From Octopus vulgaris (taxonomy: Eukaryota), in assembly GCA_951406725.2 (NCBI GenBank), contig OX597821.1, positions 75,144,001-75,208,000 on the forward strand: 64,000 nucleotides of DNA. The letters are read 5' to 3'. The translations under genes and the position numbers were made by a program. The notes beneath the pieces are model-generated. The model was not told the DNA's origin. It saw only the letters and a list, made by a program, of their open reading frames with translations, and searched no databases. Positions within the stretch are counted from its first letter, which is position 1; each line of letters begins with the position of its first letter. Shown here piece by piece: positions 1-64,000 of this stretch.

Positions 1-406
1 TCAGCTCTAGATATACCTGCAAAATTAACTGTTTATAATTAAAACGTACGGAAGCCCAGAATTGACCAAAATTATATTGGTTTGGTCAATAAAAGGAAAT
101 TAACATTGCGAAGACATACTGTGGTACTATTCATTACAGAAATCACTTGGTTTTGTTTTTTTTTGCATATAAGCGAACTCAGATCAATTAAGTTAAAGTG
201 TTAAATGAGAATTTAGGAATTTACCATCCTTGACCAAATTTTTACAGATGACTGAAAATAGGTTAAAATGAAAAAAATAATTATTAAAATAATTATTAAA
301 AAATACTCGGTGTCCTATAAACAGGACACTGAGACAATGTGATATAGCTTATTTAATGTTCTCATTTTGTGTCCTATTTATAGGACAGTGGGACTTAATG
401 GGTTAA
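1..406. mobile_element. Right end of a piggyBac-like DNA transposon or MITE (left end probably outside the window)
   Basis: Ends in GGGACTTAATGGG followed by TTAA (403-406). Two related subterminal palindromes: GTGTCCTATAAACAGGACAC (~310-329) and GTGTCCTATTTATAGGACAG (~369-388). Confidence 0.5.
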
Positions 407-688
407 TTTGAGCAACACAAGAGGAAATAAAGTAAAATAAAGTAAAAAGTGAAGTCAAAAACTATGGACTTATAATATAGAAACATTTAACAAAGTATTT
501 ACACTGGCGTGTAGATTGGCTTAGGGACAAAACAGCTGTTACCTTAAAGATTTTAAAGAATTCATTTCTGAGTGCCATGAGGTGAGGGGTCAGCTTCTAC
601 TACGACAATGACTGATAGCCGTGTCCGAAGGAGGAGCCTACTGTGACAATGGAAATGGTAGTTTGCATCATAATATATAAATATATGC

Positions 689-689
<1 letters not shown>

Positions 690-719
<30 letters not shown>

Positions 720-995
720 CATACCTACATATATATGTATATATACATGCATATATGGGTACAGGACATCAAAACAAAAACCATAATGAGAAACGAAAAC
801 AAAAACATAGAAACGAACTTTAATTTCAACCAACGAAAAAACAGAGAAACGAGACATGCAACATAAAGAATATTCCCCTTCTTCAGTTGTCCCTGTTTCA
901 TGAAGGGGCATCCATAAACATATACATACATACATACATACACACATACATACATACATACATACATACATACATACATACATACATACATACAT
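690..995 (-). repeat. Microsatellite-embedded fragment of a repeat family (second copy at ~19060-19240) with a CTGAAGA motif and (TACA)n
   Basis: Minus-strand ACAACTGAAGAAGGGG...TTCTTTATGTTGCATGTC resembles plus-strand ACAACTGATGAAGGGTCGTTCTTTGTGCTACTTGTCC at ~19097. Both continue into a T-rich tract and GTCYTGTACCYATATATGC. Confidence 0.5.
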
Positions 996-1165
996 AAGAT
1001 GCAAAAATGACAAACATCAGCTGGTAGACATTTTAGTATGTCTGTTTATTCAAAAGAATTAGAAAGTATTAGAAGAATACATACACATGTAATAACTATG
1101 TGTTTCACACACATGTATTAATATTACAAAAAAGAGCAAAATATCAGATTGTCAGAAGATACTAA

Positions 1166-1232
1166 GTTCCTTACGGCCGTTTCTGCCAAGAGGCATCGAA
1201 ATCCTCCATGCCATCTCTATCTCCTCAGTGTT
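1166..1232 (-). ncRNA. Degenerate minimal hammerhead ribozyme (stem I broken)
   Basis: Minus strand: CTGAGGA, stem II GGCAT/ATGCC, then GAAAC-GGCC-GTA (palindromic ACGGCCGT). The flanks do not pair as stem I. Confidence 0.4.
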
Positions 1233-1471
1233 CTGTAGGGATGGGCAGATGTATGTATGTATGTATATATGTATGCACACACTCACACATGTATATATGT
1301 CTGCACACACACATATATTTATTTTCTTTATTTGTGAATTAAGGCTACGAATGTTAAAAAATTATTTATAAAGAAATTATTTATCCACCAATCCGGTGTT
1401 GAGCACTCATTCCAACGTTCTACATTTACATGTATATACTTATATTTATATATATATATATATATATATAT

Positions 1472-1527
<56 letters not shown>

Positions 1528-1954
1528 ATGTGTGTGTAGATATATGAATGTGCGAATGTATATACTTTCATATGCATCTGCGTATATATGTGTGTATTTG
1601 TGTGTGTTTATGTGTATGTACATACAGAACACACATAAATATTGGTTGAACACTGCTACATGTAGTGTAATAAGTGCGTTTTATTGACATTAAAATTATC
1701 GATTGAAATATCAAATCTAAAAAGTGTGGGGTGGGGGAGAGAATGATAAAAGCTTAGAGTGTTTTACATAATATAATATTTTTTAAACGTGTCTTTTTTT
1801 AGTTGTAAAGCAGCAAAATATGAATAAGTGTGTGTATATATTCACGTCTGTGTGTATGTGAATGAAAATACGTGTACGATTGTGTGCGTTTCTTTGCGCG
1901 GACGCGTTAGTGTGTGAATGCATAACAATATGAATAATCTGGGAAGCGTATAGA

Positions 1955-2273
1955 TGTGACCTGAGAGACAATCCTGTTTCACGAGCAGGTGGGTGTGGTC
2001 AACACCTCCATCACTTGTACAGCACAGTCGACCATCTGTCACTCAGATGTTTCTTTCATAAAAGATGCCCTTGGTCATGCGCCACGCTTTCTTTAACTGT
2101 CCTCTCTGCTGGGTGTGGCGGAAACATATCTCGTGAGACTTCATCTTGGGTTGAGATTCTTGAATAAAGCAACGGTTGATCGATTGACCTGTCAATCGAA
2201 GCATTGTGAAAGAGGCTCTCTTTCCATTGTACTTTTCAGTTATAACGTTTCTTTATACTGATTGACTGACACA
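1955..2273 (+). mobile_element. Candidate solo LTR
   Basis: TGT...ACA termini, flanking ATAGA/ATAAA (5-bp TSD with one mismatch), internal CATAAAAG and AATAAA, higher GC than the flanks. Confidence 0.4.
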
Positions 2274-3079
2274 ATAAAATTTGTAGGAATGATAATAGTT
2301 TTCCATTGCAAATTGCAAAAAATTCCTCAAACTCTTCACTGCTTATTTTATTTAAATAATAGTAAATATCCAAGGAATGCTTAACTTTGTTCTTGAGGCA
2401 GGGGTTCGATTCTACTTTCCTTCTACATCATTTTCCCCCTTTTTGTTTTTCCCATCTTCTTATTATGGTCATTTGAATTCTATTTTCTCTGCCGAGAAAT
2501 AGTAGAGCTTTCGTAATAGTAGACCTGCACGTTAATCCCTCCCACAAACACCTAACGATTCCTGCGCTTTCGAAACCATGCAACGCCTTTATCTCCGTTG
2601 ACCCAAAAGCTTTAAGTCGAAAATAAACATCAACGCAGCTAGAAGAAATCCAGTTTCATGAACGAATTATTATGGTTAAAGATGCTGTTATGGATTATAA
2701 ATATTTCGTACTATGTAACTGTGAAATACAATGGACTTCGTTGTGGGTGCGTTGAAAACATCGATACCAATTGAAAGATGAACGAGATAAAAAGTAGGGC
2801 CCGAAATGTATACAGCAGGAGAAATTCAAATATATTTTACGATATTCATTGCTTTGCAGTTGAGCCGTAAAGTAAAGAAGGTTGAATTCCTAGTTTAATT
2901 TCACCATTTGAAAAATACGTCTCCTTCACTGTACTGTTTTACTGTTTTCCCGGCCTCAACACGGTGTTTGCCTTGTTTAAAGAGACACTGACATTTTTCA
3001 AATCGACCGATCATTTACGATGTAAATTTTAAAGGGGTTTTGAATTCGTGCACTTATTTTTATCTCACCTTTCTTTATA

Positions 3080-3295
3080 CGAGGGTTTGCTGAAAAGTTC
3101 CTGGTCTTGGATAAAATAAAATACAGGAGTATCAGTTATTTATAATTACATTCAACATACTTTCCTCTCAGATTCACACACTTATTACAGCTGTCCTTCG
3201 GATTCTCTAAGCTCTCTAAAAGAACTTGGATATTTGGGCCTCCAACCAGGACTTTTGTGATACCTTTAAAGCCTGGAACTTTTTAGCACCCCTCG
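3080..3295. mobile_element. Mariner-derived MITE
   Basis: TA|CGAGGGTTTGCTGAAAAGTTCCTGG ... CCTGGAACTTTTTAGCACCCCTCG|TA: imperfect ~25-bp TIRs with TA duplication. Confidence 0.8.
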
Positions 3296-3299
3296 TATA

Positions 3300-3448
3300 A
3301 AATTTTCCTCTTCTTATATCATCATGGAATGAGTTCCACAAGACTAATTCGGATGCTTCAAGACCAGGATGATGCACGCAGTTACAAGAGAGTCGCAGCC
3401 ATCTTTGCTTGATCTTCTCGCCAAATTTCATCAGGTCTCCATAAAGGA
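3300..3448 (-). pseudogene. RTE-clade LINE ORF C-terminal relic
   Basis: Reads LYGDLMKFGEKIKQRWLRLSCNCVHHPGLEASELVLWN..H...RRG, matching the RTE post-RT motif LYGxLPK...RRLRLAGHC.RH...AS.LVLW. Confidence 0.7.
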
Positions 3449-3469
3449 GAAATTATCAAACGGGCTAAA

Positions 3470-3600
3470 TGGCTAAATATCTACTACACAAGGATGCTAC
3501 GAACGGCCCTAAATATAATATGGCGGCAACATGAAAAATGAATACCTTTATGGAGACCTGCCGAAATACTCAAAGTGCGAGCAGAAGACAGCATTAAATA
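3470..3600 (+). pseudogene. RTE-clade LINE relic (second fragment, opposite orientation)
   Basis: YYTRMLRTALNIIWRQH / KNEYLYGDLPK across a frameshift; typical RTE motif YTRMLR.ALN.SW..H..N..LYG.LPK. Confidence 0.7.
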
Positions 3601-4303
3601 ATACTTTGATAATGTACGCCACAGTAATAGATCTAACATATTCCAAACGAGAAAAGTAAATAATAAAGCACGTCAAATTGTAACTAGAACTACTCAGTAA
3701 TGTTCAAGAAATACTACATAAATAAAAATGAGAAAAATTTGATAATGGGAGACTCTAAATAAGGAACTCTGATACCCCATACTTGGACATCATTCAGTAA
3801 TTATAAATAAAAGAACTTCCTGCGACCCAACTAAAGTACTTCCAAATATAAACCATTTAGCATTCAGATAGCTTTATCAAATGTAAGGCTTTCTTATGCA
3901 CATTGTTTTGATGTAATTATACATTATCTCATAGCTTCGAAATTTAGATGATGTGATTGTTTATGTTTAAAATCCTATAGTAGAATAGATGAAAGAGCCT
4001 AAACCAAACAGAGCATAAAACAAGTGGAATATTTTGGCCGATTTAAATGAATCTTAAAGCATAACTATAAAATAGTGTCAAGAATTTTCAATGCAAATTT
4101 GGCCGCCGAAGACATAATTAAAACAGCATGAAATAATATATGCTGCAGCCTGTCTTGTTTGTACTTGCTGAGATTCCCTCAAAAAGGGATACGAAACCCA
4201 TGTGAATAACACTGAAAACAAATATACAGAAAACAATATAGAAAGGGAAAGGATCTTTTGATTCATAATGATAGAACAAAGCTACGCAACTTTATACGAC
4301 TTT

Positions 4304-4766
4304 AAGTTGATCTCGGCGGAAATTCAACTCAGAACGTAACGGCAGACGAAATACCTATTTCTTTACTACCCATAAAGAGCTAAACACAGAGAGGACAAAC
4401 AAAGACATACAAACGGATTAAGTCGATTATATCGACCCCAGTGCGTAACTGGTACGTATTTAATCGACCCCGAAAGGATGAGAGGCAAAGTCGACCTCAG
4501 CGGAATTTGAACTCAGAACGTAACGGCAGACGAAATACCTATTTCTTTACTACCCACAAGGGGCTAAACAGAGAGAAAAAACAAGGACAAACGGATTAAG
4601 TAGATTACATCGAGCCCAGTGCGTAACTGGTACTTAATTTATCGACTCTGAAAGGATGAAAGGCAAAGTCGACCTCGGCGGAATTTGAACTCAGAACGTA
4701 ACGGCAGACGAAATACCGCTAAGCATTTCGCCCGGCGTCCTAACGATTCTGCCAGCTCGCCACCTT
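4304..4766 (-). mobile_element. SINE family A concatemer (head plus about 2.3 core units)
   Basis: tRNA-like head GGTGGCGAGCTGGCAGAATCGTTAG...GAGTTCAAATTCC, core GCCTTTCATCCTTTC.G.GTCGATAAATTAAGTACCAG, ~180-bp repeated units. Confidence 0.9.
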
Positions 4767-4767
4767 C

Positions 4768-4805
<38 letters not shown>

Positions 4806-5996
4806 TTGAGTATTTCTTAAATATCTTACTACCTGCAGCCTCCGGTACCATGCTACTCGTTCCTTTCAGCTATCTAATACTTCCCTCATTATTCCGGCCG
4901 TGCCAAGGAGGCAAACGTTTTGTAAGAGCTCTACTGGACACTCTATTCCAATTTCTTTTATATCTCCCTTGATTCCTTCTGATACTGTTCCCGAGGACCC
5001 AATAATAATTCACCTTCTTCATTTTCCATAGTCGGGCTATTTCGTACTAAAGAGGGTTGTATTTATCTATATTTTCACCTTCCGTCTTCACTATTCGTGG
5101 ATCAAAGGGGCATGCAACATCAACTATATATCACTTGATGCACCTTATCCACCACCACTAGCTCCGGTCTCTTATGCTCTAGCACCTGATCTGTTTGGAT
5201 TCAGAAATACCAGAAGATTTTGCTAGTCTCTGACTCTACCACTCTCTTCGGTTTGTGCTCATACCACGTCTTTCCTCTCCTTAGCCCTCACATTTCGCAC
5301 AGTTTCAAATGGAGAACTTTCCTAACTTGGATATGTCGCCACAACTTGCAGTAGTTTGGAGCAAGTCTAGGACAATCGTTTGTGATATGGGTAATAGTTT
5401 CATCCACTCTATTGCAGATGCGGCATAGCGGAGACACTTGCTCATTCCAAAGGTTGACCCTCCAGTTCGTGACCAAAGCCTGGTCTTACGCTGCCAGTAT
5501 AGTGCTCTTGGTCTTTTTTTTTAGGGTTCCTTTCATCAACCAATCCCACCTATTTTTTCCAGCAACTTCTGTTGTGGCTACATGGGATTGATTGTGTAGT
5601 CCCTTCTTGCATAATTCTTCTTCATGTCCTTTTTGTACTAGCTTCCTTTGTTTTTCATTTTTTCTCTGATCTCAACACTCTCTCGTTTCAGATAGTCACT
5701 AGCAAGGTTTCCTCACTTTGGGCTAGGTATCTCATTAAGCTCTCGAGTTCGATACGTACGCAGTCTTCCACACTTATTTGTCCTCTTCCTCCATTTGTCT
5801 CTTCGTGTATCGGCGATCGTTGTCTGCACGTGAATGATAGGCTCAATGCATCGTTAGGAGGTTTTTCTGACTTCCTGTCTATCTTTTCTGACTTCCTGTC
5901 TATCCATTTCAGAATTCCAGCGTCACACCGAACTACTGTGACTGCGTGAGAGTTTATTCTCGAAATTATGTTTCTGGTATTCAGATTTGGAGCCAA
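4806..5996 (-). pseudogene. 5'-truncated R4/Dong-like non-LTR retrotransposon with restriction-like endonuclease
   Basis: CCHC finger CRIC..ETITHITNDC then RH.QV..LH.KLC; RLE motifs DQVLEHKRPELVVVDK, DVACPFD and DKYNPL*YEIARLW; upstream INSHAVTVVRCDAGILKW and GGRGQISVED. Stops and frameshifts present; the 3' end runs into (TAA)n at 4768-4805. Confidence 0.85.
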
Positions 5997-6022
5997 TATT
6001 TATTATTATTATTATCATCATT

Positions 6023-6072
<50 letters not shown>

Positions 6073-6092
6073 CATCATTAATATTTTATTCC

Positions 6093-6220
6093 GCCGACGT
6101 CGACTTTGCCTTTCATCCTTTTGAGGTCGATAAATTAGGTACCAGATGCGTACTGGGATCGATCTAGTCGACCGGACACCACCCACCAAATTTCAGCCTT
6201 GTGCCTTTATTAGAAAGGTT
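6093..6220 (+). mobile_element. Headless SINE A core plus tail-2, running into (TTA)n
   Basis: GTCGACTTTGCCTTTCATCCTT...AAATTTCAGCCTTGTGCCTTTATTAGAAAGG. Confidence 0.8.
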
Positions 6221-6463
6221 TATTATTATTATTAGAAATATAGTAGAAAGATTTATCATTATTATTATATATTATTATTATTATTATCATTATTATTATT
6301 ATTGTTATTGTTGTTATTATTATTATTATTTTTATTATTATTATTATTACTATTATAATTATTATTATTATTATTATTGCAATTATTATTATTATTGCAA
6401 TTATTATTACTATTATTATTATTATTATTATTGCAATTATTATTATTATTATTGTTGTTGTTG

Positions 6464-6503
<40 letters not shown>
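6215..6503. repeat. (TTA)n/(TTG)n trinucleotide microsatellite
   Basis: Direct inspection; source of the poly-Y/I/N/L ORFs. Confidence 0.95.
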
Positions 6504-7199
6504 GGCGCAAAAGAGTATTTCCCACGCATTTTTTTTTAATGTGGTTTCGCATTTCCATTTCCTTCGTATAAGTTTATAAAAAAAAACAACGATAACAGCA
6601 GCAACAACAACAAGAACAACAACAAAATAAGCGAAACGAAACGAAACGAAACTAACACACAAATTGTCTTAATTTAATGAAGTACGGCAAAAGTCAATTT
6701 TGATTAGGGTTCCGTAGCCATGCGCTGCGTGTGCAGCTCGATTAGCAATAGTGGTTTTTAGTAGACGGAACTTTCAATTAGCACACTTCCTATAACATAG
6801 ATACACACCGAGAGAATCCTGCATGGCTTTACAATAGAAGAATATTGTTGTACAATGTCGGATCACGAATACCTAATTTCATAAACCGAACGAGTTGAAC
6901 GTAAGAGAGTTTCTTTGCTATCTCTCTTGACAGCACACTTCTTCAATTATAGTTTTTCTTTTAATTCTGACGTATTTTCCGAGGAAACAGGCAAAAAAAA
7001 TAAAAATAATATTTTTCTTTACTTTTCTTTCTTAATTTTTGTTTCCTTGTTTCCATTTTTGCATTCCAGTTTTCGCTATTTTTCACTTGAGGTCATGCAA
7101 AGATTTATTGATTTAGGGACATAATTGATATCTGGTTCATTGTTTAAGGGTGACTTTTTGTTTCTTTTGCAAAAAGTTATAATTTATATGTATATTACA

Positions 7200-7260
7200 T
7201 AAATACACACAAACACACACATACACAAACGCCCGCACACACACACACATAAACAAACGC

Positions 7261-7304
<44 letters not shown>

Positions 7305-7481
7305 ACAAGCACACATATAGATTATGCATCTTTATGGATACTATTTATTTGTTGTGTGTGCTTATATCTTATATATATATATATATATATATACACTTGT
7401 ATTTGCTCATGTATATATTAGTATATTCATGAGTTGGAAATCTTTTTTGTATATTTTATACATACATGCTTATTATGATTG

Positions 7482-7528
<47 letters not shown>

Positions 7529-7606
7529 GTCTATCTATATGTCTGTATATATGGCTGCCTGTCTGTCTATATATATCTATTCATCTCTCTCTCTATCTAT
7601 TTATCC

Positions 7607-7663
<57 letters not shown>

Positions 7664-7881
7664 CACTAAACTTGGATAAAAAATTATGTTTCCAGGCCAT
7701 GTCTAACTTAATAGCACCACCTTATATACGTATATATATCAATTTACATACACACACACATGCATACGTATATATACACACGCACTCACACACATACATA
7801 CACATATATATATTTGTATATGTATGTTTATATATCTTATATGTACACACACTCACGCGTGCGTGTACATACATACATACA

Positions 7882-7925
<44 letters not shown>

Positions 7926-7926
7926 C

Positions 7927-7981
<55 letters not shown>

Positions 7982-8005
7982 GAGAAATACATATGCATAT
8001 ATATT
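7200..8005. repeat. Compound (CA)n, (TCTA)n and (TA)n microsatellite field
   Basis: Direct inspection. Confidence 0.95.
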
Positions 8006-8299
8006 AAAATAGGTATGTATATTTGTAAGTATTTTGTGAGGCTCCTAGGAAGAGATAGAGAGCGGTAATTAAGGAAAGAATATGATTGTAGCGAAGTGAA
8101 ACGAGAAACAAGAAATGTCAGGATAAAATAATAAACTTCATACGCTACTAATTGTGCAAAAGTTGCATAAAATATCTGGTTTACGTAAGAAACAAATGTT
8201 GCCAACTAAGTCAATGTTGATGAGGGGGAGGAGGGAGAAAACGAGAAGGGGAGGTGCTACATCTTGATAGTGAGTAACGTTATTTAGAAAATCGTAATA

Positions 8300-8508
8300 C
8301 AGTAATCCCTCGATTATCGCGTGTGTTACGTTCCGAAAGCCCCGCAATATGTGAAAATCCGTGAAGTAGAAACAATACTGTACTGTATATTTTTATACTT
8401 TGTATGTATTTATTTTATTATAAATACAAAACAACACCAAGGCGGATCCGACGTAGGCCTGAATAATAAGCCGTGATAGTTGAACCGCGATATTGGTAGG
8501 AGTTACTG
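8300..8508. mobile_element. Tigger/pogo-type MITE
   Basis: TA|CAGTAATCCCTCGATTATCGCG ... CCGCGATATTGGTAGGAGTTACTG|TA. Confidence 0.75.
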
Positions 8509-8554
8509 TAATTTTCTGCTGAGTGGTAGCCGACACTTGTTAATTAAAATAATC

Positions 8555-9290
8555 CTTGCTATTATAGGCACAAGCCCTACATTTTGTGAAGGGGACCAGT
8601 TGATTACATCGACTCCAGTGTTTCACTAGTACTTGATCTATCAACCCCGAAAGGATGAACGGCAAAGTCAACTTCGGCCAGCATTTTAACTAAGAAGGTA
8701 GCGACGGGTGAAATACCTATTTCTTTACTACCCACAAGGGGCTAAACACAGAGAGGACAAACGGAGTAAGTCGAATATATCGACCCCATGCGTAACTGGT
8801 ACTTATTTAACCGACCCCGAAAGGATGAAAGGTTAAGTCGACCTAGGCGGAATTTGAACTCAGAACGTAGCGGCTGATGAAATACGGCTACGCATTTCGC
8901 CCGGCGTGCTGACGTTTCTGCCAGCTCACTGCCTTCTATTCTACTCTTGGCACAAGGCCCGAAATTTGGGGGGAGGGGCCAATCACTTAGATCGACCTCA
9001 GTACGCAACTGGTACTTAATTGATCGACCCCGAGAGGTTGAAAGGAAATAGCTATTTTTATTTCTTTATTTCTCACAGGGGGCTAAACACAGAGGGGACA
9101 AACAAGGACAGACAAACGGATTAAGTCGATTACATCGACCCCAGTGCGTAACTGGTACTTAATTTATCGACCCCGAAAGGATGAAAGGCAAAGTCGACCT
9201 CGACGGAATTTGAACTCAGAACGTAACCGCTGACGAAATACGGCTACGCATTTCGCCCGGCGTGCTAACGTTTCTGCCAGCTCGCCGCCT
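8555..9290 (-). mobile_element. Two adjacent SINE A multimers (8555-8935 and 8936-9290)
   Basis: Each has a head, then core/tail-1, then core/tail-2. Confidence 0.9.
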
Positions 9291-9699
9291 TCTTGTTGAA
9301 TTGGATGCCGTTGCCGTTGCTGTCGCCAAAGATGATTGTGGCGATGACGACGACGACGATGATGATGATGACGATGAAAACAATGATGGTGGTGGTGGTG
9401 GTGGTTGTTGATGACTTCATACTTGGAATCGAGCCCATCATTTATCCATTCGTTTTATTAATGATTACCTTTATTTAGTTATGGATTGGCAGAATTATTC
9501 CAGCGTCGGAAGAAAAAGAGTCGCAGCAATCGTTCCGGGTTTTTAAATCTTAAGTTCAAACCTGGCTATCGCAAACTTCGTCGTTTCTTCCGTTTGGTAC
9601 AAGTCAAGTAATAAGATGATGAAATCACTAAAACCCGTCACCTCAAAATTGTTGCCCACTTACCTAAATCATAAATCACAGTCAAACCCTAATATTTCT

Positions 9700-9782
9700 G
9701 GGAATACATAACGCAGTGGAACTGAACCCAGAACGACGTGGTTAGGAAACAAACCTCTTACTTCACGGCTACGCCTGCGCCT
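9700..9782 (-). mobile_element. SINE B head fragment
   Basis: Minus strand AGGCGCAGGCGTAGCCGTGAAGTAAG...CTGGGTTCAGTTCCACTGCG. Confidence 0.65.
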
Positions 9783-10461
9783 ATATTCTTCATTTTATTA
9801 TCCAAAGTGTTTTTGCAATATAAGCAAAATCTTCCGGGCCTGGTTCCTATTTCTAACGGGTTGGATTACTGTAAAGATGGTCCCTTGTTGACAGATTTGC
9901 ATATTATCTCTGTATATATTTATGTAGTTGATATTTTCTTTAAACCTCAGGTATACTCCATCTGAGTATATGTATGACCAGTTGCGTATACACGTATCAC
10001 CCGTTTATTTTCGTTGAAGACTATATTAAGACTATATTAATTAATTAATATGTCCTTCTTTATATAAAACCGTACTTTGAGATTTGAGGAGATTTGACTG
10101 TTGTTTCTAGCAGGTTAAACGAACAAATGGAAAATATCTTATTGATAAACTGTCACTTATAACAGTGATGATAGTAATAATTATAGTCATTATCATTATA
10201 TTATTAGGAAGGTCAAAGTAGGTGGGTTGGTACGATAGCTTGTGTGTCGAACAAAATGACTTGCGGAATTCTTTTGGACTTTCTATTTCCGCCTTAGTCT
10301 AATTTGTCTCTTAATCTTTGTGGGTCAAGAAAATATATTACCAGATAAAATAAACAGCTCTTCCCCTCCTCTCAGATTTCTGGCCGTTTACTTCAATAAC
10401 ATTTGAGATAAATTTTCCCTGCATTTGAAAAAGGAACGAAACATCCACAGAAGTCTAAACG

Positions 10462-10693
10462 AAGGCGAGCTGGCAGAAACGTTAGCATAATGGGCGAAGT
10501 GCGTAGCCGTATTTCGTCTGCCGTTACGTTCTGAGTTCAAATTCCACCGAGGTCGACTTTGCCTTTCATCCTTTCGGGGTCGATTAAATAAGTACCGGTT
10601 ACGCACTGGAGTCGATGTAATCGACTTAATCCGTTTGTCTGTCCTTGTTTGTCTCCTCTGTGTTTAGCCCCTTGTGGGTAATAAAGAAATAAG
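10462..10693 (+). mobile_element. SINE A monomer with tail-1
   Basis: AAGGCGAGCTGGCAGAAACGTTAGC...GAGTTCAAATTCC...CCCTTGTGGGTAATAAAGAAATA. Confidence 0.9.
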
Positions 10694-10959
10694 AAACCTA
10701 AGCCGAAATACTGTGAATTGAGGGCTTATAGCTTATGGATTGGCAGAATTGTTCCAGCGTCGGAAAAAAAGAGTCACAGCAATCGTTCCGGCTTTTTAAA
10801 TCTTAAGTTCAAACCTGGCTATTTTATGAATCTATAAGGAAAAGTCCACCCAGATCTTTGTCGGCAATGTATCCGGTTTAATTATACGATTTCTTTAACG
10901 TAAGAAACCACAGTAGTTAGAATGTAGCTCATCTCTGCCTGATGTCTTTGAGATAGGAG

Positions 10960-12520
10960 ACACTGTAAGAAATTAGCCAAGGCGCTCGTACGATTGTCAG
11001 GGAGTAAAAGAGAAAGAAGAATTGTAAATACTGACCCCCAGAAGGATGATAGACAAATTGCTCCTCAGTGAAATTGGAACTCAGAATGCAAACAATCATC
11101 GTAAAAGAACTTCGAGCTGCTGCTGCTGCTGCTACTGCTGCTGCTGCTACTGCTGCTACTACTACTACTACTACAACTGCTGCTGCTGCTGCCGCTGCGT
11201 TAGAATAGGGTAAATAAATCAATGTAGTCGAGAGTTATCAGAAATCAGTTGGGGAAAGATGATGAAATTATATTCAGCCACAACCGACGGGTGATTGAAA
11301 GTCGATTTCTTCGTACCTCTCGGCGTTTGGAATACATTTTTGAGAGGAATGGGAAATAAGACAACTCAGTGGGGTGGCTAGGGGTAGATTCTAACATCGT
11401 CACACCTGAACATTTCTTGTAAGGTAATTAATACCTCATTTTTACATTTCTAATAGTTGTTTTTCTCAACAAAATTTTGATATTGCGATATGTAATGTTT
11501 AAATTATTCTACTCTCTGATATTGGTTTCTAAGTTTGACGAAAGGCCATTAATATCAGGATAGGGTGTACGTTGATTATATCGACCCCAGTCCTCAATTG
11601 GTATTTATTGACCTCAGCGGAATTTGAACTAAGAACATACAGACGTACAGCCTTTCTAGCCTTTTGCCAAAATTTGAAAAATTGGCGTGTTGGAAGGATG
11701 GTTAACACGCTGGACACAATGCTTAGCGGCATTTCGTCCGGTTTTACATTCTGAGTTCAATTTCCGCCGAGGTCGAATTTGCATTTCATCGTTTCGGGGT
11801 CGAAAAAATAAGTACCAGCTGTGTACTGTGTTTGATTTAATCATTTACCCACTTCCGCGAAATTTCTGGCCTTGTGCTAAACTTTGAAACCATTTTTAAT
11901 TGATTGGCACAAAGGGACGAGCATCCAAAATATATTCTACGATTTATTTTTGTAGTCTTACACACTCTGCGTTCAAACCCTGTTACATTCAAATTTGCGA
12001 TTTATCTTCCCAGTGATCGCTAAATAAAGTACCAATTAAACGCTGCATTTATTTAATTTTTACGATACCTCCCATAAATTAAGTAGAAGTTGCGTACTGG
12101 GGTCGATCTAATCGACTGGTCCCTCTCTCACAAAATTTCGGGCAAAGTGCCTGGAGTAGAAACGAATATTTTGATAGTCATTTGGTCAAAGCATGACTAA
12201 ATAAATTTCTGGGAAACATACCTACTTCTAAAATTTGTAAAATTTTCCATAAATATAACTAGCAATTGTGACAAATAAAGCTGCGGTAAAAATTGTGGCA
12301 GGAGAAAGAAGAAACTCTGTAAGACATGGATAGACTACTGGTGGGAGACATTAGTTATGTATAAGCTAATTTTAATAATGGTTTCAAATTTAGGTACAAG
12401 GCCAGCAATTTTGAGAAATGGGGTAAGTCGATAGCATCGACCTCGTTTCTCAGATCGTACTTATCGATCCCAAAAGGATGAAAGGTGCAGTAACGCTTCT
12501 GATAGATTGCCACCATTGTT
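10960..12520. mobile_element. Cluster of older, diverged SINE A copies in both orientations
   Basis: Approximate copies at 10960-11100(-), 11535-11650(-), 11683-11892(+), 11910-12165(+) and 12378-12520(-), recognised by B-box, core and tail-2 motifs. Confidence 0.75.
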
Positions 12521-12599
12521 AATACTAATAATAAGCGAATACTTTAAACACGTCGAAAGTAAATAGAAAAAACTCACAATTCTGTATTTCGAAACAAAT

Positions 12600-13300
12600 T
12601 GAGGGACTGTAAAAACTAAGCAGATGTCTATTTAAAGAGAAATATTCCAAACAGTCTCTCTCTCCCTCTTCTTTCTATGCACTTACCCCCAACGTATTTA
12701 ATCAACGTCTTAAACGAGACTAAACACAGATATAAATGCTTGGATAGATCAATCAACCATCTTTTGTATGTAACCTGCTGCTGATAAGCAGCTAGAACCA
12801 ATATTACAGATTATACGAAATGTTTGCGAAAAGAATTGATGTGAGATTCAGATTTTACAATGCCTAGCAAAAAAGTGATGGAGAGGGATTGCTAACGGTA
12901 AAATGGTGTTAGTTGAGAAACCAGTACTGGAATGTTTTATGAAAGACTTTACTAATACTTACATCGCAATGAATTAGAATATAATGTACGCAGACGAAAT
13001 GAAAATCTTTAGGATGTAATATTATTAAAGCATATACTTAAAACAGAGGAAAATATAAAAGTAAGACAATAGACAACGATACTCCAGCTGTCCCAGTAAT
13101 AAGATATAGCTATAATATTCTTAAATGGACGCTAATCAATTTGTAAAACTACATAGAAAAAATCAGATAATTGCATTTATAAGACATCACACAAAGTCTG
13201 ACGTACAAAACAATATTTATCCTGAATTAACGATGGTAGGATCTTTATGTTATATGGAAAGTACTATAAAATATGTACTGCTTAACAACAAAATATATAT
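12600..13300 (+). pseudogene. Highly decayed R4-like reverse transcriptase
   Basis: I*REIFQTVSLSPLL (cf. IKRGIFQGDSLSPLL), INHLLYV (cf. HLLYMDD) and PAVPVIRYSYNILKW occur in the expected order. Confidence 0.65.
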
Positions 13301-13828
13301 ATAAAGCAAAGCGCAAGAATTGAGTAGCTACAAAATACGATCAAAACAACAACAGAACGCGATTTCTGCCTTTAATGCAACCAAGAAATATAAAAGAGAG
13401 CCGAAAACTGGACACAGGGAGGGGAGGGGAAGAAAAAAAAACAGCAAAAATATTTGCAACAGAATAGCATGCTAAAACTATGACAAGAAATGCCTTTACA
13501 TGTCCACGGACCAGTTTCATAATGAAGAGAAATAAATAGTTTTCAAACATATATTTATTAGATCAGTGACTGTGTGCTATTTTGGAAACAATATATTTTC
13601 GAACGGGAAATACTGCTACTCTGTGTAGATAAAGTGCAATAATCCAGAAACCGGTCATAAGGACACGGATATTGTGTGGTATACCCAGTTGGAAACGATG
13701 TTTCCTGGAGTTAAACAACAGTAACACTCGTCCCTTCCAAGACAGCCACATTATGTTCGCAAATAGCCTTTACTTTAAAGAAGTGCTACTGAATATCTCT
13801 CTCTAAGAGAATTAGATATAATAATGTT

Positions 13829-13877
<49 letters not shown>

Positions 13878-13909
13878 ATATGTATATATATATATATATA
13901 CATATACAT

Positions 13910-14330
13910 TAAATAAAATGAGACAACAAAATCAAAGCAGTGTGGAATTTATTGGACATTTATAAAGAGAAATGTAGTCTTACAGCTGTTTCTGGGATAT
14001 TAGGGATATCCCTTCATCAGAGACGATGTGAAAGTGTTAAGTAGAAGGAAATAGTAGAGTTCAATATAAGGAGTTATTTTCGAAAAGGATGGATAGAGGT
14101 AGTATAAAGGGAAATAGGGAATAAAATTTAAAGTAAAAACATATGTAAGATGTTACAGTTCCAGTTCCATTATCCATATATATGTATTTCAGGTAATAAA
14201 ATACAGACATGAAGATTTTATTACAAAAGGAGTCTACGGAAAATTTTTGAGAATTGTTGACGTGACATGTGAAGCTCAGTTTGAGTGGATTTACTCAAGC
14301 ACATGTATTGAGAACTTTTCCTTTTTATAG
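13910..14330 (-). mobile_element. Penelope-like terminal-repeat fragment ending in (TA)n (second copy at ~50135-50245)
   Basis: Contains the hammerhead at 13977-14024. Shares GAGACAACAAA..TGTGGAATTT..GGACATTTATAAAGAGAAA..GTCTTACAGCTGTTTC with 50143-50217. Confidence 0.6.
13977..14024 (-). ncRNA. Minimal type I hammerhead ribozyme
   Basis: GTCT-CTGATGA-A-GGGATA tccctaa TATCCC-A-GAAAC-AGCT-GTA^-AGAC: 4-bp stem I, 6-bp stem II, palindromic ACAGCTGT stem III. Confidence 0.8.
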
Positions 14331-14367
14331 GTGAACATACATGTATGCATATGTATATATACATATA

Positions 14368-14774
14368 CTCTTTTACTCTTTTACTTGTTTCAGTCATTTG
14401 ACTGCGGCCATGTTGGAGCACCACCTTTAGTCGAGAAAATCGACCCCGGGACTTATTCTTTGTAAGCCCAGTACTTATTCTATCGGTCTCTTTTGCCGAA
14501 CTGCTAAGTGACGGTGACGTAAACACACCAGCATTGGTTGTCAAGCAATGCTAGGGGGACAAACATAGACACACAAACACACACACACACATACATATAT
14601 ATACATATATACGACAGGTTTCTTTCAGTTTCCGTCTACCAAATCCACTCACAAGGCATTGGTTGGCCCGGGGCTATAGCAGAAGACACTTGCCCAAGAT
14701 GCCACGCAGTGGGACTGAACCCGGAACCATGTGGTTGGTTAGCAAGCTACTTACCACACAGCCACTCCTGCGCC

Positions 14775-14775
<1 letters not shown>
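14368..14775 (-). mobile_element. SINE family B, full length with internal CA/TA microsatellite
   Basis: Head AGGCGCAGGAGTGGCTGTGTGGTAAG...GGGTTCAGTCCC, CORE-like CTTGGGCAAGTGTC, tail GCCGCAGTCAAATGACTGAAACAAGTAAAAGAGTAAAAGAG. Confidence 0.9.
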
Positions 14776-14826
<51 letters not shown>

Positions 14827-14833
14827 TGTATGC

Positions 14834-14884
<51 letters not shown>

Positions 14885-14891
<7 letters not shown>

Positions 14892-15103
14892 ATCACGTGA
14901 CCGACCAGTCCATCAGAAGAAAGAGTGGGAGAAAGAGTGGTGAAAGAGTACAGCAGGGATCACCCCCCCCCCCCCTGCTGGAGCATCGTGGAGCTTTTAG
15001 GTGTTTTCGCTCAATAAACACTCACAACGCCCGGTCTGTGAATCGAAACCGCGATCCTACGACCGCGAGTCCGCTGCCCTAACCACTGGGACATTGCGCC
15101 TCC
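14885..15103 (-). mobile_element. SINE family C head joined to a different, palindromic 3' end
   Basis: Head GGAGGCGCAATGTCCCAGTGGTTAGGGCAGCGGACTCGCGGTCGTAGG matches 31650-32032. Ends CTGATGGACTGGTCGGTCACGTGATCACGTGA before (TA)n. Confidence 0.8.
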
Positions 15104-15111
15104 ACACACAT

Positions 15112-15205
<94 letters not shown>

Positions 15206-15458
15206 GCGTTTGAGCGTGTGCCTATGCATCTGTGTCTGTACTGGTGCTTGGGTATGCGTGTATGCACGTTTATGTCTGTATTCATATATGTATGTATATG
15301 TATATAATGTGAGCACTTATATACGCGAATGCAAAAATACATATGCTTATTATATATTGACGCATATAACAGACCGCCATATGTGGAAATGTCTGTATCA
15401 CATATATTCATGATAATTGCATTACTAAGTGTCCATCGAAAAGACGAGAACAATGCAT

Positions 15459-15540
15459 TAATAATAATAATAGTAATAATAATGATAATAATAATAATAA
15501 TAAAAATAATAATAACAACAACAACAATAACAATAATAAC

Positions 15541-15589
<49 letters not shown>

Positions 15590-15590
15590 G

Positions 15591-15631
<41 letters not shown>

Positions 15632-15637
15632 ATAATG

Positions 15638-15696
<59 letters not shown>
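15459..15696. repeat. (TAA)n/(TGA)n microsatellite
   Basis: Direct inspection; explains the 264-aa poly-Ile ORF. Confidence 0.95.
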
Positions 15697-15697
<1 letters not shown>

Positions 15698-16374
15698 GTA
15701 AATTGTAGACTTACGTATTGATTAATCGATGACAAACAAATGTGAAGAAGCGATGCGTTAATAACAGAGTGATTCGATTTGGTTGGAGTAACTTCTTTTA
15801 GAAATGGTTTCGAGACAGATATTAGTTCCTGTACAGCCGTAGTAGTGCATATTTTTAGATGGGTAACTCGCACAGCAATGGACTAAAGTAGTTTCCCAAT
15901 ATGTTTCTGTCACTGGTTCGAATCCTGTCTTCGCCATTCTGGTATTTATACAGAAAAAGGGGGGCATTACACTTTAGTTTATTTAATTTTTATGAACCTG
16001 TGCAGAATAAGAAAAGCGACACATCTGTTCAATTCGCAAAATATATCAGGGGAATCCCCCGCACATTCTTAGCTCTGCGATCAAGACAAGCATTGGTCTT
16101 GAAGCAAGAACAATGCTCAATTGCTGCCAACTGCGAACATTCATTTACTTTAAGAAATGATTCTTTAATCTGGATTCTAGTATAAGAAATATTTCAATTT
16201 CACCAGTCTCTTTCGTAGTTACCTTATTCAGTATACATATGCATCTACATATGTACATAGGCGTGTATGTGCATTTATGTAATTTTCATATATATATATG
16301 TGTGTGTGTGTTTATATATGTATAAGTATGCATATATGCATATAAACGCATATACATACGCATATATGTATGTG

Positions 16375-16585
16375 TACTTGGTCTGACCAATAAGTATCAG
16401 GCGTATTGCTATAGTAACGGAGCTAAAGAATGCAGAGTGCAGTCGTTTGGCATAGATCGACCTTGAAATCTGCTGTGCATGTGCAATAAGTTTTAACGAT
16501 CTAGCTTATTTCCGCTATTTACAGCAGTGTTTGGAAGGAACGTGCGTAGCGTGTGATCGTTGCATTGACCGTAACAGAGAAAGTT
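16375..16585 (+). mobile_element. 5' end of a mariner-like element, cut by a SINE A insertion (16585-16790, minus strand)
   Basis: TA-CTTGGTCTGACCAATAAGTATC terminus resembles mariner TIRs; the sequence ends abruptly at SINE A tail-2. Confidence 0.45.
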
Positions 16586-17411
16586 CTTCTCTACTCTAGG
16601 TATAAGGTCTGAATTTTGGAGAGAGGGGCCAGTCGATTAGATAGATCCCAGTACGTAACTGGTACTTAATTTATCGACCTCGAAAGTCAACCTCGGCTGA
16701 ATTTAATCTCAGGACGTGCTAAAATTTCTTATTTCTTTATTACTTACAAGGACTAAACATAGAGGGGACAAACAAGGGGACAAACTTTTCAAAAAGATTT
16801 CATCGTTCTTGACACATTGAAGATCTTGTGCAAGTGTAATCTGAGATTGGCTTCCTGGGTCGACTGATGCGATAAAATTAAGATAGAGGGTAGGTTGAAA
16901 AAACCCTTGGAGTTTTTCACTATTTTCCTTATTTTGTCCCTGTTACTCCGCTGCGACAGTGCTAAATAATTTAGACTTTAAAACGTAGAAGAAGAGGATC
17001 ATTATTTGACCCAGTCGATGTCGGTGTGTTCTCAAATGTCAGCATTTATTGTAGTCAATCTCACGGATGGTTTTGCTGTGTTTTTAAATCCCTGATGAGT
17101 TTCATGTGAATTTCCTCTGTGTTTTGTCTGTTGATTGGTTTTAGAACAGAATTTCCCTCTGTCGATATTCTGTCGTGAACTATATGGCCTCATCATTTTA
17201 GTTGCGACTAAATCAATATGATGTTGAGATATAGGATGTTTGTACAACTGCCTTAAAATCTGAAACTCTCCCTTTTAATAGTGGTTTCAAATTTCAAATT
17301 TTGTCACCAGGCCAGCAATTTCGGTGCAGGGGTAAGTCGATTACATCAACCTTAGTGTTCAACTGATATATATATATATATATATATACATGCATGCATA
17401 CATATATATAT

Positions 17412-17448
<37 letters not shown>

Positions 17449-17515
17449 CAGACACACATACATACACACACACAAATATATATATTTATATATATACATC
17501 TTTTATTTCATCGTG

Positions 17516-17552
17516 TTCCTCTGTTGAAGAGCGTAGGCTCGAAACGTAAAAG
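17516..17552 (+). ncRNA. Variant minimal hammerhead (CUGUUGA core), weak stem I
   Basis: CTGTTGA-A-GAGC gtag GCTC-GAAAC-GTA-AAAG; the paralogue at 49266 has an intact stem I. Confidence 0.5.
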
Positions 17553-18045
17553 ACTTTCTCACCTTCCCGTGCGTCAAACTAGTACATTTTTTATTGTTTA
17601 TACATCTGTTTTCATCTTTAGTTTTCTGTACATTTCAGCTATATATATATATAAAACAATTTTAAAGTTATATCTGAATAAACTCCTTAAATCAATCGTT
17701 CACATATGCTTAATCCATACTCGAAAGCTGTGTAAATCCATTCCTGATTAGTTAACTCTTAGTTCATTTGGTGATAGACAAATCATTTTCAAATCTGTAT
17801 GATGTTTCTCTATTGCAAGTTAATCTGATAATTACTGAACAAAGTTACGTGACCTGAACTCTCATTGGCCACATCACATGTATACAGGAATAATTTGAAA
17901 TGTTCATGATCGAACCCCATAAACGGATGGAGGAAAGGCGAATGAACATGAGAATATTCGGCTCTAGCTCGGCATACATCAGCTTCAGTTTAATTAGACT
18001 CTATTGTTAATGTACACACACACATGCACACGCATATACACGCAC

Positions 18046-18076
<31 letters not shown>

Positions 18077-18115
18077 CATACATACACACAGACACACAGA
18101 CACACAGACACACAT

Positions 18116-18187
<72 letters not shown>

Positions 18188-18278
18188 CCGGCAGTCGTTA
18201 TAGAGTGATTAAATGTCTGAGAGTTTCGTATATTGATACCCACGAAAATCGGAGTCAGTCTGTAATTCTTGCCGATTA

Positions 18279-18339
<61 letters not shown>

Positions 18340-18345
18340 GTAATA

Positions 18346-18886
18346 AATGCCCTGATGCAGTAGTAGACAGTGGCTCTCATGGCTTCTGATCTTAACTCAT
18401 TGGAAGTGTTATGTGCATTGTTTTGTCTTGGTGTAAAAGATGGGCTACAGCAAATATTCTGCTCAATACCACAGATTTGCTTGTCAGTTGTTTGACCTTA
18501 AATAGTTGAGCATGTCCCTTAGTGGCTGACGATATGTGCATCCCTGATCACGAGCAGAAGTAGTCGGGAAACATTATAACCAGGTGCTGAGAGGAATTGT
18601 TTAGGGTTTGGATAATTCACCTTTGGAAATATGGGTGTTTCATACGACATCCTTACACAACACTTATTCAAGGATCTTTTGAGCGAGACGACCTCACTTC
18701 TAACTGGGCCCCACCTGCAAGGTCATGCGCTGTTTATCTTGATATGAGATCACCATGTCACACACATATAGTTGTGATGCATGTGCCTGGTGTACTCCTT
18801 TCAGACGGGTAATCGTGGTGAGCATACTGGGCTTTGTATATTTTATCCCAGTGTCACTTTGATGGTATGCACTGCTCTCTCACTCA
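18346..18886 (-). mobile_element. ~540-bp non-coding element inserted in (TAA)n, possibly a non-autonomous R4-like derivative
   Basis: (TAA)n on both sides (18279-18345 and 18886-18903). Minus-strand 18706-18754 resembles the HDV-like island at 35005. Confidence 0.55.
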
Positions 18887-19030
18887 ATAATAATAATAAT
18901 ATAAGTCCCAGCAAGGCTGCAGTCTAATGACTGAAACAAGTAAAAGAATAGAAAAAAGAATATGCATACACACACATATATATACATATGCACACACACA
19001 CATACATACATACATACATACATACATACA

Positions 19031-19064
<34 letters not shown>

Positions 19065-19288
19065 ATGCTCGAAATGAGGAGTAGATTGACAGCTGACAAC
19101 TGATGAAGGGTCGTTCTTTGTGCTACTTGTCCTGTTTTCCATTTTTTCTCTTGCTGCTTGCGTATTTGACTCGCTTGTTTTCGTATTTTATGTTGTTTAA
19201 AGTTGGTGACGTCTTGTACCTATATATGCCCATATATAAATATATATATAAATACATATATATACACACATATATATTATTTATATTG

Positions 19289-19340
<52 letters not shown>

Positions 19341-19436
19341 CATATATATATATATTTCGTCTTTGGATTTGGTTTGGAAGGCTCTTTATGCGAGTATTAA
19401 ATGATAAGGCACTAAAAGAGAATGGCTCTCCCCAGA

Positions 19437-19541
<105 letters not shown>

Positions 19542-20189
19542 ATGTGTGTGTATAATACCTATCGTAATACCGCTTTTAGTAGGAATAAGCTAGTAAAACG
19601 ATTAACCTACGCTTCAAACGCGAAAAGCTAAGAAAAAGACGTACAGCTGTATGGTGATTTATGAATGGTCATGGCTTTCGTGAAACACTTGATAAGGTCA
19701 GAGTTTCTGTGAGAAATTACTATGGAAGGTCAACGTAACCATGAGAATAGCCATAGCTTTTGCTGTCGATGAAATATTTGAAAGAAATCCTGTGGAAACA
19801 AAGGGTAGCTAAGTACGTGTTTTGTTGTGTAGCGGTTTGAATTACGCGTTCTACATCAGTTACCAATGTTATGATGAAGGAACTCTGATCTCAGACCAAA
19901 CGACCATGATCAGCGGAGCAAAAGATTATCATTCTTAGTTTAAGAAGCAATTAAAAAGAAAACTGAAAACAATAATAATAACAACAACAGTGATTAATAA
20001 CAGCAATCAGCTACAACGAAATACATACATACATACATACATACATACATACATACATACATACATACATACATACATACATACATACATACATAATACA
20101 TACATACATGCATATATACATGCCAAAATACTTTGTATATGTGTGTGTGTAAGCTTGTATGTATATGCATTTTTAATCTTTAGCTTTTA

Positions 20190-20551
20190 TTTTTCACTTA
20201 GACTGCGGCCATGCTGGAACACTGCCTTGAAATTTAGTCGACCAAATTTACCTTAGTACTTAATTATTTGAAACATGGTATTTATTTTATCGGTAAAATT
20301 TTACTCAACCGCTACGCTACGGGGACGTAAACATACCAATAGCGGTTGACACGCACGCACACACACACACACAAGCACACACATATACGACGGGCTCTTT
20401 TCAGTTTCTGTCTGACAGATGCACTGAAAAGGCTTTGGTGTGCCTCAGGCTATAGTAAGAGAAACCCTTTCAGGATGTCCCACAGTGAGACTGAACTTAG
20501 GACCATGTGGTTGGAAAGCAAATTTCTTACCACACAGCCATGTTGGCGCCT
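20190..20551 (-). mobile_element. SINE B, diverged
   Basis: Collinear with 14368-14775. Confidence 0.85.
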
Positions 20552-20583
20552 GTATAAATGTATCTATAAACACTTATTGGTGT

Positions 20584-21595
20584 AGGCGTAGCTGTGTGGT
20601 AAGGAGCTTGCTTCCCAACCACATGGTTCTAAGTTCAGTTCTACTGCGTGGCACCTTGGGCAAGTGTCTTTTGCTATAGCCTCGAGACGACGAAAGCCTT
20701 GTGAGTGGATTTGGTGGAGAGAAAAGTGAACGAAGCCGGTGTATGTATATATATATAGATATATATGTGTGTTTATGTGTGTGTGTGTGTATTTGTGTAT
20801 TGTGTCGGTATTTCTTATTTCTTTACTACCCACAAGGGGCTAAATATAGAGGGGACAAACAAGGACAGACAGAGGGATTAATTCGATTACATCGACCCCA
20901 GTGCGTAACTGGTATTTCACTTATCGACCCCGAAAGAATGAAAGGCAAAATCGACCTCAGTGGAATTTGAACTCAGAACGTATCTGCAGACGAAATACCC
21001 ATTTCTATTTCTTTACAACCCACAAGGGGCTAAACACAGAGGGGACAAACAAGGACATACAAACGGATTAAGTCAATTATATTGAACCCAGTGCGTAACT
21101 GGTACTTATTTAATCGATCCCGAAAGGATGAATGGCAAAGTCGACCTCGGCGGAATTTGAACTCAGAACGTAGCGGCAGACGAAATACCTATTTCTTTAC
21201 TACCCACAAGGGCCTAAACAGAGGGGACAAACAAGGATACACAAACGGATCGAGTCGATTACATCGACTCCATTGCGTAACTGATACTTATTTAATCGAC
21301 CCCGAAAAGATGAAATGAAAGTCGACCTCGGCGGAATTTGAACTTAGAACGTAGCGGCAGACGAAATAACGCTGAGCATTTCGTCCGGCGTGCTAAAGAT
21401 TGTGCCAGCTCGCCGCCTTACTGTGTGTGTATTTGTGCGATCTGTCTGTATTTGTTACCCCACCATTGCTTGACTTCTGATGTTGGTGTGTTTACGTACC
21501 GTAACACTAAAGGTTCGACAAGCGAGACCGATACGATAAGTGTTAGGATTACAAAGAAAAAAAAGAAGACCAAGGGTCAATTTCTTCGACTAAAA
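20584..21595 (+). mobile_element. SINE B split by a nested SINE A concatemer
   Basis: 5' half 20584-20740; 3' half (GGTGTGTTTACGT...GAGACCGATACGATAAGT) resumes after 21420. Confidence 0.75.
20805..21419 (-). mobile_element. SINE A trimer
   Basis: Head at 21419 followed by three core/tail-1 units. Confidence 0.9.
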
Positions 21596-22217
21596 GAACA
21601 AAATAAAAAAAAAACACGTCTGCATATGTAAGTGTCTGTTTCTACATATATCAGACATATTCACCCCCCCCCCCCCACAAAAACATACACACAAATACAC
21701 GAACATATCCACGCACACAGAGACACGTGTGTGTGTGTGTGTTGTCCTTGAAAGTAAATTTTCATCGGCTGATGGATAGTTGTTTGTACTTTTAGAGCCC
21801 ATTTCTTTTTAGCTGTCTGTGGGTGGTCAGTCGAGATCTTTTCAAATTCAGCCATTGTTATCATAGATTTCCTGTGGTAAAGAATAGGCAGTCGCTGTTG
21901 CTCGCTTTTTTCTTTTTATAACTTTTTTTTTTATCAGGCTTTTTTTTGTATTTTGTATTTTGTATTCTAAATTTTATATTACACAGTTTATTTGCACTGG
22001 ACTGATATTGTTGATGATGGTGATGTTGTAGTTGCTTTGATTTTGGTGAATGAACAACAGTAGAGATATAGGTTACGGCTTTATTTGCGAGTAGGATGTC
22101 AGCTCGAGTGATTTAACTACATATATACCTATACATACATACTTATATATATATATATGTGTGTGTGTGTCTGTATGTGTATATACACCTACATACACAC
22201 ACATATATGTGTGTGCG

Positions 22218-22249
<32 letters not shown>

Positions 22250-22328
22250 TAGATATAGATATATGTATATATATGTATATATACATATATATGTACTCAT
22301 ATATATATACTATACATATCTATGCAAG

Positions 22329-22384
<56 letters not shown>

Positions 22385-22399
22385 AATACATACATATGT

Positions 22400-22439
<40 letters not shown>

Positions 22440-22842
22440 GAAAGAAACAAAACAAAATAATAGATGTGTAGCATTAATAGCTGTAACAGTTTATGTCTGA
22501 CAGTAACAATAATAACAACGACAAGAACTAGTTCACCACGTAACATTAATATTTACACGCAAATTCATAAAATACTAGTTTTCCGATGTATTTTGAAACT
22601 GTAACCTTTTCTACTTTCTTCATAATTTTTATACAATTCAGAAACCAATGATCATATCTTTCTCCGATGCAATATTTTACATGTACATGCCATTTCTTGA
22701 GTATATCTGATGAAGTAGGCGTTGCTGTATGCATGTATGTATGAATATATTTCAATGTATGTATATATATATATATATATATGTGTATATAGCTGTGTGT
22801 ATTTCGGTGTATATATATATATATATATATCTGTGTGTATTC

Positions 22843-22907
<65 letters not shown>

Positions 22908-22918
22908 GTGTGTATTCG

Positions 22919-22964
<46 letters not shown>

Positions 22965-23919
22965 CAAAAATGAGACAAGAATGCCAAACATCCAGACAGA
23001 CGATACAAGGAAAACAAAGACGGATCATACGGAGTTTTCTATCCTCAGTCGAGTTCCAGATTATCTTTGCAATTTCGGCTGGTTATACTCGATATTGCTC
23101 CAATCTGGCCAGCCCCAAGGTCATTCATGATCGAAGGGGGTCTCCTGTTGCTGTACTCCATATTGCAGTTTCATGCTGGAATACCCGGATTTATAGACTG
23201 CATTCTTTGGTGGAATTTCTTCGGCAGAAACAAATCACGAAATAACATAGCACGACACGTGATGCACGGTACTGGTTTTTGTCTCTTGCCTTGAAAGGAC
23301 ACAACCAGTATGTTGTACTGTGTTATAATAATATTAGTTTAGTCTTTCTCTTCGTTATTGATGTCTGGTGGTTTTTAATACGTAACAAACAACAATTACA
23401 ACATTTGAAGTATTATGTAGTGGATTGTCTCTATTTAAGTTAGAACATACGATGTCGGCAGTGTTTGCCCTGTTATTTGGCTAGATATGTTTCCAGGGTA
23501 TTACAATGACATATTCGTAATGGAGTTTGAAAAATTCGTTTTGGTATCAATGTATAAAAAAATTATTGCTTAGCCCATGTAAACGAATATTTATTTTTCT
23601 ACTGGTGTAGTCTACTGACAAAACATATACATGATATTCTTTTCTATTGCTGAACCCAAAATAAACAAGTCAGTCATTCTGTAGTTATAGTTATTTCGTC
23701 TTCGTTTAGTTATCTATTGAATAATCTATGGTTCTGAATTAAGATATTTTTTCTAACAAAAGGTTGTGTAGAATAATTATCTTTTTAACATTGACCTGCT
23801 TCACGAACTTCATGTCTTTGTTAAAGTGTTTTTAGTTTGAGGAATGGAATTGTTTCACCATACATTTTATAAACTTCTTACGTATTTCCAACACAATAAA
23901 CACAAAACGATATAAAGAG

Positions 23920-24082
23920 AAGAAAACTGTAATAGCCAAAACAATGGACCGTGTCCTTTCCATTATGAGTGTATAAACAACCTTATTGTGTGCCAGACTA
24001 ATATAGCACAAAGGACAATATCATTATGACTTACATCAACTTAGCAGAAAGATCATTTAAGTACCGTCTATACCACACATGC
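23920..24082 (+). pseudogene. Penelope-like element linker and GIY-YIG endonuclease relic
   Basis: NCNSQNNGPCPFHYECINNLIVCQTNI, frameshift, then YINLAERSFKYRLYH; cf. PLE consensus CNC....CPL.G.C....VY..YIG.TE..FK.R...H. Confidence 0.7.
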
Positions 24083-24279
24083 GGACATTCAAATACCGGC
24101 TCATTAGTTCATGGGTTCGATTCCCGGACCAGGCGCCGCTTTGTGTTCTTGAGTAAAACACTTCATTTCACGTTCCTCTGTAGATGGTAGAGGGGCAGAA
24201 TAGTTGGCACTTCATCAAAAATGCTTTATGGTATACCTTACGACTCTCTACATTGTGAGTTCAAATCCCACCTGCCTGG

Positions 24280-24470
24280 AGAAGACAACGGGACATTACT
24301 CCCGTATCGTCCTCGGTGTATTAATGATAACCAAATTTCCAGTAATCTACATAATAGCGGCAAGAGAGGATACGGGCCCTCCCCGTTATATAGAGAGTGT
24401 TCCAAAGGTTCACATGCGCAGGACATGCCCAAGGGCAGACCAACACCATACTAGACCCATCTCCGCTTCT
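24280..24470 (+). pseudogene. Possible very old RTE LINE fragment
   Basis: YSRIVLGVL... and RFTCAGHAQ loosely resemble YTRLLR..L and RL.FAGH. Confidence 0.3.
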
Positions 24471-25010
24471 AAACACTGCAGTACAAGAAACGCTTAAGTA
24501 AAAGCGTAAAAGTCATTCACAAATAAAAGAAATATAAGACTCTATTCAATACGTTAAAGAGTAAACTTAGATAAAGTACACGTAGGCTCATGCGTAAAAA
24601 GCAAAATACATGACGCGTCAATACTTGGTTAAAACGTCATAGTGTCTGTCTTCTACGTACATATGTAGATTAATCACACAATGCACATGTACTCCATATA
24701 ATTTTCACCTGTGTCGAATATGCAATGACTAGCAAAATAATTATTAATTTTTCACTGTGATTAGATAGTTTAAAGAAACACACATTCATGTGGCCGGGTA
24801 ATCAATTTAGCAATAAATACTTTCATGTTTTGTATGCCTTTTATTAAGTTATTATGCCGGAAACCTCGATTTTATGGTACAATTTAGCCATAGTACGTAT
24901 CTTAAGATACATCGCCGAAATAATAATACATATAAACAAATACGTGTATGCAGTATATGTGCATATTCGTATATGTGCATATTCTACGTACGTATGTATA
25001 TATATATATA

Positions 25011-25065
<55 letters not shown>

Positions 25066-25112
25066 GTGTATATATATATATGTATATATAAATATGTATG
25101 TATGTATGTATA

Positions 25113-25238
25113 CCAACCACATGGTTCTGGGTTCAGTCCCACTGCGTGGCATCTTGGGCAATTGTCTTTTACTGTAGCCTAGGGCCAACCAAAGGCTTGT
25201 GAGTGCATTTGGTAGACGGAAAGTGAAAGAAGTCCGTC

Positions 25239-25275
<37 letters not shown>

Positions 25276-25505
25276 TGTATGTATGTATGTATGTATGTGT
25301 GAGTGAGTGCTTGTGTGTCTGTGTCTGTCCCCACAACATCGTCTGACAGCCGATGCTGGTGCGTTTACTTTCCCGTAACTTAGTGGTTCGGCAACAGAGG
25401 CCGATAGAATAAGTACTAGGCTAACAAGGAATAAGTCCTGGGGCCGATTTGCTCGATTGAAGGCGGTGCTCAAGCATGGCCGCGGTCAAATGACTGAAAC
25501 GAATG
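25113..25505 (+). mobile_element. SINE B, 5' end lost
   Basis: CCAACCACATGGTTCTGGGTTCAGTCCCACTGCG...CATGGCCGCGGTCAAATGACTGAAAC. Confidence 0.9.
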
Positions 25506-25859
25506 AAAAATATATATACATATATATATACACACACACACACATGTATATATATATATATATATATATACATACATACATACATATACATATACATGCA
25601 TGTACGTACATACACATATATATGAACATACATATACACACACACACATATATATACATATAATCAATTTCATGTTATATACATTTCTTTGTTGTATATA
25701 TTACATGCGTGTGTGTGTGTGTGTATGTGTAACATTGTATAGATAAAGAAATACAGACATGCCTATACGTATTTAAGTTGGCATATGTACATTTGTATAT
25801 ATTGATATATTTATTCGTACATCTCTCGCTCATTAAGAATCACGGAATTTAATGTAAAG

Positions 25860-26360
25860 TAAAATAACTTTATTAAGTAACTACCACAGAAGCGATGTGT
25901 TAGTTTGTCTTCTGCTTTGTCGCTTTGCCAGTCGGCATGTCTGATTGGCTGCTCGGTAAGATTTAGTGACAGTAACTAAATTAATGAAAACATACATCAT
26001 AACATTGGCTGCAATTATGAACCTGTGTGACAAACCCGATAAAACATTTTGAGCGCTTTTGTAGCCTCGTGTGATAACAATTAATTCAGCCTCTTGCTGT
26101 GCTCGGAATTATGAGACGACAAATGAAATACGACTTTGATAGCTTACGTTATTCTGCTCTGTTTTGACGGTCGGTACGCTGGAACACGGCTGGTATCGTG
26201 TAAGGGATTCTCTTCGCACTGACAGTAATAACCTGTGTATGTGACAGCAGCTGTAGAAATATTCACATTATGATCAAATCAATCCGAGTTGCTTTATGGA
26301 AGACTAAGCGGTGATAACAGATTCATTACCAGGGAAGATAATGTAGCATATCTATGTAAT
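25860..26360. promoter_or_regulatory. Repeat-free island, candidate enhancer or conserved non-coding element
   Basis: Three TGACAG sites, CTGATTGGCTG, several TAAT/ATTA cores and retained CpGs; no ORF or repeat signature. Confidence 0.3.
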
Positions 26361-26692
26361 CTGTATACGTATTCAGGTGTCTGTTGCATAAATGCAATAC
26401 AAATACATTACTGTGCATTCATTTACGGCTGGTGTAACAAGCACACACATACACACGCACGCGTGCACACATACACATGCATTTATGTATATATCTTGAT
26501 ATATACATATGTGTATGTGTGTGCGTATGGTTGTGGTTGTATGTACGTATTTATAGTGCTCACGCGTACATGTCTTGTGCCTTTATCCTTTATTACTTAA
26601 CCACATTCGACGGTAGCAGATGTCCCCGTCACTATTGAATCATTTTGTACACATACGTACATGTGCACGCATACATTCATAATACATACATA

Positions 26693-26740
<48 letters not shown>

Positions 26741-27020
26741 GTTATCTATATTCATAATTTAAATAATAAGGTAAAAAATTGATATTAATTAGATTAATAT
26801 CAATTTAAACCAGTGGCCTAGAATATTGAAAAAAATCTGAAGATTCAGAAATTTATATTACATAGATATAAGAGGAATGACCATTAGGTGGATATCCAAT
26901 ATGCTAAATGTAGACCCCATATGATCTAACCACTAAGAAAACCTGTTCTCAAGAAAATTCGGCAAACGCCAGAACGTAAAGCAAGCAAGACAAATGAAAA
27001 GATACAAAATAGAGTAATTA

Positions 27021-27086
27021 GTCACATACCTAGGTTTCATTGTTACCATTTACATTACGTAAATATCGGCAAAACATCAGTGTGAC
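27021..27086 (-). ncRNA. Type I hammerhead ribozyme with an A9-to-U core change
   Basis: GTCACA-CTGATGT-T-TTGCC gat ATTTAC gtaat GTAAAT GGTAA-CAAT-GAAAC-CTAG-GTA^-TGTGAC: 6-bp stem I, palindromic ACCTAGGT. Confidence 0.7.
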
Positions 27087-30000
27087 CGTCATAGAAAATA
27101 TAATATGCAGAACTATACACGGGACGTCCTCCCAAGAGATAGCATGCATACAGTTCTATCAATTATATTTGGCGTATATTTAAAATATTTTCGTTTTGGC
27201 GCGCAGAAAGTAATTTTTCGTATCGAAGCCTACGGATTAAAGAAAATAATAAGAGCAAAACATTGATATAAATTAGATTAATATATATATTGATTGATAG
27301 ATTGACTCATACACATATATATGTACATACATATCGATAAAGCTGCATATATGAAGCGTTCAAATGGCAGATTCTTTAGGACACTAGCTATATTACTATG
27401 TGTTAACTTCTGAGAATTAGGTTCAAATCTTGCTGAAGTCAATTTTTTATTTCATCATTCTGGGTACGATAACTAAAGTAGCGTTCCTGACCTGGTGTCA
27501 ATTTTCCTCTTACTCTTTCTCTCTCTTTCTGGTAGAAATCCGTTATGAATGTGATCATACTTGTTGAGGTACAGGCTGCGCTGGGTTTAAAACTATACAA
27601 ACGTGTATTCCATGACAAAGTGCCGGTCCACCTCTCAAGGATTGGAGAGATTCAGTCACAGCCAATCAAGGCGTAATAATTTATTATGTACTGATAGCAG
27701 AATCCTATTTTACCCATTTGAGGAATTCTTTTTTTTTTTAGAATAATAGAATTTAAAAAATGAATAGTTATATAAATAAATTATGACTAAGGGAAAAAAA
27801 GACATCAATATATAGCGAGAAAAATGAGGCGAAAATATGTTGAGCTATGGCTAGACGGGCATCGTAGAGAAAAAGAAAGACAACATTGTTTCCGAATTAA
27901 GAGATGTAGATTTAAGTTTAAGAATCGAGGGAAATATAGAATTAAAGAATTATCTTTCATAAACTTGGTCATGTAGAAATTGAATTGCAAAATCGGATAA
28001 AGAAGAGAAAGTGGAAGAATAGAAACATAAAACGAAGAGGGTAGGTTTTATAATGAATTCCGTTTTGTAAAGTATATGCACAATATAAAGGAGATATTAA
28101 TTTTTGTACGATAGTTACAGGGTATATATGAGACAAAATATATTGTTATATATAAAAATGTGGAATACGGAAATTTCGACGGAATTTTTGTGATCAGTTA
28201 AACGTAAAAAAATTTTACAAAATATGAAAATGGGGAACAATGTGTGGAAATATGTGTAGATATAAAACTAATATAGAGAATATATTTGTGTAAAGAGTAG
28301 AAACTGAATCTATCTTGGGAAGGTAGACTTTACAAATACCTAAATAAATTATATTGGTGTGGGGTGGGCGACGCCATCCGAAAGAAATAGAATGAAGTAT
28401 GGTGAAATAAATTCAAATAATTTATTCATCAAAGTAAAGAATGGTGTTAAATATGGGAAACATATGTTTTAAGGCATGAATTTTAATGAGTTAAACGTAT
28501 GAGATTAAGGGGATCGAAGATAAATTTTCTTATCTATAGCAAGATTGATTACTAGTAAAAGTAATTTATTATATGCTGCAGTTTGTAAAGCCGAGAACTG
28601 TTTTGTTATAAAGGATAAGATCTAATACTAATACGTTACTAATGCTTAAGCATGTTGTTACAGTTAAAATGTAACATTAGGCCATCATACGGTAGAATAA
28701 GTCAGTATAATTATGAGAAATGAAGGGAGGACGAAAAATTGGTGCGGACGAATGGAATAATAAGATACAAAATAACCGCAGAAAATACTCGAAGTACATG
28801 GGTAAATTTAGATTGTATACTTACATGGATATATATATATATACATTTGAAGATATGCTTACATATACTTGGATGGTTATACTTACACATATATTGATCG
28901 ACTGCCCTTATTTGTAAAGACCTTTCGCTAGTTGCACACAGATATGATGGACTGTTATTCAAGGGCAAGAATATGAACCTTCAGGTTTAAACTTGGTGCT
29001 TGGAAATAATCTGGACGTAGTATTAATTCCAACTTGATTGATAGATTCCCAAAATCAGTAAGGTAGAAGCCATCACTGATCTCATATCTTAATGGATTAT
29101 GGTTTACTGTGTACTGATATACATTCGATGGTGGCCCCGCTGCAGAAAGTCTCTCGGACCTTCATACCTTCACGCCAGCGTAACGAATGGGAAATAATCG
29201 ATCAAACACTTAATATCGAGAAAGCTGAAGACAACCATAAAGAACCACGAAACAACCTTCCGAGTCAAATAGTCAGTCAGGTCAATTTTTAGAGGGCTCA
29301 GAAAAGTTTTATTTTTTTCCAAGATAATTAACAACTAGGCAACCTGTATTTCCTCTTCTCCGTATTGCTGTGAAACATAGGTGTCATGTATGTGAAATAG
29401 TAAAACTCTGATAGCTCTTAACATTCGACGTGTCAAATATATCCTTTCATTCACTAGGCGATATGAAATTACGTCAGTGAAGATCCCCGTCAAGTTTTAT
29501 TGTATTTGCAGTAAAGACAGTAAAGACATCTATATGTAGCGTAGATAGCTGAATCCCCATCAGGGAACTAGTGGGCCAAAACCTAGCTCAAGGATCGGAA
29601 CATTATTTGAAAGTCAAGACGAAAATATTTTGAGAAGTAATATCAACCATCTGACAGTTGAAGACATCGCTAGTGGCTTTTCGGATCAATACTATCACAG
29701 TTGAAAGATATCGATGAGGAACGCACAAAGACAAGATGCATGAAAATAAGGATGCAAGCACAGTTAAAGCTAGGCCTTGCAACCTAACAGGCACAGGTTC
29801 AGTCCGCGACTAAAACTGTGTGTCATATTTTGGAACGGACACTTAAGAAAGTACCCACAAAATGACTAGGATAGCATTTGATACAATGAAAACCGTAAAC
29901 ACGACGTTTATGGGTCAGTAAATGAATAAGCTGAAAGACAAATACACAGAGACAGAAATAAAGGGAGAGGGATAGATAGAGAGAGGGAGTGGGAAAAAGG

Positions 30001-31649
30001 GTGAAAGACGGGGGAGTGAGATGGAGAGGAATAGTGAGAGAATGAGCGGATAGAGAATGCTCAGGTGCAATCTGGTTGAGTATAGTTCAAATTGAGTCCC
30101 TTATTGTGATGGCTGTCTTATTATGGCAAATGGTGACCTGACAGATTTCGTTGGGTTATTTCGCGGGACAGTTTTGACTTTTGGTTGATATAAAGTATAT
30201 ATTCATATACTTAGAAAATATAGGATCTCGTGAGTTCTAATTTGTTCTTCAGTAAAAGAACCATTACACCTTTACCAGCTGTTTCTTCTAAATTAAAGCA
30301 AAGCTGGATTAAATTTGGTTAATTCACACATTAATAACATTTCCGTATTCCAACAACGATAAGTATCTTTTTTATCTTACGATTTGAGCCTTCGCTTAAT
30401 ATCAGATGCAGAGTAAAAATATTGAGAGATATTGCTTATAATCGTGACAGACAAATCCAGTTTTGGGGCGCTTCTGTTTGTGCTAAATCAGAAACCAATT
30501 TCAATGAAACCAGGTAGAAATAGCAGCTAAATTTCACTAAACTCAAACCATACCGTCTCATAAAACGAAAAGTACATCCAACGATATAGTTTTAAGTACA
30601 CTATGACGAAAATGAGATTGTCTCTGTCGGAATGCCTGCTATTATAGAGCTGAAGACTAGGGACAAAACGACGAACAAACTGATGAGAAAGATGAAAGGT
30701 TTGCTTAATGAGAGAATGATTTTAGTCGATTACTTTACCGCTTATTCTTTTTATTTTCCAATCTTTGATGCTATTACATGACTTGGCAAACACAGGTAGT
30801 GATAGCCAGTCAACCAATTGATTTCCCATTTAAAACAAACAGCGTCTCAAAAACGTTTTGTTTGCGGCTAAACATCAGAGGTACACGAAAAAGAATTAAT
30901 CGAAATGAGTCATTCGAGAAAAAATTGTTTGAGATCAGGTTCTCCAAAACTTATTATTCTCCACCAATCATACTAAGTTCTGCGTTTAATTAGGTCATAT
31001 TTAATATTTTAGCGGGGGCGGTATTTAGAGTAGAAAGAAAAGTGCACGTTATTTTGTCCAGGGCCTCATTGATCGGTAGGGAAAAGAAAGAAAAAAATCC
31101 TGCGGCACCTTGCTTCTCACAAGATCTGAGGCGTAGAGCTAACTTTTTGCAACAGATTGAAACTTATTAAAGGTACCCGATGGCTAGATGGAGGGCAAAA
31201 ATTGTATCACTAAAAACAGATACAGCTCCTCACATCAGCTTCATTTTACACATATTCCAACCACAAAATTATTTCGAATAGTCTTGGAGAAGACAGTGAA
31301 ATATGACAACATATTTTGTCCGAGATCCTACACAGCGACAAACACACTAACAAGCGTTAGCAAAGCAAATCCTTTAAGCATGTAATCAAGCAGACGTTCA
31401 TAGCTGTTCGACGATAAGTTGCGATGATAAATTGGATCAAGTGTGAATGCATATCTTTTATAAAAATGGATTTCAATAAAAAGAAAAAAAGTATTGTTGT
31501 AGAGCGGAATATTTCGCCTATTACGTCAATGAAATTATACAAAGAAATTTCGATGAAAATATGTAATCCAGTTTGGTAGTAGTCTTTATATATTGTTATC
31601 ACTTAAGAAAAATTGTCTTTTCTTTGTTCTTAACATATTTCTCTCTATA

Positions 31650-32032
31650 TGTGGAAGCACTCCGTCGGTTACGACGACGAGGGTTCCTGTTGATCCGATC
31701 AACGGAACAGCCTGCTCGTGAAATTAACGTGTAAGTGGCTGAGCACTCCACAGACCCGTGTACCCTTAACGTAGTTCACGGGGATATTCAGCGTGACACA
31801 GAGAGTGACAAGGCCGGCCCTTGGAAATACAGATACAACAGAAACAGGAAGTAAGAGTGAGAGAAAGTTGTGGTGAAAGAGTACAGCGGGGATCACCACC
31901 ATCCCTGCCGGAGCCTCGTGGAGCTTTAGGTGTTTCGCTCAATAAACACTCACAACGCCCGGTCTGGAAATCGAAACCGCGAGTCCTACGACCGCGAGTC
32001 CGCTGCCCTAACCACTGGGCCATTGCGCCTCC
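31650..32032 (-). mobile_element. SINE family C, full length
   Basis: tRNA-like head with A box TGGCCCAGTGG and B-box-like GGTTTCGATTTCC; tail CGTAACCGACGGAGTGCTTCCAC. Confidence 0.85.
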
Positions 32033-32309
32033 TCTCTCTATATATAAGTGTACACACACACGCACTTACGCACTCACACACACATACGTACAAACAAATT
32101 TTGTTGAATCAGCAAGTGTATCCGAAAGTGTATCTCCCCACTCGATTCTCCCACCAGCATGATCTTCAGAGGATATATATCGATGCACAATCCGTGTTAA
32201 CTGTCTGAAGAAAGAGTACTCAATACGGAATGAGAGAATAATAATATTATTTTACTTTGGGTGACAACAATCCTTCTACTTTGGAATTTTAGGTCTTGAG
32301 GAATTTATT

Positions 32310-32906
32310 CTTTTCTACTCAAGCTATAAGGCGCGAAATTTTTGTAGAAGGGGCCAGTCGATTAGATCGGCCTCAGTACGCAACTGGAACTTAATTTGTC
32401 GACCCCGAAGGAATGAGAGGCAATGTCGACCTCAGCGGATTTTGAACTCAGAGCATAAGGACAGACGAAATATCGCTAAGCATTTCCTCCGGCGTGCTAA
32501 CATTTCTGCTAGCTCGCTCCTTATAAACGAAAGATTATTTTGTACTCTAGGCACAAGGCCCGAAATTTTGAGGGGCAGCCGATTAGATCAACACCAATAC
32601 ACAACTGGTACTTAATTTACCGGCCCCGAAAGGATGAAAGACGAAGTCGACCTCGGTAGAATTTGAACGTGAAGACAGAAGAAATAACTATTTCTTTACT
32701 ACCCACAAGGGGACAAACAAGGACAGACAAACGGATTAAGTCGATTATATCGACTCCAGTGCGTAATTGGTACTTATTTAATCGACCCCGAAAGGATGAA
32801 AGGCAAAGTCGACCTCGGCTGAATTTGAACTCAGAACATAGAGACAGACGAAATGCCGCTAAGCATTTTGCCCGGCGTGCTAACGTTTCTGCCAGCTCGC
32901 CACCTT
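32310..32906 (-). mobile_element. SINE A monomer (32310-32522) plus dimer (32535-32906)
   Basis: Head, core, tail-1 and tail-2 motifs. Confidence 0.9.
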
Positions 32907-33008
32907 AGCAAGAGAGAAAAATCTAACGACTAAATGAAAGTCTTAAACGTTGTAATGCATAGAAGGATTCTTGCTTCGTAGTCAGCCCTGACAATTGTAT
33001 TTATTTTC

Positions 33009-33050
<42 letters not shown>

Positions 33051-33679
33051 AAAGAGTGTTCTGCTAATTTTTGTTCTCATTTTTCGAGGAGTAAGTGCTT
33101 AGTTAATCGAAATAGAACAAATGAAAGTTAGGCTATCGCTGCATTTGTAAGTATAAAGTCAAGACTTGCAGGACGTTTATTAGACAATTTTCGAAATATG
33201 AACAAAATAGAAATACTGTTTGGACTAATGTTAACGAAATATTCTTGGTATTACTAGTTCTGTTAATAATGGTAACATAGTGTAGCAGAAGCAACAACAA
33301 AAAGCTAGAATGCAACAACAAAGTATTTGTAACAACTACAAGGGTAAGCTCGTCAATGAGATGTAGAATGATGGTAAAGACAAATGTGGGAGGTGCTGGG
33401 AGTAGGTTCTGGACAGTCGGGGGGGGGGAGGTAGAGTTAATATTGTTGATGGTGGAAAGAAAAGAACGTGATGGGGGCGGGATGGTGCGTGTTGGGGAGC
33501 CAGAAGTGTGAATTCAGTTTGGTGACAGTGATTGTGTATATGATGGATAGTCTGAGGACCGGCGTGTACCACGAACGCCGACCTCGGATCAATGCAGGAA
33601 GACGCGGATTAAGTGTTTAATTGGCCTGAGACGGTCTCCTTCGACCGATGGGACTAACAGCGTCCGCGTGTAGACAGTT

Positions 33680-33822
33680 GAAAGAGAAAGGAGAGAGGGA
33701 GAGGGAAAGAGTTAAATGAGATAGAGTAGCAGAGAAGGAGTGAGGAAGAGTGAATGGGAGAGAGAAAGAGAGAACAAGAGATAAAGGGATAGTAAAGGGG
33801 TGCTTCCTGGATAAACATCGAG

Positions 33823-33863
<41 letters not shown>

Positions 33864-34358
33864 GAAGAGAGAGAGGGTCGGAGAATGAAATACAATAGAA
33901 GTCAACGAAGATGTGAACGAGTGTATGAATGAATGAATGAGAGAAATAAAGAAAAAAATGAGGGATAAAAGAGAAAAGAACAAAGTGAAAGTTATAAAAT
34001 ATGTCAGTAGGGTGGGGGTAGATTATATTTCTGAAGTGAGAAAGGAAAGAGTATAAGGTAGAGAGGAGGAGGGAAGGGAGACAAGAAAATTGTGATAAAA
34101 AGGGGATAAATTTGATAGTAAAGAGAGAGGGAGAGAGAGGGGGGAGAGGAAGGAGATATAAGAGAAATAGTAAAAATAGAGCGTGTGGAAGGAAGAGAGG
34201 AATGATGGGGAGCGAGTGAAGAAAACACGAAATGGTGAAGAGTGATAGAGAGAGAGGGAGAGAAAGGAAGGGATAGGGAGGAGAAGAAATAGAAAAAGAT
34301 AGACAGATGGATGGATGGATGGTCGAAAGACTGCGGATAAGAGAGAGGAGGAGTAAAA

Positions 34359-34409
<51 letters not shown>

Positions 34410-34687
34410 GTGTGTGTGTTTATAAGGAAAGAAGGGAAAAGTTGTACGAAGTGGGTAATAGGGATATCGAACATATGCGAAGGAGATGAGAGTGGCTATG
34501 AATGTGTGTGTGTTTGTATGTGTGTGTGTGTGTGTATGTGTGTGTGTGTGTGTGTCTGTGTCTGTGTGTGTGTGTACAAGTGTGAAATATGTTGTCTTAA
34601 GATTGTAGGACGTGTTTATGTATGTATAGCAGAGACAGAAAGGTGGAGATAGTGTGTATAAGAGAGAAAGAGAAGGTAATTGTGTAT

Positions 34688-34724
<37 letters not shown>

Positions 34725-34830
34725 AAGACGGTAGAATAGAAAGAGAAAAAGGGAGAGAAAGAATTAAAGAAAGTGAAACATAAAAGGAGAGAGAAAGAGA
34801 AGAGTGGTTTAAGACAGAGAGGAACGTGGG
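33680..34830. repeat. Long polypurine (GA-rich) low-complexity tract with (GA)n and (GT)n
   Basis: Direct inspection. Confidence 0.9.
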
Positions 34831-34854
34831 TTCATAAGAGTGTACGCCTATGGT

Positions 34855-34896
<42 letters not shown>

Positions 34897-35004
34897 CCAA
34901 TCTACAGTGCAGAAGGCTAGCCACTGGATTTGGTTAAAAAGAGACGATGAGCGATGGCTAGAAGGATATTGAGTTTCACTTCATAACCAGCTGATCTAGC
35001 AAGC

Positions 35005-35130
35005 GGGGCCTCATATCAGTGAGGGGGGGGGGGGGCGGTGCGCATTGATGCCGTCGAGAGGTAGGCCCCGAAACGGCGCGCATTCTCTCCTGATGACCCT
35101 ATACACTTGCTGGCTTCCGGTATACGGAGC
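35005..35130 (+). ncRNA. Candidate HDV-like ribozyme remnant
   Basis: P1 GGGGCCT/AGGCCCC, P3 GCC/GGT, 7-nt L3 GTCGAGA, P1.1 TC/GA. P2 and the catalytic J4/2 C were not identified. Confidence 0.4.
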
Positions 35131-35212
35131 TTTTGACTGGTAGCACTTGCGTGTGCAAGTTGTTTGCAAGACATGTATGGGAGCATGTAGCGAATAACAG
35201 AAGGGTAAATAT

Positions 35213-35999
35213 ACATTTCTGCTCTAGGCACAAGGTCCAAAATTTTGTGGGAGAGAGCCAGTTGATTAGATCGACCCCAGTACGTAACTGGTACTGAATT
35301 TATCGACCCCAAAAGGATGAAAGGCAAAGCCGACCTCGGCGGAATTTGAACTCAGAACATAATGACAGACGAAACACCGTTAAGCATTTTGCCCGGCGTG
35401 CTAACGTTTCTTATTTCTTTACTGCTCACAAGGGGCTACACACAGAGGGGACAAACAAGGACAGACAAACGGATTATGTCGATTATATCGACCCCAGTGT
35501 GTAACTGGTACTTGTTTAATCGACCCCGAAAGGATGAAGGCAAAGTCGACCTCGGCGGAATTTGAAGTCAGAACATAGCGGCAGACGAAATACCTATTTT
35601 TTTACTACCGACAAGAGGCTAAACACAGAGGGGACAGACAAACAGATTAAGTCGATTATATCGACCCTAGTGCGTAACTGGTACTTAATTTATAGACCCC
35701 GAAAGGATGAAAGGTTAAGTCGACCTCGACGGAATTTGAACTCAACGTAACGGCAGACGAAATACCTATTTCTTTATTACCCACAATGGGCTAAACATAG
35801 AGGGGACAAACAGGAACAGACATAGGTATTAAGTCGATTACATCGACCCCAGTGCGTAACTGGTACTTAATTTATCGACCCCGAAAGGATGGAAGGTAAA
35901 GTCGACCTCGGCGGAATTTGAACTCACAACGTAACGGCAGACGAAATACCGCTAAGTATTTCGCCCGGGGTGCTAACGTTTCTGCCAGTTCGCCGCCTT
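35213..35999 (-). mobile_element. SINE A tetramer with 15-bp TSD
   Basis: CAGAAGGGTAAATAT at 35198-35212 and 36000-36014 flanks head-[core-tail1]x3-core-tail2. Confidence 0.95.
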
Positions 36000-36446
36000 C
36001 AGAAGGGTAAATATTGAAAGTACAAGAGAAAGTGAAATAAGGTAAATGATCGAAATTGTTCAAAAACTTCCCAAATAAATCTCTAAGGAACATCCAACGA
36101 AATGCATTAAATATATTTTCTCTTTATTTTTCGAGGTCGATTAAAGAGGTGGGACCAACGGGCGGAGTTCTTCAATTCGTTGCTAGTTTAGTTAACGTCG
36201 GATGTCAATGATGTCTTTATTGTTGCTATCCAACTCAAGTCATCCCAAGACACATGACAACAGGGGTTGCAATCGAGAGGTTTAGCTGCCAATTCTAGGA
36301 GTCGGGTGACTACGTATAAGCTTCGTTATTGGTTTAGGCTACTGTTATAGCTTACCCTCACAGAAAAGGGAAAGTGAAATCGTTAAAGCTTCGGCCAAAA
36401 AAAAAAAAAAAGCTTACAATATTTTTCAACGTCAGCGAAAATAGTA

Positions 36447-36680
36447 TTTTATTCTTTTATTCTTTTACTTGTTTCATTCATTTGACTGCGGCCATGCTGG
36501 AGCCCCACTTTTAGTCGAACAGATCGATCCCAGGAGTTAGTCTTTGCTAGCCAAGTACTTATTCTATCGGTCTGTTTTGCCGAAACTCTAAGTTACGGGG
36601 ACGTAAACACACCAACATCGGTTGTCAAGCGATGGTGGAGCGACAAACACACACACACATGCATATATACATATACATAC

Positions 36681-36740
<60 letters not shown>

Positions 36741-36932
36741 GTAAAGAGTATATATATATATATATATATACGATGGGCTTCTTTTAGTTTCCGTCTACCA
36801 AATCCACTCACAAGGCTTAGATCGGCCCGAGGCTATAGTAGAAGACACTTGCACATGGTGCCACGCAGTAGGACTGAAGCCTTAATTATGTGGTTTGTAA
36901 GCAAGCTTCTTGCCATGCAGCCACGCCTGCGC
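36447..36932 (-). mobile_element. SINE B with expanded internal (TA)n
   Basis: Collinear with 14368-14775. Confidence 0.9.
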
Positions 36933-39683
36933 AAATAATGATAAGTTTTCCTTACGTTTTGCGTTCGAATTTCACCGAAGTCAACATTACTTCTCGTCCC
37001 GACAAATTAAACAACCAGTCCAGTTGGTGGAATGCTGGAATTATTCTGCAGCACTTGCTTGTGTTCTGTATACCCAGACAGATGTGCTGCGCTTGTCTAT
37101 AGCTAACTTACAAACAATTCTACCACATAATTCCAATACCCTAAGGACGGCAGCAACAAACTATCAGATATCGTGTCCCAGGAAACCTTTTCGAAGTAGA
37201 GTAATTTTTAAAACAAGGGTTGTTTGCGAAATAATGGCGCAGAAACCATCTTAAGTCCTGTAAATTGTATTGAGGTATTTTATAACTGGCATTTAAATTT
37301 TGAAGTTAAATTTCATTTGGGATAACTTTATTCCTTCTACCGAATTCGATTTACATATTGTATCGCTTGACCAACCTGCTACATTCCTTTTTTTTTTTGC
37401 ATATCAATGATCAAATATCGATATCAGTCAGTTTTGTTAGAAGTATACCAGTAGAGTTGTAGACCTGTGCAATCAACTATGTAACACCACTTCATAAATT
37501 AGAGTTCGACATGTAATACTGATAATCAAAATGACTTGGTGGGGAAAGAGGTTTGTCCGAGAATGGAAAAAACTTCTCACTGGTCTGGTTTGCAATGAAC
37601 TCAACTAGATTAACCATGAGTATGTTTAATGTTATGGTGATTAGGCACAAAATGCTGTATCTTATCTGAACGGAGAAATGGAGGCAATACCGACGTAAAT
37701 GAAGCGGAACGGTCTGTGTCGGGGATAGGAAATATGCTGCTGTATCTGTTTTCCTTGCTGTGTGAGGCTAATGAGAAATATTCTAAATAACTACTTCCCG
37801 ATACAATATCTATGTCCTCCTTCCATTCAAAATATTTCCATTCTATTTTATATTAATATATTTCATAAAATTCGAGACACCAGAATATATTTTTTGAAGC
37901 GTAACTGTACACTATTTACAACTAATTGAATTTAAATCACCTCGCTATTAAAAGGGATTTAGGATGGTGGGGTGCTGGTTTTTAGATTTACAGGCAAAAA
38001 TTGCAGTGAATTATCGATTTCTTACCAAACACATAGGTTGTACTTCGAAATATGTTTCTAACGATATTCTAAAAATCGATGGCTTTGCATAGTTATGTTA
38101 AGATGTTACGTTTACACGACGTCCTGTTTGCTATTAATAAAACAGGCTTATAACCCTCAATTGTTATCTATAAATTATGCAAGTTAATTAATTTTATGTT
38201 AGTTCAGAAAAACAGAAAACCATTGCTGAAGTTTCTTCAGCGATATAGATATCTAACCTCATTTTCTTTATCTTATAAATCAACTCTGGCGACCTTTAGT
38301 TTGCAGCAATATATATTACAATGTAATCTTATATAATGATTAAGCTTAATTTTAGATATATTTCTTACACATGATGAAACCCCTCTGATATAACTATATC
38401 CATTAATCGACTGACTCATATAATTTCTAATATCCAGATTCACGTGTCTGGATATTTCTCGCATTTTTTTCTTACAAGAGAATCATAAAATTCAACGCGA
38501 GGTAGCAAATTTGATGACCACAAATTTGCAGAGTGAGTAGGATCTTCTTTACGTACAGAAATATGTACATATATGGGCATTATTATGTTACTAGAATCTT
38601 TACAATTACTTACAAATAAGTTCTTTATTACACTGAATATAATTGGTTTTCACCATTTATTTACTTTCCATATGTAACACTAATCAAACCAAATATGTAC
38701 GATTCGATCAGATAAAGAGCAATTCACCAACGTTCCGCGAAAAGCAAATTAAAAATTTGAGAATTATCAGAAGTTTAATTTTAACACATTCATTAGTGTG
38801 AAGTAGTGATGCTAAAAACGAAATATGATAAACAAATGCGAATTCGTGGGTGGGGATCCAATTTCACGAGTTGACGCTTTGTATTTCTTCAGCGGTTCTC
38901 AGTAATTCCCAATTTCAAGACATATATGTGAGGTAAGATCGAGCCCAGCTACTTAGAAATAACTAAATTCAGAGTAATGTGGACATAGCAGGTCTTTACA
39001 CAACTTGCAAGGATGAATTCAAAATGTCTTAACCATGAAGAGAACGTAAGAAACACCATAAATTGTGTTTCCATTTTACGAAATTTAGGAAATCTCATTG
39101 TCAGCTTCAATTTCATGAAGAAATCAATAAAATATATAATTCAGAGCTGTTAGTATTTTCTCTCGAAATGAAGCGTTTAATTAATTACTAAATACCAATA
39201 TCGTTCCCGTGACTTTAACTTAATAGAAAATTATACATAAAATGAAATATACTGAGGTCCTTCGAACACACGTAGAAAATTCTGAACAATCTCTCGACTT
39301 GTTCGAAATAGTGTACACCTGTCCTTTAAGTTAATACTTGCTATCTGAAAAAATATGAGGGAATACACAGGATTGTGTGGCTCTAAATACACAATGTCTG
39401 AGAAAATAATTAAGATGATTGAGACGAGAGGATGAACAACACTAACAAAAATATAAGAATACACGGGGCACAACATAAGCAGACTTCGAGCCGAATGCAC
39501 GAATTACTTTTAATTCCAAAGAGATTCGAATAGGACACAAATACACAGATATGCGTCTTTGTGAATTTATATGTTTGTGCGCATATGAAGTGTTGCTTTT
39601 CACGATTTTTGAAATGATCAGGTTTACACACTCACTCACGAAAACACACAGATACATACATATATACATACATACATATATAT

Positions 39684-39733
<50 letters not shown>

Positions 39734-39986
39734 ATATATATATATACACGGGTCTAGACGTATAAATCCTATCCATAAACGGCACAGTGGAAATTTTAAC
39801 ACATTTCAAAAATGCTCCACCTTAGATTCTTTAAATAAATATATGTCTACACATATTTATGTGTACATACACAGGTACATACGTAAAAAGTTAAGGTGCA
39901 TGCTCAAACACACACACACACATACACACACTCACACACACACATACCTATGTATGTGTGTGTTTGTTTATATACATATATATATG

Positions 39987-40043
<57 letters not shown>

Positions 40044-40070
40044 TTACATATACATATATACATATATTAA

Positions 40071-40594
40071 TTTAATTTTGGGGCATTAATCGATATGCGG
40101 GTATTCTATTTCAGATAATACAAAAATAACCTAATATGTATATCTGTCAATAAAGTCATGGTATCAGTTTGCACATCACGAAATAATGCTTAAAGGATAT
40201 ATACAAAATTATCAGCAGGATGTATAATATACTTCATTAATTATATCCTACTTTAGTAAATACTTATATTTATTAAATATGAAGGAACTACACGTGTTTC
40301 AGTATGGGATGAATACAATATATATACATATACACAACTGTATACCTATATATATATGCATATATAAATACATATACTAATTGATATTTATAATGTATAT
40401 TTTATATATTTTAATTCTTAATATTACAAAGTATAATTTTAATTTTTAATTTTTAATTCTTAATTTTTAATCTTTAATGCTTAATTATATTACATACATT
40501 TAAAGGGATGTAAAATCAGATATATTATATTTTGAAATAGAACCTGAAGATTGTTGGAATAATTGTAAATCTGACGATTGCATATATGTATTTA

Positions 40595-40668
<74 letters not shown>

Positions 40669-40946
40669 TGTACCGTTGTGTATATGTATATATATATTGT
40701 AATCTTCCAATACTGAAACACTTGTAGTTCCTTCATTTTTAATAAATATAAGTATTAACTAAAGCAGGATATAATTAATGAATTATATTATACACCCTGC
40801 TGGTAATTTTGGTTATATCTTTTAATTATTATATCGTGATGTGCAAACTGATACCATGAGTTTACTGTCAGATATACTCATTACGTTATTTTGTATTATC
40901 TGAAACAGAATACCCTCACATCGATTGATTCCCCAAAACTGAATTG
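40071..40946. repeat. Fold-back inverted repeat with ~280-bp diverged arms (40071-40351 / 40660-40946)
   Basis: e.g. CATGGTATCAGTTTGCACATCACGA vs TCGTGATGTGCAAACTGATACCATG; the arms are collinear throughout. Confidence 0.9.
40540..40730 (+). ncRNA. Type I hammerhead with a microsatellite-expanded stem II
   Basis: GAAC-CTGAAGA-T-TGTTGGA...(TA)n...TCCAATA-CT-GAAAC-ACTT-GTA^-GTTC. The mirror arm has the palindromic form GAAAC-ACGT-GTA. Confidence 0.55.
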
Positions 40947-41140
40947 ATATTGACTTTTATCAGATACTTTGTATATTCATAGATAAATATATAAAAATAT
41001 ACGATAAATAAGACCCCAAAGTACGATATGTAAATGCATATAACGCTGAAGAGATGCACCTGATTCATTTGGAAATTTGTTTTTCCAAATTATTTATATT
41101 AAATATATGTATATATACATATATATACATACATACATAT

Positions 41141-41277
<137 letters not shown>

Positions 41278-41342
41278 GTCCCGGGTTGATTCGGGGTTAA
41301 CCACAGTAAGTAAGGTACTCAATACATAGCAGAGTAAAATTA

Positions 41343-41456
41343 ATTTATTATATAGAAGGAGCTTCTACAGGACTAGTACTGTTTCATTCAAGAGAAATCT
41401 TCCTGAAGATTTCTCTTGAATGAAACAGTACTAGTCCTGTAAACTCCTTCTATATA

Positions 41457-41462
<6 letters not shown>
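41343..41462. repeat. Near-perfect fold-back (60/58-bp arms, 2-nt loop) centred on a hammerhead core
   Basis: 37-bp perfect inner arms. The right arm reads CTGAAGA-TTTCTCTTGAAT-GAAAC-AGTACTA-GTC-CTGTA. Confidence 0.9.
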
Positions 41463-41514
<52 letters not shown>

Positions 41515-44500
41515 TCATATACATATATGAATATATATACATATTTATACGGATATGTGTGCAAGTATGTGTGTTTGTGTGTATGATGGTCGATTTTTAC
41601 CATTCTTTTCTCATTGACGCTTCGGTTTTTAGGCTTTTCATTCCTGAATCATCTCATGAGTTAAGACTGCTGATATTTTCTTAACGTTTTTTTTTTGTGA
41701 CTAACATAGTGTAGAATTATGCCAAGCATCTCAATGGAAGCAGTTCCGTCCTTGTGTGTCTATATTAACGGTTCAACCTGGATGTAAATCACCGCACTTT
41801 TGACCATAAAACACAGCAGAGCACGAATAGAATCGTGACTGAGTTTAGGGTTGTGTTTGTGCATTGGCACGAACATACGCACAAACTCTCTCTCTCTCTC
41901 TCACATACACACACATACACACACACACACAAACTAATACATGCACACATACACACACACACACTCAGGCATATACAGAAACAAACAAAACTCATATGCA
42001 TATACGATTGTCTACATGCATATACGATTGTCTACATGCATGTAGACGAACACACAAACGCTTGCACTCATTATCGTAAGTGTGTGTGTGTGTGTGTATT
42101 CCATTCGCAATTATTTTTTATTTCTTAGATTTAAAGAAAAAAATATCTCGTTTTTACATTTCAAATTTAAACACTTGGCTCAATCGAAATCAATTCTGAC
42201 AATGTTTCGTATTACAAGTACTAAAAAAAGAAAAAAACGAAAAAAAAAACGGGGAAAAAATTGCATCATTCTATCATTTGGAGATATCGTTTTGTAGACG
42301 AAACGTTCGACTTCCTGTCTGGGTACATTATTTTTTCTGATCTACTATTTCAACTGCACTTGAAATTCATACAAATTAATACGTGGCTAGAATGAGAATT
42401 AGAATTATTGAAGCTAAATTGTGTGAGGAAATATAGGAGCTAAAACTAAGGGCGAGTAGGATAATAAATTTATTAGACGTGCGACGGAAGCAAGTCGCTG
42501 GCTGGTGCCTGATGTTTAGCAATGAAGTTTTTGAGATTAAGAATTTGGACAGTTCTCTACTTCTTCAAATATGTTTCCAACCAGTCAAGATACAGATGTG
42601 GTTTCTGTTCTTACTGAATACAATAAAATTCTCTTAAATCATTAATACACTTGAAAATATTACGGGATATGTATGAGATCTCCAAAATAAAGTTCGGATG
42701 TAATTATTCAGAGTCACACCAATTTCTGTAGAAAAAGTGACCGAGGAATTGTGGTGTATCCTAAAACCGGATAAGTTTTTCTTTTATATTGTTGCTTTCA
42801 AATTGCATTGTACGAATACGCCCATTAACTTCGCAAAAACGTTAATGAAAAGAAACGTAATCTGCAGTTGGTACACTGGACTCGGTTCAGCTAATCTACG
42901 TCCTCGGTTTACACATGTCATAACCCAGGATCATGCTAGGCGCTCGATGTGTAAAACAATGTGTACTGTTCTTGAAGCGTTGATATATGTCTAAAGATAT
43001 AATCTATGCATGTGTTTGAATGAATTATATTTACATATGTAATGCATGACTTGGCAGAAATGTCAATTGGTTAGACAACATGGGTGGTGCTATATGTTCA
43101 AGCCTTTTGCATTATGAGTTCAAATCCCACTATGACTTCAATGGGCGGTAGTCCTAATCCGAGACAGAGTTCAACACCTTTAACTGGTCGTTAGGTGACT
43201 TCAGCGACATCAAATCTATTGTAAGTATTCGGATAATATGCTTTCTGATTTAAGAACATCTTCCCCCTCACCGCCATCCTCTCTCAAAGACTGTAAAATG
43301 TCACTGGTACTGCTTTAAATTTTGGCCAAAGATTACACCTCTCTCCACATATATACGTTTACATGTATAATGTATGTCTGAAGGCATAATATACGTCTAC
43401 ACAGATAATATAAGTATTTTGTTTACATATATGTATCAACAAAGCGAAGAAGCGGCTCCATGAATGTTAACTATGATGGCCAATGACTATTGACAAGTAG
43501 TTGAGCTATCTAGTAAACATATCAATGAAAACAGCTTGACTTGAGTTTTGTCGTATTTAATGATATTGTAATATTGTGACGCCGGTTTTGAAATTTATTC
43601 AGCGACATCGTGCTGAAATTTAAATTTTATAAGTAAAACGAAAAGTGTGGATGAAAAAATTCAATGTTAATCCTGGGTAATAAAGCCAAGACAGACTATT
43701 CTAAGAATTGAAATTAATTATCATTTAGAATGGAAGACGCATGCAGTGGGGTCTAATTTAAATATTTGTGTGTACGTCGACCAGAGATAGTTTAGATAAA
43801 TAAATAGGGGATAAACTTAATTTAAAAGAATTTAATCACCATTTATTGGGATGTGGCTGGTTCTTCTGAGTTCAGGAGATTGTTTTAAAGAAACTATTTG
43901 ATTATGCTTGCTAATTGAATAAATAAATGTGTAACTCATTTTCAAACATTTTTCTTCTTCGGTAACACATTCAAATATCGATAAATTGTTCACTGTCACA
44001 TTTCGATGAGTTTCCGAATATTTATGCATATAAATTGGAATGCTGTCTCTCTCAGGGTTACGATTCGAGAAGCTTTAATCTCTAATAAAGCATTGGTACA
44101 CTACAAATGTTCACTTAGCGATATATACCTCCTTAATTCATGGCACCATCCGACAATAGACGGTGCTATAAAAGTTGAAAAGCAGTCTGAATATTTTCGT
44201 AAGAAACGTACCAACATCGAAAATCATATAATATACACGACTGAGTATGTGCTGAAGACATATTTCGCCAATATCGTAAGCATGGATGCCACCAAAGAAC
44301 GTATTTTCAGTTTCAGATGTCGAAAATGTCTCTACTACAACCTACCTATTCCACAGGCAGAAGACTAGACTCTGATGTTTTCAAAATTACAGAAATTATA
44401 AGAATCTAAGACTTTCTCGTTATTTGATACAAACATCTAACATACGAAAATGCTTGACACATACGTGATTTTTTAGACGAAATCTAAAATATGCATGTAA

Positions 44501-46373
44501 AGGGTCGCCTCCTATTCCAGATACAGTCTTCTAACAATATTGCTATTAAATGAAAATCATTTCCATCACTGATCTATTAAGAATGAAACATATCTATCAG
44601 CCTAAAAATGGACGATAGAGCAGAGACTTTAACGTTATGTAAACCATAAATTTCCTCCAAAGAGATATATGTTCGATAAAGGATTTATTCCAAGTAGTGA
44701 TTTGGACATTATTTCATTATGCGCAGAAAGAAATCTTTGTTACTTTTCTCTAATTTGCTCAAAGTTAAACGTTGCGAACAGGAATCGAATGATATAGCGA
44801 TGGAATTGTAAGATGGTATTGAGTTGTGTGAGTTGATATGGTTGTTTACCTTAGGTGTTATTCTGATGATGATTCCCTTCCACAGAGTTCGCTATTTATC
44901 GTGTTGAAAGACTAAGAATTTGGGAAGTACTAATGGCCACACAACGGATACCATAGGAAGGAGTTCAACTTATTTAGCGTTAGACTGAAAAGCCACAGTA
45001 GATAAGAATATAAGCCTAGCGGTATTCTTAGAAGTAATTACAAGATTTATCTTTTGGTATATGTTACACATCTATCAAGAAGCAAATCAATATATAAACT
45101 CCAAACAAACTTTCGATATTCACGACAAAGTAGTGAAGAACATTAATACGTACACATCCTTAAACTCGGCTGCTCGTCAGTATAATGTCACAATAAATCA
45201 CTCTATCATCAATTCATCCGAAAACAGGAAATAAATCATTGCATAATAGAATTCACCTTATAGTTTTAATGCTTGTTCCAATATTGCCAAGAAACTTTCT
45301 ATTCCTTATTCTCACAACCAATACAAATTAGCAAATAGATCCTTCTGCATGTAACGTCGACATTCCCAATATCTGTTCTTTCAAAGGTATTCGTTTAAGT
45401 TGAGGTCTTCTTGCAGAAAACAGTGAGAAAAATGTTATACATAATTTACTGAAAACCCCTTTTCCAGAACATTGTGCCTAAAAATGTATACACGCAGCCA
45501 CTCAGGAATAAAACTCATCATATCGCTCTTCAAACACAGATATAGTTTAAAAGATGATAGAAAGAATCGTTCTAAATAACACTTTAATGAGTATCGCAAA
45601 AAAGGATCAACGGAGTCATGCTTTGGTCATGTCGTTCTATAAAGCAAATATGATTTATAATTGCACGTCCTCTATTGCATCGTGTATATTGTCGAACAAA
45701 AACAGTATACTTAAACATTTATAGCTCAAGCAAGTAGCGAAAAAAATGAATAGATCAGTTTAAAAGAAGTGGCGAAATTTTTCATTGAAATATTTATTTA
45801 AAACTATTCACACGCAATTTTAAAGTAAAAACATTGCTAAGATTTTCAAAACTTAGTCTTTAGAGCCGAGATTGTTTGTGCCCTTTTCTAAAGGAATAAT
45901 TGATTTCCGATGAATAATAGGAAATCATTGCTTAATTACAGAGTAATATTTCCACTAAATGCACGTGTGTCATAAAGGACATTCAATCTATCAGACAACA
46001 ACACTCAAAGTCTGACTTGCTCCACTGGTTAGTTATCTAATATTGTTACTGCCATCAGAGAGGCCACCATCCTCTTTCATAAAAAAAAGGAGGATGGAAC
46101 TTCATAATTTTAAATTACCAGTGATGTTCTTTGCTTTTAATTAATTTACCGAAAATTGGTGTTAAAAAAAAATTAATGATGATTTTGAATCTCAAAGAAG
46201 TCCAATTAACATTCTATCAGCTGTTCAATGCTGATTTCTTGGGCAATTAATAACTTTAGTGGTTTATTACTAAGGAAATTCTATGCCTTCCAATAGTAAC
46301 GGATTACATTTTCTCCTAATTTGTGCTTCGCCAATTTATTATTATCATTATAATAATAATAATAATAATAATA

Positions 46374-46407
<34 letters not shown>

Positions 46408-46873
46408 GCATGGTAATAATCGTAATTGTCATTGTTATTAGTATTGTTATTATTATTGCCGTTGTTCTTGTTATATTAAATTCTGCATTTGATATGGAAT
46501 GTTTCTGTTAATAAAAATATTTGAACCTAGTTTCATCATGTTTGTCACAGAAATCATAAAAATTGCTCAATTAGAATTCAAGATAATATCCACTATATGT
46601 TAGAGTCATATGAATTGTCTTAATAAGTTGTGGAGGCGCTTTTAGTTTAATCCAGTAATCCTATAAAACACTTTGTATGTTATTCACAAAAAAAGGGAAT
46701 AAAATTTCAAAGACAATCAGTTTTTTTTTGTTCCAGAAATTAGGTAAACAAAATTAACTACAAAGTGATAGTATGTTGTCAACTTAATGTGACGGTCCCA
46801 TGAAAAGAAAGAATGCTACTGTTATTTAGCCCTAGGATAGGCGGATAGGCATCGACTTCTACAAGCCATGCTA

Positions 46874-46918
46874 CTCCAGACTGATGATGAGCAAGGACTC
46901 TGAAACTAGTCTCTGGAG
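46874..46918 (+). ncRNA. Minimal type I hammerhead ribozyme (best conserved in the window)
   Basis: CTCCAGA-CTGATGA-T-GAG caagga CTC-T-GAAAC-TA-GTC^-TCTGGAG: 7-bp stem I, palindromic ACTAGT, GUC site at 46909-46911. Confidence 0.85.
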
Positions 46919-47476
46919 GCTGGCTTTGCTGTTTTGAGGTGCAAGCCAGGAGGGGGTCGAAACTGACATTTCAGAGTTCTTCGCTTTGAAACCAAAAGAG
47001 TTTTACATTGATGGGATTAAAAAAGCTTGTAAATAGATGGAAGGAAGTCATAGATAATCAGGGAAAGTACATTGGTGATTAAATTTCAATTAAATATAAC
47101 ATTTGATTACTTGGTTTCTTTATTCAAAATTCGGACAGAACTTATGGGATGACCTAACACATTGACTACGTTTCTTGTGTATAGATCACTTAATCCATCA
47201 TCAAAATTTATAAAGAATATTCACTATTTAAAGTCAGTCTTCTTTATAATTAATACTTAATGATTACTAAACTGTTTTGTTAGTGAATCTCGTATAATTC
47301 TTGTGTGCGCATGCATTTTATATTGAAGTTTTAGAGAATGATGTGTTTTTGCCTTTTATAACCTCTAAACATTTTGTCGTTTGGTTACAAGATCGAAACA
47401 AGGTTTATTTATTGCATTATTGAGAGATTTTGTTATACAACAATACAATATTATTTGAATATCATTTTGTTTCCGC

Positions 47477-47680
<204 letters not shown>

Positions 47681-48671
47681 GTATAAGTTATCTCTTAATA
47701 TGATGAATGTACAAAGTTTTGTGATGGACCTTTATAAAATTGCTGATTGGAACCAAATGAATCTGGTTCAACAGATATGCATTGTATTCTTTAGAGAAAA
47801 TTGTTAAACAATCGTCAAATATGTGGAAATTGAATTTACGACGAATCCTCTAACACACTTTATGTACACAAATGAAGGATAAAGATTTTCGTGCAAATAT
47901 TTAAGGGACGTTAAGCTAATTGAAAGTTAGATAGGGATATAAAAGAAAGAAATAACTGATTGCTGAAATAGATGATCCCAAAGTATATTAATTTCAGACT
48001 TGTACCATGAAATCTTCGATTAATGTGTTTACTTGTTCTGATAAGCTTCCAAGCCCATTGGTGTCACTGCTGACAGTTCTAAGGACTATTTATTTATAAT
48101 TGCCATTTATCCGATTAATATTACGAAGTTAGATTTTATTATCAGAGGGCATGTTATTATGATAGTAAAATGAGTCTTTTAGAAAAGAGACAAAGTATAT
48201 TTAATTTGTTGGGCTTATTTTAGATTTATAGTGGTTAAAATGAAAGGCGGCTAGCTAGAGTCGTTAACTAGCCGGACAAAATGTTTAACGAAATTTCGTC
48301 TGTCTTTACGTTTTTAGTTCAAATTCCATCGATGTCATCCCACTTAAGCACTGGGGTCGATATAACGTGTGTTAAAAAAAATAATTCTGGTGCCGAGCAC
48401 GTGTGGCTTTTAAAATCGGTAAGCACATGTTTAACTACACTTAGCTGAGATAGCATACCTGTTTGTATGACTCGCATACACTAACTGACACACACATCCT
48501 CACACAGCCAGACTTCCATGCATAAATATTTCTGAATTACATTGGAATCGAATACTTAACATATTAATGAATTTATGACGATCGACAAATAATTGTTTGT
48601 CGCTAAGAATATCTATGAAATTACATTATTAATCAATTGGTCTGTTAATCTTTTGTTCTATATATTTTCAG

Positions 48672-48860
48672 GATTATCGCTGGAATCTTTACTGGATTAA
48701 ACAAAAGGAAGTCGTCAAGCCTTTTAATTAAAGGTTCCTTGATAGAAAATGGCGGAAAATTCCAGGAAGATGTCGTAGATTTATCTGTGTATAACAAGAG
48801 GCATCTCAAAAGTAGAAAGGCACAAAATTATATGCATAAATATTCAATGGGATGTGTATA
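48672..48860 (+). other. Possible terminal exon of an unknown transcript
   Basis: Pyrimidine tract and TTTTCAG acceptor followed by ~60 open codons (IIAGIFTGLNKRK...YSMGCV*); no recognisable domain. Confidence 0.2.
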
Positions 48861-49170
48861 ATTGCTTTTGAGATGACTGTGTACACAAATACCTACACAG
48901 GAACGCAGAAACACACATGCGCGCGCACAGATATACAGACAAAGAGAAACACACAAATACACACACACATACATACACACACAGACACAGGTGGTCTACA
49001 GCGATACTGGTCACATGTAACCCAGTAAATCCTATGGCACATTCGAGTTGTCGGTGACCAAACAGGCAACGCGACTAATTTTACGTAGTGAGTATAGTAG
49101 TTTTGCGGCACACGGTGAGTTATAAAGCAAGATATCTTAAAGATCCCTCTAATCACACAAAGCATACACA

Positions 49171-49208
<38 letters not shown>

Positions 49209-49265
49209 GATAAATTGCTAGCCACTAAACCTTTTTATTTTCTCTCCCTGTTTATTTCTGCGTTC

Positions 49266-49301
49266 CTTTCTGTTGAAGAGCGTAGGCTCGAAACGTAAAA
49301 G
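49266..49301 (+). ncRNA. Variant minimal hammerhead (CUGUUGA core) in a (TA)n-flanked repeat at 49205-49385
   Basis: CTTT-CTGTTGA-A-GAGC gtag GCTC-GAAAC-GTA^-AAAG, with an ACGT palindrome. Confidence 0.6.
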
Positions 49302-49406
49302 ATATTCTCACTTCCCGAGCGTTAAACTAATACATCTGTTTGTTGTTTACACACCTGTCTTCGTCTTTTGTTTTTTGTAAATTCTCTCTCTCTCACCCTC
49401 TCTCTC

Positions 49407-49486
<80 letters not shown>

Positions 49487-49577
49487 CAGTAAAATTTAGA
49501 TTCAGTTGAATATGGTACTTAAGTTAACTGCACCAGAATTAATATGGTATTATCCATATAATTCAAAATGGGGTGAT

Positions 49578-49680
49578 TATAATCAAAATATGCAGCGAGG
49601 ATATCCAGAGGTAAAATTCAATTGAACGGAGTCGCATGAAATAATCGTATTGGATTACCTCTGGATATCCTAGTTGCTTG

Positions 49681-49685
<5 letters not shown>
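49578..49685. repeat. Inverted repeat within a (TA)n-flanked insert (49483-49685)
   Basis: Perfect 17 bp AGGATATCCAGAGGTAA (49598-49614) / TTACCTCTGGATATCCT (49655-49671), extending imperfectly outward. Confidence 0.8.
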
Positions 49686-49727
<42 letters not shown>

Positions 49728-50199
49728 CACGAGGATTTAACAAATTTTGGTCTGGTGCACTGCTGTTCCTTTCTCCTACCAGAGTAAGTTAAATTATCAG
49801 CCGTAACATAGGCAATTAAGATAGAAAAGTCTGAAATTGTTTGTTCATTTAACCAACTTTCTGCGCTTAGCATTTCCAAAATCGTTGCTGGAGTTACAGA
49901 TGCCTTTGCTACTTGAAAGAAAGCATGTGCGTGAATCGTCTGAAGGCGATAATATTGGGTGTCAGACCATTAAAAGTTGAAGCCGACAGGTATGAGAAAT
50001 ATTGGTCTCCAGAAGACCCCAGGTGGCAGGTAACGCTATGTAAGTGCTATGGAAGGACCGTAGTTAAATTCTCGGTTCGATAACGATACGCGTGAGGAGT
50101 CTAATGCGGGTCTTGTATGAGCATGTATATATTTTATAAAAGGAGACAACAAAGCTAAGGCTGTGTGGAATTTTTCAGGACATTTATAAAGAGAAAGTT

Positions 50200-50245
50200 A
50201 GTCTTACAGCTGTTTCTTTGATATTATGGATATTTCTTCATCGTC
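50200..50245 (-). ncRNA. Inactivated paralogue of the 13977 hammerhead
   Basis: ACGATGA-A-GAAATATCCATAATATCAAA-GAAAC-AGCT-GTA-AGAC; the CUG and the 5' strand of stem I are lost. Confidence 0.55.
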
Positions 50246-50715
50246 ACTGCGGAGTTATGACTGCATTTTTGACATTGAGACCAAACAAACCTTTTTACAA
50301 ATGTTCCCTACGTTACAAGAATGGTGTCAGGAAGTAAATGATTGAAAGCATTAAAACATTATAACATGATATGATCATTATTTAGGAAAATTCAGGCGTT
50401 TCTTTTGAGTATTATACAAGACAAATTCAGCTGGGCAAAATTAAACATTTTTCTCAGTCTAGATAAGGTAAATTTCTCGCTACAGTTCTCCCGAGTACAG
50501 ACTCATATACGTCATTATCTATACATAGACATCAAAAAGGACAGAAATGCAAACAAGATTTAAAATATCTAGGTCAAATGAAAGAGGATGAGGGAAAATG
50601 GCTCAGCATATGAAATCAACGTAACTCAACTAAACGATAATGCAACATAAAATATTCTCCTTAGTTTCTTCACGATCTGCTGGACTTAGTCTCTTCGTGA
50701 TATATTTACACACCA

Positions 50716-51107
50716 AGGCAGCGTGCTGGCAGAAGCATTAGCACGCCGGGCGAAATGCTTAGCGGTATTTCGTCTGCCGTTACGTTCTGAGTTCGAATTC
50801 CGTCGAGGTCGACTTTGTCTTTCATCCTTTCGGGATCGATTAAATAAGTACCAGTTACGCACTAGGGTCGATATTATCGATTTAATCCGTTTGTCTGTCT
50901 TTGTTTGTCCTCTCTGTGTTTAGCCCCTTGTGGGTAGTAAAGAAATATGTATTTCGTCTGTCCTTACGTTCTGAGTTCAAATTCAGCCGAATTTTTGCCT
51001 TTCATCCTTTCGGAGTCGATAAATTAAGTACCAGTTGCATACTGGGGTCGATCTAATCGACTTTCCCCCTCCCGAAAATTTCAGGCCTCGTGTCTAGAGT
51101 AGAAAAG
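50716..51107 (+). mobile_element. SINE A dimer with 17-bp TSD
   Basis: GATATATTTACACACCA (50699-50715) / GATATATTTACGCACCA (51108-51124). Confidence 0.95.
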
Positions 51108-51603
51108 GATATATTTACGCACCATGCAGTTAAAGAGAACTCATTACTCATTTTACCCCATCTCAAACGTAATTTTGAACCTCGAACATTATCAAATAAG
51201 GTGGTGTAGTAAGAAAAATTAATTTGGAATCCAACAGAGAAAAGAATATTGATTGTTTAACATAAAAAAATCATCCAGATATTTTATTTTCCACCTCAGT
51301 TGCAATCGGGTCAAATTTCAAGAACGATTTCTCGAAAAAAAAGAACAAAAACAGTAGCTGTCACCTGACTATGTTTTGGACTCTTTGAACTTCAACAACA
51401 ACAACAACAATTATACCAACCATTTTTTATTCCTAAAGATGATGCAATAGTTCTAAACGGTGAAGGAATACTTGTAATGAAATGATGTCAAACAGGTAGG
51501 GAGAAACGAATAATGTATCAGGAATTACTCATTTTGCCCCGGTTACAAATTTTGAACCTCACCTATATATGCATATATATATATTCATGTTCATATACAT
51601 ACA

Positions 51604-51661
<58 letters not shown>

Positions 51662-51669
51662 ATTTTCAG

Positions 51670-52048
51670 TCATTTTACTTGTTTCAGTCATTTGACTGCG
51701 GCCATGCTGGAGCACCGCCTTTAGTCGAGCAACTCGACCCCAGGACTTATTCTTTGTAAGCCCATTACTTATTCTATCGGTCCTTTGCCGAACCGCTAAG
51801 TGACGGGGACGTAAACACACCAGCATCGGTTGTCAAGCAATGCTAGGGGGACAAACACAGATACACAAACTCATATACATACATATATATATACATATAT
51901 ACGACAGACTTCTTTCAGTTTCCGTCTACCAAATCCACTCACAAGGCATTGGTCGGCCCGGGGCTATAGCAGAAGACACTTGCCCAAGATGCCACGCAGT
52001 GGGACTGAACCCGGAACCATGTGGTTGGTTAGCAAGCTACTTACCACA
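51670..52048 (-). mobile_element. SINE B, young copy very similar to 14368-14775
   Basis: Near-identical body; the extreme 5' end is missing. Confidence 0.9.
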
Positions 52049-52080
52049 AGCTACTTGTGATCATATATATACTTGTGATC

Positions 52081-52118
<38 letters not shown>

Positions 52119-52499
52119 GTGTGTGTGTGTGCGTGTATATATACATATGTGTATGTATACACACACACACATATATATATGTTTCAAGTTTTGACTCTAG
52201 GCCATTTATTTACCTGGAGTGAAACTCCCAAAGACTGGTAGTGCAAAAATGCAGATTTCTTAGTTCTAACCCCAGTCACCACGTTCAGTTGGAGATTAAG
52301 ATTACCTTTTGGTTTTAGTATTGCTTCTGTCGCTATTAAGTATGCATATATAGGCATATAATTAATACAATTAATTGCCTATAACTTTTTAGAGCATGCT
52401 GACTACTTGATAAAACTGATTAACGTGATTTTTATCCTAATATTCTTCGATATATGCACATATATATTTGAATAAATGATACTTTGTAGTTTATATATT

Positions 52500-52550
<51 letters not shown>

Positions 52551-53630
52551 GGAGAGAGAGGGGGAGAGATTGTAGAAAAGAGATATTTTAAAGGATCAAT
52601 GAAAATGGTGAAATAATGCCTAACGAAGCGACAATAATCGTAATTGAAGTTTTGAAAATGCAATCGGAAAAAATGGAAATTTTGTGCCTTTTTAGAAACC
52701 AAGATTCTTAACAAGCAATAAGACTGGCCAGAGATAGACAAAATAAGAACAATGCAATACCATTTTTGTGATCATGTGTTCAGCTGTTAGTTTTTTCCCC
52801 CTAAACTATGTAGACATTCTTGTATTCACTATCCACAATAATAGAGAGAGATAACTGCCAGTAAGTCGAGGGTTTCAGGCGAAATCCATACTTATGTTGT
52901 TGAAATTACTCGCTTTACGTTCCAACATAAAAATCTTCGCTTTTATTTTCTTTCATTCTTTGTTCTAGAGATCGATGAAATTTGATTGTCTTTCTCCAAG
53001 GGGTCGATTAAATTGCGGTCTTGTGCTAGATTGTGAAATCAATATTTAATCTAACGATTGAGATGTGCACGGATTAGCTTCGACTCCTGACACCTAATTT
53101 TCTGGAGAGAATAATAATTCCTTAGACCTGTTTCCACGTGAAGTAAAAGAATGAAAGAAATCGGTCTTCATTTTACCTATGTCTGCGAAGACATCCTCTT
53201 TTTAGCTGTATCTATGCAGAGAGTAACTAAGAGAGGTATTCCTAAGATTTATTTCTATGAAGCATTCCGTAAACCGATTTCTCTGAAAAAAAATATGAGA
53301 GGCGCTCTTTTCCTATCTTTCTGTGAAGTGGAAACTTATGAGAGGAACTCGTTAAACCTATTCTTGCATATTGAATTGCTGCAAGAACTTCTTGCCATAC
53401 GTAGCCTTCTAACCAATATCAGGAGAGTTCCAATATGTGGCTTCAAGTATAAGTTATTTTCGTTAATGCATTCTCTTGTTGATTTCCCCGAGAGTAGATC
53501 TGATTAAATAAACACTTCACATCATTTTCCAAACATGGCCATCTCATTTGATTTTCATATTAAGTTTATTTTATGTTTAGTTTTTGGATTTAGTTTGCAA
53601 GATTCTTTATATGAGTTCGTGTGTTGAAGC

Positions 53631-53916
53631 ATATTCTGTTGTGCCTGAGGAGAGTCATTCTCTTTTGGTGCCTTATAATTTAACACACTCACCGTTAAAA
53701 TTTCCACTTATTTCTTTTTAATTTTTTTTATTTTTCTGAAATTTTCGTTGAGTCTTGCAACCTTTGCAAAACTATTGAAAAGGTTGAAAGACGCAACGAA
53801 AATAAAAAAAAAAAAATAATAATAATAATAAAGAAATAAGTGGAAATTTTACCGGTGAGTGTGTTAAATTATAAGGCACAAAAAGAGAATGACTCTCCCA
53901 AAACACAACAGAACAT
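53631..53916. repeat. Fold-back inverted repeat with ~140-bp arms
   Basis: GGAGAGTCATTCTCTTTTGGTGCCTTATAATTTAACACACTCACCG vs CGGTGAGTGTGTTAAATTATAAGGCACAAAAAGAGAATGACTCTCC; centre near 53771. Confidence 0.9.
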
Positions 53917-54249
53917 ATTTTATGGATTTTCTTTAAACTTTATCTTGCATAGATTTTGGAATACTTAATCCCAGCCGACAATGTGTGATTTGTTGGAAAG
54001 TAGTCCAGAAGATGGAACTCCCACAGAGAAGAACTCTTATTGCTTCGTTAAAGTAATAATTTAATGAAACAATTCAACATACACTGAGTGTAATTTTTTT
54101 TATGCCAGCAGAACACCTAAGAACTCTCTCTGTCTATCGGCTTTGGCAATGATCACTACGCTCTGGATGAGCTTAGGGGAAGAGGCAACTGAAAGAACCG
54201 AATGTAATCTCTCGTTGTACGGCAGAAACGAATCTAAAGAGTTATATGT

Positions 54250-54675
54250 GGTGGCGAAATGCTTAGCAGCATTTCTCCCCCTTCATTACGTTGCGTGTTC
54301 ACATTCTTCTTTGGTCGACTTTGTAAATTTTCCTTTTGGGGTACGATAAAGTAAGTGCTAATCAAGCACTGGAGTCGATGTAATCGACTTGCTCTTTTGC
54401 ATAAATTGCTGGCCTTGTGTCAAAATTAGAACGTTACAATAACAACAACAACAAAGACAACATCGGCATCAACAATAATAATAATATTTTCTACTGAAGG
54501 CACAAGGTCTGAAGTTTGAGGATGGGTGCCAGTTGATTGTATAATTCCCAGTACATAACTGGTACTTATTTCATCGACCCGAAAGGATGAAAAGCAAAGC
54601 CGAATTCAGAACATAAAGACGGACGAAATGCTGCTAAGCATTTTATCCGGGCTGCTAATGATTCTGCCAGCTCGA
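54250..54675. mobile_element. Two SINE A copies tail-to-tail (54250-54432 plus, 54487-54675 minus)
   Basis: Core and tail-2 motifs in opposite orientations. Confidence 0.8.
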
Positions 54676-54821
54676 CAACTTAACAAAATAGCAATGATGA
54701 GAGTTATAGTGAAACTAAATTTTATTATGTCTGCTAGAAAAGACTTTAAACTCAAGTATTTTTTATTTCATTATTAAATCTCAGAACGAGATGTAAACAG
54801 TAACCGCTCGACAATGCAATT

Positions 54822-55108
54822 TATAATTGCCATCTCAATATGGCTAACCACAAGGGGGGGGGTGTTACTGTAGCTTTTAGCCCCAGGAGATCATCGTCTC
54901 CAGCTGGCTTTAGGCACACTATCTGTGCCCTTATGGTATTTGCAAAGGGAGGCCATCCCTTTGCAATACCATAAGGGCCTCCCTTTGCAAATACCATAAG
55001 GGCACAGATAGTATGCCTAAAGCCAGCTGGAGACGATGATCTCCTGGGGCTAAAAGCTACAGTAACACCCCCCCCTTTGTGGTTAGCTATATTGAGATGG
55101 CTATTATA
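54822..55108. mobile_element. Young fold-back element or MITE: 133-bp arms, ~4 mismatches, 21-nt spacer
   Basis: Arms 54822-54954 and 54976-55108, bounded by TATA at both ends. Confidence 0.85.
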
Positions 55109-56679
55109 CTTTACATATTTTAATTTCATTTTCAGAATATGCTGTTGTACTTTTGGTACTTCCATATTTCTACATTAATCTATTTTTCTACGTTAATCCA
55201 TCTCTATTTCTGTGTTAAAATATTTTATTCTTACTTCATGGATACGAAAGACATATAGAGATCATGTAAGTTTCCTTTTCTTCATCTTGTGAAAAGAAAC
55301 AAGTATTCTCCCGAGTATAATGCGAATAATTTATACAGACAACAAATGTAATTGTTTCAATAAATTCAGAAATTTTATCTGTGATAATTCATTAAAATAA
55401 ATTGCATAAGCTTAACTAACAGCTCAGGTTTCATTTTCATGTGGGGTTTATTCCGAATCACAGATCTCATACAAAATTAATTTAGAATCAATTAGGAAAT
55501 TCTTATTATATGATTGGGCGTCAAAATGTAGACACACTCTGAATTATCGGAAATCATTTAAAATATTCTAAAAACTATATAAGTTCATACTCCCGCATGA
55601 CAAGTCAAAACCGTATAGAGGTTGGCGAACATGGTTGTACAAAACCATGTGTAATACACAGAATTTAAAGTGTTCGTAGACAAAGGTAAGTGATACGATC
55701 CACAGGAAGCGGGAGAAAATGATGACTGCAGTGAAAAAGAGAGGTCAATGAAGAGGGACAGGAAAGTCAATTTGTTTGAATATCAGCGTTGATAAGAAGA
55801 AGAATCGGGTGAATATTTTAACAGCAGGAATTTGTCTCAACTCCAACGATTTGTTAGTTTCCTATGACCAGGTTCTCTTGTTGCTGGTGTATTGACGTTC
55901 ATTATTCATTTAAAATCTGTTGAAACTTGTCTCATGTAAATTTTTCAACGTATTTTTCAATGAAACACTTCCTGGTTGAAGTTATGAATGAAACATTTGT
56001 CAACAACGTACACAGCCTATCAATGAGTTGCTTACAAAGTTTTTGTGAAAGAAATAAATGAAATACATACTTTTTAAATCTTGTTTGAATTTTTCTTAAT
56101 TTCCGCTGTTTATTTGTTTAAGTTTTATTTAATTTCCGTTATTTATTTGTTATTTATAATTCTTTCGTTGTATCAACTTACTAAAATACAATCACACATT
56201 GTATATTTAAAGACACCCAGAGATTAACAAATGTTTTCGATGAATACCCGCTGAAATTGTTTTCGTTCTGTATTTCACTAGAATCAGACGTATTACATTT
56301 TGTTATGTAATGCACAATAGGAAATATAACAAACAGAGACGTCATCTGTGCAGTGCAGTCATGAACGGGGCTGCGTTGGCAGTTTTAGCAGTAAGTCATG
56401 TTCAGGAATTTATATCCTGATTTCTGTTGGGTATCCTCTGTTCCATTACAGAAAAAAAAAGCAATGCTAGTGGCACTGAATACTAACATCATCCAATGTA
56501 TGGAGGACACATGATATCAGTAACCCCTTCAAGATATAAAAAAATGGTTGACTTTGATTCCTCTCTTTATATATCTATTCATCCATTATTCATTTCAAAT
56601 TTATTTAATAAAATAAGCATATATATATATATATATATATATTTTAATTAAGAGTAAATTCTCACAAAATATTTTAGAA

Positions 56680-56917
56680 CGCGTGGCTTAGTGGTGTCAG
56701 CACCATGATCGTAAGATTGTGGTTTCGATTCCTGGACCGGGCGAAGCGTTGTTTTCTTGAGCAAAACACTTCATTTCACGTTGCTCCAGTCCACTCAGCG
56801 GGCAAAACTGAGTATCGTTGCGATGGACTGGCGTCCCGTCCAGCTGGGGAACACATACACCATAGAAACCGAGAAACCGGGCCCATGAGCCTGGCTAGGC
56901 TTTAAAAAGGGCGCATT
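56680..56917 (+). mobile_element. SINE family D with CORE-like and V-domain-like segments (fragment also at 24113-24180)
   Basis: GCGTGGCTTAGTGG A box, GGTTTCGATTCC B box, TTCTTGAGCAAAACACTT, GCGATGGACTGGCGTCCCGTCCAG. Confidence 0.8.
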
Positions 56918-57959
56918 AATTATTTTTTTTATATTCAATTAATCATATATTAGGTTTATGCAATCAAGTCGGTGTTGTATTTAAAATCTATATATCTAGC
57001 TCGAAGTTTTCTACTCGCTGATATATCTGCTCAGAAACCTCGCTCTGCTATAACTCAAGAAACACATAAAATTAATTGGCACAAAAGAAAAAAACAGACT
57101 CTTTGCATTGCTTCTATTTCTTTACTGTCCAAACTGATATGTTCAATAATTCGATAAAAAAATAAGAAAGCCGCCATATACAGGGTTCGTTTAAGAAATG
57201 GAGTCAGGACAATATATTTCTGACCTTTCAAGCAAATTCAGTCCTGGAAAGATTCGAAATTAGAGCTTAAAATATAACTTAATACTTTTAAATTTCTCTA
57301 TTCCTGCAGCTACGTAAGGTTTGCCTTTATATAAGCTTGTCTTCATGTAAACTTTATGTAAGTTTGTCGTTATATAAGCTAAAATGTCTATTACAGTTTC
57401 TAAATATTATTAACATTAGAAATGATTTAACGCTGGTGTCAGCATTTCAAGTAATCGATATAATGCCACAAGTTTGCATGAACGAGACACAACTGATTGA
57501 AATAATTTGTATTTTATTACTGGTATTATTTTACAAAATCCGCAGGGAATAAAGGCGGAATCGAACTTGAGTAATTTTGAATTTGGAAGACAAAATTGCA
57601 ATCAAATATGGCAAAGAAGCTGATCAGGTGTCCTATAAGTTCTACAATTAAAGTATTATCTAAAAGGAATAAATAACTCGTATAGAAACGTCTGTCGAAG
57701 ACTTGTCCACTTATGATGCTACCGTTTGCACCATTATACATTTTCTCTATGATTCGCAATGTTTGCAATAGGTCGTTCAAATATTTCTCATAACAAGAAA
57801 TTCGTTGGCCTGTAATGAGGTCACTTGTTGGAATTAAATGAAATAAAATCATACAATAAAATACAATACAATAGAATAGTTTGAATTGTATCTGGAACGA
57901 AATGATTACGGTACAGTGTGACCCGAATAAAATATTAAAAGAATACTAGAAATAACAGA

Positions 57960-58003
<44 letters not shown>

Positions 58004-58229
58004 GAGAAAGAAATAGAGGGAGGGAGAGGAGGAGAGAGAGAGGGGAAGAGAGAAAGAGAGAGAGAGGTTTTATAATCAAAGGATGATTCAAATTCTAGAG
58101 AGGATTAGTGAGACTATGATCGTTATTTCTTTACTCTTTACGTGTTCCAATGAATTCTCTTTAGACGGACATTCTAACAATAATCTCGTTTAGTTAAGGA
58201 AGAACTTACTAGCGGTTAACACTTGTCAA

Positions 58230-58560
58230 AGTACAATGTAAAAGCCAGTTATTTATGCTTGCCGATGCGATGAGATGTTTATTGCAAGCCTAAGATACGT
58301 TTATCGTAACAATGGCGTCTAGGATTAGACGCGTTTAAGGGAAGAGAATTCGCGCTAATCTGGCCCATATCCACAATACAGCTGTCAGTTTCGATGTTTG
58401 CAGCCGAGCAATTTTTAATGAGATTTTAATGTGACCGTCAATGCCAACAACGCAGTATTTCTGCCGGGGAAGAGGGGTCAGTCTTTATTCTGTCACACAA
58501 AGAACATTATTACCACCATTTTGTGATCAGTAAAATCGTCACCTTAACACCTTTGGTTAT
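58230..58560. promoter_or_regulatory. Repeat-free island, candidate enhancer
   Basis: AACAATG (Sox-like), GGATTA/CTAATC, two CTGTCA sites, TTTAATG and retained CpGs. Confidence 0.3.
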
Positions 58561-59933
58561 ATACATTAAAGAAAAAGAATAAGTAAATGAAATAGAAAAG
58601 TATTTGGAATAAATTTTTAAATAGTTTTTTTCTTACCAGGCTTAATAGTTCTTATGTTTTGGACTAAGGAAAATAAAAGGAAAATAACGATGTTATGATG
58701 TTCATGCACTTACTGAAGATCATTAATGGTTTAATAGACGCTAAGTTGCTTCCAAGTAGAATGGAAAACTTATCAAACGCAAATGTCGATAAATCGTGCA
58801 ATAATAACTATTCTTAACGTTGACACTGACCAGACATTTTATGAGAGAGCCGGAATTGATTAAATCGACATCGGTGCTTGTCTCATTTTACTGGAACAAG
58901 GAGGGTTGAAACAGATACAACTAAATACTGCAGGTTATTTAGAATATCATTCTCTTGATTTTATCGCACGCCAACTTAAACAGTGCAACTGTAATACCTT
59001 CCGCATTACTTTGAGCTCGAATACGAGAAACTCAAACGTGATTCCCTCCTACGTCACCGTTAGCGCCATATTACTTTTGTGATGTGGAAAATATTCCAAT
59101 AGCATTGTCCAGATGATGTTGGCATCAACATTAAAATTTACCCAAGGCTTTGTCCCTGTGCCATTCGTCCACTACAAAAATCCTACTCGCTTCACATCAA
59201 AATACTAAGACATAGATGTATTTCCCCTCAACTGGCGCTGCATTGTTTAGCATCATGCCAAGACACGTAACAGAACAAAAAGATCTCATAACACTCAAGG
59301 AGTTCCTGAACGAGTATCTCCAGTAAATTCTAGATAACTTACCTATATTCTGACAGAAATAACTCTTTATTCAAATGGGCTATGGTGTCCAAACAATGAG
59401 TGTAATATGAAGCATCTTTTCTAGGCGGTTCATTTAAGTTAATCATGGCCTGGGCCAATTGTATCAGGAACTTATCTAAGTATCGAGGCTCTATATTTTG
59501 TCTGAAGGAAGAGCTGAAGGTAGAAATAAGACACTGTAACAAAGATCTATTCTTTCCTCGGCCGAGATGAAACCATCCAAGAAGAGTGCAATCCGTTGGC
59601 ATCTTCGTTACCAATCAATCTTCAAATAAATGTTAGGACTTTTTACATTCTGCAACCAGGTTTCTAATTTTGAAATGTCAGTATACCTACATTGAATTTC
59701 GAAATTACCAATATTCAGTGGTGGGCATATTTAATTAGTCTCGTTGTCAGCTATCAAAAGCATGATTTTGCAAATTAGATAAGCCATTTTAGCTGAGTTT
59801 TGGTTTGTAAATCCAGAGATAGAAAACGAGGGTATTTAGTCACTGAGAAGTCAGAAAGTAGAATTTAATCGAATGAGGAGACATTCCCAGGACCAATATA
59901 TGTGTGTCTACAAAGAGATAAAACCTGTATCTA

Positions 59934-60056
59934 CAGGGTGATTCAAAAGTCACCATACATAGGAATTTTTTTAATAAGTAACAGTTAAATAAAAAAAAAA
60001 CTGATTCTTATAAAAAATAGATTGTTCTTATGTATGGCGACTTTTGAATCACTCTG
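59934..60056. mobile_element. Tc1/mariner-type MITE (123 bp)
   Basis: TA|CAGGGTGATTCAAAAGTCACCATACATA ... TATGTATGGCGACTTTTGAATCACTCTG|TA. Confidence 0.9.
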
Positions 60057-61246
60057 TATATTCTTTCGCAAATATTTGTAGAAAATAGGAATGATCGCCT
60101 AAACTTCAACAGTTTATATCAGGAGTTATTTGTAACACCCAATTCAAGCAGAGGTAGATTTAAACTCAAAATCTAGAAGAATTAAACTAAAACCGAAAGA
60201 AATTCTGAGTATCTGCATCTCTCGAATATTTAAATTAATATAGATGACTTAGGAAATTTGCATATGGATATAAATTTCTAGGGCAAAATTACAGGTCACT
60301 TAATTTTACCTTGTATATGGCTGACTTTCATTTATCAGGGACATAACAGAACAGTCGAATCTCATAAGATTTGAGAGTTAGAATAGTATAAGGGGTAATC
60401 TCCCGCTGAAATAATTTCACAATCCAGATACGGCTCTGGCTGCCAATAAACGGTTAAATGTTTTGGTTGTCGCATTGCAATCATTGTTCTTCTCAGACGC
60501 ATTGAAATACGTAAAATACTTGTTATGCAACGAACCAATTAAACATAGCCGAAGTCCTATCATCTGGGTACATGAAATCGTCTCAGTAATTACATCTTGT
60601 TATTACATTTTTAATTGCAATCGTTATTTGGATCCTGGATATGCCCTTTATACCCAACTTAATTCGGACAATTAGCCATTATTTTTGAATGAAGTGTAGT
60701 AACACTGTTACCCAGTAAACCAGTGCTACTTAAAGTGGTGGTAATTGGACGGGTGCTGTCTGCGAGCCATCAGCTGCCGGTACGCGGCGAGTTTCCAGAA
60801 AAGAAAGAAACATTATAAAATGCTTATGAAATGCTTATGTAATATTGTATTATTTGTTTACAAAATAAATATGAGATACAAAAAAATTGTCAGCTTTTAT
60901 TATATTCATTATATATATTGTTTCCGATATAAATAAATTTTACTAAGAAATATTACTGGTCCCTGGCACATTGGGGAAAAAACTGCCGGTACACCACATC
61001 AGATAGTTTGAGAAGCATTGCAGTAAACCACTGACATATGTACATATCATGACTTGTATTAAGATGCGCCATACTAAATTGCATTTTTGTGGAGATAAAA
61101 ATGAAATGTGAGGGCATCGAAAGAGCAAAGAATTCACTAGTTATAAAATACACCGTTCCCTACTCTTTTAATATTGCCTACAATCAATAAATGAAGCACT
61201 AATAAATAATAGTGTAGGCCATGACGCCTTCACATTTCAGGTTAAA

Positions 61247-61474
61247 CAGGGTTGGCCAAAAGTCACCCGACAGTCAATCAAATTCTATAAATATTCAATT
61301 TTATTTATTCATTCCAATTATGAGTGTTTAATAATTGAATGCTGTGATTTAAAATCACCGTTATTTTTTTCACATTATCTGTCTATTTATTAGCGAAGTT
61401 TCATATAAAATAAATTTTTGTTTAAATTTTGGAAATAAATGGATTTTCTGTCAGGTGGCTTTTAGCGAATCCTG
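61247..61474. mobile_element. Tc1/mariner-type MITE
   Basis: CAGGGTTGGCCAAAAGTCACCCGACAG ... CTGTCAGGTGGCTTTTAGCGAATCCTG|TA. Confidence 0.8.
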
Positions 61475-61832
61475 TAGAGTGAATTACATGTTGGCTGGTT
61501 AAACGTTACTCCTTAATTCAAATAACTTTTTCTATCGGCAGATATTTAACTTACAAGAATGACTACCATTTTATAGATCATTATGTGGGTTGTGATAAAT
61601 TGTTGTGGGAAGAAGTGCACTCCGACGTCCGAGAAATGATTGCGTGTCTGAGAGATAAAACGAAAAATTGTTGCGCACTTAAAAGACGAAGGTTGTTGAT
61701 GTTATTCTTTTTACCTACGGCATATGAACTTATACTCATCAATTTTTCTAGGTAGCTTTCGACAATTTAGCCCACCGTCAGATTTATCGAACTGTCAACT
61801 AGCCTGGAAAATGATGTAAAGTGTCAAATATT

Positions 61833-62045
61833 CTTTTCTTCTCTAGGCACAAGGCCTCAAATTTTGGGGAAGGGGCACAGTCGATTAGATCGACCCCAGT
61901 AAGCAACTGGTACTTACTTTATCGGCCCCGAAAGGATGAAAGGCAATGTCAACCGCAGTGGAATTTGAACTCAGAACCTAAAGACAGACGAAATACGGCT
62001 ACGCATTTCGCCCGGCGTGCTAACGCTTCTGCCAGCTCACAGCAT
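61833..62045 (-). mobile_element. SINE A monomer (tail-2) with 18-bp TSD
   Basis: TGTAAAGTGTCAAATATT (61815-61832) / TGTAAAGTGTCAACTATT (62046-62063). Confidence 0.95.
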
Positions 62046-62242
62046 TGTAAAGTGTCAACTATTGATACCATAACAGTTTCTCTAGAACCTCTGCAACGGT
62101 AGACGCGCGCACCCCCCCCCCCATATATATATGTATACACGTGTGCGTGTGAGTGTGTGTGCGTCTGTACATATGTAAATGTAAATATATACATTGACAG
62201 AGAGGAAGAGAGGGAGCGGGGACAGAAATAGAGATGGAACGA

Positions 62243-62279
<37 letters not shown>

Positions 62280-63121
62280 GATACGATTGCAAACAAAAGA
62301 AAACAACACTAAATATGCAAATCGTATACCATAGAGAAAAAATAAAAATATTTACATTGAATATTTGACCAGGAGATGCTTAACTTTAAGTTTCGTAGAT
62401 GCAAAGGAAACACCCGATCATTCGTTTGCTTACTTCCAAGTGCTGAGGGAGCTACAAAATCTAGATTTGGCTGATATGAGTTGTTATAATTTGTTGGTTA
62501 AAATTCAAGAGCAAAAATAGAGAATACTTATAATCGAAGCACACTGTTACGAGGTTTTCCTGCTGGGTGTTCTTTCTTCGGACACAGCTTAATCTTTCAA
62601 AATTTGGTTGGTACAGCCATACACCCCTTCTTTCTATCTATCTGCTCAGCAATCACTAAATTGCTGGGCTCGTAATGACCCTGAAGCAATTGTTTCAGAC
62701 AACTTCTTTCAAGCTTACACGATGTGGATTCATTCTTGGTTTCCTATAGCACGATATCGATCTCTGCTCTAGCAAAACAATTTGTTATGTCAGTCTGGCC
62801 TTCCATAGTACTTTGGAATATAAACATTAAAGGCTTTCTGTAGAAAGTTAGCCTCTTGTATTAGTATCAGAATATTAAGTCTCTTTCGAGTACCCACCCA
62901 TTATATTTACCTAGAGCTACGGTGAAAAGTTCAGGGATGGTTATGAGGTGGTATGAAACAATTCCCGGACTAGTTCTGTTGCTGGCTAACAGATGGCAGC
63001 GCATGGTTGCGTGTTCAGTGAGAGCTGGCAGTCTCCTTCTTGATCCGTGTGCTCGATGACATCGCAAGTTTGAAATTTGTGTTTTGGGGATCACATTTAT
63101 GCAGTAGTCAACGATTTTGTT

Positions 63122-64000
63122 ATGGACAGGAAGTTGGAACAAAGAGCCAACGTGAAATTTTGCGTTAAACTTGGGAAGTCTGATACAGAGACATTAAGCT
63201 TGCTTCGGCAAACTTACAGTGACGAGGCAGTGGATCGTACGCAATGTTTCGAGGGGCACGGGCGCTTCAAAAGCGGAAGAACGTCTCTGGTAGACGATAA
63301 GCGATCTGGAAAAGACCTTCCACTGGTGTCATCCCCGGAAAAGTGGGGAAAATTTATCAGCTTGTGCATGAAGATGGTCGGAGCACAATCAACGACATTG
63401 CTTACGTTGTTGGTCTATCGTATGGGGCTGTGAAGGCAATCCTAACGTCTGAACTGACATTGCGGCGTGTCTCTGCCAAGTTTGTCTCACGCCAGCCACA
63501 CTTCGTTTCACTTACGACAAAACTTTGAACACAGGTTAATCATTAAAAGGCCTTTGGCTACCCAGATCGCCAGACATAATGCCTCTCGATTTCTTTTTAC
63601 TCGGCTATATCAAGGACGCTTTGTTTGCAAAGAATTCGCGCACACTTGATTAACTGTGAATAGATATTACTGATATTGTCCAAAATATCCCACGTGGAGT
63701 TTTGATTAAACACCGTGTCGAAGTTTGTCAAGATCTTCGTCAGATTGTCGCTAATGATGAATTCTTAATGTCGAGGATCATCACCGGTGTCGAGAGTTGG
63801 GTCTATGGGTACGACCCTGAGACGAACCAGCAGTCGTCACAATAAAAGATCACTTCATCTCCACGACCGAAGAAGGCATGACAGATCCGCAACTCAATCA
63901 AGAGCATGCTCATCGTTTCTTTCAACATCGGCAGTATTGTGCAACGAGAATTCGATCTCCGAGCACTAGACCGTCAATTTAGAGTTCTACTGAGACGTTT
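63122..64000 (+). pseudogene. Mariner (Mos1-like) transposase pseudogene, running off the window
   Basis: EQRANVKFCVKLGKS.TET..LL..Y...RFKSGRTS..D..RSG, AKFVSR, then RIITGVESWVYGYDPET.QQSSQ* (catalytic D changed to V), PRPKKA* and MLIVSFN; frameshifts and stops present. Confidence 0.9.
63494..63710 (+). pseudogene. Nested fragment of a different Tc1-superfamily transposase
   Basis: WLPRSPDIMPLDFFLLGYIKDALF matches WPPRSPDL.PLDF.LWG.LK and lies out of order, upstream of the mariner first D. Confidence 0.75.

What the first reader, a model, noticed from the sequence alone, without database searches (positions are those of the whole stretch)
40540..40730. Hammerhead whose stem II contains a (TA)n microsatellite
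The two core halves are ~165 nt apart. They can be joined by TGTTGGA/TCCAATA, GATTGCA/TGTAATC and a self-complementary (UA)n hairpin; stem I is GAAC/GTTC, extended by TGAA/TTCA. Standard descriptors with short loops would miss it. Inference: repeat length could tune folding or cleavage, or the element tolerates or produces its own target repeat.
Basis: partly seen in the sequence, partly recalled or inferred. Interest (0 to 1): 0.75.

Follow-up and report, generated by a model that had tools for sequence, protein, structure and literature searches.

The report
Long-armed hammerhead in Penelope retrotransposon end
This is a damaged copy of the tail of a jumping gene, carrying a predicted self-cutting RNA (hammerhead) whose second arm is several times longer than in its published relatives; the long TA repeat likely grew after insertion, but long folded arms recur in many sister families in this genome and likely do a job of their own.

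Summary
The motif is present as described. It lies in the pseudo-LTR of a Penelope-like retrotransposon with Hydra-clade protein motifs. Both halves are linked in 67 of 88 distinct sites. The (TA)33 is this copy's own expansion: 36 of 67 linked copies have at most 7 TA units, and predicted folding does not track TA length. This copy has lost one G of helix II and the helix III palindrome, so it probably cuts poorly or not at all.

The larger point is the arm. Published Hydra-clade hammerheads have 3-10 nt loops; this family has about 105 nt between the core halves, and long arms are common here (378 exact-core sites with 39-130 nt gaps, 2 for the control pattern). Five sister families keep a bulged three-helix arm with compensatory changes. 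Helix III palindromes dominate (391 and 667 sites against 17), which points to dimer cleavage. Cleavage is not shown; RNA reads were too sparse. The scan had already noted long-stem-II hammerheads elsewhere in this genome. Verdict: new variant of a known kind; tuning by the repeat is unsupported.

The parts
40070..40377 (-). Inverted, 5'-truncated copy of the same element end. It starts inside the TA-rich arm, keeps the 3' half of the hammerhead with an intact helix III palindrome (40290-40297), lacks CUGANGA and ends about 220 nt past the cut site
   Evidence: (exact hit at window 40285-40304, minus)
40368..41098 (+). Forward, 5'-truncated element end (3' UTR / pseudo-LTR), from an internal TA seed to the long 3' end about 370 nt past the cut site; no ORF in this copy
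   Evidence: blastn to endonuclease-linked paralogues; end mapping
40533..40543 (+). Stem I 5' strand (GAAC 40540-43) and predicted distal extension (TGAA 40533-36)
   Evidence: stem I pair changes across families
40544..40551 (+). Core CUGAAGA plus U (U of the U-U at the base of helix II)
   Evidence: same core layout in most Hydra-clade hammerheads of PMC8557442 File S2
40552..40558 (+). Helix IIa 5' strand; this copy lacks one G found in most paralogues
40559..40705 (+). Long helix II arm: 5' bulge region, inner helix (two possible registers), TA/TG-rich hairpin(s); about 90 nt in modal copies, 147 nt here
40601..40666 (+). (TA)33, a copy-specific expansion of a (TA)4-5 seed
40706..40714 (+). 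Helix IIa 3' strand, C (its G partner is missing here) and U before GAAA
40715..40726 (+). GAAA, minimal helix III (family: 8-nt palindrome; here one G>T change breaks it) and GUA triplet; predicted cut 40726/40727
40727..40735 (+). Stem I 3' strand GTTC and extension TTCA
39969..40067 (.). Left (TA)n-type flank (likely target site)
41099..41274 (.). Right (TA)n-type flank (likely target site)

Best explanation
This is a decayed copy of the pseudo-LTR of a likely Hydra-clade Penelope-like retrotransposon, carrying a type I minimal hammerhead that is predicted to cut only as a dimer and whose helix II ends in a long predicted hairpin arm; the (TA)33 likely expanded after insertion and likely tunes nothing. 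Shown: both halves travel together; the motif lies about 700 nt after a C-terminal GIY-YIG-like region and, in two longer copies, the sequence behind it leads into the ORF, with the start codon about 420 nt past the cut site; this copy is an inverted plus forward pair inside (TA)n. Inferred mechanism: a tandem transcript (pLTR-ORF-pLTR) holds two hammerheads; their 8-nt palindromes pair to build helix III, probably with help from the element's protein, and the RNA is cut after GUA. The cut does not set the 3' end of insertions, which end about 160-220 or 360-390 nt downstream. The core tolerates any arm that closes helix II. Sister families keep a bulged three-helix arm, most likely a structural or protein-docking element. 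In this family the arm tip drifted to alternating TA/TG, which pairs with itself at any length, slips and attracts insertions once the copy is dead. The window copy lacks one helix II G and the palindrome and is probably inactive or weak.
For: Linkage: 67 of 88 distinct sites; of 20 loci picked by the endonuclease alone, 17 show the left half and 12 of those score the right half, 2 more by eye. Protein motifs CxCx5C, CxxC before E, CxH after N, no CCHH, RMKWK and DKT match the Hydra diagnostics. The CTGANGAT...TGAA core is the usual Hydra form. Pattern counts 13 + 378 (ACGT loop; controls 1 and 2), 667 (AGCT; control 0), 17 (non-palindromic ACCT; control 2). Named structure on 38 copies of five sister families: 84.4% of cells paired against 38-45% when slid, changes on both sides in all four helices. 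Dimer duplex -10.3 kcal/mol for the family palindrome, -1.1 for this copy with itself, -4.5 mixed. Core no better kept than flanks among copies, with CpG decay: neutral decay after insertion. 3' ends cluster downstream, as for the Anolis element whose hammerhead is protein-assisted and dispensable for priming in vitro.
Against: No cleavage shown. RNA reads on a modal copy were few (30, 38, 4) with no pile-up of ends. RNAalifold on the same 38 rows did not recover the fold and paired the core instead; the structure was drawn by me from these sequences, the rows are related, and one alignment register does not fit every family. The covariation comes from sister families, not from this family's own arm, whose inner register is undecided. 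Pfam gave no significant RT or GIY-YIG hit for 4 of 4 fragments and the protein search scored none of 378 candidates, so the clade call rests on motifs read by eye, without a tree. The unit is about 3.6 kb, longer than the <3 kb typical of Hydra. TA runs of 8 or more are commoner in the arm (31 of 67) than at a (TA)4 seed outside it (2 of 25), so the arm is a real hotspot; that control is crude (several seeds in the arm, and my pattern missed expanded cases such as L008).
Confidence: 0.75

Rival explanations
1. The arm is tolerated baggage: loop 2 of a dimer-dependent hammerhead makes no tertiary contact, so it grew by slippage and foldback and is kept only because it must close helix II.
For: Arm sequence and length differ freely between families (inner 19 to over 110 nt); a compact 19-nt form thrives in the same genome (30 of the first 100 listed hits); many arms are very AT-rich.
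Against: Five families keep similar length (66-71 nt) and a similar bulged three-helix layout with pair changes on both sides in the distal helices.
Confidence: 0.35
2. The hammerhead of this family was already dead in the master element: the long TA-rich arm misfolds it, and the element spread without it.
For: In modal copies the MFE is an alternative fold in which the core pairs with downstream CUUCA; P(stem I) median 0.24 over 14 copies. Mutating the Anolis ribozyme did not stop insertion in vitro.
Against: Core, both stems and palindrome are intact in the majority base at every position and in a subfamily about 15-20% diverged with different arm length; the active fold costs a median 2 kcal/mol as a monomer, less than the dimer duplex supplies.
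Confidence: 0.15
3. One reading: TA repeat length tunes folding or cleavage as a rheostat.
For: TA length varies from 2 to 40 units; subfamilies differ in arm length (75, 91-95, 105 nt); the arm expands more often than an outside seed.
Against: No correlation with predicted fold (14 copies); long tracts are private to single decayed, mostly ORF-less copies; sister families have no microsatellite.
Confidence: 0.07
4. The two halves come from separate insertions or are a chance match.
For: CUGANGA alone occurs 34 times in the window; 21 of 88 sites show one half only.
Against: 67 of 88 linked; some single halves are one element split by a later insertion (L313, L314, L318); 378 against 2 pattern hits; none of 90 metagenome pattern windows had both stems fully paired.
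Confidence: 0.01

Closest known systems
Hydra-clade Penelope-like elements and their hammerheads (Craig et al. 2021, PMC8557442; read: passages, section 11, Hydra sheet of File S1, File S2)
   Same: C-terminal endonuclease with CxCx5C, CxxC, CxH and no CCHH; RWK-like and DKT motifs; (TA)n flanks; hammerhead near the 3' end with ctgaNgat...tgaa core; Hydra-1_cRog has nearly the same stem I and helix III letters.
   Different: Loop 2 is 3-10 nt in all listed Hydra rows, against an arm of about 90 nt here; the listed Hydra-1_oBim hammerhead has other stems; unit about 3.6 kb. The longest loops 2 in that file are about 30-35 nt, in two spike-moss elements marked as deviating.
Minimal type I hammerheads of metazoan PLEs (Cervera and de la Pena 2014, PMC4209133; parts 1-2 of 4 read). 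Lunse et al. (dimers) known only through the review PMC6765202 (passages); the paper itself was not held.
   Same: Open stem I of 4 bp, helix II of 7-8 bp, extra U after A9, palindromic minimal helix III, inverted pairs 100-700 bp apart, expected dimer cleavage with low activity.
   Different: U-U instead of a direct G10.1-C11.1 closure, and a long multi-helix arm instead of a short loop 2.
Poseidon element of Anolis (PAc; Frangieh et al. 2024, PMC11167929; parts 1-2 of 4 read)
   Same: Hammerhead in the pLTR upstream of the insertion ends; two classes of 3' end; no RNA-seq ends seen at the cut site.
   Different: In PAc the ORF starts within stem II and the tail is 30-40 nt; here the ORF starts about 420 nt past the cut and the optional tail is about 150 nt. 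Protein-assisted cleavage is shown there, untested here.
Natural hammerheads with a U10.1-U11.1 mismatch (Perreault et al. 2011, PMC3088659; axolotl HHR_Amex2 in PMC7229834; passages read)
   Same: U-U at the base of helix II is reported as the best tolerated mispair.
   Different: The passages read describe short or weak stems II, not long arms.
Metazoan non-LTR retrozymes (PMC7229834 passages; bioRxiv 10.64898/2026.07.22.740005 part 1 of 5)
   Same: Type I hammerheads with weak palindromic helix III, related to pLTRs.
   Different: Retrozymes are short tandem non-coding repeats; this family is joined to an RT-endonuclease ORF and dispersed.

Membership tests
Type I minimal PLE hammerhead | Core CUGANGA, GAAA and UH triplet in order | tested here: met
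   both halves intact by a strict pattern in 32 of 67 linked copies, majority base intact at every core position
Type I minimal PLE hammerhead | Stem I pairs across the cut site | tested here: met
   4 bp here; second pair changes on both sides in 19 of 38 sister-family rows
Type I minimal PLE hammerhead | G10.1-C11.1 closes helix II next to G12 | tested here: not met
   U-U then G-C in the family; this copy also lacks that G. U-U is the common Hydra form
Type I minimal PLE hammerhead | Palindromic minimal helix III | tested here: met
   Met for the family and genome (391 and 667 against 17); broken in the window copy
Type I minimal PLE hammerhead | Short loop 2 | tested here: not met
   105 nt between core halves in modal copies, 162 here
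Type I minimal PLE hammerhead | Self-cleavage at the UH site (as a dimer) | not testable with these tools
   RNA reads too sparse to show ends
Hydra-clade PLE | RT followed by C-terminal GIY-YIG endonuclease in one ORF | tested here: met
   Order shown in L313, L314 by tblastn with the family's own fragments; motifs read by eye; Pfam gave no significant hit
Hydra-clade PLE | CxCx5C linker, no CCHH, CxxC and CxH around E and N | tested here: met
Hydra-clade PLE | RWK and DKT motifs | tested here: met
   RMKWK (RWK-like) and SDKT in L313
Hydra-clade PLE | Insertion into (TA)n; pLTR with inverted truncated copy | tested here: met
Hydra-clade PLE | Length generally under 3 kb | tested here: not met
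   about 3.6 kb estimated from L313
Hydra-clade PLE | Placement in an RT phylogeny | not tested
   no reference RT sequences were in hand
Naiad PLE | N-terminal endonuclease, no canonical hammerhead | tested here: not met
   endonuclease is C-terminal
Non-LTR retrozyme | Short non-coding tandem units, each with a hammerhead | tested here: not met
   dispersed, ORF-linked copies; no tandem unit at this locus

The most novel reading that the evidence does not exclude
Hydra-type Penelope elements in this genome have turned loop 2 of the hammerhead into a conserved 50-110 nt bulged arm that docks the element's telomerase-like RT and licenses cleavage, a ribozyme-plus-protein-handle module present at over a thousand sites and invisible to current descriptors; in this family the arm tip is itself a (TA)n target, so each inserted copy carries a landing pad inside its own ribozyme.
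Probability: 0.25. Interest if true: 0.72.

Novelty: new variant of a known kind. Interest (0 to 1): 0.45.

Why it matters
The role of hammerheads in Penelope-like elements is open (PMC8557442, PMC11167929). A set of families with one core, swapped palindromes and arms from 19 to over 100 nt is a natural series for testing dimer cleavage and protein assistance. It also means descriptor searches undercount these ribozymes: two exact patterns alone give about 1,050 sites, most with long arms. The microsatellite itself is ordinary decay, and this copy is a poor one to assay.

Tried and rejected
Rfam: no hammerhead at gathering score or at E<=10. Second CTGACGA at 40571 as the true core: rejected, weak stem I and CpG decay in 15 and 7 of 67 copies. 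RNAalifold consensus failed. Protein search and Pfam gave nothing significant. Metagenome pattern scan: 113 stretches, 90 windows scored, none with both stems fully paired, so no evidence outside this genome and a chance baseline. Sequencing runs: no RNA holder listed. Three raw RNA runs on a modal copy gave 30, 38 and 4 reads, mostly under 95% alike, no end pile-up; the same runs gave 0 reads on a sister-family copy, which is no test. Idea that 5' truncations cluster in the arm: dropped; most apparent cases were broken chains at expansions or elements split by later insertions. TA length against copy divergence: no correlation (66 copies, p 0.42), so timing of expansion is not resolved. Lunse et al. 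not held. Searches for a printed report of long-armed PLE hammerheads found none; the library lacks most subscription journals and Repbase/Dfam, and bioRxiv supplements could not be seen.

Full report
Observation. The region folds better than 200 of 200 shuffles. A hammerhead-compatible fold lies 1.9 kcal/mol above the minimum. Rfam does not detect it.

The family. The window lies in a 2.8-Gb animal genome; that it is octopus-like is my inference from recalled repeats and from other scan notes, not a tool result. The right and left halves have 341 and 256 first-look candidates; exact 24- and 20-nt motifs give 74 and 78 sites. From 110 fetched loci I obtained 88 distinct sites: 67 with both halves in order, 12 left only, 9 right only. 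These loci were picked by likeness to one half, to the endonuclease or to an exact motif, so they favour well-kept copies. Three left-only rows are one duplicated locus interrupted by another element, two show a worn right half by eye, and some single halves are one element split by a later insertion. The spacer inside the inner helix is 52-62 nt in 22 of 67 copies, shorter in 10, 63-200 in 23 and over 200 in 12; here it is 114. The longest TA run is 7 units or fewer in 36 of 67 and 20 or more in 16. The source elements therefore carried short (TA)4-5 tracts in a TA/TG-rich arm, and long tracts are private to single copies. Among copies the core is no better kept than its flanks and CpG sites decay, as expected after insertion. 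The window copy has two lesions: a missing G at the base of helix II and a G>T change in the helix III palindrome, which cuts the predicted self-duplex from -10.3 to -1.1 kcal/mol.

The element. Upstream of longer copies lie a GIY-YIG-like region and RT fragments. L313 holds a near-complete, mutated copy: a pLTR remnant, a start codon about 420 nt past the cut-site position, RT, endonuclease, 3' UTR and hammerhead, about 3.6 kb. The protein shows CxCx5C, CxxC, CxH, no CCHH, RMKWK and DKT, the diagnostics of the Hydra clade in PMC8557442 section 11. Pfam and the protein search gave no significant support and I built no tree. In the window an inverted truncated copy (40377 to 40070) abuts a forward truncated copy (40368 to about 41098), both ends in (TA)n, the layout drawn for PLEs in that paper. 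In 34 chains from 30 loci picked by the right half, 3' ends fall about 160-220 or 360-390 nt past the cut site; none of the 67 linked copies stops at it.

The ribozyme type. File S2 of PMC8557442 shows that most Hydra hammerheads have a U after A9 and a U before GAAA, as here, but loops 2 of 3-10 nt. U-U at that place is a tolerated natural variant. Palindromic minimal helix III and dimer cleavage are the known PLE pattern. In this genome the linked core with an ACGT loop gives 13 hits for 8-38 nt gaps and 378 for 39-130 nt (controls 1 and 2); with AGCT 667 (control 0); with the non-palindromic ACCT, one change from either, 17. A site can be counted twice when it has two upstream cores. Of the first 100 AGCT hits listed, 30 are a compact 18-19 nt form and 68 have over 40 nt between the halves (my count).

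The arm. Among fetched loci I sorted at least nine sequence families besides this one, with 53-95 nt between the halves; 12 of 79 rows stayed unassigned. Loci of three families sit beside the same kind of endonuclease, and one has an RT fragment 63% identical to this family's. For 38 copies of five families (F2-F6; all full-length rows of those families except one 80-nt, one 34-nt and one 20-nt row) I named a four-helix structure. It pairs 84.4% of cells against 38-45% for slid controls, with both-sided changes in stem I (19 cells at one pair), helix IIa and both distal helices. Cautions: I drew the structure from these sequences, they are related, and RNAalifold did not find it unaided. Single-copy folds show about 12-14 bp, a 5' bulge of 4-10 nt, 5-7 bp, a small loop and a capped stem in many but not all rows.

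Does TA length matter? In 14 natural copies with intact stems, TA number (4-33) does not correlate with stem I or helix IIa probability or with the cost of the active fold. Alternating TA closes as a hairpin at any length. The arm does expand more often than a (TA)4 seed 170 nt upstream (31 of 67 against 2 of 25 with 8 or more units), and other repeats land in it, so it is a mutational and insertional hotspot. Nothing indicates that this is used.

Mechanism. Shown: anatomy, linkage, ORF context, end positions, palindrome bias. Inferred: two hammerheads of a tandem transcript pair through their palindromes and cut after GUA, probably with protein help as in PAc; priming starts downstream, so the cut does not mark insertion ends; the arm is a structural or docking element. 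In modal monomers the core tends to pair with downstream CUUCA, a predicted off state. Cleavage and expression of intact copies are not shown.

Novelty. Hammerheads in Hydra-clade PLEs are known, including an octopus family with a compact one. I found no printed report of long helix II arms in them (limited library). Earlier notes of this scan mention long-stem-II hammerheads in this and another genome; they are unchecked and I reached my reading before seeing them. Verdict: new variant of a known kind, interest 0.45. The microsatellite is ordinary; the long-armed hammerhead series is what deserves the bench test.

Noticed in passing
window 14024-13977, minus strand: A second, compact PLE-type hammerhead: 4-bp stem I, CTGATGA core, 7-bp helix II, palindromic AGCT helix III, A-A instead of U-U at the base of helix II. 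It resembles the 19-nt family.
   Followed up: partly
window 41275-41460: Element between TA tracts with a near-perfect long inverted repeat (about 41356-41449) whose arms contain CTGAAGAT and TGAAAC; a similar element sits inside the hammerhead arm of L021. Possibly a head-to-head pair of truncated ribozyme-bearing ends.
   Followed up: no
G000, patterns; L112-L174: At least nine further hammerhead families with the same core and 50-110 nt arms; many occur as inverted pairs 90-700 nt apart (L131/132, L153, L163).
   Followed up: partly
G000:C29:27.5-29.4 Mb (L036, L037, L049-L057): Eleven near-identical copies of one interrupted element, in both orientations at roughly 100-400 kb spacing: a large segmental or tandem duplication.
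   Followed up: no
window 40731-40735 against 40545-40549 and 40533-40536: CUUCA after the cut site can pair either with the stem I extension or with the core itself; in modal copies the second, inactive pairing is the predicted minimum.
   Followed up: partly
window 4304-4717 and 20810-21368: Tandem 178- and 190-nt units of a repeat that I recall as an octopus SINE (name from recall only).
   Followed up: no
L314:405-1815; L320-L321: A second, diverged RT-endonuclease remnant (40-62% identity) directly upstream of a family copy, and repeated endonuclease segments of this family at C1:19.15-19.17 Mb.
   Followed up: no
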